From a virus, in IMG/VR virus record IMGVR_UViG_3300025646_000006: a stretch of DNA of 38,347 nucleotides; one strand, written 5' to 3'. Below are positions 1-38,347 of this stretch, piece after piece. Each line of letters begins with the position of its first letter. The stretch's first letter is position 1. The notes under the pieces were generated by a model. It was not told where the DNA came from, did no database searches, and worked only from the letters and a program-made list of their open reading frames with translations. The position numbers and the translations under genes were made by a program.

Positions 1-127
1 AATAGGATGGGCAAGGGAATTCAAAGGCAGACCGCAGCCTAGATTTTATAATTACTACAAGCTAAAACACTTACTGAAGGTTTAACATGGGTTCTAAAGT
101 TTCAATGCCAACGCCGCCCCCGGCACC
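1..127. repeat. Terminal 127-bp sequence identical to 38221..38347 (contig-end overlap; genome closes on itself, unique length 38,220 bp)
   Basis: Read directly: aataggatgg...cggcacc occurs at both ends. Genes run through the junction: the ORF ending at 38305 corresponds to base 85, and the next ATG at 87 equals 38307. Confidence 0.95.
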
Positions 128-1223
128 TCGTCCGATTGACCCCGGCCAGTCCGCCCTTGAGTTCACGCGAGCGATGGCTGACCCCGTGCTTCAGGGCCAG
201 ATTCTTGCATCCGAGCAGATGTATCGTCCGCAATACACGCAGCTTGAACTTGCGGATATTAACACCCTCCTTCAAGGTGGTGGCGGGAATATGGGACTCC
301 TTGGCCTGCAAGACTTGGCCTCGCGTCAAGCCGCTGGTATCGGTCAGGAACTCACAAGCGCACAGCGTGCTGCTGACATTGCTGACGTTGAAGCCCTTGG
401 TGGCCGCGCTACGGCTGCGCTGCGTGCGGCTGACCCGATGCAGCAAGCGATTGTTAATCAGCTTAATGCCCTTGCCGCCCAGCGGTTCGCGGCTACTGGC
501 CAGCTTTCTCCGCAAGAGATGCGTGGCGCACAGCAAGCCGCTCGTCTCGGTGGACTTTCCCGTGGTCGCGTAGGCGACGTTAGCACAGTTGCTTCTGAGG
601 TTCTTAACCGCGAGCAAGCCCTTGCCGCTCGCCGTCAGGAAGCGTTACAAGCTGCTCAGATGGCGTTTGCCGCTAACCAAGCTACCGCCGCTGACCCCTT
701 CCAAGCTATCCTTGGTCGTCCCGCGCAAGCCCCCGGTATGGGCATGGCTTCTACGCAGTTCGCTGCTGGCCTTGCTGGTCAGCCCCTTGGCCCGAACCTC
801 TTTGACCCGAACGCCGGTATTAACCTCGCGCTTCAGCAAAATGCTAACCTGGCAAATTATCAGTCTAGCCTGTATGGTGCTCAGGCCGGTTACGCTGGTG
901 CTACAAATCAGGGCCGTGGTGCCATGATTGGCGGCATTGTTGGTGGCCTTGGTGCTCTTGGTGGTGGCATTGCTGGTGGCATTGGTGCCGCCGCCGGTTG
1001 TTGGGTAGCCCGTGAGGTCTTCGGTAACGAGAATCCGATGTGGCTCTTGTTCCGTCAGTGGCTGTTTGAGAACTCCCCTGACTGGTTCTTTAACCTTTAC
1101 ATTAAACACGGCGAGAAGTTCGCTCAGTTCATTTCGGACAAGCCGCTTATCAAGTGGGCTATCCGCAAGTGGATGACGGGTATCGTTGAGCGTAAGTTCG
1201 CCGCTAACCCCGCTTTCATCTAA
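87..1223 (+). CDS. Virion-associated protein with a C-terminal glycine zipper (putative internal/ejection protein)
   Basis: ATG ORF of 378 aa, Ala/Gln/Gly-rich. It has the GxxxG run GAMIGGIVGGLGALGGGIAGGIGAAAG followed by a Trp/Phe-rich tail (CWVAREVFGNENPMWLLFRQWLF). It sits in the distal block of the late arm. Function is inferred from position and composition only. Confidence 0.4.
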   Translation: MGSKVSMPTPPPAPRPIDPGQSALEFTRAMADPVLQGQILASEQMYRPQYTQLELADINTLLQGGGGNMGLLGLQDLASRQAAGIGQELTSAQRAADIADVEALGGRATAALRAADPMQQAIVNQLNALAAQRFAATGQLSPQEMRGAQQAARLGGLSRGRVGDVSTVASEVLNREQALAARRQEALQAAQMAFAANQATAADPFQAILGRPAQAPGMGMASTQFAAGLAGQPLGPNLFDPNAGINLALQQNANLANYQSSLYGAQAGYAGATNQGRGAMIGGIVGGLGALGGGIAGGIGAAAGCWVAREVFGNENPMWLLFRQWLFENSPDWFFNLYIKHGEKFAQFISDKPLIKWAIRKWMTGIVERKFAANPAFI

Positions 1224-2821
1224 TGGCTTACGGATTCGGCACAGGCGTTCAAGCAGGACTTGGCGCAACAGATTACTCTAACTACCTCCGTGGTGCTCTC
1301 TCTGGGGCGCAGATGGAGGCGCAGGGGACTGCCGCTATCGGGCAAGGCATCCAGAACGCCCTTAGTTCTATCGGCGTTGGCGTGCAGAAATACATGAAGA
1401 ACAAGGAGGAGAAGCTTCTTAATAAGGAAGCAACTGACATTATTTCTCCGATGATAGATAGTCCCTTTGTTCGTAAGGCATTAAATATTCCAGAGAATGC
1501 AACGCGAGAAGACATTGATAAAATTGTAATGAAACAGGTAAGGGTGTTTGGCGCGGCCAATGCGTTTAAACTTGTTGATGAGGCAAGGAAGTCTGCTGCG
1601 TTTCAAGTTGGCGTTGGTGCTATTCCCCAAACGATTACGGAAACAGTTGAAGAAAAGGTTCCAACATTTCTTACTCCAGACGTAAATATTTCTGCGCCAA
1701 CCTCGTTCTTGATGAACGCTCCCCAGCCGTCCGTTGAGGACTTCATGCAGACGGGAAAGATTACGCCTCAAGCCCCAGCCATGGCGATTGACATGGTCAG
1801 CAAGCAGCCTGCTGCCCCCGCCGCTGCGCCTGAGGCACCAGCGATTAAACCTGTTCCCAAGAACATTGAGCAATACTTTGCTTTTAACGCGCAAACTGGA
1901 AGCCTTGTCCCGACAAGAAGGCTTGAGCAGGATACGCTTGCGGTTACGTCTGACTTTCAAAATCTAGAGAAAGAAAAGGAGCGGATTAATTCTATACTTA
2001 AAAGCGGATATAAGAGCACTAATGTTGGTGTTTCACCAACAGGTTCTCCCAACATCATAACCTCTCAACTTAGCGGAGAGGATATTCAGTCGTATAATCA
2101 ACAACTTTCCAGCATTGAACAGCAACAAGAACCGCTAAAGAATAAGTTAATTGAGTTTGCTAACGTTCGCCAGTCTGCTGCTGATTTCGGAAAGCAACCT
2201 GACAAGAAGCCTAGTATTGAGGAAACGGCGTCTAATGTGATTGACCGCTCGCTACGCTTTGCAGAGGAGGTTAACCTTGACCCAGTTGACAAGAATCAAT
2301 GGCTGCAAATGAAGACCGTCCTCAAGGACATCCCGCGCAAGGCTACTGACGGAGAAAAGATTGCGGCCTTCGTTAAGGCTTACGGAGAGATTGCTCCGAT
2401 TGACTCTAGCGTTTACTTCAAGATGAAGCAACTGTTCGATACCACTCCGGTGATTACGGACCTCGGTGGCGGCAATCAGCTTGTTACGGTTGGCAACCAA
2501 AGCTTTTTGATTAGGGCCGACGAAGTGAAACCAATGTCAGCTAGTGACCGTAGGCTTAATAACCAAGAGGGGTATGCGCAACTCTTGATACTTGCAAAAA
2601 ATATGGGGGTAGACGAATTTATCGCCAAGCATCCTCCGCTTTATAATAAGCTAGAACAGCTGCACGTTTTATATGGAGATAGAAATTCATTCACTAATAG
2701 TATATTTCCACTCCGGCAAGCCATTGCCGCACTCTCCGAACAACCAGCAACAAATGTCACCGCAACGACTAGTGGAAACAATGTTCGCGCCGCTGCTAAT
2801 AGGGTTCTTGAACAACAATAA
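1223..2821 (+). CDS. Hypothetical virion protein (late operon, 532 aa)
   Basis: ATG overlaps the upstream stop (TAATG). It lies between two other large late-arm proteins. No enzymatic motif recognised. Confidence 0.4.
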   Translation: MAYGFGTGVQAGLGATDYSNYLRGALSGAQMEAQGTAAIGQGIQNALSSIGVGVQKYMKNKEEKLLNKEATDIISPMIDSPFVRKALNIPENATREDIDKIVMKQVRVFGAANAFKLVDEARKSAAFQVGVGAIPQTITETVEEKVPTFLTPDVNISAPTSFLMNAPQPSVEDFMQTGKITPQAPAMAIDMVSKQPAAPAAAPEAPAIKPVPKNIEQYFAFNAQTGSLVPTRRLEQDTLAVTSDFQNLEKEKERINSILKSGYKSTNVGVSPTGSPNIITSQLSGEDIQSYNQQLSSIEQQQEPLKNKLIEFANVRQSAADFGKQPDKKPSIEETASNVIDRSLRFAEEVNLDPVDKNQWLQMKTVLKDIPRKATDGEKIAAFVKAYGEIAPIDSSVYFKMKQLFDTTPVITDLGGGNQLVTVGNQSFLIRADEVKPMSASDRRLNNQEGYAQLLILAKNMGVDEFIAKHPPLYNKLEQLHVLYGDRNSFTNSIFPLRQAIAALSEQPATNVTATTSGNNVRAAANRVLEQQ

Positions 2822-2829
2822 ACAATACC

Positions 2830-5800
2830 ATGGCAAACGCCGACGCATATGCGGAGTGGATTGTTGCTAACAAGGACAAAAAAGGCACTCCTGATTTTGA
2901 AACCGTAGCCGCTGCTTACAGAGAAGCGGTTGCGGAGGAGCAGGGTCAAATACCAAGCCAAGGACCGTCCATTGGTCGCATGGCTGCCGATACGGGCATT
3001 GAGGTTGGCGGTGCTATTGCCGGTCAGCTTGCAGGTGCCCCATTCGCACCAGCTACGTTTGGACTTTCTGTGCCTATTGGTGGTGCTGTTGGTGGTGCCA
3101 CTGCTAACATTGCTGTTCAAAAGGGACAGATTGCTCGCGGAGAACGCGAGAAGTTTTCTTATGGTGAACTTGCTGTTGCTACTTTACTAAGCGGAATACC
3201 CGGCGGCAAAGCACTTAAGGGTGGAACAACACTTGGTAGAACCATAGCAAAGAGAGCGGTTCAGGGTGCTGGAATTTCTACTGGCTCCGAACTAGCCAAG
3301 ACTGTAATTGACGAGGGCCGCATCCCAACACAAGAGGAATTTACTACGGCTCTTGCGCTTGGAACGGTAACTGGTGGCGCACTTGGTGGCGCAGAAACAG
3401 CAGTGTCTAAGTATGCTTCAAAAGCGATTTCTGGTATTAAGGAATACGGCGCGATTAAGGAACTCGTCCCGACGATTAGAAAGATTGCTGGCGAGAAAAG
3501 CCAGCTTGCCGTTGATGGCGAGTTCGCCATCAGAGACATGGACAAGGCACTGCGCTCAATTAAAGATAAAGCCCAGCGTGCGGAAGCGGCAGACTTTACT
3601 CTTCAGTATCTTCGCGGCGAAACAAATCTTGCTAATGTCCCAGAGGCAATAGCCCCCTCCGTAAAGCTTGTCAGAAAAGTAATTGATGATACAACGGAAA
3701 GAGGCATACAGCTTGGACTCGTTGAGGGTAAGGGCGCACTTGAAAACGCCATGCTTGATAATCTTGGCGCATACCTTAACCGCTCTTACAAAGTGTTCAA
3801 CGGGTGGCGTCCAGACATCCCGACAATGCAGCGATGGGTCGAGGGCAATGTAGCAGACCGCGTTGAGAAACTTACCCAGCGAGCAATCAGGTCGCGTATG
3901 TATCGCGCCCAAGCATTGCAGAACATGGGAATCAAGCAGCCAAACCTTCAGCCCCTTAGCGAATTAAGGGCTGGTGTGTTAAAGCGTGCTGATAAGTTTC
4001 GACAAGAATACACGGACATCGCTAACCAATTAGTTGACCGCGAGGGCGCAATGCAGTTTGCCACAACGGGCAGGCTTAACGCGAGGAGTGGGGTTTATCG
4101 TCGCAAAAAAGACATAGACCCGCTTACAAGGGAACTACTTGGCGAGATTCACGACCCTGTTTATCTTGCGTCTGAAACGCTTGCGAAGATGACTGCATCC
4201 GAAGCCAAGTTTAAGGTTATGCAAGAGGTTGCATCTGTCGGGCAGACGGCTGGCTTGTTCCGAAAGCAATCTAAGCTTGGCGATGTATTAGTTGTTGAGC
4301 CTGAGGACAAGCTTCTTAATCCACTTGCTGGCCTATACACTACTCCAGAGGTTCGTAATGCTTTCAATGCTTATACGTCAAACGACCTCGACCCAATCTT
4401 ACAGCACTTCGGCCTTGTTGCCTCACTATCTTCTATTGCCAAGCTTCCGAAAACGCTTGGTTCGCTAAAGGGCTGGGCATCTAACATATGGGGCGGCGTG
4501 ATGGATACCATTGCCCAGGGTCACGGCTTGGAGTTTCTGCGTGCCAAAAACTATGTAACTGCTAAAAATAACTTTCTGCTTAACTTAGGTATTGGTAAGC
4601 CAGACGGAACGCTGAGAACAAAAGAAACCCTTGAGTTGTTTAAGTTCTTTAGGCGCCAGGGCTTCATTCGTGGTAACGTGCAGTTTAACGACTTCAAGCG
4701 CGGCTTGCTTGAGTCCGATAAGAGCTTCCTTAACAGGCTACCTACTAAAGCAAAGGAGAAGATTAAGGGAAGCATTGAAACAGTTGGTAAGCTTTACTCG
4801 GCCCCAGAAACAGCAACTAAAGTGTTTAACTTTTATGGGGAACTTTCCGCGCTAAAGAAGGCGTATCCTGCTGAATCAATGGAAAAACTGATGGAAAGGG
4901 CCGCTGAAAAAGTAAGGCTTACTACCCAGGATTCCGATTCGCTACCAAGGTTCATAAGAAACTTTTCATCTATTGGATTCCTTGACCCGTTTGTTTCTTA
5001 CACGGCTGACCGATTCCGTGTCGTTTTTAATACTTACAAACTAGGCTTGCAAGAAATGGCTAGCGGTAATGCCGTGATGAGAAACCGAGGGGCTAGCCGT
5101 ATGGCCGCTATGTCAACCCTTCTTGGCGGCGTAGCATACGTTGGCTCTAACCCTTGGCTGAGTCGCGAGGAAGAGGAAGCGGTAAGAAATCGTATGCCTA
5201 GCTGGGATAAGGACGGCCTCGTTACGATTAACAAGAACGACGATGGGACTTACTCATACATTAACCTTAACTACACGTTCCCGCACTCTATCGCTATTGA
5301 GGCAGCATCCCTTGCAGCCCGACAAGCAACGCCAGAAGAAGCGTTCTCTGCTTTGTCTAAGTCGCTAGGCAAGCAACTCTTCGGTGCTAATCTTTTGCTC
5401 GCTCCTGTATCTGAGGTGGTGTCCGGTAAGACTAAGTATGGCACTCCCATTACCAGCGAGAACGCTCCGATTTACAAGCAGTTCATAGATAACTCTAGTT
5501 ACTTCTTGGACAATACCCTTAACCCGCTTGTTGTCCGCGAAACGAATAAATTCTTTAAGACACTCAAATCTAAGGACTTCAAGGTTGAGACGCCCGGCGG
5601 CCAGGTTTACACAATGAATGACCTGCTTGCCGAGAACTTCGGCGGCATCAGAAAGAAGACTTTTAACCCTTACTCTAGGCTTAAGACCGATGCGTTTGCT
5701 TTAAGCAAAACAATGTCAGACGACAGAATCTCTTATGCCTCTGCTAGAAAGCGTGCGCTTGACGATGCGGAAAAGCAGGCTGCATATAAAGAGTATCTTC

Positions 5801-6312
5801 CTCTACATGGAACTGCTTTTAATAAGGTAAGGCAAATCGTTAATGATTCTAGGGCGCTTGGCCTTACTGATGAGGAGATTGCGCTTACGCTAAAAGAGGG
5901 GCGCATAGACTCGCAGACAATCCTTGGTGCCCTTACGGACACTTACTTGCCGCCGCCCGTTGAGAAAGACAGGTCAGCAGAGTTACTTGCTGACGAGGTT
6001 ATGAATCTTCCTGCGTCCCAGCGTGGGTCTGCTATTTCAAAGATTGCTCGTGAGCAGCCGCAAATTGCGGCCAGCGTTGCAAACAGGGTTAAGTCCCAGA
6101 TGCGCGACCTTGCCCTTGGCGTTAATGAAGTGGACCGATTGATTGGTGCGCTTGACGCTAACGATGGAACACGGGCTAAGTATATTACCCAGCAGCTTGC
6201 TAAACTTCGCACCCAGCAAGAGCGGCAAGCTTACATTAACGAGCTACAAAGCAAGAGACTGTTGACGCCGCTTGTTTACGAACAAGTAAAAGCGTATCTA
6301 GTTTCTCAGTGA
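2830..6312 (+). CDS. Large (1160 aa) putative internal virion / DNA-ejection protein
   Basis: Longest ORF and the last gene of the late arm. The N-terminal region has Gly-zipper-like hydrophobic segments (GIEVGGAIAGQLAGAPFAPATFGLSVPIGGAVGGATANIAV). Size and position resemble podovirus core/ejection proteins. No catalytic motif seen. Confidence 0.45.
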   Translation: MANADAYAEWIVANKDKKGTPDFETVAAAYREAVAEEQGQIPSQGPSIGRMAADTGIEVGGAIAGQLAGAPFAPATFGLSVPIGGAVGGATANIAVQKGQIARGEREKFSYGELAVATLLSGIPGGKALKGGTTLGRTIAKRAVQGAGISTGSELAKTVIDEGRIPTQEEFTTALALGTVTGGALGGAETAVSKYASKAISGIKEYGAIKELVPTIRKIAGEKSQLAVDGEFAIRDMDKALRSIKDKAQRAEAADFTLQYLRGETNLANVPEAIAPSVKLVRKVIDDTTERGIQLGLVEGKGALENAMLDNLGAYLNRSYKVFNGWRPDIPTMQRWVEGNVADRVEKLTQRAIRSRMYRAQALQNMGIKQPNLQPLSELRAGVLKRADKFRQEYTDIANQLVDREGAMQFATTGRLNARSGVYRRKKDIDPLTRELLGEIHDPVYLASETLAKMTASEAKFKVMQEVASVGQTAGLFRKQSKLGDVLVVEPEDKLLNPLAGLYTTPEVRNAFNAYTSNDLDPILQHFGLVASLSSIAKLPKTLGSLKGWASNIWGGVMDTIAQGHGLEFLRAKNYVTAKNNFLLNLGIGKPDGTLRTKETLELFKFFRRQGFIRGNVQFNDFKRGLLESDKSFLNRLPTKAKEKIKGSIETVGKLYSAPETATKVFNFYGELSALKKAYPAESMEKLMERAAEKVRLTTQDSDSLPRFIRNFSSIGFLDPFVSYTADRFRVVFNTYKLGLQEMASGNAVMRNRGASRMAAMSTLLGGVAYVGSNPWLSREEEEAVRNRMPSWDKDGLVTINKNDDGTYSYINLNYTFPHSIAIEAASLAARQATPEEAFSALSKSLGKQLFGANLLLAPVSEVVSGKTKYGTPITSENAPIYKQFIDNSSYFLDNTLNPLVVRETNKFFKTLKSKDFKVETPGGQVYTMNDLLAENFGGIRKKTFNPYSRLKTDAFALSKTMSDDRISYASARKRALDDAEKQAAYKEYLPLHGTAFNKVRQIVNDSRALGLTDEEIALTLKEGRIDSQTILGALTDTYLPPPVEKDRSAELLADEVMNLPASQRGSAISKIAREQPQIAASVANRVKSQMRDLALGVNEVDRLIGALDANDGTRAKYITQQLAKLRTQQERQAYINELQSKRLLTPLVYEQVKAYLVSQ

Positions 6313-6500
6313 GCAAGCCGCATCCTGGCGGTAGCTTGTAACCTATCCATCCCATTAACCCAAGACTCGGGGATGATGCCGAGGGGTTTACCGTTCGTGG
6401 CCCAGACATACACGTTACCCTCGTGCAAGGTTACGTTGCCTACTTCCCATCGGTGGTTAGCCGCGATGCGCTTAATCTTCTCTTTCAGTTCGTCGCTCAT
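6306..6500 (-). CDS. Hypothetical protein (64 aa), last gene of the minus arm
   Basis: ATG ORF downstream of the tRNA. Its 3' end overlaps the 3' end of the convergent 1160-aa gene by 7 nt. Confidence 0.4.
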   Translation of the reverse strand: MSDELKEKIKRIAANHRWEVGNVTLHEGNVYVWATNGKPLGIIPESWVNGMDRLQATARMRLAH

Positions 6501-6534
6501 AGTATCTAGTTGTTCGTAGTTGTTCTGTTTCGTT

Positions 6535-6609
6535 TGGAGCCTGAGACTGGAATCGAACCAGCAACCGCCTGTTTACAAAACAGGTGCTCTACCGTTGAGC
6601 TACTCAGGC
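6535..6609 (-). tRNA. tRNA-Thr: tRNA-Thr (anticodon UGU), CCA encoded
   Basis: The reverse complement folds as a cloverleaf. Acceptor GCCTGAG/CTCAGGC, D arm GCTC-AACGGTA-GAGC, anticodon arm CCTGT-TTTGTAA-ACAGG (anticodon TGT), T arm GCTGG-TTCGATT-CCAGT, discriminator T, then CCA. Total 75 nt. Confidence 0.9.
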
Positions 6610-6645
6610 AAAAAAAGTCCCCGGCTTTTATGCGATTACCGGGGA
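6610..6645 (-). terminator. Rho-independent terminator after the putative SSB gene
   Basis: Minus strand has a 7-bp stem UCCCCGG/CCGGGGA with a 14-nt loop, then C and a run of 7 U that ends at the tRNA 5' end. Confidence 0.7.
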
Positions 6646-6697
6646 GGTGATGAAAACTAACCAGCGAAGAGTTACCGCCGTCGCAATACCTAATTGT

Positions 6698-7252
6698 TTA
6701 GTAAGGCAAGTCGTCCTCGGGTGCAGGGGTTTCAATCGTGCGCTGACCGAACCACCACAAGGCACCCCACTCAGGAGCACGGAGTGCAGCGTTATCAGCA
6801 ATCTCAGGGAGGCCAGCGTCGTTAAACGCCTTGCGCGTAGCCGAGGCTAGGTCGGCCCACGCCTTAGCCAGTTCAGCCCCATTAAGGGCCGTTTCCGTGG
6901 CAGTATGAGCCTGTTTTGCAGGCGTAGCGTAAGCCTGATTGCTTTCGGAGTGGCTGTCCACGGCGTCTTGCGTAGTCACGATGACGGATTTGCCAAGAGA
7001 AATCTGAGGCTTGCCGTTGTAATCATCCTTACGCTTCATGCCTTTCCCGCTGAACGCGACGGTCTTGTTATTGTTAGGGACGAAGATAGGGGCATCAGAC
7101 ATCGCGCTGACATCTGTTCCATCTACGACGATTACGGCTGTTTCGTAAGGGCCGAACTTGCCAAGGCGTTGCTTGGCGAACTTCACTGTTCCACTAAAGG
7201 AACCGTTAATGTAATTTCCCGGCTGGGTGTTGACGATGGTATCTAGGCTCAT
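6698..7252 (-). CDS. Putative single-stranded DNA-binding protein
   Basis: 184 aa in the replication arm. The beta-rich N-terminal half is followed by a flexible Ala/Thr/Gln linker and an acidic aromatic C-terminal tail (APEDDLPY) like the DDDIPF-type SSB tail. Inference only. Confidence 0.35.
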   Translation of the reverse strand: MSLDTIVNTQPGNYINGSFSGTVKFAKQRLGKFGPYETAVIVVDGTDVSAMSDAPIFVPNNNKTVAFSGKGMKRKDDYNGKPQISLGKSVIVTTQDAVDSHSESNQAYATPAKQAHTATETALNGAELAKAWADLASATRKAFNDAGLPEIADNAALRAPEWGALWWFGQRTIETPAPEDDLPY

Positions 7253-7291
7253 GGTTTTTTTGTTAGTTATGGTTATGCTGCTGTCAAGAAG

Positions 7292-8164
7292 TTACGAGGT
7301 GCCGCGAATGTTGAACTCAATCCGGTCTTCTTTGGTTGCTTTGTTAATGCGGCGGACTGGGGTAATTTCAAACTCAATCCACCCGAGAGCGCAAGGACTT
7401 CTTGCGGCATCTACGTTATAAGACACGCGACCGTTCTCGTAAGCCTTGAGGAATGAACCCGTGCGGCCAAGCCAAGGCGTCCGCTCGCGGACAGTAAGCT
7501 CTGGGTTCTTCCCGCCAGAGACAAGCGTCAGGCGCGGGGACGATGGGATACAACCTTTCTTGTGGTCGTGGCCCATCAGATAAAAGTCAGCGTCAGCAGA
7601 TTGCTGCATCTTCTCTAACGTATTAAACGTAGAACCGGGGAGCGTGCCGCCGCCCTTACCGTGATGCGCGAAAATGTCGAGGGACTGGCGTTGCGTGCGG
7701 CCCTTGAACCGAAGGCTAAGACGGATGAACGAGCACACGCCGAGGAACTTGGTTTGCAAGTAAGCCGCAAGCATATGGTCAGTCGTGTCGCCGTTATCGA
7801 AAGCGAAGTAATGATTGCCACCGAGCAGCCCGATGCACCGCCCACGCATGAAGTCTAGCTCGTTAGCGAGGGTCTTCATCACGCCTTTGTAAACGCCGTC
7901 AAGCGTCCGCTTAGTCGTGTCGTGCATCCCAGTATCGCTAAGGATGATGCGCTCCGAGGTAGATACGCCGTCAGAGTAATCGCCCATGCCGAGGAACACT
8001 GCGTTCTTCTGCTGCTTGGCGTAGTCCAGGAACTCGGACCAATGCTCGTCAGCGTGCATATCAGAGTCGCGGTGAATGTCTCCGAAAGGGATGAGCTTAA
8101 ACGGCTTCCCTGTTTCTACTTCGATTTCCACGCGATGCGTGGTGAACAGTCCTGTGGTTTTCAC
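7292..8164 (-). CDS. Calcineurin-like metallophosphoesterase (phosphatase or SbcD/Mre11-like nuclease family)
   Basis: Ordered motifs are present: GDIHRD, GMGDYSDG, GGNHYF, HHGKGGG, GHDHKK. The GTG start overlaps the upstream TGA (GTGA at 8161-8164). Confidence 0.75.
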   Translation of the reverse strand: MKTTGLFTTHRVEIEVETGKPFKLIPFGDIHRDSDMHADEHWSEFLDYAKQQKNAVFLGMGDYSDGVSTSERIILSDTGMHDTTKRTLDGVYKGVMKTLANELDFMRGRCIGLLGGNHYFAFDNGDTTDHMLAAYLQTKFLGVCSFIRLSLRFKGRTQRQSLDIFAHHGKGGGTLPGSTFNTLEKMQQSADADFYLMGHDHKKGCIPSSPRLTLVSGGKNPELTVRERTPWLGRTGSFLKAYENGRVSYNVDAARSPCALGWIEFEITPVRRINKATKEDRIEFNIRGTS

Positions 8165-8502
8165 TTAGCTTCCTTTTGCTTGTGGTTATATCTGTGCAAG
8201 ATTGTCTTACAGGTGCCGATTGGGATACCTAGCTCATTGGACACTTGCCAGTAAGACAGCCCAGAAAGTCGAAGCCTGATTACGTCTTGTTGCAGGTCAA
8301 AAGCCCGCTGGCGGTTAGCCGAGCGAACCGTCTTTTTTTGGGGGTCTGGGAACGTAGCGTGCTTGGCAACAACGCCGCGAGGTTGAATCAGCGTGCGGTA
8401 GTCAACGTGTCGCCCGGTAGAGTCTTCGTCTGTCGGCTTGTATTTCTCCAGCAAATGCTGGATGGCCCGAGAGGATTCGCAAATGCGGTTGCCTTCAAAC
8501 AT
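8161..8502 (-). CDS. Small helix-turn-helix DNA-binding protein (sigma region-4 / LuxR-like C-terminus)
   Basis: The C-terminal segment LRLSGLSYWQVSNELGIPIGTCKTILHRYN looks like an HTH. The track start at 8529 is TTG; the in-frame ATG at 8502 is preferred. Confidence 0.5.
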   Translation of the reverse strand: MFEGNRICESSRAIQHLLEKYKPTDEDSTGRHVDYRTLIQPRGVVAKHATFPDPQKKTVRSANRQRAFDLQQDVIRLRLSGLSYWQVSNELGIPIGTCKTILHRYNHKQKEAK

Positions 8503-8680
8503 CGTCGGCTTCTTTCGTGTAGTCCGCAACCTGAGCGAGCAAGACGAGAGCCTCTGCCCCCACCTTCATCCGCTCAAGGCTTTTGAAAAAGGCGACCTCA
8601 TCGCCGTCTCGGTATGCTTCCTCGGCATCCCGAAGCAGCGCGTTAGTCACTTGTTTGATTTGCTCGTTAGTATCTTTCAT
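8495..8680 (-). CDS. Hypothetical protein (61 aa, acidic, helical)
   Basis: ATG ORF packed between the HNH and HTH genes with short overlaps on both sides. Confidence 0.4.
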   Translation of the reverse strand: MKDTNEQIKQVTNALLRDAEEAYRDGDEVAFFKSLERMKVGAEALVLLAQVADYTKEADDV

Positions 8681-8972
8681 TTGTAATCCTCAAAATCCAG
8701 TTGTTTTCCTCGGCCCAGGCTGGGTTGTTATGAATATAGTTATGGCAAAAGCGGCAGACTGCAACGAAAATCGTCGTGTCGCATAGCTTCCCGCCGCGCC
8801 CCAAGGGGAGACGGTGATGAATGTCTATTGCTTTGTTCGTTTCGCATATCTCACAGATAGGTCTTTTCTTTATATGGCCGCTCTTGAGCTTGCGGTATTC
8901 CTTTAGTTCTTCGGCACGCTTAGACGACACGCGGTTAAGCGGTGTCTTACGTTTCAGCGGTGAGCGTTTCAT
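8667..8972 (-). CDS. HNH endonuclease
   Basis: CEICETNKAIDIHHRLPLGRGG...CRFCHNYIHNNP gives the Cys pairs plus the HNH His/Asn pattern. The ATG at 8972 overlaps the methyltransferase stop (ATGA), so it is preferred over the track start at 8990. Confidence 0.8.
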   Translation of the reverse strand: MKRSPLKRKTPLNRVSSKRAEELKEYRKLKSGHIKKRPICEICETNKAIDIHHRLPLGRGGKLCDTTIFVAVCRFCHNYIHNNPAWAEENNWILRITNERY

Positions 8973-9828
8973 TTTGATAGAAGTTCCCATGCGAGTGCAG
9001 CCACCGCCGGGACTTGTCCGTTTCCAATGGCTTTAAGTCTGTCCACCCTAGCGGCCACCCCATTAGCCACTCGACCCACACCGGATTTAGGGGCATCGGC
9101 CGGGTCGGTTGTCCACCATGCGCCTGACTGGTTAGAGTTGGGGTTTTCCGAGTAAATTCTGCTGGATATGCTGCCTCCTTTGCATTGTGACACGTTGGCG
9201 TCGCCCACTCTTTTTTGCGTGATTTCTTTAATTTCGGTCGGGTCGGATACCCGCGAATCCTTGGGTGATTGTTGAGTCCCACTTGTCCATAGTTGGCGCA
9301 AGCTGGAATCTTTGTTGCCTCGGCTACTGTTGGCGTCGGCCATGGTTCCGACAATCCACATCCTGTCCCGCTTATGAGGTGCTCCGGCATGGTGCGCTCC
9401 GAGCACTCCCCATCGCGCATCATACCCCATTTCGGCAAGGTCTTTGAGAACCGTTGCGAGTCCTCTTGTTCTGAGCAAAGGACTGTTTTCGATGAAAGCA
9501 AATCTTGGTCGAACCTCACCAATAATCCGCGCCATGTGCCGCCACATTCCGCTGCGACTTCCTTCGATTCCTGCGCCTTTTCCTGCGGAGCTGATGTCTT
9601 GGCAGGGAAATCCTCCAGAAACGACATCAACACGGCCTCGCCATGGTCGTCCATCAAAGGTTTGAACGTCATCCCAAATTGGGAAAGGCGGGAGAACGCC
9701 TTCATTTTGTCGGGCGCACAATACGCTTGCGGGATAAGGTTCCCACTCGACGGCGCAGACTGTTCTCCATCCAAGGAGTTTGCCTCCAAGTATTCCTCCA
9801 CCAGCACCTGCGAATAAAGCCAGCTCAT
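8947..9828 (-). CDS. Alternative-frame ORF (293 codons) covering the whole methyltransferase gene; possible overprinted gene
   Basis: Stop-free on the same strand, in the +1 frame relative to the MTase. Its ATG is 4 nt downstream of the MTase ATG (ATGAATG). The translation contains WPTPTVAEATK, WATPTCHNAKE and LNPVWVEWLMGWPLGWTDL. See findings. Confidence 0.3.
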   Translation of the reverse strand: MSWLYSQVLVEEYLEANSLDGEQSAPSSGNLIPQAYCAPDKMKAFSRLSQFGMTFKPLMDDHGEAVLMSFLEDFPAKTSAPQEKAQESKEVAAECGGTWRGLLVRFDQDLLSSKTVLCSEQEDSQRFSKTLPKWGMMRDGECSERTMPEHLISGTGCGLSEPWPTPTVAEATKIPACANYGQVGLNNHPRIRGYPTRPKLKKSRKKEWATPTCHNAKEAAYPAEFTRKTPTLTSQAHGGQPTRPMPLNPVWVEWLMGWPLGWTDLKPLETDKSRRWLHSHGNFYQNETLTAET

Positions 9829-9832
9829 TCAT
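8969..9832 (-). CDS. DNA (cytosine-5)-methyltransferase
   Basis: Motif I FAGAGGG, motif IV GGFPCQDIS, motif VI ENS, motif VIII HKRDRMWIVG, motif X LKAIGNGQVPAVA. An AAGGA-type SD lies upstream of the ATG. Confidence 0.9.
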   Translation of the reverse strand: MNELALFAGAGGGILGGKLLGWRTVCAVEWEPYPASVLCARQNEGVLPPFPIWDDVQTFDGRPWRGRVDVVSGGFPCQDISSAGKGAGIEGSRSGMWRHMARIIGEVRPRFAFIENSPLLRTRGLATVLKDLAEMGYDARWGVLGAHHAGAPHKRDRMWIVGTMADANSSRGNKDSSLRQLWTSGTQQSPKDSRVSDPTEIKEITQKRVGDANVSQCKGGSISSRIYSENPNSNQSGAWWTTDPADAPKSGVGRVANGVAARVDRLKAIGNGQVPAVAALAWELLSK

Positions 9833-9845
9833 TTTTCCTTTCTTA

Positions 9846-11111
9846 TTATGTTAGTTCCTCGAAGCAAGTATGCCTCGCGTTAAAGTTCACCGGGGCGTGG
9901 GCCAGGTTACCATCACGCAACTTCAGTTGGTAAAGTTCCGAGTAAAAGTTTGAGCCGTTAATGTCCTGCTCAATGTTTGTGATTGGGTTATCCTTGGGAC
10001 GATGGATGGCAATGATGCGATGAGCATCTTCCTCAATCGAACCTGTATCACGGAAGTCCGTTCTGCTAGGTGGGCGGTTCTCCTTTTCATTACCACGGTT
10101 AAGCTGCGCGGCTACTACCATAGCGCAGCCGAGAGTCTTACGCAGCGGAATCATGGCCTTCGAGAGCGTAGTCATGCGCTCGTAAGCACCATCGCCCTTG
10201 GCCTTAATCAAGCCGAGGTAGTCAATGAACACTACGTCAGGCTTGAAGTTAGCCGCGAGCAAGCGGCACCGCGCCTCAATGCGGTCAAGCGTGAGGTCGT
10301 GGTCGAATACGAGCAAGGGTTTCTCACGCAGCAAGCGCAACCCCTCTTGGAGTTTCTTTACTCGCTCAGGCATCTCCTCGTTAAGAGCGCGCAGATTAAC
10401 ACCGGCTCGCTGGCCTGCCATTTGCAGCACTACTGACTTAGATGAAGTCTCCAAGGTAAAGATAGCGACACGCTTTCCGTTACGCAAGTTATGCCCAGCC
10501 ATCTGATTGATGAAACTGCTCTTGCCTGTTGAGGTTCGTGCGCCGACGACAACGTATTCGTGCGACTGAATGCCGCCAGCGAGTCTGTCGAACGAGTCAA
10601 TCCCAGTAGTAATCAGCCCCTTTGTGGCGTCCTCGCCTGACAGTTGCTCGTTAACGAACGCCACCGCTGAGTCCAAGATATCGTCAAGTGATTCATCCTG
10701 ACTTTCGCTAGGCTGCATGAGGAGCTGCACGTTATCTACGGATGCACGGATGTCCTCGTAAGAAGCCTCGCCATCATCTATCTTGCTAGCGATGTCGTTG
10801 ATCGCTGGCTTAACCTGGCGCAAGATTCCTGCCTCAATGACGCTCTTTAATGACGGCTTGCCGTAAGCCGAAGTCGGCGCGGCCTTTTCACACTGAGAGA
10901 TTTCTTCTAGTGGGAACGAGCTACCCATCGCCAGATACAGCGCGGATACGTCGATGTGCTTGCCCTCGGTGCGTAACTTGAGAAGCGCGAGCCAGAGTTC
11001 ACGGCGTTCAGTCGTTGTGAACATGGAGTCCGTCAGGCCGTCCTGAACCGCGAGGTCAATAAGCTGCGGGTTCAGGAGGCAAGAACCGATGAAGATTTGT
11101 TCAGGGTTCAT
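9846..11111 (-). CDS. dnaB: DnaB-family replicative DNA helicase
   Basis: Walker A GARTSTGKSS, Walker B-like VVFIDYLGLI, AAQLNRG and RDTGSIEEDA motifs, and a DnaB-like N-terminus (EQIFIGSCLLNPQLID). The ATG at 11111 overlaps the upstream stop (ATGA). The track start at 11147 is GTG. Confidence 0.85.
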   Translation of the reverse strand: MNPEQIFIGSCLLNPQLIDLAVQDGLTDSMFTTTERRELWLALLKLRTEGKHIDVSALYLAMGSSFPLEEISQCEKAAPTSAYGKPSLKSVIEAGILRQVKPAINDIASKIDDGEASYEDIRASVDNVQLLMQPSESQDESLDDILDSAVAFVNEQLSGEDATKGLITTGIDSFDRLAGGIQSHEYVVVGARTSTGKSSFINQMAGHNLRNGKRVAIFTLETSSKSVVLQMAGQRAGVNLRALNEEMPERVKKLQEGLRLLREKPLLVFDHDLTLDRIEARCRLLAANFKPDVVFIDYLGLIKAKGDGAYERMTTLSKAMIPLRKTLGCAMVVAAQLNRGNEKENRPPSRTDFRDTGSIEEDAHRIIAIHRPKDNPITNIEQDINGSNFYSELYQLKLRDGNLAHAPVNFNARHTCFEELT

Positions 11112-11929
11112 TTGCGGCGAGGGTCGTAGTTCTTCTCCATGATCCACATCTCAATATGATTCACGAACGAGAGCCACTTGCTTTGCAAGTCCTCTGCGCT
11201 CCACTCGTGAACGTCCACCCTGCCAATCTCGTTAGTCGAGATGTAAAGGTTGTAGCCCCGGCACTTCGGACCAATCGGGTAGTCGAAGTCACCGCCCCAG
11301 ACTGCGGCAACGTAGGCGGCAATCTGCATACCGTGGTCGTTGTAAGGCTTCTTGCGCTTACCTTCCTCGGTCTTGCAGGTCTTGAAGTCTAATACGCCGT
11401 AGCTATCAGGAGTCTTGAAGATGATGTCAGCGGTGCCAGCGTAACCGTGAGCGTTATTAACTACGATGCTCTCGGAGTGCATGACTTCCAGCCCAAGGCC
11501 ACTGATAACTTCGGCAACAGGCTTAACAAACTCATCACAGCTAACGGCCTTGTCGTCCACAAGGATGTCGTAAGGCATGTAAAGCAGCGGCTCTGAGTAA
11601 TACTTCTCAATGGCTCCGTGAACCGTAGTGCCGAGGTCGCGTGCTGTCTTAGCAGGCGCGTCTGCCATGTTCTTGATTGCGACTTTCCAAGCAGCGTATT
11701 CCTCGCCGCCAGATGGCGGACAATTAAACGCTGCACGAAGCATACTGTCCTCAATGTAATTCTGAAGGCCGGGGTTATTCCTGACCCGCAGAAACGCAGA
11801 GACTGACGGAAGCAGGTCGAACTTGCGTGCGTCAGCGAGCGTAGTGTCGCGCATCTCTCCGTTAGCTTTGGCGACTTGGTGCATCGCTTTACCCTCGCGG
11901 GTATACCAGTGTCCTGATTCATTACTCAT
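11108..11929 (-). CDS. PD-(D/E)xK (RecB/Cas4-like) exonuclease
   Basis: GYAGTADIIF ... VLDFKTCK ... QIAAY gives the D, D/ExK and QxxxY nuclease motifs in order. It is adjacent to the helicase. Confidence 0.6.
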   Translation of the reverse strand: MSNESGHWYTREGKAMHQVAKANGEMRDTTLADARKFDLLPSVSAFLRVRNNPGLQNYIEDSMLRAAFNCPPSGGEEYAAWKVAIKNMADAPAKTARDLGTTVHGAIEKYYSEPLLYMPYDILVDDKAVSCDEFVKPVAEVISGLGLEVMHSESIVVNNAHGYAGTADIIFKTPDSYGVLDFKTCKTEEGKRKKPYNDHGMQIAAYVAAVWGGDFDYPIGPKCRGYNLYISTNEIGRVDVHEWSAEDLQSKWLSFVNHIEMWIMEKNYDPRRK

Positions 11930-12245
11930 AATGTTCCTTATCTTCTTTCTTTGTGTATTGGTGGAAAACGTCGTCCGCTTTTCTGTTAGTAGCAGCGGCC
12001 ACTACCATACAGCCGCAATAGAATATTGCAGCGTCAACGTGCTTGCAGATTGTGCGGTCACGGTAGAAGTGTCGAACAATCTTTTGGAAAATGTTCAGCT
12101 TAGGTTGGCAGCGGCACCTGTTGTCGTTACAAGTGCAAACAGGGAGTCCTTTGTTCGCCGTGAGATCCACAAGGTAAGGCTCCCGGTCACTACTAGACTC
12201 AACCCAAAACCGATAACCGGCTTCGTTGGTCTTAGTGACTTTCAT
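11922..12245 (-). CDS. Small Cys-rich protein, possible SWIM-type zinc finger
   Basis: CTCNDNRCRC ... CKH fits the CxC...CxH pattern. 107 aa. Confidence 0.4.
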   Translation of the reverse strand: MKVTKTNEAGYRFWVESSSDREPYLVDLTANKGLPVCTCNDNRCRCQPKLNIFQKIVRHFYRDRTICKHVDAAIFYCGCMVVAAATNRKADDVFHQYTKKEDKEHYE

Positions 12246-12709
12246 TTCCAGAGATTACGGCGGCAGAGCACGCCAATGATGGCGTAATTAGCGAGGTCGA
12301 GCCACGAGTCCTCAATGGATTCGTTCTTCGGTTCGCTATTGTTCTGAAGCAGGTTCTTGAGGCGGCTCACCTTGTCCCAGGTGCGGACTAGCACGCCGTA
12401 TTCGCCAAAGGCAGCGATGTTGTTCGAGCCGTAGTCTCTTTGTTTAGAGTCCATCACTTGGATGTTATCAACGGCAATACGCAAAGCCTCGCGGCCCATC
12501 TCTGTTTCGATGCCGTAAGCATCAGCCAGAGCCTCAAGCGGGTCAATGGTCGTGATGCGAACGAAGTCGAAGTCCTCGTCGCCGTTCACAATATGCCCCG
12601 TGTGCTCCCGTCCTACCGGGATGAAGTCCTCGTCAATGAGGATGTAATCGTTAGCGCGAAGCGTTTCGCCCACGCCGAGTAACCGAGTATTTTCTAAGGT
12701 TGGATTCAT
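12242..12709 (-). CDS. All-alpha protein resembling the DUF1599 / nucleotide-modification-associated (MazG-like) domain
   Basis: KQRDYGSNNIAAFGEYGVLVRTWDKVSRLKNL ... ESIEDSWLDLANYAIIG matches the pattern I recall for this family. Recognition is from memory only. Confidence 0.4.
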   Translation of the reverse strand: MNPTLENTRLLGVGETLRANDYILIDEDFIPVGREHTGHIVNGDEDFDFVRITTIDPLEALADAYGIETEMGREALRIAVDNIQVMDSKQRDYGSNNIAAFGEYGVLVRTWDKVSRLKNLLQNNSEPKNESIEDSWLDLANYAIIGVLCRRNLWK

Positions 12710-12913
12710 TGGATTCCTTTATTTGTTGTTGTTGCTTACCGAAAATCAAATTCCAGTTCGCCTCGAATTGAGCGCGAGGGATGGAGAGTGGTCTAGATTT
12801 GTCTCCCTTACCGTTCATGTTTATCTTTAGGTTTAAATTTTACCGGGTATTTTCGCACCGCCCCGGCTGGCGTCGTTGGCCCTTCGGCAGATGGCTCTGC
12901 TTGAAAGTAATGG

Positions 12914-13084
12914 TTAATTGTAATCGGAACCTTCACCGTCACCGTTACCGAAGCCGGAACCGTGACCGCTACCGTTACCGTAACCGTCACCGCCACCGTA
13001 ACCGTAACCGTAACCGTAACCGTCACCGGAACCGGAAGCGTAACCGGAACCATAACCGTAACTGGAACCGTAATCGTAAATCAC
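12914..13084 (-). CDS. Hidden GTG-initiated Gly/Tyr/Ser-rich acidic repeat peptide (56 aa)
   Basis: My translation: (M)IYDYGSSYGYGSGYASGSGDGYGYGYGYGGGDGYGNGSGHGSGFGNGDGEGSDYN, TAA at 12914-12916. The GTG overlaps the upstream TGA (GTGA at 13081-13084), the same arrangement as at 8161-8164 and 28864-28867. It is below the 60-aa cut-off of the track. The reading frame is uncertain because the repeat leaves other frames open. Confidence 0.4.
   Translation of the reverse strand: MIYDYGSSYGYGSGYASGSGDGYGYGYGYGGGDGYGNGSGHGSGFGNGDGEGSDYN
12926..13078. repeat. Degenerate hexanucleotide repeat (ACCGTN)n, including perfect (ACCGTA)4 at 12995-13018
   Basis: Read directly. The period-6 pattern ACC-GTA/GTC/GTT/GGA runs for about 150 nt and leaves most of the six reading frames open across the repeat. 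Confidence 0.9.
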
Positions 13085-13452
13085 TCCGTCCATTCGACAA
13101 CCTCCGCAATAGACTTTTTGGCCTTTTCGGTTACGGGAATAATTTCACAGATTCCGATAACCTCAATCTCGGCAACCTCGCCGGGGAACTTGCACTCTTT
13201 AGGATTACTGGTCCCTTTTGTTGCAAGGTCGGTAAGCTCTGCGGCCCCCGCCCATCGCCAGATTCGTCGGCTATTGACCAGTGTAACGCTAGTCTCTGAA
13301 TTTCTGGTCTTCAGATAACCGGCGTGACAGCCGGAGTCTCGGCTACGCACAATGACATAAGGAAGGCCGTCGCTATCGGTCGCTTTAGAAATGGAATCCG
13401 CACGAACGTATTCCACGTCGTCAATCTTAATTGAGTTTGGTTTGGTATTCAT
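13081..13452 (-). CDS. Hypothetical protein (123 aa)
   Basis: ATG ORF overlapping the endonuclease VII 3' end by 26 nt. It contains VIVRSRDSGCHAGYL...NSRRIWRWAGAAELTDLA, which resembles a conserved phage family of unknown function (from memory). Confidence 0.5.
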   Translation of the reverse strand: MNTKPNSIKIDDVEYVRADSISKATDSDGLPYVIVRSRDSGCHAGYLKTRNSETSVTLVNSRRIWRWAGAAELTDLATKGTSNPKECKFPGEVAEIEVIGICEIIPVTEKAKKSIAEVVEWTE

Positions 13453-13864
13453 ATTTTTTTTTAACCTTCTTGGCTCGTTTCCGTTTCAATCGGGCTTTCT
13501 TGTTCCTTGCAATCTTTTTTTCTGACAAAGTTTTGTGCATCGGGTGCGTGTCTGATTGTGAGTAATCCTTGGATACATAATCAGCAAGGCGGCGAAGGCA
13601 CTCGGCGTAATCGGCTTTAGTCTTAGCCAGTCCGACGCGGACAAACGCATTGCGAACCTTCCCCTCCCATGCGTTACACTTACGGTCTAAGACTCCGCGA
13701 ACTTTCCCGGTCTTGTGGTCGTGATCTAGGCACGGAACCTCAATCGGTAATCCTGTAATCGGGTCAATCCCTTCTTGTTGTTTAAGGAGAGAAGCCCTTA
13801 CCGTAGGGATGTCTTTAGTTTTAAGTTTCAATGTTCCCACTCCGACGTAGTTTTTTAGTATCAT
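13427..13864 (-). CDS. Recombination endonuclease VII (Holliday-junction resolvase)
   Basis: CLDHDHKTGKVRGVLDRKCNAWEGKV matches the Endonuclease_7 signature DHDHxTGxxRGxLxxxCN. Basic C-terminal tail. Confidence 0.75.
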   Translation of the reverse strand: MILKNYVGVGTLKLKTKDIPTVRASLLKQQEGIDPITGLPIEVPCLDHDHKTGKVRGVLDRKCNAWEGKVRNAFVRVGLAKTKADYAECLRRLADYVSKDYSQSDTHPMHKTLSEKKIARNKKARLKRKRAKKVKKKYEYQTKLN

Positions 13865-13897
13865 AACGAGCGCGGCCCTTCAATGGGGCCGCTCGTT
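13865..13897 (-). promoter_or_regulatory. GC-rich hairpin ending at the base directly before the endonuclease VII ATG (candidate translational occlusion element)
   Basis: Minus strand reads AACGAGC-GGCCC-cauugaa-GGGCC-(gc)-GCUCGUU followed directly by AUG. That is 12 bp with a 2-nt bulge and no U tract. Confidence 0.5.
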
Positions 13898-14215
13898 GAG
13901 AGGTTTAAGGAGATTCGGTTTCCGCTCTAACGTGTTCTAGTTTCATCGACTCCAAAATGGTGGGTTAGTCAAGGCACAATTCACCCGTTGCCGGATGGAC
14001 TGTGCCTGTTTCAAAGTCTCCAAAAAGTTCGGAAGCCTAAGACACGACCGGGATACTGCACGGCATCTGACACTTTTCAGCAGGGTCATCTCTGACCATC
14101 CCCGGAATCCCCCCTTGCGGGGCAATTATTAAGCAGGCTTGTGAAACCTGCACCGTTGTCCTCGTCTACTACCGAGGCCCATCTGACCCTAACGCTGCGG
14201 GGTCTGCGGAGGGCT
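13898..14215 (-). ncRNA. Candidate structured RNA or long structured leader (class unknown)
   Basis: About 320 nt with no convincing ORF. Minus-strand hairpins are capped by GNRA loops: CCCC-GCAA-GGGG (14111-14122), GGUCA-GAGA-UGACC (14084-14097), and AGGCACA/CAUCCG-GCAA-CGGGUG/UGUGCCU (13972-14007). A three-way junction is closed by CCGGGGAU/AUCCCGG (14048-14105). Direct repeats UUUUGGAG-N4-UGAAAC flank the long hairpin. Confidence 0.35.
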
Positions 14216-14252
14216 AAATAAAAAGCCCCCAGTGGGCAAGTCACTGAGGGCT
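14216..14252 (-). terminator. Rho-independent terminator
   Basis: Minus strand reads AGCCC(U)CAGUG-acuugcc-CACUG(G)GGGCU followed by UUUUUAUUU. Confidence 0.65.
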
Positions 14253-14312
14253 TCGCCCCTTGCGGGGGCTTGGGATAAACTCCCAAAAGTCTTCAACGGC
14301 TTGCCCACCGTT
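14218..14312 (-). ncRNA. Candidate ~95-nt small RNA or attenuator bounded by its own promoter and terminator
   Basis: An extended -10 promoter lies about 7 nt upstream of 14312. Four consecutive hairpins follow: CAACGG/CCGUUG, UUGGGA/UCCCAA, CCCC-GCAA-GGGG, then the terminator. No ORF. Confidence 0.4.
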
Positions 14313-14318
14313 GCAAGC

Positions 14319-14327
14319 ATTATAGCA
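14319..14327 (-). promoter_or_regulatory. Extended -10 promoter element TGcTATAAT (minus strand)
   Basis: Plus-strand attatagca is TGCTATAAT on the minus strand, just after the stop of ORF 14334..14573. No good -35, as is usual for extended -10 promoters. Confidence 0.5.
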
Positions 14328-14333
14328 CAGGTT

Positions 14334-14573
14334 TCAGCTTGAAATAGAACTTTCTTCAGGCACCTTCCCAAGCTGGTGGCCTTCAAGAATTTCCGTAATT
14401 CTTTTTTCCAAGGTAGCCTCGTAACCTGCGTTCATCAGCTCGGCCACCCACTCGGCGGCGGACTCGCTCCAGAGGGTAGCGATCTGCCAGTTACCTTGCC
14501 AGACTGCCCATTGCGGTTCGTTCTCCTCGGCGTTCTTGGCCGGGGCGACGGTGAATTTCTGTGTGTTTTTCAT
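14334..14573 (-). CDS. Hypothetical protein (79 aa, acidic, Trp-rich)
   Basis: ATG ORF in the early arm. Confidence 0.5.
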   Translation of the reverse strand: MKNTQKFTVAPAKNAEENEPQWAVWQGNWQIATLWSESAAEWVAELMNAGYEATLEKRITEILEGHQLGKVPEESSISS

Positions 14574-14584
14574 ATGTATTCGGT

Positions 14585-14806
14585 TTAATGATACTGCTTC
14601 AGTGACGGACGGACTCCAGCCTTTGGAATCCTAAAGTCTTCCCTGTCCTTAACGTATTGAATGGCTGCGTCAATGCACCTGCCAGTAGGCAAGCCAAAGG
14701 TTCGTCGCCATGATTCGATTATCAGCGCAGTCTCGTGGCTCACCCAGGTTTTTCTGAGGCGAGCACGACCAACGCCGTTCTCTGGTGGTCTGCCTAGCTT
14801 ATTCAT
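14585..14806 (-). CDS. Hypothetical small basic protein, possibly DNA-binding
   Basis: 73 aa with a basic N-terminus (KLGRPPENGVGRARLRK). Its ATG overlaps the upstream small-ORF stop (ATGA). Confidence 0.4.
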   Translation of the reverse strand: MNKLGRPPENGVGRARLRKTWVSHETALIIESWRRTFGLPTGRCIDAAIQYVKDREDFRIPKAGVRPSLKQYH

Positions 14807-14970
14807 TTGTTGTCCTCGTTGTTAGTCTTGTCTGATTCTGCAAGCGGTGTTTTGATTAGTATCTGGCTAAGGTCCGCGAACCGCTCAAATTCTTCGGCGC
14901 GGCGGTCATATTCTGCAAGCCGCCTCTCCGACTCCCAGTGTTCTGCATCTCTGTTTTGTGGGTAATACAT
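14803..14970 (-). CDS. Unlisted small ORF (55 aa, acidic)
   Basis: My translation: MYYPQNRDAEHWESERRLAEYDRRAEEFERFADLSQILIKTPLAESDKTNNEDNK. It fills the gap between flanking genes, and its stop overlaps the next ATG (ATGA). Confidence 0.4.
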   Translation of the reverse strand: MYYPQNRDAEHWESERRLAEYDRRAEEFERFADLSQILIKTPLAESDKTNNEDNK

Positions 14971-14974
14971 GGGT

Positions 14975-15163
14975 TTATTTGTTGGATTGAAGTTCCTTGT
15001 TTATCTTTCGCTCAATCAGCCAAGCCGTGTGGTATCGCTCAACCTTGCGCTTCAGCCGTTCAATCTCTGCCTCGGCGTCATTGTATGCCTCGCGAAGTGC
15101 AAGAAAGCGTTTGCGTTCGACGCTGTAAGCGTTCCGCGCTTCGGTTAGTTCCTTGCTTTTCAT
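14975..15163 (-). CDS. Hypothetical coiled-coil protein (62 aa)
   Basis: ATG overlaps the upstream stop (ATGA). Charged heptad-like sequence. Confidence 0.45.
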   Translation of the reverse strand: MKSKELTEARNAYSVERKRFLALREAYNDAEAEIERLKRKVERYHTAWLIERKINKELQSNK

Positions 15164-15438
15164 CGCCGCGCCTCCATGCGGTCATCATCCTCGTCAGGCG
15201 CATTGACAATCTGCACGCCGCCGTTAGGTAGGTCCGTGATGCAATACGACTTACTAGGCGAGCCAGTAAAGCCCGATTCCTGCCCTTCTACGGGCAAATC
15301 TGCACCCGGCAAGGGTGAGGGCGCGGCCCCTTCAAGGAACGCAATGAAAGCGTCCGTGACACGGGCGATTGAAGTGAGGGATTGGTCGTCTAAAGTTTCT
15401 CCGTTCATGTGGGAAAGGGATGGGAATGTTACAACCAT
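15160..15438 (-). CDS. Hypothetical acidic protein (92 aa; alternative start at 15408)
   Basis: ATG ORF in the early arm. No motif recognised. Confidence 0.45.
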   Translation of the reverse strand: MVVTFPSLSHMNGETLDDQSLTSIARVTDAFIAFLEGAAPSPLPGADLPVEGQESGFTGSPSKSYCITDLPNGGVQIVNAPDEDDDRMEARR

Positions 15439-15632
15439 TCTGAAGATTGAAAGCCCCTAGCTTCTGATGCGAGGGAATAAAAGTAACCAAGGTTATCTTC
15501 TATGTGGCTTTGTAGTAGTTCGAGCGTAGGTTCCTTGCCTTCTTCGGCAAGGTCTTTCCGGGCTATGTGCTCAATCACGTCGAGCAAATGTTCCATTGCT
15601 TTTTCGGCATCTTGTATCGTGTAGTCTTTCAT
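15429..15632 (-). CDS. Hypothetical acidic protein (67 aa)
   Basis: ATG ORF in the early arm. Confidence 0.45.
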   Translation of the reverse strand: MKDYTIQDAEKAMEHLLDVIEHIARKDLAEEGKEPTLELLQSHIEDNLGYFYSLASEARGFQSSEWL

Positions 15633-15649
15633 AATTATCAGTCGCTTGT

Positions 15650-15784
15650 TTATTTGAATAGCCGCCCGAGATAGGCGGCAAGTTTAATGATTGGGGAAAG
15701 CACGGCGGTTAATAGCTGTGCGATAAGAGGGGCCACCGCCGGGACAACCACGGCGGCGGCGATCAAAAAGAGGATGGCGGTCAC
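15650..15784 (-). CDS. Unlisted GTG-initiated hydrophobic peptide (44 aa, one predicted TM helix)
   Basis: My translation: (M)TAILFLIAAAVVVPAVAPLIAQLLTAVLSPIIKLAAYLGRLFK. The GTG overlaps the upstream TGA (GTGA at 15781-15784). Confidence 0.35.
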   Translation of the reverse strand: MTAILFLIAAAVVVPAVAPLIAQLLTAVLSPIIKLAAYLGRLFK

Positions 15785-15981
15785 CGTTCTCCCTTTGCTT
15801 TGGCTAGGGCCGTTTCAATGCGTGCGCGAATCCATTCCGGGGATTCTGCGGCATTTGCGTGGATCAGTTCCAACCAGGCTATTAGATCATCATGCGCGTT
15901 GCGAAGTTGACTGTTCTCATGCCTAAGGCGGGTAACCTCCTTGGCGATAGCCGCCTGCGCCCTTTGGGTTGATTTATTCAT
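15781..15981 (-). CDS. Hypothetical helical protein (66 aa)
   Basis: ATG ORF preceded by a weak AAGGAA SD-like element. Confidence 0.45.
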   Translation of the reverse strand: MNKSTQRAQAAIAKEVTRLRHENSQLRNAHDDLIAWLELIHANAAESPEWIRARIETALAKAKGER

Positions 15982-16013
15982 GGGATTTCCTTTCTTATTG
16001 GTTGATGGTTGTG

Positions 16014-16163
16014 TTAGTCGATTTCATCCCCGAAGTCACTTCGCATCCACGCCACGAGTCGGCGCGGATTAGTGACGGCGAGCCAAACGAAGCGGCTTGC
16101 TGCAATCAAGACCAGCGCGGCAACGCAAAGTAGGTCGAGGAAGGTTTGGAGTAGCGTTTTCAT
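16014..16163 (-). CDS. Unlisted small membrane protein (49 aa)
   Basis: My translation: MKTLLQTFLDLLCVAALVLIAASRFVWLAVTNPRRLVAWMRSDFGDEID. It fills an otherwise empty gap. Confidence 0.4.
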   Translation of the reverse strand: MKTLLQTFLDLLCVAALVLIAASRFVWLAVTNPRRLVAWMRSDFGDEID

Positions 16164-16189
16164 GTGTGTGTGTGGTTTTGTGGTTAGGG

Positions 16190-16405
16190 TTAGAAGCGGG
16201 CAATCATGTATCCTGTCGCGTCTGCTATCTCTTTTTTGATGTCGTGAATCTCTTTTTTCAATTCGGAGATTTTGGCGCTGCCCTCTCGGATTAACGCCCG
16301 ATCTTCTGGCAGGTTGTCGATGATATACCGAAGCAGATCACTGTTCCGATTGCCTTTGGTTGTAGTGATGTTATGGCCGTCGCTGGCCGTTACGATGACT
16401 TTCAT
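16190..16405 (-). CDS. Hypothetical protein (71 aa from the ATG at 16405; track start 16453 would overlap the upstream gene by 29 nt)
   Basis: The inner ATG has the same ACACACATG context as neighbouring genes. Confidence 0.45.
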   Translation of the reverse strand: MKVIVTASDGHNITTTKGNRNSDLLRYIIDNLPEDRALIREGSAKISELKKEIHDIKKEIADATGYMIARF

Positions 16406-16424
16406 GTGTGTATTTGGTTTATTG

Positions 16425-17003
16425 TTACTCTGTCCATTGTTTAGCCATGGCATCTGCGATGCCTTGGAAGGTCTTAGAGCGAATCTTCCACCTGTCCTTT
16501 GACGGTGGCAGGTAATGCAGCCTCATGTATTCTTTCTTGGGCAGCTTCATCATTGCTTCCTTCACGTTGTTAGTTTCCGTGAGTTTTGGCAACCCTTTTA
16601 ACCAAAGGCAAGTCGCTTTTGTTTCGAGATGCCCGAACATCCATGGCTGGATGATTTGATCAGGCTTGCGTATGTGCGATGAGATGATGCTGATAGGGTT
16701 CTCTAGCGCGATCTTCGGAATCGGTGCGTCTAAAAGTCGGCTCACAAATCCCAGGGCGCGTTGCTGTCGACCATCGGCACGCTTTTCAGCGAACCATTTA
16801 GCACCTGACACTGCTAGATCAGTGCAAGGCGGGTGAGCTATCATTAAATCCCAGCCTTGGTCGATGATGTCAAAGACATCGCCTTGATAGTGGCTACCAC
16901 CGGCATCGGATGGCAGCAGGTCACAACTGGTTGCGTCGTGACCGAGTTTGGCAAAGGCGTCTCGCACAGTGCCAGAGTATTCGCAAGCTACTAATACTTT
17001 CAT
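16425..17003 (-). CDS. Short cytosine-methyltransferase-like protein (second MTase-family gene)
   Basis: VLVACEYSG at the motif I position, MIAHPPCTDLAVSG as a PC catalytic motif, and IALENP as an ENV-like motif. I recognise the family pattern from phage proteins annotated as DNA cytosine methyltransferase (from memory). Confidence 0.55.
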   Translation of the reverse strand: MKVLVACEYSGTVRDAFAKLGHDATSCDLLPSDAGGSHYQGDVFDIIDQGWDLMIAHPPCTDLAVSGAKWFAEKRADGRQQRALGFVSRLLDAPIPKIALENPISIISSHIRKPDQIIQPWMFGHLETKATCLWLKGLPKLTETNNVKEAMMKLPKKEYMRLHYLPPSKDRWKIRSKTFQGIADAMAKQWTE

Positions 17004-17031
17004 GTGTATTTAGTTTATTGTTACGTGTGGT

Positions 17032-17640
17032 TTATCTGTTCCAATTATTTTTGATCGCAACCCATATGATCGCTTGTAGCTCATAGCCCATTAATCCGTT
17101 TGCCTTTGCGATCTGTGCGGTTATCGCCTCAATGCGCCTGTATTGTTTATCGGTGACTTGTTCGGCGGTTTCGGTGATTCCATCTTTGGGTTTAGTTAAG
17201 CACGCTCGGATGTGCCACTTGTCAATAGTCACATGGTCAGGCGATAACAATCCGCAGTTCATTGCAAAAGCGTGCGTTTTTGGTGCGCTCGCTGCTATGC
17301 GTGACCCTTCATTGAGGATGCGGAAAGCCTTCGCCTTGTTACCGTTAAAGGTGCAAACTTTTACGGAGTCGGCACTCAGGCCAGATTTCCAAGCAACTAA
17401 TACGGCGCGTGCGTCGATCTTATTTCGCTGCCACTTGTTGTTTGGCGACAGGCAAGAGACTACGCTCGCGCAAATGTATGGATCGACTTCAAATTCTTTT
17501 GCCAATGACTGACAAAAGGTTTGCGCGTCACGATACCACGACTTGCCGATTTCGATCTCTTGCTCACTCGCATTAACAAGCCACGCTTTAAGATTTGCAC
17601 GAATCTTGGCGTCACTCGTTTTAGTGATGGATAGTTTCAT
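17032..17640 (-). CDS. Hypothetical protein (202 aa)
   Basis: ATG ORF in the early arm. No motif recognised. Confidence 0.5.
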   Translation of the reverse strand: MKLSITKTSDAKIRANLKAWLVNASEQEIEIGKSWYRDAQTFCQSLAKEFEVDPYICASVVSCLSPNNKWQRNKIDARAVLVAWKSGLSADSVKVCTFNGNKAKAFRILNEGSRIAASAPKTHAFAMNCGLLSPDHVTIDKWHIRACLTKPKDGITETAEQVTDKQYRRIEAITAQIAKANGLMGYELQAIIWVAIKNNWNR

Positions 17641-17680
17641 GGTTTTTTAATCTATTGTCTCTCATGTGTAGTCTTTCGTA

Positions 17681-18070
17681 TTATTTAGCCCTCAGCAAGA
17701 TGTCTGTAACAGTTTGCATCGAAACCATATACTTTTTCCCGTCACTAAGCTTGGTAATGATTGCGTCCCTGGTGCGGGCGCGAGGATTATATCCGCTTAA
17801 CACATAATCTTCACCACCAATCTTAAACGTCTGTTTTAGGTGCTCTTCTGTTAAGCCAAGCATCTTACGCATCATGCGAAGATAGGACATGTGCTCATCG
17901 ACAACTTGACCGTCTTCTGACAGGTTGCTGACGTTTAGCTTAAATGTTGCGAAATGTGAGTTATATTTGCACGAATCCGCAACCAGTTGCACGTTATACT
18001 TCTTTCCAACGCTCTCTAGAGCGGCATTGATTTCGCCACGAAGGGCTTTTAGTGTTTCGTTATTTATCAT
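17681..18070 (-). CDS. Hypothetical protein (129 aa from the ATG at 18070)
   Basis: The track ORF extends to 18148 and would overlap the upstream gene. The inner ATG lies 5 nt after the upstream stop. Confidence 0.5.
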   Translation of the reverse strand: MINNETLKALRGEINAALESVGKKYNVQLVADSCKYNSHFATFKLNVSNLSEDGQVVDEHMSYLRMMRKMLGLTEEHLKQTFKIGGEDYVLSGYNPRARTRDAIITKLSDGKKYMVSMQTVTDILLRAK

Positions 18071-18075
18071 TGTTA

Positions 18076-18303
18076 TCAGCGAATAGCGTCTTTCAGTTCT
18101 TTTTTGATCCGTCGCGCATCTTCTCCGCGCCACGTTGTGGCATTGCACAGGAAGTAGGTGACGATGGATTTTGCGTCGTCCATGCCGTAGCTATCGCTTA
18201 CTGAGCTAAGGCATGACATTGCGTCTAAGTAAGGACGCGCCCCGAAGTATGGACTGGGCCAGGTTTTTCTGATCTCCCTGGCGATTTCGTGAATTGCTCT
18301 CAT
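18076..18303 (-). CDS. Hypothetical protein (75 aa from the ATG at 18303)
   Basis: The inner ATG avoids overlap with the upstream gene, which ends at 18323. Confidence 0.45.
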   Translation of the reverse strand: MRAIHEIAREIRKTWPSPYFGARPYLDAMSCLSSVSDSYGMDDAKSIVTYFLCNATTWRGEDARRIKKELKDAIR

Positions 18304-18322
18304 TGTGTGTCTTTCGTTAGGG

Positions 18323-18691
18323 TTAGGCGGCAACGGCGTTCAACTCCGCCTTGCGGGCGGTGATCTTCTCAAGCTTGGCGAGGAGTTTCTTTTCCTCATT
18401 ATCCAACGCCGTGGCTTCATCCTTACGGATAAAAACAGGTGTGAATTTTTCCGATTTCTTCAGGTTCAGCCGCTTAGTGTCTTGCAACTGAAATCCGTTG
18501 CGAATCGCGGCTCGAATCATGTCGAGTTGCTCTTCTTCGTTCAACGAACCAAGCCACTCTTTTTTCTCTTTCCGCGCCAACTTGATCTCGTCGCGATGTG
18601 CGAGCATTTCTTCCTTGCTGAACGAGTTGCCGCCGTTGCGGACTCGGTTATTGATTTGCTCCTTAGTAAGGAGCGTGATTTGCGTTTCCAT
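18323..18691 (-). CDS. Hypothetical Lys/Glu-rich protein, first gene of the minus arm (122 aa; alternative starts at 18739 and 18877)
   Basis: METQITLLTKEQINN... The residues upstream of this Met in the track ORF look non-coding (Arg/His/Val-rich). Confidence 0.4.
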   Translation of the reverse strand: METQITLLTKEQINNRVRNGGNSFSKEEMLAHRDEIKLARKEKKEWLGSLNEEEQLDMIRAAIRNGFQLQDTKRLNLKKSEKFTPVFIRKDEATALDNEEKKLLAKLEKITARKAELNAVAA

Positions 18692-19303
18692 TGTTTTTGT
18701 CTTTCTATTTTGCAAAACTTGGCCATGACGTTTTGTCATGTTGATCACTTGCGCCACGAAAAGGCGTTTTGCTTGCAAGTGTGAAATAGGCGTAGCTGCA
18801 CGCCTATGGGTTTGCTGCACTCTCACTACAGCGTCAACGTGCATGCCGAAATGAACTCTTTTTCGCTCGCCGCACAAGGTAGGCTAATACAACGTTACCT
18901 TGCTTACGCGCCCTTGGGATTGTCTCATCGGGCGGCGGGTTTTGGCCTAATTTGTTTCTCACTTCGTTGAGCCGCGAGGAATCCCTCACGACATTGCACG
19001 TTCCATTTTTGCAGACTTAGCCGCAACTTTCAAAGATCAACTGACTCGTCTCAGGCACTCGGCCTTCAACGCTCACCACTAAAGGGGATCCATTAATCAA
19101 TTGCAAGCGCATTTCTTAAACAATCTTTCAAACAGCTCGTAAACCGTTGATGCGCAACGGAATAAAATAGTGTATTTTTTTACCTGATACGCAAAAACGC
19201 AATGCGCGGCCCACAAATCACCTTCAAGGGAAGAGCGGAAGACAAGAGGGCAATAGAGGACTATAGGCACCATACGCAGCGCAACGCGCAGAGGGATTCA
19301 TTG

Positions 19304-19323
19304 CCCTACCCTCTACCCTACCC
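19304..19323 (-). other. G-quadruplex-type motif GGGTAGGGTAGAGGGTAGGG (minus strand)
   Basis: Plus strand reads ccctaccctctaccctaccc. On the minus strand that is four G3 tracts with loops of 2, 4 and 2 nt. Confidence 0.5.
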
Positions 19324-19359
19324 TTGCAAACAGATCAGCCCACCATCGACCAGTCTACT

Positions 19360-19374
19360 TGAGACTGATTCTCA
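19360..19374. promoter_or_regulatory. Operator-like palindrome O1, TGAGACTGATTCTCA
   Basis: One of three related 15-mers in the divergent intergenic region (half-site TGAGAC / GTCTCA). Confidence 0.55.
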
Positions 19375-19382
19375 TTAACTCC

Positions 19383-19397
19383 TGAGACTGATTCTCG
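19383..19397. promoter_or_regulatory. Operator-like palindrome O2, TGAGACTGATTCTCG
   Basis: Centre is 23 bp from O1. Identical to O1 at 14 of 15 positions. Confidence 0.55.
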
Positions 19398-19431
19398 TTA
19401 AGTGTTGCAAGTAGATTGCGCTGCAACCCTC

Positions 19432-19461
19432 TTGCGTTTGTGCGCGGCGCGCTTCTATACT
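19432..19461 (+). promoter_or_regulatory. Candidate sigma70-type promoter TTGCGT-N18-TATACT for the late arm
   Basis: Read directly. It lies between O2 and O3, which places O3 just downstream of the predicted start site. Weak consensus match. Confidence 0.3.
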
Positions 19462-19477
19462 ACAGCGAGATCCCACT

Positions 19478-19492
19478 TGAGACCGGGTCTCA
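19478..19492. promoter_or_regulatory. Operator-like perfect palindrome O3, TGAGACCGGGTCTCA
   Basis: Perfect inverted repeat TGAGAC-cgg-GTCTCA. Confidence 0.6.
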
Positions 19493-19579
19493 GTATCACC
19501 TGGCGGGGGAGGGCGTGCGCGGACCTGGGCGGGGGCGCGATTATGATTGGTTCCATAGGGGGTGTAAAATTTTCCTAAA

Positions 19580-19624
19580 GGGGGGCTTAACAGGGGGCTT
19601 GACACTAGGGGTAAGCTAAGGGGG
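19580..19624 (+). repeat. G-run array GGGGGGCTTAACA GGGGGCTTGACA CTA GGGG TAAGCTAA GGGGG directly upstream of the putative small terminase gene
   Basis: Read directly: the direct repeat GGGGGCTT(A/G)ACA occurs twice, followed by two further G4-5 runs. Confidence 0.7.
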
Positions 19625-20178
19625 TGGATGACTCTGGTTATATCTCTCCTATTGCGGCTACTTCTGTAGTTAGTTCTGGGGGTAACGCTAACTTAGTAGA
19701 GAACCGTAAGCCGGTAGAGGCGGCACTAGCGTTAGAGTTACTAGCTGAGGGGAAGACTTATGATGATGTAGAGGCCGCGACTGGGATAGGGTATACGGCG
19801 TTAGTGGGCCTTAAGGCTAGGCACCCGGATACGCTAGAGAAGCGCAGGAAGCAGTTAGCTTACGACGGGTTCGAGATGGCCGAGGGGCTTAGGCAACTGG
19901 CTAAGAAGAAAATGCAAATGCTGGCTGAGGATGAAGACCAGCTTATGAAAGTGAACCTCAAGGACTTAGTGCTGCCTTATGCGATTGCTCAGGATAAAGG
20001 CTTTGCTGCGCTTGAGGGGAATACCGTAAGAGTTGAGCACACGAGTAAGAAACTAAGCATTGAGGACGCTAGGAAGCTGATTGAGGAAGCTAGGAACCAG
20101 ATTCAGCAAGGGGAACTTAACGTAACGGCTAATGAGGTAACCGATGGTAATGAACCGAATGAAACAGAACTTTCCTGA
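19624..20178 (+). CDS. Putative small terminase subunit / DNA-binding protein (start uncertain, GTG)
   Basis: 184 aa and the first gene of the late arm, two genes upstream of the large terminase. HTH-like segment TYDDVEAATGIGYTALVGLKAR and a charged coiled C-terminal half. The call rests mainly on position. Confidence 0.4.
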   Translation: MDDSGYISPIAATSVVSSGGNANLVENRKPVEAALALELLAEGKTYDDVEAATGIGYTALVGLKARHPDTLEKRRKQLAYDGFEMAEGLRQLAKKKMQMLAEDEDQLMKVNLKDLVLPYAIAQDKGFAALEGNTVRVEHTSKKLSIEDARKLIEEARNQIQQGELNVTANEVTDGNEPNETELS

Positions 20179-20425
20179 CGACGACGGCGAGCTACCGGAG
20201 GGTATGAGTCTTAATGACTTATTTGCTATGGCCGCGAATCAGGCAGCCCCCAAGTTCAAGATTATGCAAAAAGTATGGCTCCTTTGCGGGGAGCAAGCGG
20301 GTATGGTTATAGGGGTTACTGCTTATGCGGACAGGTTCGCTTACGTTGTGCGCTGGCCTGATGGGACTAAGGACGAGTATATGGGCGAGGAGCTTACGAG
20401 CACTAAGCTCTGGTCTAATAACTGA
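20144..20425 (+). CDS. Hypothetical protein (93 aa; start uncertain, several in-frame ATGs)
   Basis: The ORF ends in a TGATG overlap with the terminase gene. Confidence 0.45.
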   Translation: MVMNRMKQNFPDDDGELPEGMSLNDLFAMAANQAAPKFKIMQKVWLLCGEQAGMVIGVTAYADRFAYVVRWPDGTKDEYMGEELTSTKLWSNN

Positions 20426-22047
20426 TGGCTCTTAACTGGCGAGAGCATCCTATCTTGAAGCCGCCGACTGCGGCTGAGATGGCTAAGATGCAGCCAGAGA
20501 AGCTGATACAGCTTTACGAGGCTTACCATCAGGCGATTGAGAACGCCGAGAAAGACCCGTATCGGTATGGCTTTAGTCTCCCGCATTGGGATTACGCGGA
20601 CAGGGCCATTGCTAAGTTCAAGACCTTGCTGCTGTTCGGGGCTAACCGTTCAGGTAAGACGCAGTATTGCGCTAGGCTGGTAGTCCGCTCGGCCATTGAG
20701 AACGCAGGTAGTTTGATTTACTGCTTTAGCCAGAATAAGGAGATTAGCGTAATCGTGCAGCAGTCAGCGGTTTATAACTGGCTGCCTGCGGAGTATAAGA
20801 CTAGGATGCTGTCATCCGTGGGTAACATTAACTACTCGTTCAAGAACGGCTTTACCGATAACGCTCTAGTCTTACCTAACGGCTCTAAGATTATCTTTAA
20901 GTTTTACACGCAGTGGATTCAGGACGACACCATCCTTGAAGGTATGGAGTTAGGGTGCCGCGAGCCTAAGTCGCATAACGTAGGCGCATGGCTAGACGAG
21001 TATCTCTTAGGTATGGACTTGATTGACCGCTTGTATATCCGTCTAGCTACGTTCAAGGCAAAGCTCCTTATCTCGTTTACGCCAAAGGACGGCGAGACTG
21101 AGACGGTTAAATACTTCAGGCAGAAAGCCGTAACCATTGAATCATTAAGCGTTAATGAGGGACTTACCTCATCTCAGCGGGTTCCGTATTACCAAGAGAA
21201 CGAGAGTATGAATACGGGCATTTGTTACTTTCACTCTAAGGACAACCCGTGGTCAGGATACGAGGCGTTACTTGAGCAATGCCTAGCAAGGGCTGACGAT
21301 AATTACTCTTTGACTGCGCTTTACGGCGTGCCGACTCGGAACGTATCCACGAAGTTCCCTAAGTTCCAATCGCACATAAATGTCATTAAGCACGAGGAGC
21401 TGCTGAAGCGGATTGCTAAGGCGACTAAGTATATGGTCATTGACCCGGCTGGTAGCAAGCCGTGGTTCATGTGCTGGATTGCCGTGGACCCCTCTGACAC
21501 TTGGTATGTGTATCGGGAGTGGCCTGATGCTAGTCACGGCGATTGGGCTATGGAGCGCGGCGGGAAGTGGGTTCCCGGCGAGGCTTGTAAGCAGAAGCTC
21601 GGTTACGGCGTAAAGGATTACGTTGAGCTTATTAAGACGCTTGAGGAAGACGAGGAAATCTTTGAGCGACTGATTGACCCTCGTATGGGTGCCGCGAAGT
21701 ATTCTAGCGGCCAAGGCGGTCAAAGCGATTACATCTCTGACCTTAACCGTGAGGAGCTATTAGTCATTCCTGCGCCGGGTATTGAGGAGGAGCCGGGTAT
21801 CCAAGCGATTCAGGACAAGCTCTCGTATAACATGAACAAGCCGATTGACGGGAACAACCGGCCTCACTTTTACATTTCGGATAGGTGCGAGAACATTATC
21901 CTCGCGCTTCAGGAATACGACGGCAGTAGCCGCGAGCATCCGCTGAAAGACCCGATTGACGTATTACGTTACGCGGCGGTGCATCGCTTGGACTACATAG
22001 ACGAAGACTCTCTGGTGTCTGTTAACAATCGAAAGGGTGGTTACTAA
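20425..22047 (+). CDS. terL: Terminase large subunit
   Basis: Walker A LLFGANRSGKTQY near the N-terminus. At 540 aa it has the size of an ATPase plus nuclease two-domain protein, and it sits upstream of the portal. Confidence 0.85.
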   Translation: MALNWREHPILKPPTAAEMAKMQPEKLIQLYEAYHQAIENAEKDPYRYGFSLPHWDYADRAIAKFKTLLLFGANRSGKTQYCARLVVRSAIENAGSLIYCFSQNKEISVIVQQSAVYNWLPAEYKTRMLSSVGNINYSFKNGFTDNALVLPNGSKIIFKFYTQWIQDDTILEGMELGCREPKSHNVGAWLDEYLLGMDLIDRLYIRLATFKAKLLISFTPKDGETETVKYFRQKAVTIESLSVNEGLTSSQRVPYYQENESMNTGICYFHSKDNPWSGYEALLEQCLARADDNYSLTALYGVPTRNVSTKFPKFQSHINVIKHEELLKRIAKATKYMVIDPAGSKPWFMCWIAVDPSDTWYVYREWPDASHGDWAMERGGKWVPGEACKQKLGYGVKDYVELIKTLEEDEEIFERLIDPRMGAAKYSSGQGGQSDYISDLNREELLVIPAPGIEEEPGIQAIQDKLSYNMNKPIDGNNRPHFYISDRCENIILALQEYDGSSREHPLKDPIDVLRYAAVHRLDYIDEDSLVSVNNRKGGY

Positions 22048-22433
22048 TGAAAGTTAAGATTACTGACTTGGCCGAGGAACTCGGCGTTAATGTAAACGAG
22101 CTGCTTGAAGTTAAAGCAAGCAAGCTGACTGAGGACGACTGGACCGGTCGCGGTAAGAACACTTGGTTTACCGAGGATGCCGTGGCTAAGATTCGCCTAG
22201 CTATGGACATCCCTGAGCTTTCGCCAGATGTCCTTTATGCGACGTTCGTTCACGTTGCCCCTAATGACCGCTGGGTTTACGCGAAGATTCAAGGCGTTGA
22301 TGGTAAGCGTCCTGTGCTTATCCCTCGGAAACTTCGTGGTAAGCTAAAGGATAAGAAGTTTCCAGTTCATGCCATCACGGACAACAAAGGCACAACTTAC
22401 CGCCATGCCGCGCTTACAGGATACAACCTGTGA
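22047..22433 (+). CDS. Hypothetical protein with an IF2-N-like / HTH-like N-terminus (128 aa)
   Basis: MKVKITDLAEELGVNVNELLE resembles the IF2 N-terminal-type motif. TAATG overlap with terL. Confidence 0.4.
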   Translation: MKVKITDLAEELGVNVNELLEVKASKLTEDDWTGRGKNTWFTEDAVAKIRLAMDIPELSPDVLYATFVHVAPNDRWVYAKIQGVDGKRPVLIPRKLRGKLKDKKFPVHAITDNKGTTYRHAALTGYNL

Positions 22434-22629
22434 CCCAGAGTGGCTATCGCAGCAGACTGACCGTTTGCTCGGCTTTGAGGTGCTTTACAAGGAAGTGACT
22501 GGCTACGCTGATAACATCCAGCCCTCCGCCATTTGCGAAAAGATTGGGGTTCACCCGACATTCACGCACGAGGCGGTTCTGTCTTTCGTAACCAAGTTTA
22601 GCCAATTCAACTACATCCCTAATGAGTAA
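22405..22629 (+). CDS. Hypothetical protein (74 aa; start uncertain)
   Basis: The ORF bridges the gap to the portal and ends in an ATGA-type overlap with the portal start. It overlaps the upstream gene by 29 nt even from the inner ATG. Confidence 0.3.
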   Translation: MPRLQDTTCDPEWLSQQTDRLLGFEVLYKEVTGYADNIQPSAICEKIGVHPTFTHEAVLSFVTKFSQFNYIPNE

Positions 22630-24712
22630 CACGAGCGAGGAGAAGTCTCTTACATTTGCCGCGAAGGAACCGAACGTAATGGTTCTTCAGAAAGCATACG
22701 ACGACACGCTGGCGGACCTAGAGCCTTATTTCCAGCAATGCCGCCAGAATTACGATGACCGTAATAACATCTGGCCGGGGAAAACCCGTGACCTTCGCAA
22801 GCACGGCTCTGACGCTTTCCCGTGGGATGGCGCGTCTGACTCCGAGGCTCATGTTATTGACGAGCGCATTAACAGCTACGTCTCCTTGCTCATGTCCTCC
22901 ATGATGCGTGCGAACATTCGTGCGTATCCCGTGGAGTTCGGTGACATGGCGCGTGCTCGCGTTGTCTCCTCGTTCCTGAAGTGGATGGTCAGCAGCTACA
23001 TTCCTCGCTTTAAGAAAGAGATGGAGTCTGCTGCAAATCACTTGCTTGAGCGCGGTATCGCCGTGACTTACGTTGGCTGGCAGCGAGAAGACCGCACTTA
23101 CCTCCAGCGTCTTGACCTTCAGCAGCTTGCTCAGGTTGACCCGCAGCTTGCTCAGGCCGTAATTGACGGCTCGGCTGACGACCAGATTATTGCTATGCTT
23201 CGTTCGGTGTATCCCTCGGTTACGGATGCCCGTGCTAAGAAAGCCCTGAAGGACTTGCGCAAAAAGGGCATTGCTGAGATTCCTGTTAGCCGCCGCCAAG
23301 TGGACTGCCCCTTGGTTCAGTCCCTTACGCCTGATGGCGACTTCTTCTTCCCGTCTTACGCCACCGACCCGCAGCGTGCGCCTTATTGCTTCTGGCGGAC
23401 TTACTTCACAGCCCAAGAGCTAAAGAACAAAGTCGCCACCGAAGGATGGGATGCCGACTGGGTGGATTACGTTATTGAGCATTACCGGGGCGTGAACATT
23501 GACACGATTGGTCAGGAGAACAACACCCGGAAGTCTGTCCTTTGGGACGACATGGTTTACGAGGCGGACGAGCTGATTGAGATTGTTTACGGCTATCAGC
23601 GTCTCGTGGACCCGATTGACAATTCCGAGGGCATTTACTGCACGGTTTTTCATCGGGAGCTTTCATCGAAGATTAGTGAGATTAAGCCTTACGCCAAGTT
23701 CGAGCTTATGAACGGTTACGAGGATTATCCCGTAATTGTAACTCGTCTTAGCGAAGCCTCTAAGCGTCTGTATGATGTTCAGAGCATGGCCGACGTTCTG
23801 CGCGGTATTCAGTGGCAGGTGAAGATTGAGCGCGATAGCCGCATTGACCGTAACTCAATGGCTACGATGCCGCCGATTATGCACCCGGTTGGTAACGCTC
23901 CGAGTGATTGGGGGCCGGGACGGTTTGTTCCGTATCGCCGTGGTGGCGAGTTCCAGTTCGGTCCTACGCCGCAGTATAACCCCGGCTCCGTGGAAATGGA
24001 GCGCACGCTTCTTGACGTTGCTGACCGTCTCGTTGGCCTTAGCGCGAATGACCCGGCTTCCGCTACGAAGCGTCAGTTTATCCTAGATAAGTTCTTGTTG
24101 CACGTTCAGGACGTTATCAAGATGGCGTTCAAGTGCTACCAGCGGTTCGGCCCTGACCAAGTGTTCTTCCGTGTTACCGGCGTCGTTGACCCGATGCGCT
24201 TCGACAAGGGGAACCCTGACGAGAATTACGACATTGTTATCGGTTATGATGTCCTTAACTCCGACCCCGAAACGCAGGAGACAAAGTTGAACCAGCTTGT
24301 CAGCCTCATTCAACTGGACCGTAATGGACGTATTAACCCCGACGCTCTCATTGACATTGCGGCTAACGCTATCGACCCGATTGCTGCTGACGCGGTGCTG
24401 CAACCGATTGAGCAAGCGCAACAGCAAATCGTCCGGTTTGTTACGGATGACCTTACTAAGATTTTTGCTGGCATCGAAATGCCTGCTCGACCGAATGGCG
24501 CACAGATTGCGCTTCAAGTTATTCAGCAGTATGCTTCACAACCAGACGTTGCACAGCGTTTGCAGCAAGACGAAGCATTTGCGGCACGACTCCAGAAGTA
24601 TGCAGCGCAATACACCTTCCAAATGCAGCAAGCGCAGAACGCTCAGATTGGTCGTATTGGGACTCAGCCTGCTGCTATGGGTGACGTTAATACTCAAAGC
24701 ATGGGGGCTTGA
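22622..24712 (+). CDS. Portal protein
   Basis: 696 aa, lying between the terminase and the scaffold/capsid genes. Gln/Ala-rich C-terminus. Called from size and synteny. Confidence 0.7.
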   Translation: MSNTSEEKSLTFAAKEPNVMVLQKAYDDTLADLEPYFQQCRQNYDDRNNIWPGKTRDLRKHGSDAFPWDGASDSEAHVIDERINSYVSLLMSSMMRANIRAYPVEFGDMARARVVSSFLKWMVSSYIPRFKKEMESAANHLLERGIAVTYVGWQREDRTYLQRLDLQQLAQVDPQLAQAVIDGSADDQIIAMLRSVYPSVTDARAKKALKDLRKKGIAEIPVSRRQVDCPLVQSLTPDGDFFFPSYATDPQRAPYCFWRTYFTAQELKNKVATEGWDADWVDYVIEHYRGVNIDTIGQENNTRKSVLWDDMVYEADELIEIVYGYQRLVDPIDNSEGIYCTVFHRELSSKISEIKPYAKFELMNGYEDYPVIVTRLSEASKRLYDVQSMADVLRGIQWQVKIERDSRIDRNSMATMPPIMHPVGNAPSDWGPGRFVPYRRGGEFQFGPTPQYNPGSVEMERTLLDVADRLVGLSANDPASATKRQFILDKFLLHVQDVIKMAFKCYQRFGPDQVFFRVTGVVDPMRFDKGNPDENYDIVIGYDVLNSDPETQETKLNQLVSLIQLDRNGRINPDALIDIAANAIDPIAADAVLQPIEQAQQQIVRFVTDDLTKIFAGIEMPARPNGAQIALQVIQQYASQPDVAQRLQQDEAFAARLQKYAAQYTFQMQQAQNAQIGRIGTQPAAMGDVNTQSMGA

Positions 24713-24713
24713 T

Positions 24714-25250
24714 ATGGCCGAAATTGGCAACTACGACGAAATGGTTGCTCGCTCAAGTGCGGAGCAAAGAAAGTTCTCTGAAGACCTTTACAATCAGATT
24801 GCCGAACACGAAGGCGTTAAGCAGTATGTTTACCTCGACACCGAGGATAAGCCTACTATTGGTGTCGGCTTTAATTTGACGCAGCCGCATAACCAGCGCA
24901 TCATTAGGCAAATGGGGTATAACCCGCAAGACCTGATTAGCGGCAAGGTTCGCCTGACGGAATCAGAAATTAAGCGTCTTTACAATGAGTCTGTTACTCA
25001 GGCGTTTAACGACGCTCGTAAGTGGTTGCCTAACTTTGACCAGCAGCCAGCAGACGTAAGGAAGGCTTTGATTGACATGTCTTTCAATCTCGGCTTTACC
25101 AAGCTAAACGAGTTCGAGAAGACCCAAGCTGCATTGATGCAAAAGGATTACAAGACCGCCGCGGCTGAGATGCTTGACAGCAAGTGGGCGAAGCAAGTAA
25201 AAGGACGAGCACAGACCCTTGCTTCAATGGTTCGCAAACACTCTAAGTAA
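24714..25250 (+). CDS. T4-type lysozyme (glycoside hydrolase family 24)
   Basis: EHEGVKQYVYLDTEDKPTIGVGFNL gives the catalytic Glu ... Asp ... Thr spacing of T4 lysozyme. The ATG at 24714 lies 2 nt after the portal stop. The track ORF start at 24297 is an out-of-frame run-in over the portal gene. Confidence 0.8.
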   Translation: MAEIGNYDEMVARSSAEQRKFSEDLYNQIAEHEGVKQYVYLDTEDKPTIGVGFNLTQPHNQRIIRQMGYNPQDLISGKVRLTESEIKRLYNESVTQAFNDARKWLPNFDQQPADVRKALIDMSFNLGFTKLNEFEKTQAALMQKDYKTAAAEMLDSKWAKQVKGRAQTLASMVRKHSK

Positions 25251-25471
25251 TGTCACTCGAAAAATCCCTCGACCACCTCTCTCACATCACGCAGTTCGCT
25301 GACTTCCTTGAGTCAATCAAGGATGAGCGTGAGTCCTGTATCGCGGCTCTCTTTAACGCAGAGCCTCATAAGATGCAGCAAATTTCGGGACAGATTCTCG
25401 CTTACGACCAAATCCTAAAGATGACTAACGCAGAGGAGATTCTCTTTAGGCATAAGGGCCGCTCGCTTTAA
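25250..25471 (+). CDS. Hypothetical protein (73 aa)
   Basis: TAATG overlap with the lysozyme stop. Confidence 0.45.
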   Translation: MSLEKSLDHLSHITQFADFLESIKDERESCIAALFNAEPHKMQQISGQILAYDQILKMTNAEEILFRHKGRSL

Positions 25472-25501
25472 GCGGCGGCTAAGAAAGAGAATAAGTAAAC
25501 T

Positions 25502-25534
25502 GAAAATAAAAGAAACCCCTTAAAAGAAAGGGGG
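25502..25534 (-). terminator. Rho-independent terminator for the minus-strand insert gene
   Basis: Minus strand reads CCCCUU-ucuuuu-AAGGGG followed by UUUCUUUUAUUUUC. Confidence 0.6.
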
Positions 25535-25566
25535 AGTGTGAGGGGGATTTTAAAATCTTGTCAAGC

Positions 25567-25788
25567 CTAAAGTTGGTTCGCTTGTAACATAGCGATTACA
25601 TGGGCCGGGGGGTTAGCGCGGGAGTAACGAAAGATTTCGTGCTCCTCAATTACTAGCTCTCCAAAGGGGTGCATTTTGGCGTGTGCCGCGTTGCCCCTGA
25701 CCTTAACTCGGCGCATTGTTTGCGCAGCCTTCCAGTGCTCTGGAGCTATCCAGTCATAGGAGGTGGGCTTACGGGGTTTGGGATTCAT
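25567..25788 (-). CDS. Hypothetical protein (73 aa) encoded antisense to the late operon (moron-like)
   Basis: ATG ORF and the only minus-strand gene inside the plus arm. It has its own terminator and an upstream AT-rich divergent promoter region. Confidence 0.5.
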   Translation of the reverse strand: MNPKPRKPTSYDWIAPEHWKAAQTMRRVKVRGNAAHAKMHPFGELVIEEHEIFRYSRANPPAHVIAMLQANQL

Positions 25789-25822
25789 TGAACTTCAAGA
25801 CTTTGCACATAATAGCAAATAA

Positions 25823-25852
25823 ATGTCAAGCAGCAAAAAAGCGTGTTACAAT
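25823..25852 (+). promoter_or_regulatory. Candidate promoter ATGTCA-N18-(TGt)TACAAT upstream of the scaffold/capsid genes
   Basis: Extended -10 TGTTACAAT at 25844-25852, about 48 nt upstream of the scaffold ATG. Confidence 0.4.
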
Positions 25853-25899
25853 GACGTTATCGCAAATCGCTCAGGCGTTCAAAGAGAGCGTTGATAACT

Positions 25900-27039
25900 A
25901 TGTCTAATGAAGTTCTAACACCTAACGCTGCGGGTGAAAAAAGTGCAGTGGAAAGCTCAGACAACCTTGCGTTCGGGATGTATGCACTCCGACGCCGGGG
26001 TGGTAAGACGGAAGTTCAGGGGGAGCCTAAAATCTCCACCGAAGTAATTAACGTCAAGCCAGCAGAACCGCAACCAAAGGCGGAGCAGGAGGATAAGCAG
26101 GCCGGGGAAGCCCAGCCTGAGTCTCGGAACGACACCCAAGCGGAGGCCGTTACCGAGAACGAACCTGTAAGCCAAGAGGAAGCAGATGTTCTTTCTAAGA
26201 AGGAAATCGACCTAGAGTCCATGTCAGAGGCAGAACTGCGGGAGCTTGCCGACAAGCTCGGTAGCCGCGCAGTAGCCCGATTCGGTGAGCTTACCGCAAA
26301 ACGTAAGCAAGCCGAGGAACAGCTTAATGCCCTGAAACAAGAACTAGCGAATCGGGAATCGCAAAAGAATCCCTTGGAGACTAAGCGGATTGAAAACAAT
26401 CCGTTTGCCGACATCGACAGCGTTGAGAAATTGCAGGGCAAGGCCCGCGAAATCGACGAGGCTATCGAATGGGCCGAAGACGTTCTCTGGACTAACGAGC
26501 ATCTGGCAGCAGATGACATCGTTGCGACAGTGGACGGCAAAGAGATTACCAAGGCTCAGGTGCGTAAAGTTATGCGCGATGCTCAGAAGGCACGCAAAGA
26601 CTTTCTCCCGGCGCAGCTCTCTGAACTCCAAGCCCGTCAGCAACGTGCCGCCGCCAAGCAACAGCTTAGTGAGGCAATTCGGACGGAACTGGATTGGATG
26701 CAAGGCGAAGATAACGATACCCGCAGGCAGTTCGAGATTCTGCGCGAAAGCCCGCTTTTGAAGCAGGCTATCAAAGCAGTCCCGGACCTTGAGCCTTACA
26801 TGGAATACATGGTGGCTCACGCGGCTAATTCGATTTATGGGCGCAAGCCTGTGAACGAAACCCGGCCTAGTGCGCGGATTAACCCTCCTTCGATTCAGGT
26901 TAGTTCTTCTGCTCAAAGCGAGCAGCCAGAACCCCGAGCGGCTAAGGCCGTGAAAGACATTCAGCAACGGTTCTCTACGTCAGGTGCTACGCAGGACTTC
27001 ATCGCTCTCCGCGCCCTTCAACACTCTAAACGTAAATAA
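25900..27039 (+). CDS. Scaffolding protein
   Basis: 379 aa from the ATG at 25900 (the track start at 25891 is TTG). Highly charged Glu/Lys/Gln/Ala-rich helical sequence immediately upstream of the capsid gene. Confidence 0.55.
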   Translation: MSNEVLTPNAAGEKSAVESSDNLAFGMYALRRRGGKTEVQGEPKISTEVINVKPAEPQPKAEQEDKQAGEAQPESRNDTQAEAVTENEPVSQEEADVLSKKEIDLESMSEAELRELADKLGSRAVARFGELTAKRKQAEEQLNALKQELANRESQKNPLETKRIENNPFADIDSVEKLQGKAREIDEAIEWAEDVLWTNEHLAADDIVATVDGKEITKAQVRKVMRDAQKARKDFLPAQLSELQARQQRAAAKQQLSEAIRTELDWMQGEDNDTRRQFEILRESPLLKQAIKAVPDLEPYMEYMVAHAANSIYGRKPVNETRPSARINPPSIQVSSSAQSEQPEPRAAKAVKDIQQRFSTSGATQDFIALRALQHSKRK

Positions 27040-27058
27040 CTCTTAACTACCGCCTAAC

Positions 27059-28042
27059 ATGGCTTTTTCTAACACTTACGACACAACCAATCCGGGTTCG
27101 GCTGTCTCCAATCGTGAAGACCTGACCGACATCCTGACCATCCTCGCCCCCGAGGAAACTCCCGTGCTTTCGTCCGCTCCTAAGAGCAAGGCGACAGGGA
27201 CATTCGTTGAATGGACCGTTGACTCCCTCGCTTCCCCGGTGACATCCGGCGTGGCCGAAGGTGCCGACGTTACATCGTTCACCGACAAATTCAGTGGCCG
27301 CGCTCGTATCGGCAACTACGTCCAGAAGTTCCGCCGCGACTTCATGGTGTCTGACCTCCAGAACGCCGTTGAGTCCGTTGGTCCCGCGAAGATTGCTCAG
27401 GCTGAAGCCAAGGCCGTCCGCGAAATCAAGCGCGACGTTGAGGCTACCCTGTGCTCCGCGAATGACCGCTCGTCTGAAGATGGTGCTGGCACCGTTTATG
27501 GCCTCCGTGGTCTGGGCGACTGGATTGACTCGGCTGGTCCGGCTGACGTTCCGTCCGCTTACCGCACGCCTGCTGGTTCGATTCACTCGTCCGGTGCGCT
27601 GACTGAGAGCGGTTTCAATGACCTGATTACGTCGATTTATCGCGTCACAGGCACAACGAACAACCTGACGCTCGTGGCCGACACAGCCCTGCGTCGCGTT
27701 ATCGCTGACTATGCTCGCACATCGGGCAGCACAAACACGGTTTACCGCCAGATTACTCAGGCGGCTGATTCCAAGACCATCAAGCTCTCGGTCGAGATGT
27801 ATGAGTCCGACCACGGCATGGTGAGCATTGTGAACATGAACCCGGACTGCGCTCCTGACACCACAAACAAGGACACTGGCTACCTCGTCAACCCGGATTA
27901 CTACGGCGTTGCGGAGCTGATTGGCCTTGGCTCGACCCGTCTGCCGAACCTCGGCGGTGGTGAGCGTGGTTATGTGGACACAACCCTCACGCTGTTGGTC
28001 AACCATCCCGGTGCCCACGGCAAAATCACAGCCCTCAGCTAA
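27059..28042 (+). CDS. Major capsid protein
   Basis: 327 aa. The N-terminal SNREDLTDILTILAPEETPVLSS...ATGTFVEWTVDSLA pattern matches what I recall for a major capsid family (DUF5309-like, from memory). It follows the scaffold and is followed by a strong terminator. Confidence 0.8.
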   Translation: MAFSNTYDTTNPGSAVSNREDLTDILTILAPEETPVLSSAPKSKATGTFVEWTVDSLASPVTSGVAEGADVTSFTDKFSGRARIGNYVQKFRRDFMVSDLQNAVESVGPAKIAQAEAKAVREIKRDVEATLCSANDRSSEDGAGTVYGLRGLGDWIDSAGPADVPSAYRTPAGSIHSSGALTESGFNDLITSIYRVTGTTNNLTLVADTALRRVIADYARTSGSTNTVYRQITQAADSKTIKLSVEMYESDHGMVSIVNMNPDCAPDTTNKDTGYLVNPDYYGVAELIGLGSTRLPNLGGGERGYVDTTLTLLVNHPGAHGKITALS

Positions 28043-28051
28043 TAACTAACA

Positions 28052-28504
28052 ATGGCCCAGCTCACAATTAACGAATCCGCAGGCACGCTTTTCAACTACG
28101 TTGCGAAGCTGTCGTATCTTGACCTTCAGGCTATCGGCAACGGTAATCAGGATGTCTTGTTTACGCTCCCCGCCGGTTCGGGTGTGCTGTCCTGCGTTGT
28201 TCACGAGAAGACAGCCATCGCTGGCTCGACCTCGCTCGTGATTGACGTTGGCACAACACAAGCCGACCCTGACGAGTTCATTGACGCTCTGGACGTGGAC
28301 GCTATGTCTGGCCCCGTGGCTAACACTGGCGACCTTTTCGTTCAGTCCGCTGGCACGACCACCATCGCTGGTGGCGCGTTGCCCGTGAAGCTGGTTGCTT
28401 CCGCCACCCCGGTTTATATCGAGGTGAACGATGCCGCCATTGCGTCGATTACTGCTGGTGAGATTGTTATCGCGCTTCAAGTGGTGAACTTCTCTCAGTT
28501 CTAA
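28052..28504 (+). CDS. Hypothetical capsid-associated protein (150 aa)
   Basis: Co-transcribed with the capsid gene ahead of the strong terminator. Beta-rich Ala/Val/Gly composition. Confidence 0.4.
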   Translation: MAQLTINESAGTLFNYVAKLSYLDLQAIGNGNQDVLFTLPAGSGVLSCVVHEKTAIAGSTSLVIDVGTTQADPDEFIDALDVDAMSGPVANTGDLFVQSAGTTTIAGGALPVKLVASATPVYIEVNDAAIASITAGEIVIALQVVNFSQF

Positions 28505-28519
28505 CCCACTAGACTAGCG

Positions 28520-28528
28520 TGTTATAAT
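28520..28528 (+). promoter_or_regulatory. Extended -10 element TGtTATAAT abutting the terminator stem
   Basis: Read directly. This is the third instance of the TGyTAyAAT pattern in the genome. Confidence 0.3.
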
Positions 28529-28558
28529 GGGGCTATCCTTCGGGGTAGCCCCTTTTTT
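28529..28558 (+). terminator. Strong rho-independent terminator after the capsid operon
   Basis: GGGGCUAUCC-UUCG-GGGUAGCCCC is a 10-bp stem with a UUCG tetraloop, followed by UUUUUU. Confidence 0.85.
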
Positions 28559-28867
28559 ATGCAGCTAATTACAACCTTCCCGAAATACCATGATGGAGAA
28601 ATCCACGCCGCGCTAATGCGCGAGCTAAAGACGGGGCTGCAACTAAAGAAAGAGATGGAGCGTGCTAAAGAAATCGAAGCCGCTCAACAAGCTAAAGAGC
28701 TGGTTAATCAACGAGAAGTCCCCGGTTTGGGACGGTGCATCGGGGTAATCCCCGAGTGGGAATTTTACCGTATGCAGCAAAAATACGGAGCCAAAGAGGT
28801 TCACTCTAAGGAGTTTATGAAATACTTCCAGAAGAAGTTCCCTCACCTTTCCCCTAACAAACTGTGA
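28559..28867 (+). CDS. Hypothetical protein (102 aa)
   Basis: The ATG sits at the end of the terminator U tract. Charged helical protein. Confidence 0.45.
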   Translation: MQLITTFPKYHDGEIHAALMRELKTGLQLKKEMERAKEIEAAQQAKELVNQREVPGLGRCIGVIPEWEFYRMQQKYGAKEVHSKEFMKYFQKKFPHLSPNKL

Positions 28868-29721
28868 CTAACCGAACATACAGCGACCTTTATTCACTAA
28901 TTAGCTCGCTTTCGGGCGTGAGTGACTTCACGACCCAAGAGCAAACGAGCATCCTGAACTTTGTTAATCGCCGCATTTATCAGGCGTATCGGCAAAGTCA
29001 GACTTGGCCGCGATACATCGTAGGTGCTCAGGCGCGGCCTATGGTAGATGGGGTTATCCCCGTTACCTTTACGCCGACTACTTACAATGTCGCCTCGGCG
29101 TCCCGTAGCGGGACAACCGTGACGTTCGTTTGCACGGCTGGCGTGAACTTTGTGGCCGGTATGTATGTCACGGTAGCCGCCCTTAGCGGAACCGTGAACG
29201 CTAACGGTAACTTCCAAGTTGTCAGCGTGGACACGACCACGACGACTAACGACACCTTTACTTACGAGCTGACCTCTGGGACGGGCACCGAGACTTACAC
29301 CGGCTCGGCTACCGTCATCGCTGACGCGGTTCCCGAGATTGACAGCTTTAACCGCATCTGGAGCAGCAACCCCCTGAACATTAACTCGGCTATCGAATAC
29401 GAGTTCTGGGTGGATTCTGACGGTGCTCATGTGGTGAACAATTACAGCAACCTAAGCGGGTTCTGGGTTAGCTTCATCAAGGAGTGGGGCGGCCCTTATA
29501 CGTCCGCCGCTACTGACATTCCCGGCGAGTTCTTTGAATACGCCGCTCATGCTGCTTACGCCGACTTCCTTCGGATGGATGGTCAGATTGACAAATCCAT
29601 TGCCGAGGAAAACGTGGCGCAGCAATACCTTTTGGTAGAATTAGACAAAGCGGAATCGCAACGCAATAACAATACGCTTTACCGCCGAATCTCAACATAC
29701 GTCTCCCGCCAGTCTCGTTAA
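28864..29721 (+). CDS. Hypothetical structural protein (285 aa; possible head-tail adaptor)
   Basis: The GTG start overlaps the upstream TGA (GTGA). Position is between the capsid and tail genes. Confidence 0.4.
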   Translation: MTNRTYSDLYSLISSLSGVSDFTTQEQTSILNFVNRRIYQAYRQSQTWPRYIVGAQARPMVDGVIPVTFTPTTYNVASASRSGTTVTFVCTAGVNFVAGMYVTVAALSGTVNANGNFQVVSVDTTTTTNDTFTYELTSGTGTETYTGSATVIADAVPEIDSFNRIWSSNPLNINSAIEYEFWVDSDGAHVVNNYSNLSGFWVSFIKEWGGPYTSAATDIPGEFFEYAAHAAYADFLRMDGQIDKSIAEENVAQQYLLVELDKAESQRNNNTLYRRISTYVSRQSR

Positions 29722-29725
29722 TCTT

Positions 29726-30040
29726 ATGCCTAACACATTCACAGTTAATCTTTACCCGGTTCCGACAGACGGCGGCACAGACGAACGCCTGACGGTTTCT
29801 ACGTCCGTTGTGCAGTTTGCTACAACGTGGTATGACGAGGACACTAAGTTCGTTTTCGTTGATGTCCAAGGTGCCGACATCATGGTTACGTTTGACGGCT
29901 CTGACCCCTCGGCTTCTAACGGCCACAAGTTTGCATCTGGCTTCCGTGGCTTCTGGTCTGCTCGTCAGGCTGATGCGGCTAAGATGATTCGCGCTGGCGG
30001 CACCGACGCTGCGGTGCAGGCTTCACCCTTTACAGTTTAA
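29726..30040 (+). CDS. Hypothetical structural protein (104 aa), paralogue 1
   Basis: Shares MPN..., the (I/R)VTFDG..DP(S/T)AS and AK.IR.G..DA.V blocks, and a near-identical start context (TTAATCTyATGCCTAAC) with the next gene. Confidence 0.5.
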   Translation: MPNTFTVNLYPVPTDGGTDERLTVSTSVVQFATTWYDEDTKFVFVDVQGADIMVTFDGSDPSASNGHKFASGFRGFWSARQADAAKMIRAGGTDAAVQASPFTV

Positions 30041-30044
30041 TCTC

Positions 30045-30371
30045 ATGCCTAACGCACGCATTGTTAACACGCCGTCGCAGGCGATTTCGCAGAACAACAC
30101 GACTCATAAGCAGAACACGATTAGCTCGTCTGCCGAGGCTATCGTGAACTGGAGCTTGAACGCTGGCACTACGCACGTTCTGGTGCAAGTTACTGGCGAG
30201 CCTATTCGTGTGACTTTCGATGGCGCGACTGACCCGACCGCTTCGCTTGGCTTCCGTATGCCTGCTAATAGCTCGGCTTACTGGACACGGGAGATGGCTT
30301 CTAAGGCCAAGGCTATCCGCGAAGGTTCCAGCGATGCCGTGGTTGAAATGCAAGAACTGAACTACCTCTAA
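30045..30371 (+). CDS. Hypothetical structural protein (108 aa), paralogue 2
   Basis: See paralogue 1. Confidence 0.5.
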   Translation: MPNARIVNTPSQAISQNNTTHKQNTISSSAEAIVNWSLNAGTTHVLVQVTGEPIRVTFDGATDPTASLGFRMPANSSAYWTREMASKAKAIREGSSDAVVEMQELNYL

Positions 30372-30372
30372 G

Positions 30373-31992
30373 ATGGACGTTTTCAAAACCCTGATTCTGG
30401 ACACGCCGACAGTAGAAGGCGCGACCGGCACAGTCACTAGCGTTGACCTGGCGGCTGGCACAGGCATCAGCGTTAGCGGCGGCCCCATCACAAGCTCGGG
30501 TAGCATTACCGTAACAAATACGTCGCCTGACCAAACGGTTGCGCTGACTGGCGGGACAGGTATTTCGACCTCGGGGACTTACCCGAATTTTACGATTACT
30601 AACGACGCCCCCGACCAGACGGTTAGCATTGCGGCTGGCACAGGAATCTCTACGTCGGGAACGTATCCCAGCTTCACGGTTACAAATTCGGCCCCTGACC
30701 AGACTGTTAGTATAGCCGCTGGAACTGGGATTTCCGTGACTGGAAGTTATCCTAGCTTTACCGTCGCTGCAACTGGCGGTGCTACTGGTGATGTAGTCGG
30801 TCCTGCCTCTGCTACGGATAATGCTGTTGTTCGATTTGATAGCACGACGGGTAAGCTAATTCAGGACTCGGGTGTTAGCATCAGCGATGCGAATCTGCTC
30901 ACGACTACCGCGCTAACGGTTAATGACAACACCACCCTTGGCAGCAGCAATACCGATACCGTTACGTTTAACGCTCGCTGTGCCTCGGAGTTCACCCCTG
31001 CTACGGATAACACTTACGACCTTGGTGGCACAGGACACGAGTGGCGCGACTTGTATATCGACGGCACGGCTAACATTGACTCGCTGGTTGCTGACACGGC
31101 TGACATTAACGGAGGCACGATTGACGGTGCTACGATTGGCGCAAGCACAGCGTCCTCTGGTGCGTTTACGACCGCCTCGGCCAGCACCTCGGTGACGACG
31201 CCGCTTGTGACCAATGCTGGCACGCTCGCGCTGACCGCTACTGGCGCAAACGTTATCGCCGCTTCTACCGATGGCTCCGAACGCATGCGCATCGACAGCG
31301 CAGGCAACGCCCTCGTTGGGACGACGAGTTATTTCTCTGGTGGCTACAACGCCGCTAGAACATACTTAGAAATCAAGGGAAGCACCAGCACCGGAGTTCT
31401 GGGTTTTGCAACTGGTCAAGCTGATGCCGATGGAAACTTGGCTGGCATGACCGAGTTCCATGATTTAAACTCAACCTCTGGCAGCACTCGTGTCGGATAC
31501 ATTGCTACACGACTGCGCGGCACCACGGCAAACAATCGTGGCTCAGGCATTGCGTTTGCAATTAAGACTGACAACTCCGCAACCGTTACTGAACTGCTCC
31601 ATATTGAAAGCACCGGCGTCGGCATTGGCACGTCGAGTCCTGCTCAAGCATTGCACGTTGTAGGCGAAATTATTGCCACAGGCAACATCACAGCTTACTA
31701 CTCCGACGACCGCCTAAAGACCAAGCTCGGTAACATTGAGAACGCTCTCGACAAGGTTTCCAAGCTGAACGGTTTTTACTACGAGGCGAACGAGACTGCT
31801 CAAGCCCTTGGCTACAAGCCGGTGCGCGAGGTTGGTCTGTCCGCGCAGCAAGTCGAAGCGGTCCTTCCAGAGGTCGTTGCCCCAGCCCCCATCGACAACG
31901 AATACAAGACGCTGCATTACGAGCGTGTTATCCCGCTTCTCGTAGAGGCCATCAAAGAACTCAAAGCTGAAATCGAACTCCTGAAGAAGTAA
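30373..31992 (+). CDS. Tail fibre/spike protein with a C-terminal intramolecular chaperone (peptidase S74) domain
   Basis: The C-terminal 96 aa (from 31702) read SDDRLKTKLGNIENALDKVSKLNGFYYEAN...GLSAQQVEAVLPEVV...LHYERVIPLLVEAIKELKAEIELLKK, matching the S74 chaperone signature. The N-terminal region carries 28-aa tandem repeats. Confidence 0.8.
   Translation: MDVFKTLILDTPTVEGATGTVTSVDLAAGTGISVSGGPITSSGSITVTNTSPDQTVALTGGTGISTSGTYPNFTITNDAPDQTVSIAAGTGISTSGTYPSFTVTNSAPDQTVSIAAGTGISVTGSYPSFTVAATGGATGDVVGPASATDNAVVRFDSTTGKLIQDSGVSISDANLLTTTALTVNDNTTLGSSNTDTVTFNARCASEFTPATDNTYDLGGTGHEWRDLYIDGTANIDSLVADTADINGGTIDGATIGASTASSGAFTTASASTSVTTPLVTNAGTLALTATGANVIAASTDGSERMRIDSAGNALVGTTSYFSGGYNAARTYLEIKGSTSTGVLGFATGQADADGNLAGMTEFHDLNSTSGSTRVGYIATRLRGTTANNRGSGIAFAIKTDNSATVTELLHIESTGVGIGTSSPAQALHVVGEIIATGNITAYYSDDRLKTKLGNIENALDKVSKLNGFYYEANETAQALGYKPVREVGLSAQQVEAVLPEVVAPAPIDNEYKTLHYERVIPLLVEAIKELKAEIELLKK
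30442..30765 (+). repeat. About 3.5 tandem copies of an 84-bp (28-aa) repeat inside the tail fibre gene
   Basis: PDQTV(A/S)(L/I)(T/A)(G/A)GTGIS(T/V)(S/T)G(T/S)YP(N/S)FT(I/V)TN.(A/S) occurs at residues 52, 80 and 108, with a degenerate copy before them. Confidence 0.85.
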
Positions 31993-32897
31993 TGGCTCTC
32001 CCGGCGTCAGGCCAGATTAGCATGAGCCAAGTCAATACGGAGCTTGGCCTTTCTGCTACTGCACAAATTTCGCTGAACGATGCAGCGGTGCGAACCCTCG
32101 CAGCCGTCCCATCTGGCGCAATCTCGCTGGATGACTTGCATGGTAAGTCAAATACAACAACTACCACTTTTAACTATACTGGTTCATCTCAAACATGGAC
32201 GGTGCCTGCTGGTAAAACAACAGCAACTTTCAAGTGCTGGGGTGCCGGTGGAGGTGCTGGTATCGGCGTTAATGGAGGTGCTGGTGGTTATGTTGCTACG
32301 ACAGTAAGCGTAACCGCTGGTCAGACTTATACCGTTATCGTCGGTCGAGGAGGTTCTTATTCATATACAGCATATCCCAACGGAGGTGTGCCGTCCGGCA
32401 TTGGCGGAGGTGGTGGTGGTAGAACTTCGGTCAGTGGAACCGCTGTTACAATCATAGCTGGTGGTGGCGGCGGAAGCGGCAATGCTGCAAACACCAATGG
32501 TTACGGCGGTGCCGGTGGTGGTAACGGTTCTGGTGCAGCTGGTGGCGGTGGCGGTGCTGGCGGAGGCGGTGGCACCCAAGCCGGGGGTGGGGCTGGTGGC
32601 ATTGTCCAAGACGGCGGAGGCTATGGCTCTACGAACGGTGGCAGTGGCTCATCCAACCAAGGTGGAGCCGCAGGAACTGGAAGTTATGCCCCCGGAAGCG
32701 GTGGCGATGGTTATTACGGTGGTGGTGGTGGTGCTGGTTGCGGCTCTGCTGCACCATTCGGTGCTGGTGGCGGTGGTGGCGGGTCTGGATATATCAGCGC
32801 AGGAACATCACAAGTCAGCACCCAAGGTGGCGGTAGCGCAGGAGGCGCAGCAAACTTTGGTGCTGGCGGCGACGGCAAGGTAGAAATTGTTTGTTAA
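31992..32897 (+). CDS. Glycine-rich fibre-like protein
   Basis: TAATG overlap with the fibre gene. FNYTGSSQTWTVPAGKTTATFKCWGAGGGAG is followed by long GGxGG tracts, the pattern of phage glycine-rich domain proteins (from memory). Confidence 0.55.
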   Translation: MALPASGQISMSQVNTELGLSATAQISLNDAAVRTLAAVPSGAISLDDLHGKSNTTTTTFNYTGSSQTWTVPAGKTTATFKCWGAGGGAGIGVNGGAGGYVATTVSVTAGQTYTVIVGRGGSYSYTAYPNGGVPSGIGGGGGGRTSVSGTAVTIIAGGGGGSGNAANTNGYGGAGGGNGSGAAGGGGGAGGGGGTQAGGGAGGIVQDGGGYGSTNGGSGSSNQGGAAGTGSYAPGSGGDGYYGGGGGAGCGSAAPFGAGGGGGGSGYISAGTSQVSTQGGGSAGGAANFGAGGDGKVEIVC

Positions 32898-32912
32898 CAA
32901 TTCAGACAAATA

Positions 32913-33452
32913 ATGCCTATCCCGCCTGACGTTAACTGGATTTCTTACTACGGGGATAACCCCGATACGGACGGCTTTGAGAACCCGCCTTACCCCAAGG
33001 CGTATGACGACATCATTAAGTTTTATCACTGCACTAACGCGCAGCTAAAAGGTAAGACCGTTGATGCCGGGACAGAGAATAACGTAGATGCCACGGGCTG
33101 CACGAACATTGAGTTCTCGGATTGCAGGTTCATCGGCCAAGCTGGAATCTCGGCGTTCACAATTAAGGGCAAGACTGACGGCTGGCGCATCGTAAGTTGC
33201 ATGATTAGCCACGGGCGCGAGACTGACGTTGAGCTAGGTCAGTTTGATAACTCGTGGTATTGGGGCCGTCCCCCGACGCGCAACGGGCTGATTTGGAGCT
33301 GCGAGTCCAATGATGGCGGGCCTATCAAGGTCACTTGTTGGGACGCTGTTCCCCCGGAGGTCGTTGACAGTAACGTCAAGATTGTCCGCGTCCCTAAGTT
33401 TATCTGGCTCCCTTACTTTTGCTGGCGTTGGATTCGTCATCACTGGTTTTGA
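32913..33452 (+). CDS. Hypothetical Cys/Trp-rich protein (179 aa)
   Basis: ATG ORF. The middle part could be a short beta-helix. Aromatic C-terminal tail FIWLPYFCWRWIRHHWF. It lies immediately upstream of the holin-like genes. Confidence 0.4.
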   Translation: MPIPPDVNWISYYGDNPDTDGFENPPYPKAYDDIIKFYHCTNAQLKGKTVDAGTENNVDATGCTNIEFSDCRFIGQAGISAFTIKGKTDGWRIVSCMISHGRETDVELGQFDNSWYWGRPPTRNGLIWSCESNDGGPIKVTCWDAVPPEVVDSNVKIVRVPKFIWLPYFCWRWIRHHWF

Positions 33453-33470
33453 TTCGTGCTAGTATAAGCT

Positions 33471-33914
33471 ATGTTTAGTTTTCTTTCTAGTGCAGTCGGT
33501 GGCTCCATCTTGGGCGGCGTCCTTTCTTTGGTTCAAAAGATTGTGGACGTTAAGTCTAAAGCGATGGAAACCGAGCTTGAGATTAAGAAAATGGAGGCCA
33601 TGTCCCGGCTGAAGATTACTGAGGCCGAGTTCAAGTCCTTCGATACCAGCCTCAAGAGCGATAACGAAGCCGTCCAGATTCCTGCAAATGCCCCTATTTG
33701 GGTCATTTCTACCCGTATTCTGGTGGACGCCTTTCGTGCTTTTACCCGCCCCGGCCTGACTTGGGCGATGGTCTTGTCGCTGATTATGTTCATCGTGGCA
33801 GGGTTCGTCGGTGAGGCAGCGGTTGCCGCTATCTTGGCTGACTTCGTTTTTGCTACTTCAACAGCCGTCATGTGGTGGTTCGGTTCGCGGCCACTACAAC
33901 GCACAGCCAAATGA
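33471..33914 (+). CDS. Putative holin / membrane protein (about 3 TM segments)
   Basis: Hydrophobic N-terminal helix, then a charged helix, then two C-terminal hydrophobic segments (GLTWAMVLSLIMFIVAGFVG, AAILADFVFATSTAVMWWFG). Confidence 0.4.
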   Translation: MFSFLSSAVGGSILGGVLSLVQKIVDVKSKAMETELEIKKMEAMSRLKITEAEFKSFDTSLKSDNEAVQIPANAPIWVISTRILVDAFRAFTRPGLTWAMVLSLIMFIVAGFVGEAAVAAILADFVFATSTAVMWWFGSRPLQRTAK

Positions 33915-34135
33915 ACGATAACCTCCAGCCCATGAAAATGATTAGCCTTAACGCTATTAGCTGGGTGTCCACCGTTGCTACGCTTCAGATGGCGACTGAC
34001 GTTTTGCAGGTTCTTGCCATGGCCGGCTCGGTTATTGTTAGCTCCCTTTCCGCTTGGTGGATTATCAAGCAAGCTAAGAACCTTGACCGTATTAACCGGG
34101 AGGCGGAACAGAACCGCCTCAAAGACGCAGAATAA
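33911..34135 (+). CDS. Small membrane protein (74 aa), possible second lysis component
   Basis: The ATG overlaps the upstream stop (ATGA). Two hydrophobic segments and a charged C-terminus. The track start at 33872 lies inside the upstream gene. Confidence 0.4.
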   Translation: MNDNLQPMKMISLNAISWVSTVATLQMATDVLQVLAMAGSVIVSSLSAWWIIKQAKNLDRINREAEQNRLKDAE

Positions 34136-34170
34136 GCCACTTTACGGGCTTTTAACCCTTTACACCTACC

Positions 34171-34419
34171 ATGGCCCTCAATCCCCGCAATCTGCCCTGT
34201 AATAGCCCTAGACGCGACGTTAAGGGCGGGAAGAAGTTCGTAGTCAAAGCCTGTCAGGGCGGCAAAGAAAAGGTCGTCCGATTCGGGGACGCGAACATGA
34301 CCATCAAGAAAAACCAGCCTGCGCGGAAGAAAAGCTACTGCGCTCGGTCTGGTGGAATCAAGGGCAAGGAGAACAAACTTTCTGCAAACTATTGGAGCCG
34401 AAGGGCTTGGAACTGTTAA
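34171..34419 (+). CDS. Small basic protein 1 (82 aa)
   Basis: Lys/Arg-rich with four Cys (CNSP...C...C...C-terminal C) and an ANYWSRRAW motif. Confidence 0.5.
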   Translation: MALNPRNLPCNSPRRDVKGGKKFVVKACQGGKEKVVRFGDANMTIKKNQPARKKSYCARSGGIKGKENKLSANYWSRRAWNC

Positions 34420-34438
34420 GCATTAACCATTAACTACT

Positions 34439-34549
34439 ATGAGCAAATCAGGTGAACGATACAAGTCGCGTAAGCAACGGATGAAGCACGAGAAGTCCGA
34501 GGGTAAGCGCGAGCGCATGATGGAATACGGCAAGCGGAAGAAGTGCTGA
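34439..34549 (+). CDS. Unlisted small basic protein 2 (36 aa)
   Basis: My translation: MSKSGERYKSRKQRMKHEKSEGKREREMMEYGKRKKC. The stop overlaps the next ATG (TGATG). Confidence 0.35.
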   Translation: MSKSGERYKSRKQRMKHEKSEGKRERMMEYGKRKKC

Positions 34550-34731
34550 TGAAGCGTTCTACGGTTAACTCTGCCGGGGTTTACACTAAGCCTACTATGC
34601 GTAAGCGGCTCTTTGAGTCGATTAAGGCCGGTGGCAAGGGTGGCAAGCCGGGGCAGTGGTCTGCTCGTAAAGCGCAGATGCTTGCTAAGAAATACAAGGA
34701 AAAGGGCGGCGGTTATAAAACGGCCCGATGA
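34549..34731 (+). CDS. Small basic protein 3 (60 aa)
   Basis: GGKGGKPGQWSARKAQMLAKKYKEKGGGY. The ATG at 34549 is preferred over the GTG track start at 34543. Confidence 0.5.
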   Translation: MKRSTVNSAGVYTKPTMRKRLFESIKAGGKGGKPGQWSARKAQMLAKKYKEKGGGYKTAR

Positions 34732-34961
34732 AACCGCAGCAAAAGAGCCTTGTGAACTGGACGCGCCAGAAATGGCGCACTAGCTCTGGTAAGCCTAGCC
34801 TAAAGACCGGCGAGCGATACTTGCCCGATGCGGCATGGAAAGCCCTTAGCCCGTCTGAGAAAGCTGCTACAAATCGGGCCAAGCGCGAGGGGATGAAGAA
34901 AGGCAAGCAGTTCGTTAAGCAGCCTAAGTCCATCGCTAAGAAAACCTCAAGATACCGCTAA
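34728..34961 (+). CDS. Small basic protein 4 (77 aa)
   Basis: ATGA overlap with protein 3. Lys/Arg-rich, with WTRQKWRT...GERYLPDAAWKALS. Confidence 0.5.
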   Translation: MKPQQKSLVNWTRQKWRTSSGKPSLKTGERYLPDAAWKALSPSEKAATNRAKREGMKKGKQFVKQPKSIAKKTSRYR

Positions 34962-34962
34962 T

Positions 34963-35106
34963 ATGCCACTGACCAAAAAAGGCCGTAAGATTAAGGCCGC
35001 GATGCAAGCCGAGTATGGCAAGAAGCGTGGCGAGCAAGTCTTTTACGCCAGCCGTAACAAAGGCATCATCAAGGGTGTTGACGTTAAACGCCGCAAGGTG
35101 AAGTAA
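34963..35106 (+). CDS. Unlisted small basic protein 5 (47 aa)
   Basis: My translation: MPLTKKGRKIKAAMQAEYGKKRGEQVFYASRNKGIIKGVDVKRRKVK. It starts 2 nt after the previous stop. Confidence 0.4.
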   Translation: MPLTKKGRKIKAAMQAEYGKKRGEQVFYASRNKGIIKGVDVKRRKVK

Positions 35107-35128
35107 CAACATAAGCTATACTAGGTAA

Positions 35129-37306
35129 ATGCCACGGTATAGCAATTACGGCTCCCTTGATAACCTGATGGTTGATGAGGGCGATGTCGCGTTCACTAGA
35201 GTTAACGCACGCCTTCGCCCAGACCAGCTTCAACCTTCAGAGATTGCCATGTCGTCTAACGGACGCATGGATATTAACGGGGCGTGGCAGACCCGCAAGG
35301 GCCACCAGAACCTAGGCTCCTCGCTGGCTACGGATGAAGCGTCTTTGACGCTGCCGTTTTACGTTTACGCTAACACAACGTCTAGCGGCTCCAGCCGAAG
35401 CGGAGACACAATTACGATTACGTTCTCCTCGGCGCACCCATTCATTGACCAGACACTCGGCTACGTCTCTGGTATTACAGGACTTACACCTGACCCTAAT
35501 GGCAACCGACTTATCACTGTCGTTGATTCTGTTACAATCCAAATTACTGTCTCGGGCCTCTCGGGAACCATCGGCGGAACCGCAGTCGTCGGCGCACCTA
35601 TCCTTAATGATAACGTCATTAACGCGGTTTACGGCTCGTGCTTGTTCTCTGACCCGGCTTCCCAAAACGAGGAATACATCGTAATTGCTACGAACAGTAT
35701 TGCGTATGCGGTAAACCTGAGAACCGGCGTATCTACTCCAATCGAATACCCGGCTGGTGAGTCGCTGGAAGCTGATGTTAATATGGTTCAGGCGTTTAAT
35801 TACGTCTTCATTTTCCGAGATGGTCTGACAGCCTTGGAGTGGGATGGAGACTTTACTGGAACCCCGGCTTTCCAGCTGGTCGCAAATGGCGACTACACCC
35901 AGCCGGTTTACCTTGATAACTCAAATAACACAAACTGCGTGGACGGCGAGGTGACGGTCACTCATTTAGCGGGTCACGGATTAGTGGTTGGCGATGTAAT
36001 TTACGTTGTTGATAAAGACGGCACAGACCTGACCGAGAAGACGAAAGGTTACTCAATCGCAACAGTCTCTGACCCATATACGTTTACGTTTTACGCTGAC
36101 GTTCACGACCACAGTAACGGCAGCGTTGTTTACGTTAAGAAGCTATCCGTTGGTGCTGGCTTTAGCCATATGCCTGCCCCGCCTTGGGCGGTTTACCACC
36201 AGCGTCGTCTTTGGATGCCGTTCCTTTACACGACGACCGGCAGCTCTGGCTCGCCTACGATTACTAGCCGCGACGTATCGGACGAAATCATTGCGTCTGA
36301 CGTTCTCGACCAAGACACTTACGACCAGATTTACGCTAATTACCGCATCGCTTCAGGTGGCGCGGATTACGTCGTAGCCCTTCAGCCGTTCACCGAGGAC
36401 AACCTCGTGGTGTTTAACCGTAACACGATTCACCTTGTGCGTGGTGTAAGCGGTGCCTTGGAGTCCACTACGGTCCAAGAGGTTACCCGCGAAGTGGGCT
36501 GTCTGGCTCGTCGCTCGGTGGTTCAGGTCGGCAACCAGATTCTTTTCCTCTCGGATAACGGCGTTTATGCCATGACCTTCGAGGACTTGTATAACCTGCG
36601 CGGTGCCACAATTCCCCTTTCCGAGCCGATTAACCCCCTTATCAAGCGGATTAACAAGGATTACGCGAAGAACTGCGTAGCCATTTACCACGATAACCGT
36701 TATTACATCGCCGTCCCCCTCGACAAATCGACCGAGAATAATGCCATCTTGGTTTACAACTTCCTGAACCAAGGCTGGGAATCCTTGGATACCGTTGACG
36801 CTCCCGGCTGGAACATCCGTAACCTTATCCGCGCTGGCGCAGGCTCTCTGAACAAGCTGTATGCCGTGAATTCTTTCGGCGGCATCCATATCCTTGAGGA
36901 CCGTGTGGATAATAACGACCGTCTCATTACCCAGATTGGGCAGGCTGCTACGACTTACCAGATTCAGTCTTACATGACCACGCGGCAATACACCGCTGGG
37001 ACAATGGACCGAAAGCGATATAACTCCTTCGAGCTTCAGGCCGAAAGCTCTGAGAGTAACGACTCTGACATTGACATTTCTTTTGAGTCAGAGAACCCAG
37101 ACTCGCTTAACCCGCTTGATTCGCTTTCTGACCTTCTAGTTGGTAATTTGAAGAGCGGCGAGGACGCCTCTGTTCGTGGCCGCATCGGTAACATCCGTGG
37201 ATACGGTGGCCAGTTCACGCTTACACCAACACTTGGCCGTCCCAAGATTCGGGCGGTCAAAGTAACCTCTCAACTTACTGACCTTAACATTAGCTCTAAG
37301 CAATAA
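35129..37306 (+). CDS. Large tail structural protein (725 aa; nozzle / tail-tube-B-like by size and position)
   Basis: Beta-rich with an acidic Ser/Asp C-terminal segment. It lies between the basic-protein cluster and the second fibre gene. No motif recognised. Confidence 0.45.
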   Translation: MPRYSNYGSLDNLMVDEGDVAFTRVNARLRPDQLQPSEIAMSSNGRMDINGAWQTRKGHQNLGSSLATDEASLTLPFYVYANTTSSGSSRSGDTITITFSSAHPFIDQTLGYVSGITGLTPDPNGNRLITVVDSVTIQITVSGLSGTIGGTAVVGAPILNDNVINAVYGSCLFSDPASQNEEYIVIATNSIAYAVNLRTGVSTPIEYPAGESLEADVNMVQAFNYVFIFRDGLTALEWDGDFTGTPAFQLVANGDYTQPVYLDNSNNTNCVDGEVTVTHLAGHGLVVGDVIYVVDKDGTDLTEKTKGYSIATVSDPYTFTFYADVHDHSNGSVVYVKKLSVGAGFSHMPAPPWAVYHQRRLWMPFLYTTTGSSGSPTITSRDVSDEIIASDVLDQDTYDQIYANYRIASGGADYVVALQPFTEDNLVVFNRNTIHLVRGVSGALESTTVQEVTREVGCLARRSVVQVGNQILFLSDNGVYAMTFEDLYNLRGATIPLSEPINPLIKRINKDYAKNCVAIYHDNRYYIAVPLDKSTENNAILVYNFLNQGWESLDTVDAPGWNIRNLIRAGAGSLNKLYAVNSFGGIHILEDRVDNNDRLITQIGQAATTYQIQSYMTTRQYTAGTMDRKRYNSFELQAESSESNDSDIDISFESENPDSLNPLDSLSDLLVGNLKSGEDASVRGRIGNIRGYGGQFTLTPTLGRPKIRAVKVTSQLTDLNISSKQ

Positions 37307-37328
37307 ACCCTCGTGGTAGAATACTGAT

Positions 37329-37976
37329 ATGGCTATCCTCAGCACAGGTAACACTTACGTCACGAACGACCAAGTAACCGCAGCGAATCTTAACGCCGCT
37401 ATTAACAGCGCGACGTTTGCTTCGGGTGCCGTGGATAATGCAACGACTCAGCTTTCGGGTGGCGCGGTAATTGTTAAGGACGGAGGCATTACGGCCTCCA
37501 AGCTAACGACTGGCTCTAACGGCCAGTTGTTCATCGGTAACGGCACAGGCTTTACCAAGGCCACGCTTACCGCTGGCTCTAACGTCACGATTACTAACGG
37601 TGCCGGTAGCATTACGATTTCGGCTTCCGCTGGCGGTGGCGGCACAATCGGTGGTTCGACTGGCCCCACGGATAACGCCATACTTAGGGCAGACGGAACT
37701 GGCGGCTCTACGATTCAGGGCGGACCAATGATATGCACGGATGCTGGTGTGCTCACGGGGCTTACTGTCGTTGACACACTGACTGCATTTAAGGTAAACA
37801 ATACACAGGTTGTCGGTGCTCAGGGCGCGGCTGTTAGCGACATCTCTACGTCTTACAATTTTGTTGGCTTTGACAACATTGACGTTGGCGAGGTTACAAC
37901 CCAAATGACCGACCTGAAGGACAAGGTTAACACAATCCTTGCACGGCTTCGCGCTCATGGTCTTATTGACACTTAA
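37329..37976 (+). CDS. Second tail fibre-like protein (215 aa)
   Basis: LTAGSNVTITNGAGSITISAS and GGITASKLTTGSNGQL resemble the repeat motif of the 539-aa fibre (AAGTGISVSGGPITSSGSITVTN). Confidence 0.5.
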   Translation: MAILSTGNTYVTNDQVTAANLNAAINSATFASGAVDNATTQLSGGAVIVKDGGITASKLTTGSNGQLFIGNGTGFTKATLTAGSNVTITNGAGSITISASAGGGGTIGGSTGPTDNAILRADGTGGSTIQGGPMICTDAGVLTGLTVVDTLTAFKVNNTQVVGAQGAAVSDISTSYNFVGFDNIDVGEVTTQMTDLKDKVNTILARLRAHGLIDT

Positions 37977-38305
37977 TGTCAGCAATCTCCGAAGCTCTTA
38001 ACATCTATGGTCCAGATTTCCCACGAGTTCACGGTCTTTATCTGGAGCATGGTTATTGTTACTCAGAGCCATCCATGCTCGCCTTGGCTCGGCCTTGTGA
38101 CTCAAGCGATTACAAACGCTGGGTCAGTCCTCACGAAGCTGATGCGTGGTGGGTGGAAATGGTTGTCGGGGAAAACGCTCTTTCGATTCTTTATTCTCAC
38201 ATCCCCTTCCCCCTTAAACAAATAGGATGGGCAAGGGAATTCAAAGGCAGACCGCAGCCTAGATTTTATAATTACTACAAGCTAAAACACTTACTGAAGG
38301 TTTAA
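37976..38305 (+). CDS. Hypothetical protein (109 aa) spanning into the terminal overlap
   Basis: TAATG overlap with the fibre-like gene. The 3' end lies in the 127-bp repeat. Confidence 0.45.
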   Translation: MSAISEALNIYGPDFPRVHGLYLEHGYCYSEPSMLALARPCDSSDYKRWVSPHEADAWWVEMVVGENALSILYSHIPFPLKQIGWAREFKGRPQPRFYNYYKLKHLLKV

Positions 38306-38347
38306 CATGGGTTCTAAAGTTTCAATGCCAACGCCGCCCCCGGCACC
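38221..38347. repeat. Second copy of the 127-bp terminal overlap (identical to 1..127)
   Basis: Read directly. Confidence 0.95.

What the first reader, a model, noticed from the sequence alone, without database searches (positions are those of the whole stretch)
8947..9832. Methyltransferase locus is fully open in two same-strand frames with ATGs 4 nt apart, and both translations look like real protein
On the minus strand, AAAGGAAAAATGAATGAGCTGG carries two ATGs (9832 and 9828) behind one AAGGA element.

Frame A (8969..9832, 287 aa) has C5-MTase motifs I (FAGAGGG), IV (GGFPCQDIS), VI (ENS), VIII (HKRDRMWIVG) and X (LKAIGNGQVP). I cannot find a motif IX (LMGFP..W type), and residues about 166-250 are Ser/Asn/Gln-rich low complexity.

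Frame B (8947..9828, 293 aa) has no stop across the whole gene. Exactly where frame A is low complexity, it reads WPTPTVAEATK ... WATPTCHNAKE ... LNPVWVEWLMGWPLGWTDLKPLE. These are the WPTP boxes and the EWLMG-P-GWT box that I associate (from memory) with the variable/motif-IX part of phage-type C5 MTases.

A naive expectation for 293 stop-free codons at about 50% GC is (61/64)^293, of order 1e-6. This genome does also show long shadow ORFs elsewhere, so composition is a live alternative.

Three readings are possible. (i) Two proteins are made from one mRNA, perhaps a two-subunit MTase. As I recall, M.AquI is assembled from two polypeptides split in the variable region. (ii) Ribosomal frameshifting joins parts of A and B. 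(iii) It is a compositional accident. The HNH gene start overlaps the frame A stop (ATGA at 8969-8972), which argues that frame A is read to its end.
Basis: partly seen in the sequence, partly recalled or inferred. Interest (0 to 1): 0.8.

Follow-up and report, generated by a model that had tools for sequence, protein, structure and literature searches.

The report
Phage methyltransferase encoded across two frames
This phage DNA cytosine methyltransferase gene is read in two overlapping frames from neighbouring start codons, one frame carrying the catalytic domain and the other the DNA-recognition domain, and related phages share this layout although databases annotate it as one ordinary gene.

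Summary

**Observation.** On the minus strand, frame A (9832..8969, 287 aa) and frame B (9828..8947, 293 aa) are both open, with ATGs 4 nt apart behind one Shine-Dalgarno element.

**Family-wide pattern.**
- 178 of 220 distinct related phage loci have the same layout.
- Frame B has no stop across the N-half in 77/77 loci (3.4 expected).
- Frame A has no stop across the middle in 95/96 loci (3.3 expected).
- The third sense frame and the antisense frames are full of stops.

**Selection switches frames A, then B, then A.**
- Motifs I-VIII are selected in frame A.
- The WPTP-box target-recognition region and motif IX are selected in frame B.
- Pre-X and motif X are selected in frame A.
- That equals the large domain in A and the small domain in B.

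**Best explanation.** Two full-length polypeptides are made from paired starts and assemble into one enzyme. The precedent is M.EcoHK31I, whose β chain lies in another frame inside the α gene. A double ribosomal frameshift is disfavoured: junction 1 has no shift site, and neither frame would then need to stay open throughout.

**Limits.** Translation, assembly and activity are inferred, not shown.

**Novelty.** A new variant of a known kind: complete overlap, β carrying the whole small domain, and a widespread family.

The parts
9836..9840 (-). Shine-Dalgarno element AAGGA shared by both start codons
   Evidence: Sequence. Across 89 loci the best anti-SD pairing ends a median of 3 nt before A's start and 7 nt before B's ATG.
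8969..9832 (-). Frame A ORF (287 aa plus stop), the proposed alpha chain: motifs I-VIII, filler linker, pre-X and motif X
   Evidence: PF00145 E=3.7e-33. phrog_363 E=2e-68. 94 of the 120 best database homologues follow this frame to the end.
8947..9828 (-). Frame B ORF (293 aa plus stop), the proposed beta chain: leader, WPTP-box recognition region, motif IX, short tail
   Evidence: The exact protein is already in public data as P0121, with 1552 relatives. phrog_1008 E=1e-22. B's first ATG is at +4 in 157/177 loci, and its N-terminus reads MSWL or MSWH in 159/177.
9347..9832 (-). N-half, selected in frame A (residues 1-162, motifs I, IV, VI, VIII). The same DNA in frame B is the leader (B residues 1-161)
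   Evidence: Variability is highest at A's third codon position. Frame B has 0 stops here in 77/77 loci against 3.4 expected. At saturating distances the leader is no more conserved than shuffles predict.
9040..9345 (-). Middle, selected in frame B (B residues 162-263: PWPTP ... WATPT ... LNPVWVEWLMGWPLGWT). This is the small domain (recognition region plus motif IX). In frame A the same DNA is a low-complexity linker
   Evidence: B's third position is the most variable, while B1 and B2 are conserved at the WPTP boxes and motif IX. 56% identity to residues 300-421 of the single-chain relative P0244, E=1e-43. Frame A has 0 stops here in 95/96 loci against 3.3 expected. The frame A model has pLDDT 29-48 here.
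9040..9090 (-). Motif IX block in frame B (LNPVWVEWLMGWPLGWT), overprinted on frame A's pre-X segment (GVGRVANGVAARVD)
   Evidence: This is the only confident part of the frame B model (pLDDT 74-90). The offset from IX to X is a fixed 44 nt in 178 loci.
8972..9118 (-). Pre-X and motif X in frame A (residues 239-287: WWTTDPADAPKSGVGRVANGVAARVDRLKAIGNGQVPAVAALAWELLSK)
   Evidence: From AIGNG onward, A's third position is again the most variable. 54% identity to P0244 residues 421-466, directly after its motif IX in the same chain, E=1e-12.
9031..9036 (-). UUA_AAG in frame B register, a possible -1 shift site at the B-to-A junction (probably incidental)
   Evidence: In register in 99/110 loci. 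A_AAG is a known bacterial -1 shift motif (PMC5009743). But the sequence is forced by A=RLKA together with B=DLKP. There is no downstream structure (z=-0.1). It is absent in L008, L066, L068 and in S9-5 and PS-1 (inferred from their translations).
8667..8972 (-). Downstream HNH endonuclease gene. Its ATG overlaps frame A's stop (ATGA), and frame B ends 22 nt inside it
   Evidence: phrog_740 and phrog_15522, HNH endonuclease.

Best explanation
The locus encodes a DNA cytosine-5 methyltransferase as two polypeptides. They are translated in two completely overlapping same-strand frames from paired start codons behind one Shine-Dalgarno element.

**Frame A, the alpha chain.** It supplies the large catalytic and AdoMet-binding domain. 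That is motifs I-VIII, then about 75-100 residues of unselected low-complexity linker (the out-of-frame reading of the small domain), then pre-X and motif X.

**Frame B, the beta chain.** It supplies a 161-residue leader whose sequence is not detectably selected (the out-of-frame reading of the catalytic half). The small domain follows: the WPTP-box target-recognition region and motif IX.

The two chains assemble into the active enzyme, as in the naturally heterodimeric M.EcoHK31I.

**Shown:** both frames are open, stops are actively avoided, the selected frame switches A|B|A, paired starts are conserved, and the two halves are homologous to consecutive parts of single chains in relatives.

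**Inferred:** that both chains are actually made, that they associate, and that both are needed for methylation.
For: 1. **Reciprocal stop avoidance.** Frame B has 0 stops in the N-half in 77/77 loci against 3.4 expected. Frame A has 0 stops in the middle in 95/96 loci against 3.3 expected. The third sense frame shows no avoidance (8.9 observed against 7.0 expected; 7.1 against 6.3), and antisense frames carry 4.6-9.1 stops per gene.
2. **The selected frame switches.** Codon-position variability is highest at A3 up to motif VIII, at B3 across both WPTP boxes and LNPxWVEWLMGWPLGWT, and at A3 again from AIGNGQVP onward.
4. **Paired starts are conserved.** B's ATG is at +4 in 157/177 loci and B starts MSWL or MSWH in 159/177. 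Variants keep one start per frame, 13 nt apart or in swapped order, as in ATGTCATGG. The SD lies 3 nt from A's start and 7 nt from B's.
5. **Single-chain relatives.** P0244 matches the window's frame B middle at residues 300-421 (E=1e-43) and the frame A tail at residues 421-466 (E=1e-12), one after the other.
6. **In-series relatives behave as predicted.** In four loci where X follows IX in frame B, frame A ends 6-28 codons after motif VIII in three of them. Each frame is open only as far as a selected segment requires.
7. **Distant cultured phages share the layout.** Salmonella S9-5 and Pseudomonas PS-1 have both complete frames, and Mycobacterium Che9d gp80 keeps the frame B recognition region and motif IX behind a shorter leader.
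8. **Experimental precedent.** M.EcoHK31I beta is encoded entirely in another frame within the alpha gene. Alpha carries I-VIII and X, beta carries IX, and both are required. In vitro, deleting 42 or more N-terminal residues of beta abolished activity. In cells, beta lacking 42-50 residues kept partial activity, and zinc-finger fusions tolerated deletions up to 65-67 residues (PMC2836561).
Against: - There is no direct evidence of translation, of association, or of a requirement for both chains.
- An engineered exact domain split ([X + I-VIII] plus [TRD + IX]) of M.MpeI and M.SssI gave no activity (PMC5944983).
- Twelve 'fused' loci place the N-half in frame with part of the recognition region and motif IX, and leave motif X in the -1 frame with no obvious start. 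That fits a -1 shift better than a separate chain.
- UUA_AAG sits at the B-to-A junction in 90% of close relatives.
- Calling LNPxWVEWLMGWPLGWT 'motif IX' rests on its position and resemblance. Pfam PF00145 did not align it.
- Monomer AlphaFold models were of low confidence, with mean pLDDT about 52.
- It is unclear why beta should carry a 161-residue unselected leader rather than start internally.
Confidence: 0.66

Rival explanations
1. One chain is made by two programmed ribosomal frameshifts. Ribosomes start in frame A, shift +1 after motif VIII into frame B, read the recognition region and motif IX, then shift -1 at UUA_AAG back into frame A for motif X. The product is a conventional A-B-A methyltransferase.
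For: The selection pattern is exactly A|B|A, and the spliced protein has the canonical motif order. UUA_AAG is in register in 99/110 loci, and A_AAG, including (G_UU)A_AAG, is a documented bacterial -1 shift site (PMC5009743). Fused loci would need only the -1 shift.
Against: Junction 1 has no conserved slippery or stall site. Its spacing varies from -5 to +214 nt, and in 19 loci B's WPTP codons overlap A's IWIVA codons. Frameshifting explains neither why frame B is stop-free for 161 codons upstream of junction 1, nor why frame A is stop-free across the middle, nor why B has its own conserved ATG. UUA_AAG is forced by the dual constraint A=RLKA and B=DLKP. It is missing in L008, L066, L068 and, by inference from their translations, in S9-5 and PS-1. 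No downstream structure is present (z=-0.1).
Confidence: 0.12
2. A hybrid model. Beta is translated from its own ATG, and a fraction of those ribosomes shift -1 at UUA_AAG, so that beta also gains motif X (an M.AquI-like beta). Frame A then matters only for motifs I-VIII.
For: In-series relatives (L152, L156, L218, L236; P0244, P0389, P0321) carry leader, recognition region, IX and X in one frame B chain, while frame A carries only I-VIII. So an M.AquI-like partition exists in this clade. The shift motif is present.
Against: Frame A is actively kept open for about 100 codons between motif VIII and motif X in 95/96 window-type loci. That is pointless if motif X reaches the enzyme through beta. 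In the in-series loci, where X really is in frame B, frame A stops early. There is no stimulatory structure.
Confidence: 0.08
3. Frame A alone is the enzyme. Frame B is a separate overprinted protein with another role, such as a DNA-binding regulator or anti-defence factor, or it is not functional.
For: Public annotation treats frame A as the methyltransferase and frame B ORFs as hypothetical proteins. Frame B gave no Pfam or NCBIfam hit.
Against: Frame A has no motif IX and no selected recognition region, and its middle is unselected filler. Frame B's selected part is homologous to the segment lying between the leader and motif X in single-chain relatives. Some database proteins fuse the N-half directly to it.
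Confidence: 0.08
4. The pattern is a compositional accident, a sequencing error, or a decaying pseudogene.
For: The window has several other long shadow ORFs. The window's own openness is only about 1e-3 unusual.
Against: 178 of 220 independent loci from many metagenomes and from cultured phages show the same two frames with the same junctions. Stop avoidance is specific to these two frames. Purifying selection acts in each frame in turn.
Confidence: 0.01

Closest known systems
M.EcoHK31I (E. coli HK31; Lee, Kam & Shaw 1995, as described in PMC2836561 and PMC3404938)
   Same: It is a cytosine-5 methyltransferase made of two polypeptides. Beta is encoded in a different reading frame inside the alpha gene. 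[quoted passage not shown] Both are needed for activity. Beta tolerates loss of part of its N-terminus: partial activity in cells with 42-50 residues removed, and up to 65-67 residues when fused to a zinc finger.
   Different: In the window, beta overlaps alpha from start to stop, with start codons 4 nt apart, rather than lying inside alpha. Beta carries the whole small domain (WPTP-box recognition region plus IX), whereas the TRD of M.EcoHK31I is assigned to alpha. Motif IX is overprinted on pre-X. The window gene belongs to a phage replication module; no cognate restriction gene was looked for.
M.AquI (Karreman & de Waard 1990, as described in PMC3404938)
   Same: It is a natural two-subunit cytosine-5 methyltransferase split in the variable region. 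Rare relatives of the window gene (L152, L156, L218, L236) have the same partition: alpha carries I-VIII, and beta carries the recognition region, IX and X.
   Different: In the window, motif X is on the same chain as I-VIII, not on beta. As described there, M.AquI's split leaves part of the variable region on each subunit, whereas here the frames overlap completely.
Conventional single-chain C5 methyltransferases (Pfam PF00145; M.HhaI, M.HaeIII)
   Same: The N-half has the same motifs I-VIII (PF00145 E=3.7e-33; 10mh_A E=7.5e-13). The overall order I-VIII, TRD, IX, X is the same once frames A, B and A are spliced.
   Different: No single reading frame contains all the parts. TIGR00675 scores 89.6 bits, below its 100.65 cut-off. 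None of the 220 related loci has all the parts in one frame.
Long same-strand overlapping (overprinted) genes of viruses
   Same: Two proteins come from one stretch of DNA in +1 register. The out-of-frame segments are low-complexity and predicted to be disordered.
   Different: Neither frame is simply 'new'. The selected segments alternate between frames, and both appear to be pieces of one ancestral enzyme.

Membership tests
C5 DNA methyltransferase (PF00145 / TIGR00675) | N-terminal catalytic half with motifs I (FxGxG), IV (PCQ), VI (ENV/ENS) and VIII (RxR) | tested here: met
   Frame A residues 4-163 match PF00145 at E=3.7e-33. M.HhaI 10mh_A matches at E=7.5e-13 over residues 4-161.
C5 DNA methyltransferase (PF00145 / TIGR00675) | All ten motifs, including TRD and IX, in one polypeptide that reaches the curated full-length score | tested here: not met
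   Frame A lacks motif IX. TIGR00675 scores 89.6 bits against a cut-off of 100.65. Frame B alone has no Pfam or NCBIfam hit. 0 of 220 related loci have IX and X in the N-half's frame.
M.EcoHK31I-type heterodimeric C5 methyltransferase | The beta ORF lies in a different reading frame within the alpha gene | tested here: met
   Frame B is +1 to frame A and overlaps it completely. This is conserved in 178/220 loci.
M.EcoHK31I-type heterodimeric C5 methyltransferase | Alpha carries motifs I-VIII and X; beta carries motif IX | tested here: met
   The order IX then X in the single-chain relative P0244 comes. The identification of motif IX rests on position and resemblance, not on a profile hit.
M.EcoHK31I-type heterodimeric C5 methyltransferase | Both polypeptides are made and both are required for methylation | not testable with these tools
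   Only indirect evidence is available: reciprocal stop avoidance and conserved paired starts.
M.EcoHK31I-type heterodimeric C5 methyltransferase | Sequence homology to M.EcoHK31I alpha and beta | not tested
   The sequence was not obtainable. The 1995 paper is not held, and PMC2836561 has no supplement held as text.
M.AquI-type split | Beta carries IX and X; alpha carries I-VIII only | tested here: not met
   In the window, motif X is in frame A with I-VIII. The feature is met only in four relatives: L152, L156, L218 and L236.
Programmed -1 ribosomal frameshift site | Slippery sequence in register at the junction | tested here: met
   UUA_AAG lies at 9036-9031 and is in register in 99/110 loci. 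It contains the A_AAG motif (PMC5009743).
Programmed -1 ribosomal frameshift site | Stimulatory downstream structure, and conservation of the site across the family | tested here: not met
   The window's fold gives z=-0.10. The site is absent in L008, L066, L068 and L027 and, by inference from their translations, in S9-5 and PS-1, which all keep both frames.
Programmed +1 ribosomal frameshift site | Conserved shift-prone codon with a slow A-site codon at the A-to-B junction | tested here: not met
   The junction varies in sequence and spacing and has no in-frame stop or conserved motif. B's WPTP codons overlap A's motif VIII in 19 loci.

The most novel reading that the evidence does not exclude
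The enzyme could be a single A-B-A chain made by two programmed frameshifts of opposite sign within one gene: +1 after motif VIII and -1 at UUA_AAG. Under this reading, the full-length openness of both frames would serve only to avoid abortive termination of ribosomes that fail to shift. Two obligatory, opposite-direction recoding events conserved across a large phage gene family would, to my knowledge, be without precedent.
Probability: 0.1. Interest if true: 0.9.

Novelty: new variant of a known kind. Interest (0 to 1): 0.7.

Why it matters
- **A very long conserved same-strand overlap.** If both chains are made, this is an unusually long overlap for a dsDNA phage: about 880 nt, start to stop. 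It is not a curiosity of one genome. An exhaustive search with frame B's selected half found 6,148 cluster representatives, and cultured Salmonella, Vibrio, Klebsiella, Pseudomonas, Ralstonia and Mycobacterium phages gave near-full-length frame B matches; both frames were read directly in three of them.
- **An unusual evolutionary arrangement.** Two structural domains of one enzyme are interleaved between frames. About 17 codons (motif IX over pre-X) appear to serve both frames.
- **Systematic mis-annotation.** Pipelines call one frame 'DNA cytosine methyltransferase'. They either drop the other frame or deposit it as 'hypothetical protein'. PHROGs holds the two frames as separate families, 363 and 1008.
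- **Consequences for experiments.** Expressing the annotated CDS in a way that disturbs frame B, for example by codon optimisation, would be expected to inactivate the enzyme. This matters for phage epigenetics, anti-restriction studies and methyltransferase engineering.
- **A natural source of heterodimers.** Split-methyltransferase targeting tools have so far drawn on naturally heterodimeric M.EcoHK31I and on artificially bisected enzymes such as M.HhaI and M.SssI. This family would give them a large set of natural examples.

Tried and rejected
- **Sequencing or assembly indels** were my first hypothesis after seeing motifs hop A-B-A. I rejected it when 75 or more of 80 independent loci showed the same two open frames.
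- **A spliced A-B-A query** gave 100% coverage hits, but these turned out to be two classes of single-ORF proteins following either frame, not conventional enzymes.
- **Pfam and NCBIfam on frame B** gave no hits.
- **AlphaFold2 monomer models** of frames A and B from 61-sequence alignments had mean pLDDT of about 52. They are usable only as weak support for 'filler' regions, so I ran no fold search.
- **Amino-acid selection on the frame B leader.** Some fourfold frame A sites are invariant where B has Trp or Gly. However, distant saturated pairs show no excess leader conservation, with z from -0.9 to 0.3. I conclude that only openness is robustly selected, and the invariant sites remain unexplained.
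- **Downstream RNA structure at junction 2:** none.
- **Conserved antisense ORF:** rejected.
- **Literature.** Searches for the motif strings EWLMG and WPTPT gave zero papers. General searches on overlapping genes and methyltransferases found nothing about this family. The original M.EcoHK31I and M.AquI papers are not held.
Full report
**1. The observation.** On the minus strand the sequence AAAGGAAAAATGAATGAGCTGG carries two ATGs, at 9832 and 9828, behind AAGGA (9840-9836). Frame A runs 9832..8969 (287 aa) and frame B runs 9828..8947 (293 aa). Both are open. Frame A has motifs I, IV, VI, VIII and X but no motif IX. Frame B reads WPTPT … WATPT … LNPVWVEWLMGWPLGWT exactly where frame A is low-complexity. 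Pfam PF00145 matches frame A's N-half only (residues 4-163 carry the score) and finds nothing in frame B.

**2. Both frames have real counterparts.** I built a spliced A-B-A protein and searched with it. It found 8,000 relatives. The 120 best all share the frame A N-half at 75-99% identity, but they split into two classes by their C-terminal half. About 94 follow frame A to the end, and about 25 follow frame B's middle and tail. Frame B's first 161 residues matched essentially none of these: 1 of 120 (P0091) had a 19-residue match. The window DNA therefore encodes both alternative C-halves in overlapping frames.

**3. The layout is a property of the family.**
- In 80 IMG/VR loci, frame +1 is open for exactly 161 codons upstream of the junction and about as far downstream as frame 0. 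Frame 0 hits an A-type profile and frame +1 a B-type profile.
- With more loci, 178 of 220 distinct loci have motif IX in +1 and motif X in 0, at a fixed 44-nt offset.
- Synonymous shuffles of frame A expect 3.4 stops in frame B's N-half, and 0 are observed in 77/77 loci. Frame +2 shows no avoidance, with 8.9 observed against 7.0 expected.
- Synonymous shuffles of frame B expect 3.3 stops in frame A across the middle, and 0 are observed in 95/96 loci. The third frame has 7.1 observed against 6.3 expected.
- Antisense frames carry 4.6-9.1 stops per gene, so the window's 174-aa antisense ORF is incidental.
- tblastn aligns frame B over 96-99% of its length in a single frame in cultured Salmonella (S9-5), Vibrio, Klebsiella, Ralstonia and Pseudomonas (PS-1) phages. 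Reading both frames confirms two complete ORFs in S9-5 and PS-1. Mycobacteriophage Che9d gp80 keeps the frame B recognition region and motif IX behind a shorter leader. In all three the record annotates only frame A.

**4. Which frame is selected where.**
- Per-codon-position entropy across 76 loci shows the classical third-position signature in frame A for residues 1-160.
- The signature is in frame B for both WPTP boxes and for LNPxWVEWLMGWPLGWT. B3 reaches 1.2-1.9 bits while B1 and B2 are near 0.
- It returns to frame A from AIGNGQVP to the end.
- So selection runs A|B|A, which is the canonical order I-VIII | TRD + IX | X.
- In crystal structures the large domain comprises I-VIII and X, and the small domain comprises the TRD and IX (PMC3404938). 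Frame A therefore holds the large domain and frame B the small domain.
- A single-chain relative, P0244, matches the frame B middle at residues 300-421 (56% identity, E=1e-43). Immediately afterwards it matches the frame A tail at residues 421-466 (54% identity, E=1e-12).
- The two window segments are therefore consecutive parts of one ancestral chain. In the window, motif IX (frame B, 9090-9040) is overprinted on pre-X (frame A).

**5. Start codons.**
- The context NTGAATGAG(Y)TGG is conserved.
- B's first ATG lies at +4 in 157/177 loci, and B begins MSWL or MSWH in 159/177.
- A's first codon is ATG, GTG or TTG. Where it is TTA or CTT, A starts 9 or 18 nt upstream. In the CTT variant the order is swapped: in ATGTCATGG, B's ATG comes first and still encodes MSWL.
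- The SD ends a median of 3 nt before A's start and 7 nt before B's.
- One start per frame, close together behind one SD, is a conserved design.

**6. Junctions and frameshifting.**
- Junction 1 has no conserved shift site. Its spacing ranges from -5 to +214 nt.
- In 19 loci B's WPTP codons overlap A's motif VIII: ATC TGG ATT GTG GCC AAC ACC reads IWIVANT in A and SGLWPTP in B.
- Junction 2 is GAC UUA AAG in 99/110 loci, and A_AAG is a known -1 site (PMC5009743).
- However, that sequence is forced by requiring A=RLKA and B=DLKP together. There is no downstream structure. L008, L066 and L068 lack the site, as do S9-5 and PS-1 by inference from their translations, yet all keep both frames.
- A frameshift model also leaves the reciprocal stop avoidance and B's own ATG unexplained.

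**7. The filler segments.**
- The frame A model is disordered across residues 171-273 (pLDDT 29-48). The frame B model is confident only at residues 245-270. Both rest on shallow alignments and are weak evidence.
- For distant pairs with saturated synonymous sites, the frame B leader is no more conserved than synonymous shuffles predict, with z from -0.9 to 0.3.
- A few invariant fourfold sites remain unexplained: V114 is GTG in 71/71 loci and G136 is GGG in 76/76.
- The leader is kept open but not detectably selected as protein. M.EcoHK31I beta likewise tolerates substantial N-terminal truncation.

**8. Variants that test the logic.**
- Four loci (L152, L156, L218, L236) have IX and X in series in frame B. 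In three of them frame A stops 6-28 codons after motif VIII, and frame B is still open from its own ATG in three of the four. This is an M.AquI-like partition. It shows that a frame is kept open only as far as a selected segment requires.
- Twelve 'fused' loci, and about 25 database proteins, join the N-half in frame to part of the recognition region and IX, leaving X in the -1 frame.
- Some of the fused forms coincide with C10-13 or GGN runs at the junction. These are not explained by the two-chain model and are its main weakness.

**9. Comparison with what is known.**
[quoted passage not shown] Alpha has I-VIII, X and the TRD, beta has IX, and both are required. Internal Met codons can start beta. 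In vitro, deleting 42 or more N-terminal residues of beta abolished activity. In cells, partial activity persisted with 42-50 residues removed, and zinc-finger fusions tolerated deletions up to 65-67 residues (PMC2836561).
- M.AquI splits I-VIII from IX-X (PMC3404938).
- The window gene works like M.EcoHK31I. It differs in complete overlap with adjacent starts, in beta carrying the whole small domain, and in IX being overprinted on pre-X. Homology to M.EcoHK31I could not be tested.
- A caution: engineered exact domain splits of M.MpeI and M.SssI were inactive (PMC5944983).
- I found no paper that describes this family or its motifs.

**10. Verdict.**
- The compositional-accident reading is refuted.
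- A two-chain enzyme encoded in two fully overlapping frames is the best explanation (confidence about 0.66). Double frameshifting (0.12) and hybrids are the rivals.
- It is a new variant of a known kind and is widespread: 6,148 cluster representatives match frame B's selected half.
- It is systematically mis-annotated. Frame B ORFs are deposited as hypothetical proteins, including the exact window protein, P0121. PHROGs 363 and 1008 hold the two frames separately. RefSeq E. coli prophage copies show one CDS only.

Noticed in passing
L091, L065, L094 (junction 1, about nt 490-530 of each gene); proteins P0007-P0011: A subfamily has a homopolymeric C10-13 tract exactly between motif VIII and the first WPTP box. 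Depending on tract length, the N-half is either +1 to the recognition region or fused to it in frame (KYSPPPPQWPTP…). This could reflect slippage, phase variation or uncertainty in assembled tract length.
   Followed up: partly
L081, L083-L087, L089, L090, L097, L114, L130: In these 'fused' loci the N-half is in frame with the second WPTP box and motif IX. Frame +1 (leader plus a first WRTP box) stops near nt 586, and motif X lies in the -1 frame with no obvious start. They do not fit the two-chain model cleanly and may depend on the UUA_AAG site or be decaying.
   Followed up: partly
window 27047..28018 (-) opposite 27059..28042 (+): A full-length antisense ORF of 323 aa lies opposite the major head protein gene (327 aa; phrog_1328, E=1e-61). 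The antisense ORF has no PHROG hit. Other long antisense shadow ORFs are at 645..1268, 22718..23416, 26344..26967 and 36353..36988.
   Followed up: partly
window 9293..9817 (+): A 174-aa antisense ORF lies inside the methyltransferase gene. It is not conserved: antisense frames carry 4.6-9.1 stops per gene across 178 loci.
   Followed up: yes
window 8947..8972: The HNH endonuclease ATG overlaps frame A's stop (ATGA at 8972-8969). Frame B runs 22 nt further into the HNH gene before its stop at 8949-8947. In most relatives frame B instead stops a few codons before frame A does.
   Followed up: no
Frame A codons 114 and 136 across loci (window about 9493-9491 and 9427-9425): Two fourfold-degenerate frame A codons are invariant where frame B has a Trp or a Gly: V114 is GTG in 71/71 loci and G136 is GGG in 76/76. 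Yet the leader shows no overall protein-level conservation at long distances. The G136 site lies just upstream of the tandem ATG ATG in frame B (KWGMMRDG), which could be an internal start for a short beta.
   Followed up: partly
L148 (Mycobacteriophage Che9d gp80, NC_004686 45002-45760): Frame B has stops within the first 25 codons and lacks the ATGAATG start. An internal ATG near codon 47 would give a shorter leader, yet GSMRNG…WHTPT…NPVWIEWLMGFPPNWTD is preserved in +1. This suggests that beta can start internally in some lineages.
   Followed up: no
Public databases (P0121 and 1552 relatives; phrog_363 and phrog_1008): The exact frame B protein of this window is already deposited as a 'hypothetical protein' on 10 contigs. 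PHROGs appears to hold the two frames of this gene as two separate 'DNA methyltransferase' families.
   Followed up: partly

Follow-up and report, generated by a model that had tools for sequence, protein, structure and literature searches.

A candidate orphan structured RNA conserved in a variable genomic slot of an uncultured phage clade

A functional structured RNA was, with high confidence, located on the minus strand of the window, by which the whole 38,347-nt stretch of phage DNA under analysis is meant. Comparison with related phages indicated that its 277-nt core folds as a minus-sense RNA and that purifying selection on it is strong. The core is non-coding, has no match to any described RNA family and behaves like cargo in a variable slot. 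The element is very probably an orphan, clade-restricted structured non-coding RNA that had not been described before. It is new as a family, and no sign of novelty as a kind was seen. A structured RNA had been predicted for positions 13898-14215 from a single sequence. This reading was supported by compensatory and wobble changes, by the retention of GNRA loops and by a conservation of the core above that of the adjacent genes. RNA was indeed placed within the predicted span, but the unit turned out to be larger, with a promoter-hairpins-terminator unit upstream and a further hairpin (13897-13865) downstream.

The aquatic, uncultured phage of about 38 kb encoded a SU10-type capsid protein and a large terminase of the conventional kind. 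Other recognised genes were those for a DnaB-like helicase, a PD-(D/E)XK nuclease, an SbcD-like exonuclease, DUF1599, Endonuclease VII (EndoVII) and methyltransferase-like proteins. Among the phage's genes, none for an RNA polymerase, DNA polymerase, primase or initiator could be recognised, and the closest helicase of a cultured phage shared 27% identity. Sigma-70-like early promoters were present near 19.5 and 19.0 kb, and the element was positioned at the switch from a run of small early ORFs to the recombination and replication genes. The genes of the phage had A/C-rich leaders, mostly without SD sequences, and promoters of the Bacteroidota type (TAnnTTTG) showed no enrichment. Around the element, the genes were on the minus strand, with 469-471 nt separating a 79-aa gene from the EndoVII gene. 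No convincing ORF was present in this gap. The protein of the EndoVII locus comprised 134 aa with an Endonuclease_7 domain only. Its start was moved to the TTG at 13831, because the homologs were 129-135 aa long and began with MKLKTKDIP. The proposed element would consist of two separable non-coding modules. In the first, an extended -10 promoter (14327-14319) would precede three small hairpins, with a strong terminator-like helix next, reaching to about 14213, and the second would comprise the 277-nt core (14216-13940), a sloppy linker and an invariant GC-rich 3' hairpin (13897-13865). In minus-strand order, the locus was laid out as follows.

14334..14573, minus strand: upstream 79-aa gene, an ORF of its own with no function assigned
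14319..14327, minus strand: predicted extended -10 promoter TGCTATAAT, with a likely transcription start near 14312
14255..14313, minus strand: three short 5' hairpins with compensatory changes, kept in the close relative L101, which lacks the core
14213..14254, minus strand: terminator-like helix of 13 bp with a U-rich tail, marking the early/middle boundary
13940..14216, minus strand: conserved structured core RNA of 277 nt, delimited by identity, covariation and G.U strand counts and without a conserved ORF
13898..13939, minus strand: variable linker, 68% identical, with a 17-nt deletion in the relative L089
13865..13897, minus strand: GC-rich 3' hairpin AACGAGCGGCCC-CAUUGAA-GGGCCGCGCUCGUU, 100% identical in the relatives L020, L021 and L025
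13427..13831, minus strand: Endonuclease VII gene (PF02945, Pfam E = 8e-12), with the start revised to TTG 13831

About 20 metagenome contigs represented the same phage, and because the gap was 100% identical in every one of them, they were uninformative. More distant relatives (L020, L021, L025, L022 and L024) were obtained via look-ups of EndoVII homologs, and L088, L089, L092 and L093 came from a pattern scan of the metagenome collection. The alignment, A2, thus comprised nine related metagenomic phage contigs with eight distinct sequences. L089 was the most diverged, with 86% identity over the gap. Block identities were measured against L020, L021 and L025. The 79-aa gene showed 81-83% identity and was largely replaced in L025. 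The block of promoter, 5' hairpins and terminator held 87%, the core (14216-13940) 96.8-98.2%, the linker (13939-13898) 68% and the 3' hairpin (13897-13865) 100%. For the EndoVII gene the identity was 89-91%, and for the remaining replication module about 82%. Such large differences between blocks within one contiguous stretch point to selection rather than to recent transfer.

The core contained a 5' two-helix domain, two hairpins, a GNRA hairpin, a three-way junction, a long GNRA hairpin and a twin motif. It comprised about ten helices, including the three-way junction and three GNRA-capped hairpins. The helices named in the original prediction were recovered on the minus strand at the positions where it had placed them, and the following parts were distinguished.

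about 14177-14160, minus strand: hairpin CCUCG-GUAGUAGA-CGAGG, located in the sequence
14151-14133, minus strand: hairpin GCAGG(U)-UUCACAA-(G)CCUGC, located in the sequence
14106..14127, minus strand: hairpin AAUU-G-CCCC-GNRA-GGGG-G-GAUU, with an invariant stem and a loop varying within GNRA
14048..14105, minus strand: three-way junction with the closing stem CCGGG(GAU)/(AU)CCCGG and two arms
14097-14084, minus strand: junction arm 1, GGUCA-GAGA-UGACC, with three pairs swapped in relatives
within 14048..14105, minus strand: junction arm 2, UGCUG...CAGUA, invariant in the homologs and enclosing an invariant 19-nt loop
14008..14025, minus strand: twin motif copy 1, UUUUGGAGACUUUGAAAC, invariant but for one N4 position
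13972..14007, minus strand: long hairpin AGGCACA-GUC-CAUCCG-GCAA-CGGGUG-AAU-UGUGCCU of 15 bp, with a C.A mismatch, a GCAA loop and pair changes in L089 and L021
13940..13957, minus strand: twin motif copy 2, UUUUGGAGUCGAUGAAAC, differing in L089 alone, by 2 nt

Across 116 modelled pairs, 99.0% of the pair cells were canonical. Both sides had changed in seven pairs, compared with 2.4 +/- 1.2 in shuffles (1 of 500 reached seven) and with 0-1 in controls whose partners were slid by 1-3 columns; the eight distinct sequences behind these counts form one narrow clade, in which many column pairs covary by shared ancestry alone. Junction arm 1 (GGUCA-GAGA-UGACC) read GCGUA-GCAA-UACGC in L092/L093 and GCGUA-GAAA-UACGC in L089, with three adjacent pairs swapped and the loop still GNRA. 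In the closing stem of the junction, a C-G pair was replaced by U.G in L020 and by U-A in L089. At the apex of the long hairpin, L089 had A-U in place of G-C, and L021 had U.G in place of C-G. The CCCC-loop-GGGG hairpin (CCCC-GCAA-GGGG at 14122-14111) carried GCAA, GCGA, GAAA or GAGA loops across the homologs, and all three varying tetraloops remained GNRA. The cells included 94 G.U, distributed over 17 pairs, and two A.C, suggesting that the selected fold is that of the minus-strand transcript. Helices H6, H11-H13 and H15-16 were invariant in the homologs, and variation there neither supported nor contradicted them. In an exhaustive search of the eight sequences for covarying columns, aimed at pseudoknots, changes confined to a single lineage covaried with everything.

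The features of a fold that had been read from the sequence itself were confirmed as far as the helices were concerned, but the claimed segment alone reached an MFE z-score of only -1.49 (minus strand) and -1.42 (plus strand). The whole 471-nt gap showed an exceptional z = -4.96, but it was the terminator and the 5' hairpins that produced this signal. As the z-score of the segment alone was unremarkable, the structure is not proven by the single sequence, and the proof comes from the related sequences. A functionless GC-rich spacer, in which hairpins are incidental and the high identity results from recent horizontal transfer, would accord with the non-significant z-score of the core and with the mosaic nature of the region. 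It is nevertheless very unlikely. Identities of 87%, 97-98%, 68% and 100% by block in one cassette fit poorly with a single recent transfer, and the changes observed preserve pairing and GNRA loops.

Coding potential was assessed on both strands. The three ORFs of 60-66 aa noted in the original prediction were present, with TTG starts, but no reading frame was kept in all homologs, since for every frame at least one homolog carried a disrupting indel. A 1-nt deletion in the loop of the long hairpin in L092/L093 truncated the sense 60-aa ORF, and a 1-nt insertion in L022 broke both this ORF and an antisense ORF of 45 aa. In the comparison of homologous regions that had been proposed as a check, no period-3 or ORF conservation accompanied the canonical pairing and the both-sided changes. 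The AT skew was about zero in the core and strongly negative in the flanking genes. Stop-free frames are common here because the region is GC-rich, and ORFs of 40-86 aa were open in several frames. Moreover, the twin motifs resemble an SD sequence plus start codon followed by AAA. On these grounds the segment might be taken to encode small proteins, be it in the 60-66 aa ORFs, in the antisense ORF of 45 aa or in mini-ORFs at GGAG-N3-UUG/AUG. This is extremely improbable, as no candidate escapes a shift or truncation by the indels in L092/L093 and L022, the mini-ORFs possible from the twin motifs differ in length and sequence among homologs, and pairing rather than codons governs the substitutions. 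In the source databases, gene calling left the gap empty, and the real genes of the phage mostly lack SD sequences. A role of the twin motif as an SD or ribosome decoy was dropped for the latter reason.

Upstream of the core, the extended -10 sequence probably acts as a promoter. The motif TGNTATAAT had two sites in the whole window, one of them being this promoter. TG-TATRAT was retained in all homologs, L100 and L101 included, while the adjacent bases were variable. The three hairpins that follow were assigned as listed.

14313-14294, minus strand: 5' hairpin 1, CAACGG-loop-CCGUUG, with G-C changed to A-U in L089
14284-14272, minus strand: 5' hairpin 2, GGGA-GUUUA-UCCC, from folding
14269-14255, minus strand: 5' hairpin 3, GCCCC(C)-GCAA-GGGGC, with CCCC/GGGG changed to CCUC/GAGG

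RNAalifold proposed a long-range CCGUUG/CAACGG pairing, but the local hairpin accounts better for the compensatory change in L089. The terminator predicted near 14216 was located as a helix at 14254-14222 with seven G-C pairs, followed by TTTTTATTT, that is, a GC-rich stem and then a U-run as in intrinsic terminators. Its basal pair covaried (G-C, G.U and A-U), and no other terminator-like site in 6-21 kb, the whole leftward early region, was as strong. The U-run was broken in four of the nine homologs, suggesting that termination may be partial. With nhmmer, one copy of this 5' module was seen per genome.

Searches for related families returned no relative beyond the alignment. With Rfam 15 (4227 models) at the gathering threshold, the window gave the tRNA-Thr only. 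For the region 13700-14500 at E <= 10, four weak matches were obtained, all far below threshold. The best was CRISPR-DR57 at 14249-14280 on the plus strand, opposite to the element, with 23 bits against a threshold of 39 (E = 0.015). The statement that the class was unknown, with no group I intron core elements or tRNA-like ends, agreed with this absence of a family match, which extended to the group I intron and tRNA-like models. The 1.2-kb region had no match in the GenBank phage collection with blastn in distant mode. Single-protein, alignment-based and DNA-pattern scans of IMG/VR revealed no relative and only unrelated tandem repeats. Likewise, an nhmmer search with the alignment yielded a single copy in each genome and no further sequence. 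A group I intron was rejected, with no RF00028 match at E <= 10 and with flanking ORFs that are complete and have their own stop and start. An IscB/TnpB omega-RNA of the HEARO type (RF02033) was also rejected, as there was no HEARO match, the neighbouring 134-aa protein has the Endonuclease_7 domain only and the link to it is broken in L022.

The recurring motifs noted in the original prediction fared unequally. The sequence UUUUGGAG-N4-UGAAAC occurred exactly twice in 38 kb, both times inside the element and 68 nt apart, with 0.36 matches expected at up to two mismatches. It forms the centre of a 32-nt imperfect direct repeat. The two copies of GUCAGAUG and the three of CAACGG, in contrast, were within chance. 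By our own estimates, about 1.6 repeated 8-mer pairs are expected in about 470 nt, and the chance that some 6-mer occurs three times is about 0.9. Since a 68-nt period is within the CRISPR range, the ...UUGGAG-N4-UGAAAC segments could be read as the 3' ends of repeats around a spacer, in a CRISPR-like mini-array or a solitary-repeat RNA anti-CRISPR. A scan of GTDB genomes with the twin motif gave 51 matches, none of them homologous. They were CRISPR arrays, REP-like palindromes of Bacteroidota and coding repeats, and the repeats of the real CRISPR arrays ended in CCTTGGAGGGATTGAAAC. The CRISPR-like reading is highly improbable even with these arrays and the weak DR57 match in its favour. The two 30-nt 'repeats' were only about 63% identical, the likeness to the repeats of real arrays was built in by the search pattern itself, and in place of a free 'spacer' there is a conserved hairpin whose changes are compensatory. 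The DR57 match lies on the wrong strand, and the stem sequence concerned changes in relatives.

The relation of the RNA to its neighbours was variable. The RNA was not tied to the EndoVII gene: in L022/L024, about 1.6 kb of other DNA lay between the RNA and EndoVII while the RNA was still about 94% identical. The homology of L022/L024 stopped exactly at the end of the 3' hairpin. L101 kept the promoter-hairpins-terminator unit, and its sequence after ...UUUUAGCCCUCCGCAC was unrelated to the core. L100 had a promoter and a terminator of its own, and next came a 94-aa HTH_36 / replication-initiator-like gene (phrog_270, E = 2e-11). In L025, most of the gene upstream of the element was replaced. 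EndoVII loci at 55-74% amino acid identity showed no element and no such gap; the gap at the distant EndoVII locus L033 was an uncalled gene. These cases argue that the core and the 3' hairpin are cargo in a variable slot and not an appendage of EndoVII. The linker was variable, yet the 3' hairpin was invariant, which suggests discrete ends of the element. The 3' hairpin had no good U-run and is probably a 3' boundary or a protective hairpin.

The genes after the RNA were always co-oriented, and in seven of the nine homologs the end of the RNA lay 34 nt before the start of EndoVII. This placement directly upstream of co-oriented genes, just past a terminator at the early/middle boundary, would suit a cis-acting leader of the middle (recombination/replication) operon, i.e. 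a 5' UTR controlling stability, processing or translation of the next gene. As a variant, the leader could serve as an operator to which EndoVII or another phage protein binds, the three-way junction mimicking the branched substrate of EndoVII. Gene 49 of phage T4, which encodes EndoVII, is reportedly controlled by an upstream RNA hairpin and offers a precedent. Phage surveys have also listed candidate structured RNAs upstream of resolvase and RusA genes (PMC10690425). Nevertheless, a leader function is somewhat unlikely. The 1.6-kb insertion in L022/L024 parts a well-preserved RNA from EndoVII, the EndoVII homologs at 55-74% identity do without the RNA, the variable linker with its 17-nt deletion is a poor fit to a precise switch, and about 280 constrained nucleotides far exceed the needs of known operators. 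Assignment to a riboswitch or cis leader class was rejected on the differing downstream gene in L022/L024, the position of the terminator upstream of the core and the variable linker.

The location in the replication and recombination module, downstream of a strong promoter, raised the question of an origin element that replaces a protein initiator. Its transcript would serve as R-loop or primer, like ColE1 RNA II and T4 oriF/oriG, or its DNA would be bound by replication proteins. The lack of a recognised initiator, primase or DNA polymerase in the phage and the pair of 32-nt direct repeats are in line with this idea, as is the replication-initiator-like gene in the slot of L100, an argument that is weak because a variable slot can hold anything. 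An origin is improbable, as selection acts on RNA pairing with G.U tolerated on one strand, and L101 is closely related yet seems to be without the core. The iteron/DnaA type of origin was rejected with two repeat copies only, no DnaA-box cluster and no AT-rich unwinding region at a GC of 0.49-0.59.

The closest kinds are orphan phage-borne structured RNAs, namely GOLLD, ROOL and survey candidates. GOLLD and ROOL are large orphan structured RNAs associated with phages and prophages (PMC12286853). The present RNA shares with them that it is non-coding, phage-carried, multi-helix and strongly conserved, has GNRA-type loops and no assigned function, and is not bound to one neighbour gene. It differs in its length of about 280-350 nt against about 580-800 nt, in not lying beside tRNA genes and in a much narrower distribution. 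Membership of GOLLD or ROOL (RF01998, RF03087) was rejected, as their Rfam models matched neither in sequence nor in structure and the nearest tRNA (tRNA-Thr) was 7 kb from the element. Multimers are a feature of GOLLD and ROOL, whereas the present RNA is known from sequence alone. A viral metagenome survey reported thousands of candidate structured RNAs, including motifs upstream of resolvase and RusA genes (PMC10690425). Compared by description only, the present RNA resembles these candidates in being intergenic and supported by covariation, and in coming from a tailed phage that is uncultured. It is probably absent from that set, because its clade was not found in the IMG/VR scans.

Several systems resembled parts of the element. 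In the PeSL promoter-terminator cassettes of T4-type phages (PMC2839356, PMC4122927), as in the 5' module here, a promoter and a stem-loop/terminator border a slot whose cargo varies among close relatives. The likeness concerns the 5' module only; order and sequence are unrelated, and the present module has one copy per genome. The pR'-6S RNA-tR' unit of phage lambda is similar in its strong promoter, short structured transcript and strong terminator, with later-expressed genes next. In contrast to the lambda Q/N and nut and the HK022 put systems, no Q- or N-like protein was identified and no boxA/boxB or put match was found. The core cannot be a terminator-suppressing element, because it lies downstream of the terminator. 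The phi29 pRNA (RF00044) is likewise a phage RNA of a few hundred nucleotides with a three-way junction and its own early promoter, which in the present case is predicted. It differs in that there was no Rfam match, that the large terminase here is conventional and that no complementarity of interlocking loops was found.

The favoured account is that of a promoter-terminator unit combined with a structured RNA cassette, the RNA of which is tentatively taken as a discrete trans-acting accessory RNA. Transcription, terminator read-through and a stable RNA species are proposed from the sequence. The core would be transcribed from the upstream extended -10 promoter and from the early promoters near 19.5 kb. 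No sigma-70-like promoter was seen between the terminator and the core when the sequence and the terminator map were read, and expression of the core would thus require that transcripts pass the terminator, at the early-to-middle switch. Its 3' end would be defined or protected by the 3' hairpin. The core may then work in trans as a discrete folded RNA that binds a specific protein or RNA partner. Contact with this partner could be made by unpaired invariant positions, namely the junction loop of 19 nt and both UUUUGGAG-N4-UGAAAC segments, one on either side of the rigid 15-bp hairpin. About 100 unpaired nucleotides were nearly invariant, suggesting sequence-specific recognition of a partner or dense tertiary contacts. 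Among bacterial and phage RNAs, a length of about 300 nt combined with many constrained unpaired nucleotides is seldom seen, and the examples with solved structures proved to be ribozymes, ribonucleoprotein scaffolds or self-assembling cages.

The sporadic presence among close relatives suggests an accessory role, which would be that of a moron-like fitness, host-interaction or counter-defence factor and not of an essential replication or regulatory element. Action in trans as an accessory RNA is put forward tentatively and appears preferable to a leader or an origin RNA. A role specifically in anti-defence is rather improbable. It is also unlikely that the element represents the first member of a new class of phage RNAs with a tertiary fold and a biochemical activity of its own, such as a ribozyme, an ornate self-assembling RNA or an anti-defence decoy, carried in a mobile cassette that is switched on from early to middle. 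If the RNA were a leader or stabiliser only, it would be one further orphan motif among thousands, and an activity or a partner, once identified, would make it far more interesting. The core and its neighbours offer sharp module boundaries, constraint above that of the neighbouring proteins and natural genomes with and without the RNA, which together make this RNA an unusually clean case and a tractable entry point to the function of accessory phage RNAs.

The core RNA, a conserved structured RNA, fills a variable slot in the window phage. The slot lies downstream of a self-contained unit, and related contigs carry other cargo or insertions around it:

Window 14213-14327, minus strand: self-contained unit in which an extended -10 promoter is followed by three hairpins and then a strong terminator
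L101 (relative with other cargo), 430-560: promoter-hairpins-terminator unit
L100 (relative with other cargo), 1315-1450: analogous promoter/terminator arrangement, differing in sequence
L100, 1464-1748: HTH_36/replication-initiation-like protein of 94 aa (phrog_270, E = 2e-11)
L022 (carrying the core RNA), 1821-3454, and also L024: 1.6-kb insertion separating the RNA from the endonuclease VII (EndoVII) gene

The unit was kept in L101, where the core RNA is absent. Its predicted product would be an sRNA of ~95 nt. The unit may serve as an sRNA gene, as a regulated terminator of the lambda 6S kind, or as a recombination cassette similar to the PeSLs. In L100, the slot was taken by the 94-aa gene; in the window phage, no gene at all was recognised as a replication initiator. 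Within the insertion of L022 and L024 lie one ORF of 63 aa and, on both strands, ORFs of 130-190 aa that overlap one another; the Pfam search returned no matches for any of them.

Several resemblances to other elements were found at or near the RNA, or by the pattern of its two UGAAAC segments (twin motif):

Window 14249-14280, plus strand, opposite to the RNA: weak CRISPR-DR57 match (score 23 bits, below the threshold of 39; E = 0.015)
Window 14133-14151, minus strand: hairpin H7 with a 7-nt loop, (C/U)UCACAA

The CRISPR-DR57 match was attributed to chance, because the matching stem changes sequence among relatives. The H7 loop resembles an anticodon loop in outline, with U at position 2 followed by CAC and purines, a likeness that may be coincidental. 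The twin-motif pattern also caught the palindrome CGTTTGGAGGGTTTGAAACCCTCCAAACG, which was rejected as unrelated to the core RNA. It occurred in many dispersed and tandem copies in two Bacteroidota/Chitinophagales MAGs (L038, L041-L044, L047, L049, L058, L059, L061, L066, L069, L071, L075 and L084) and resembles a REP or a terminator.

Further features concern the coding regions:

Window 13829-13864, minus strand: EndoVII start region, ATG 13864 versus TTG 13831, assessed by homolog lengths and N-termini
Window 12781-13318: low-complexity repeats, several frames of which hold ORFs that overlap (VTVTVT..., GYGYGSG..., RNRNRN...)
Window 8161-8529, minus strand: 122-aa protein with a sigma-70 region-4-like HTH (match below the Pfam cut-off)
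Window 8667-8990, minus strand: 107-aa HNH endonuclease, adjoining the HTH protein gene

ATG 13864 is probably not the true EndoVII start. Homologs measured 129-135 aa and began with MKLKTKDIP, the start codon being ATG in L022 and TTG in L089; the true start would thus be TTG 13831, which has GGAG 8 nt upstream. ORF calls in the repeat region differed between strains that are nearly identical elsewhere, with an ORF of 59 aa in some and of 81 aa in others; the region is a possible hypervariable repeat gene. The 122-aa protein may be a late regulator.

The Bacteroidota-type promoter motif TAnnTTTG was not enriched in the window. Across the whole window, a Shine-Dalgarno sequence was nevertheless missing from the start regions of most genes, whose leaders were A/C-rich (e.g. 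...aaaaaacc AUG), and this hints at a phage host with Shine-Dalgarno-independent initiation.
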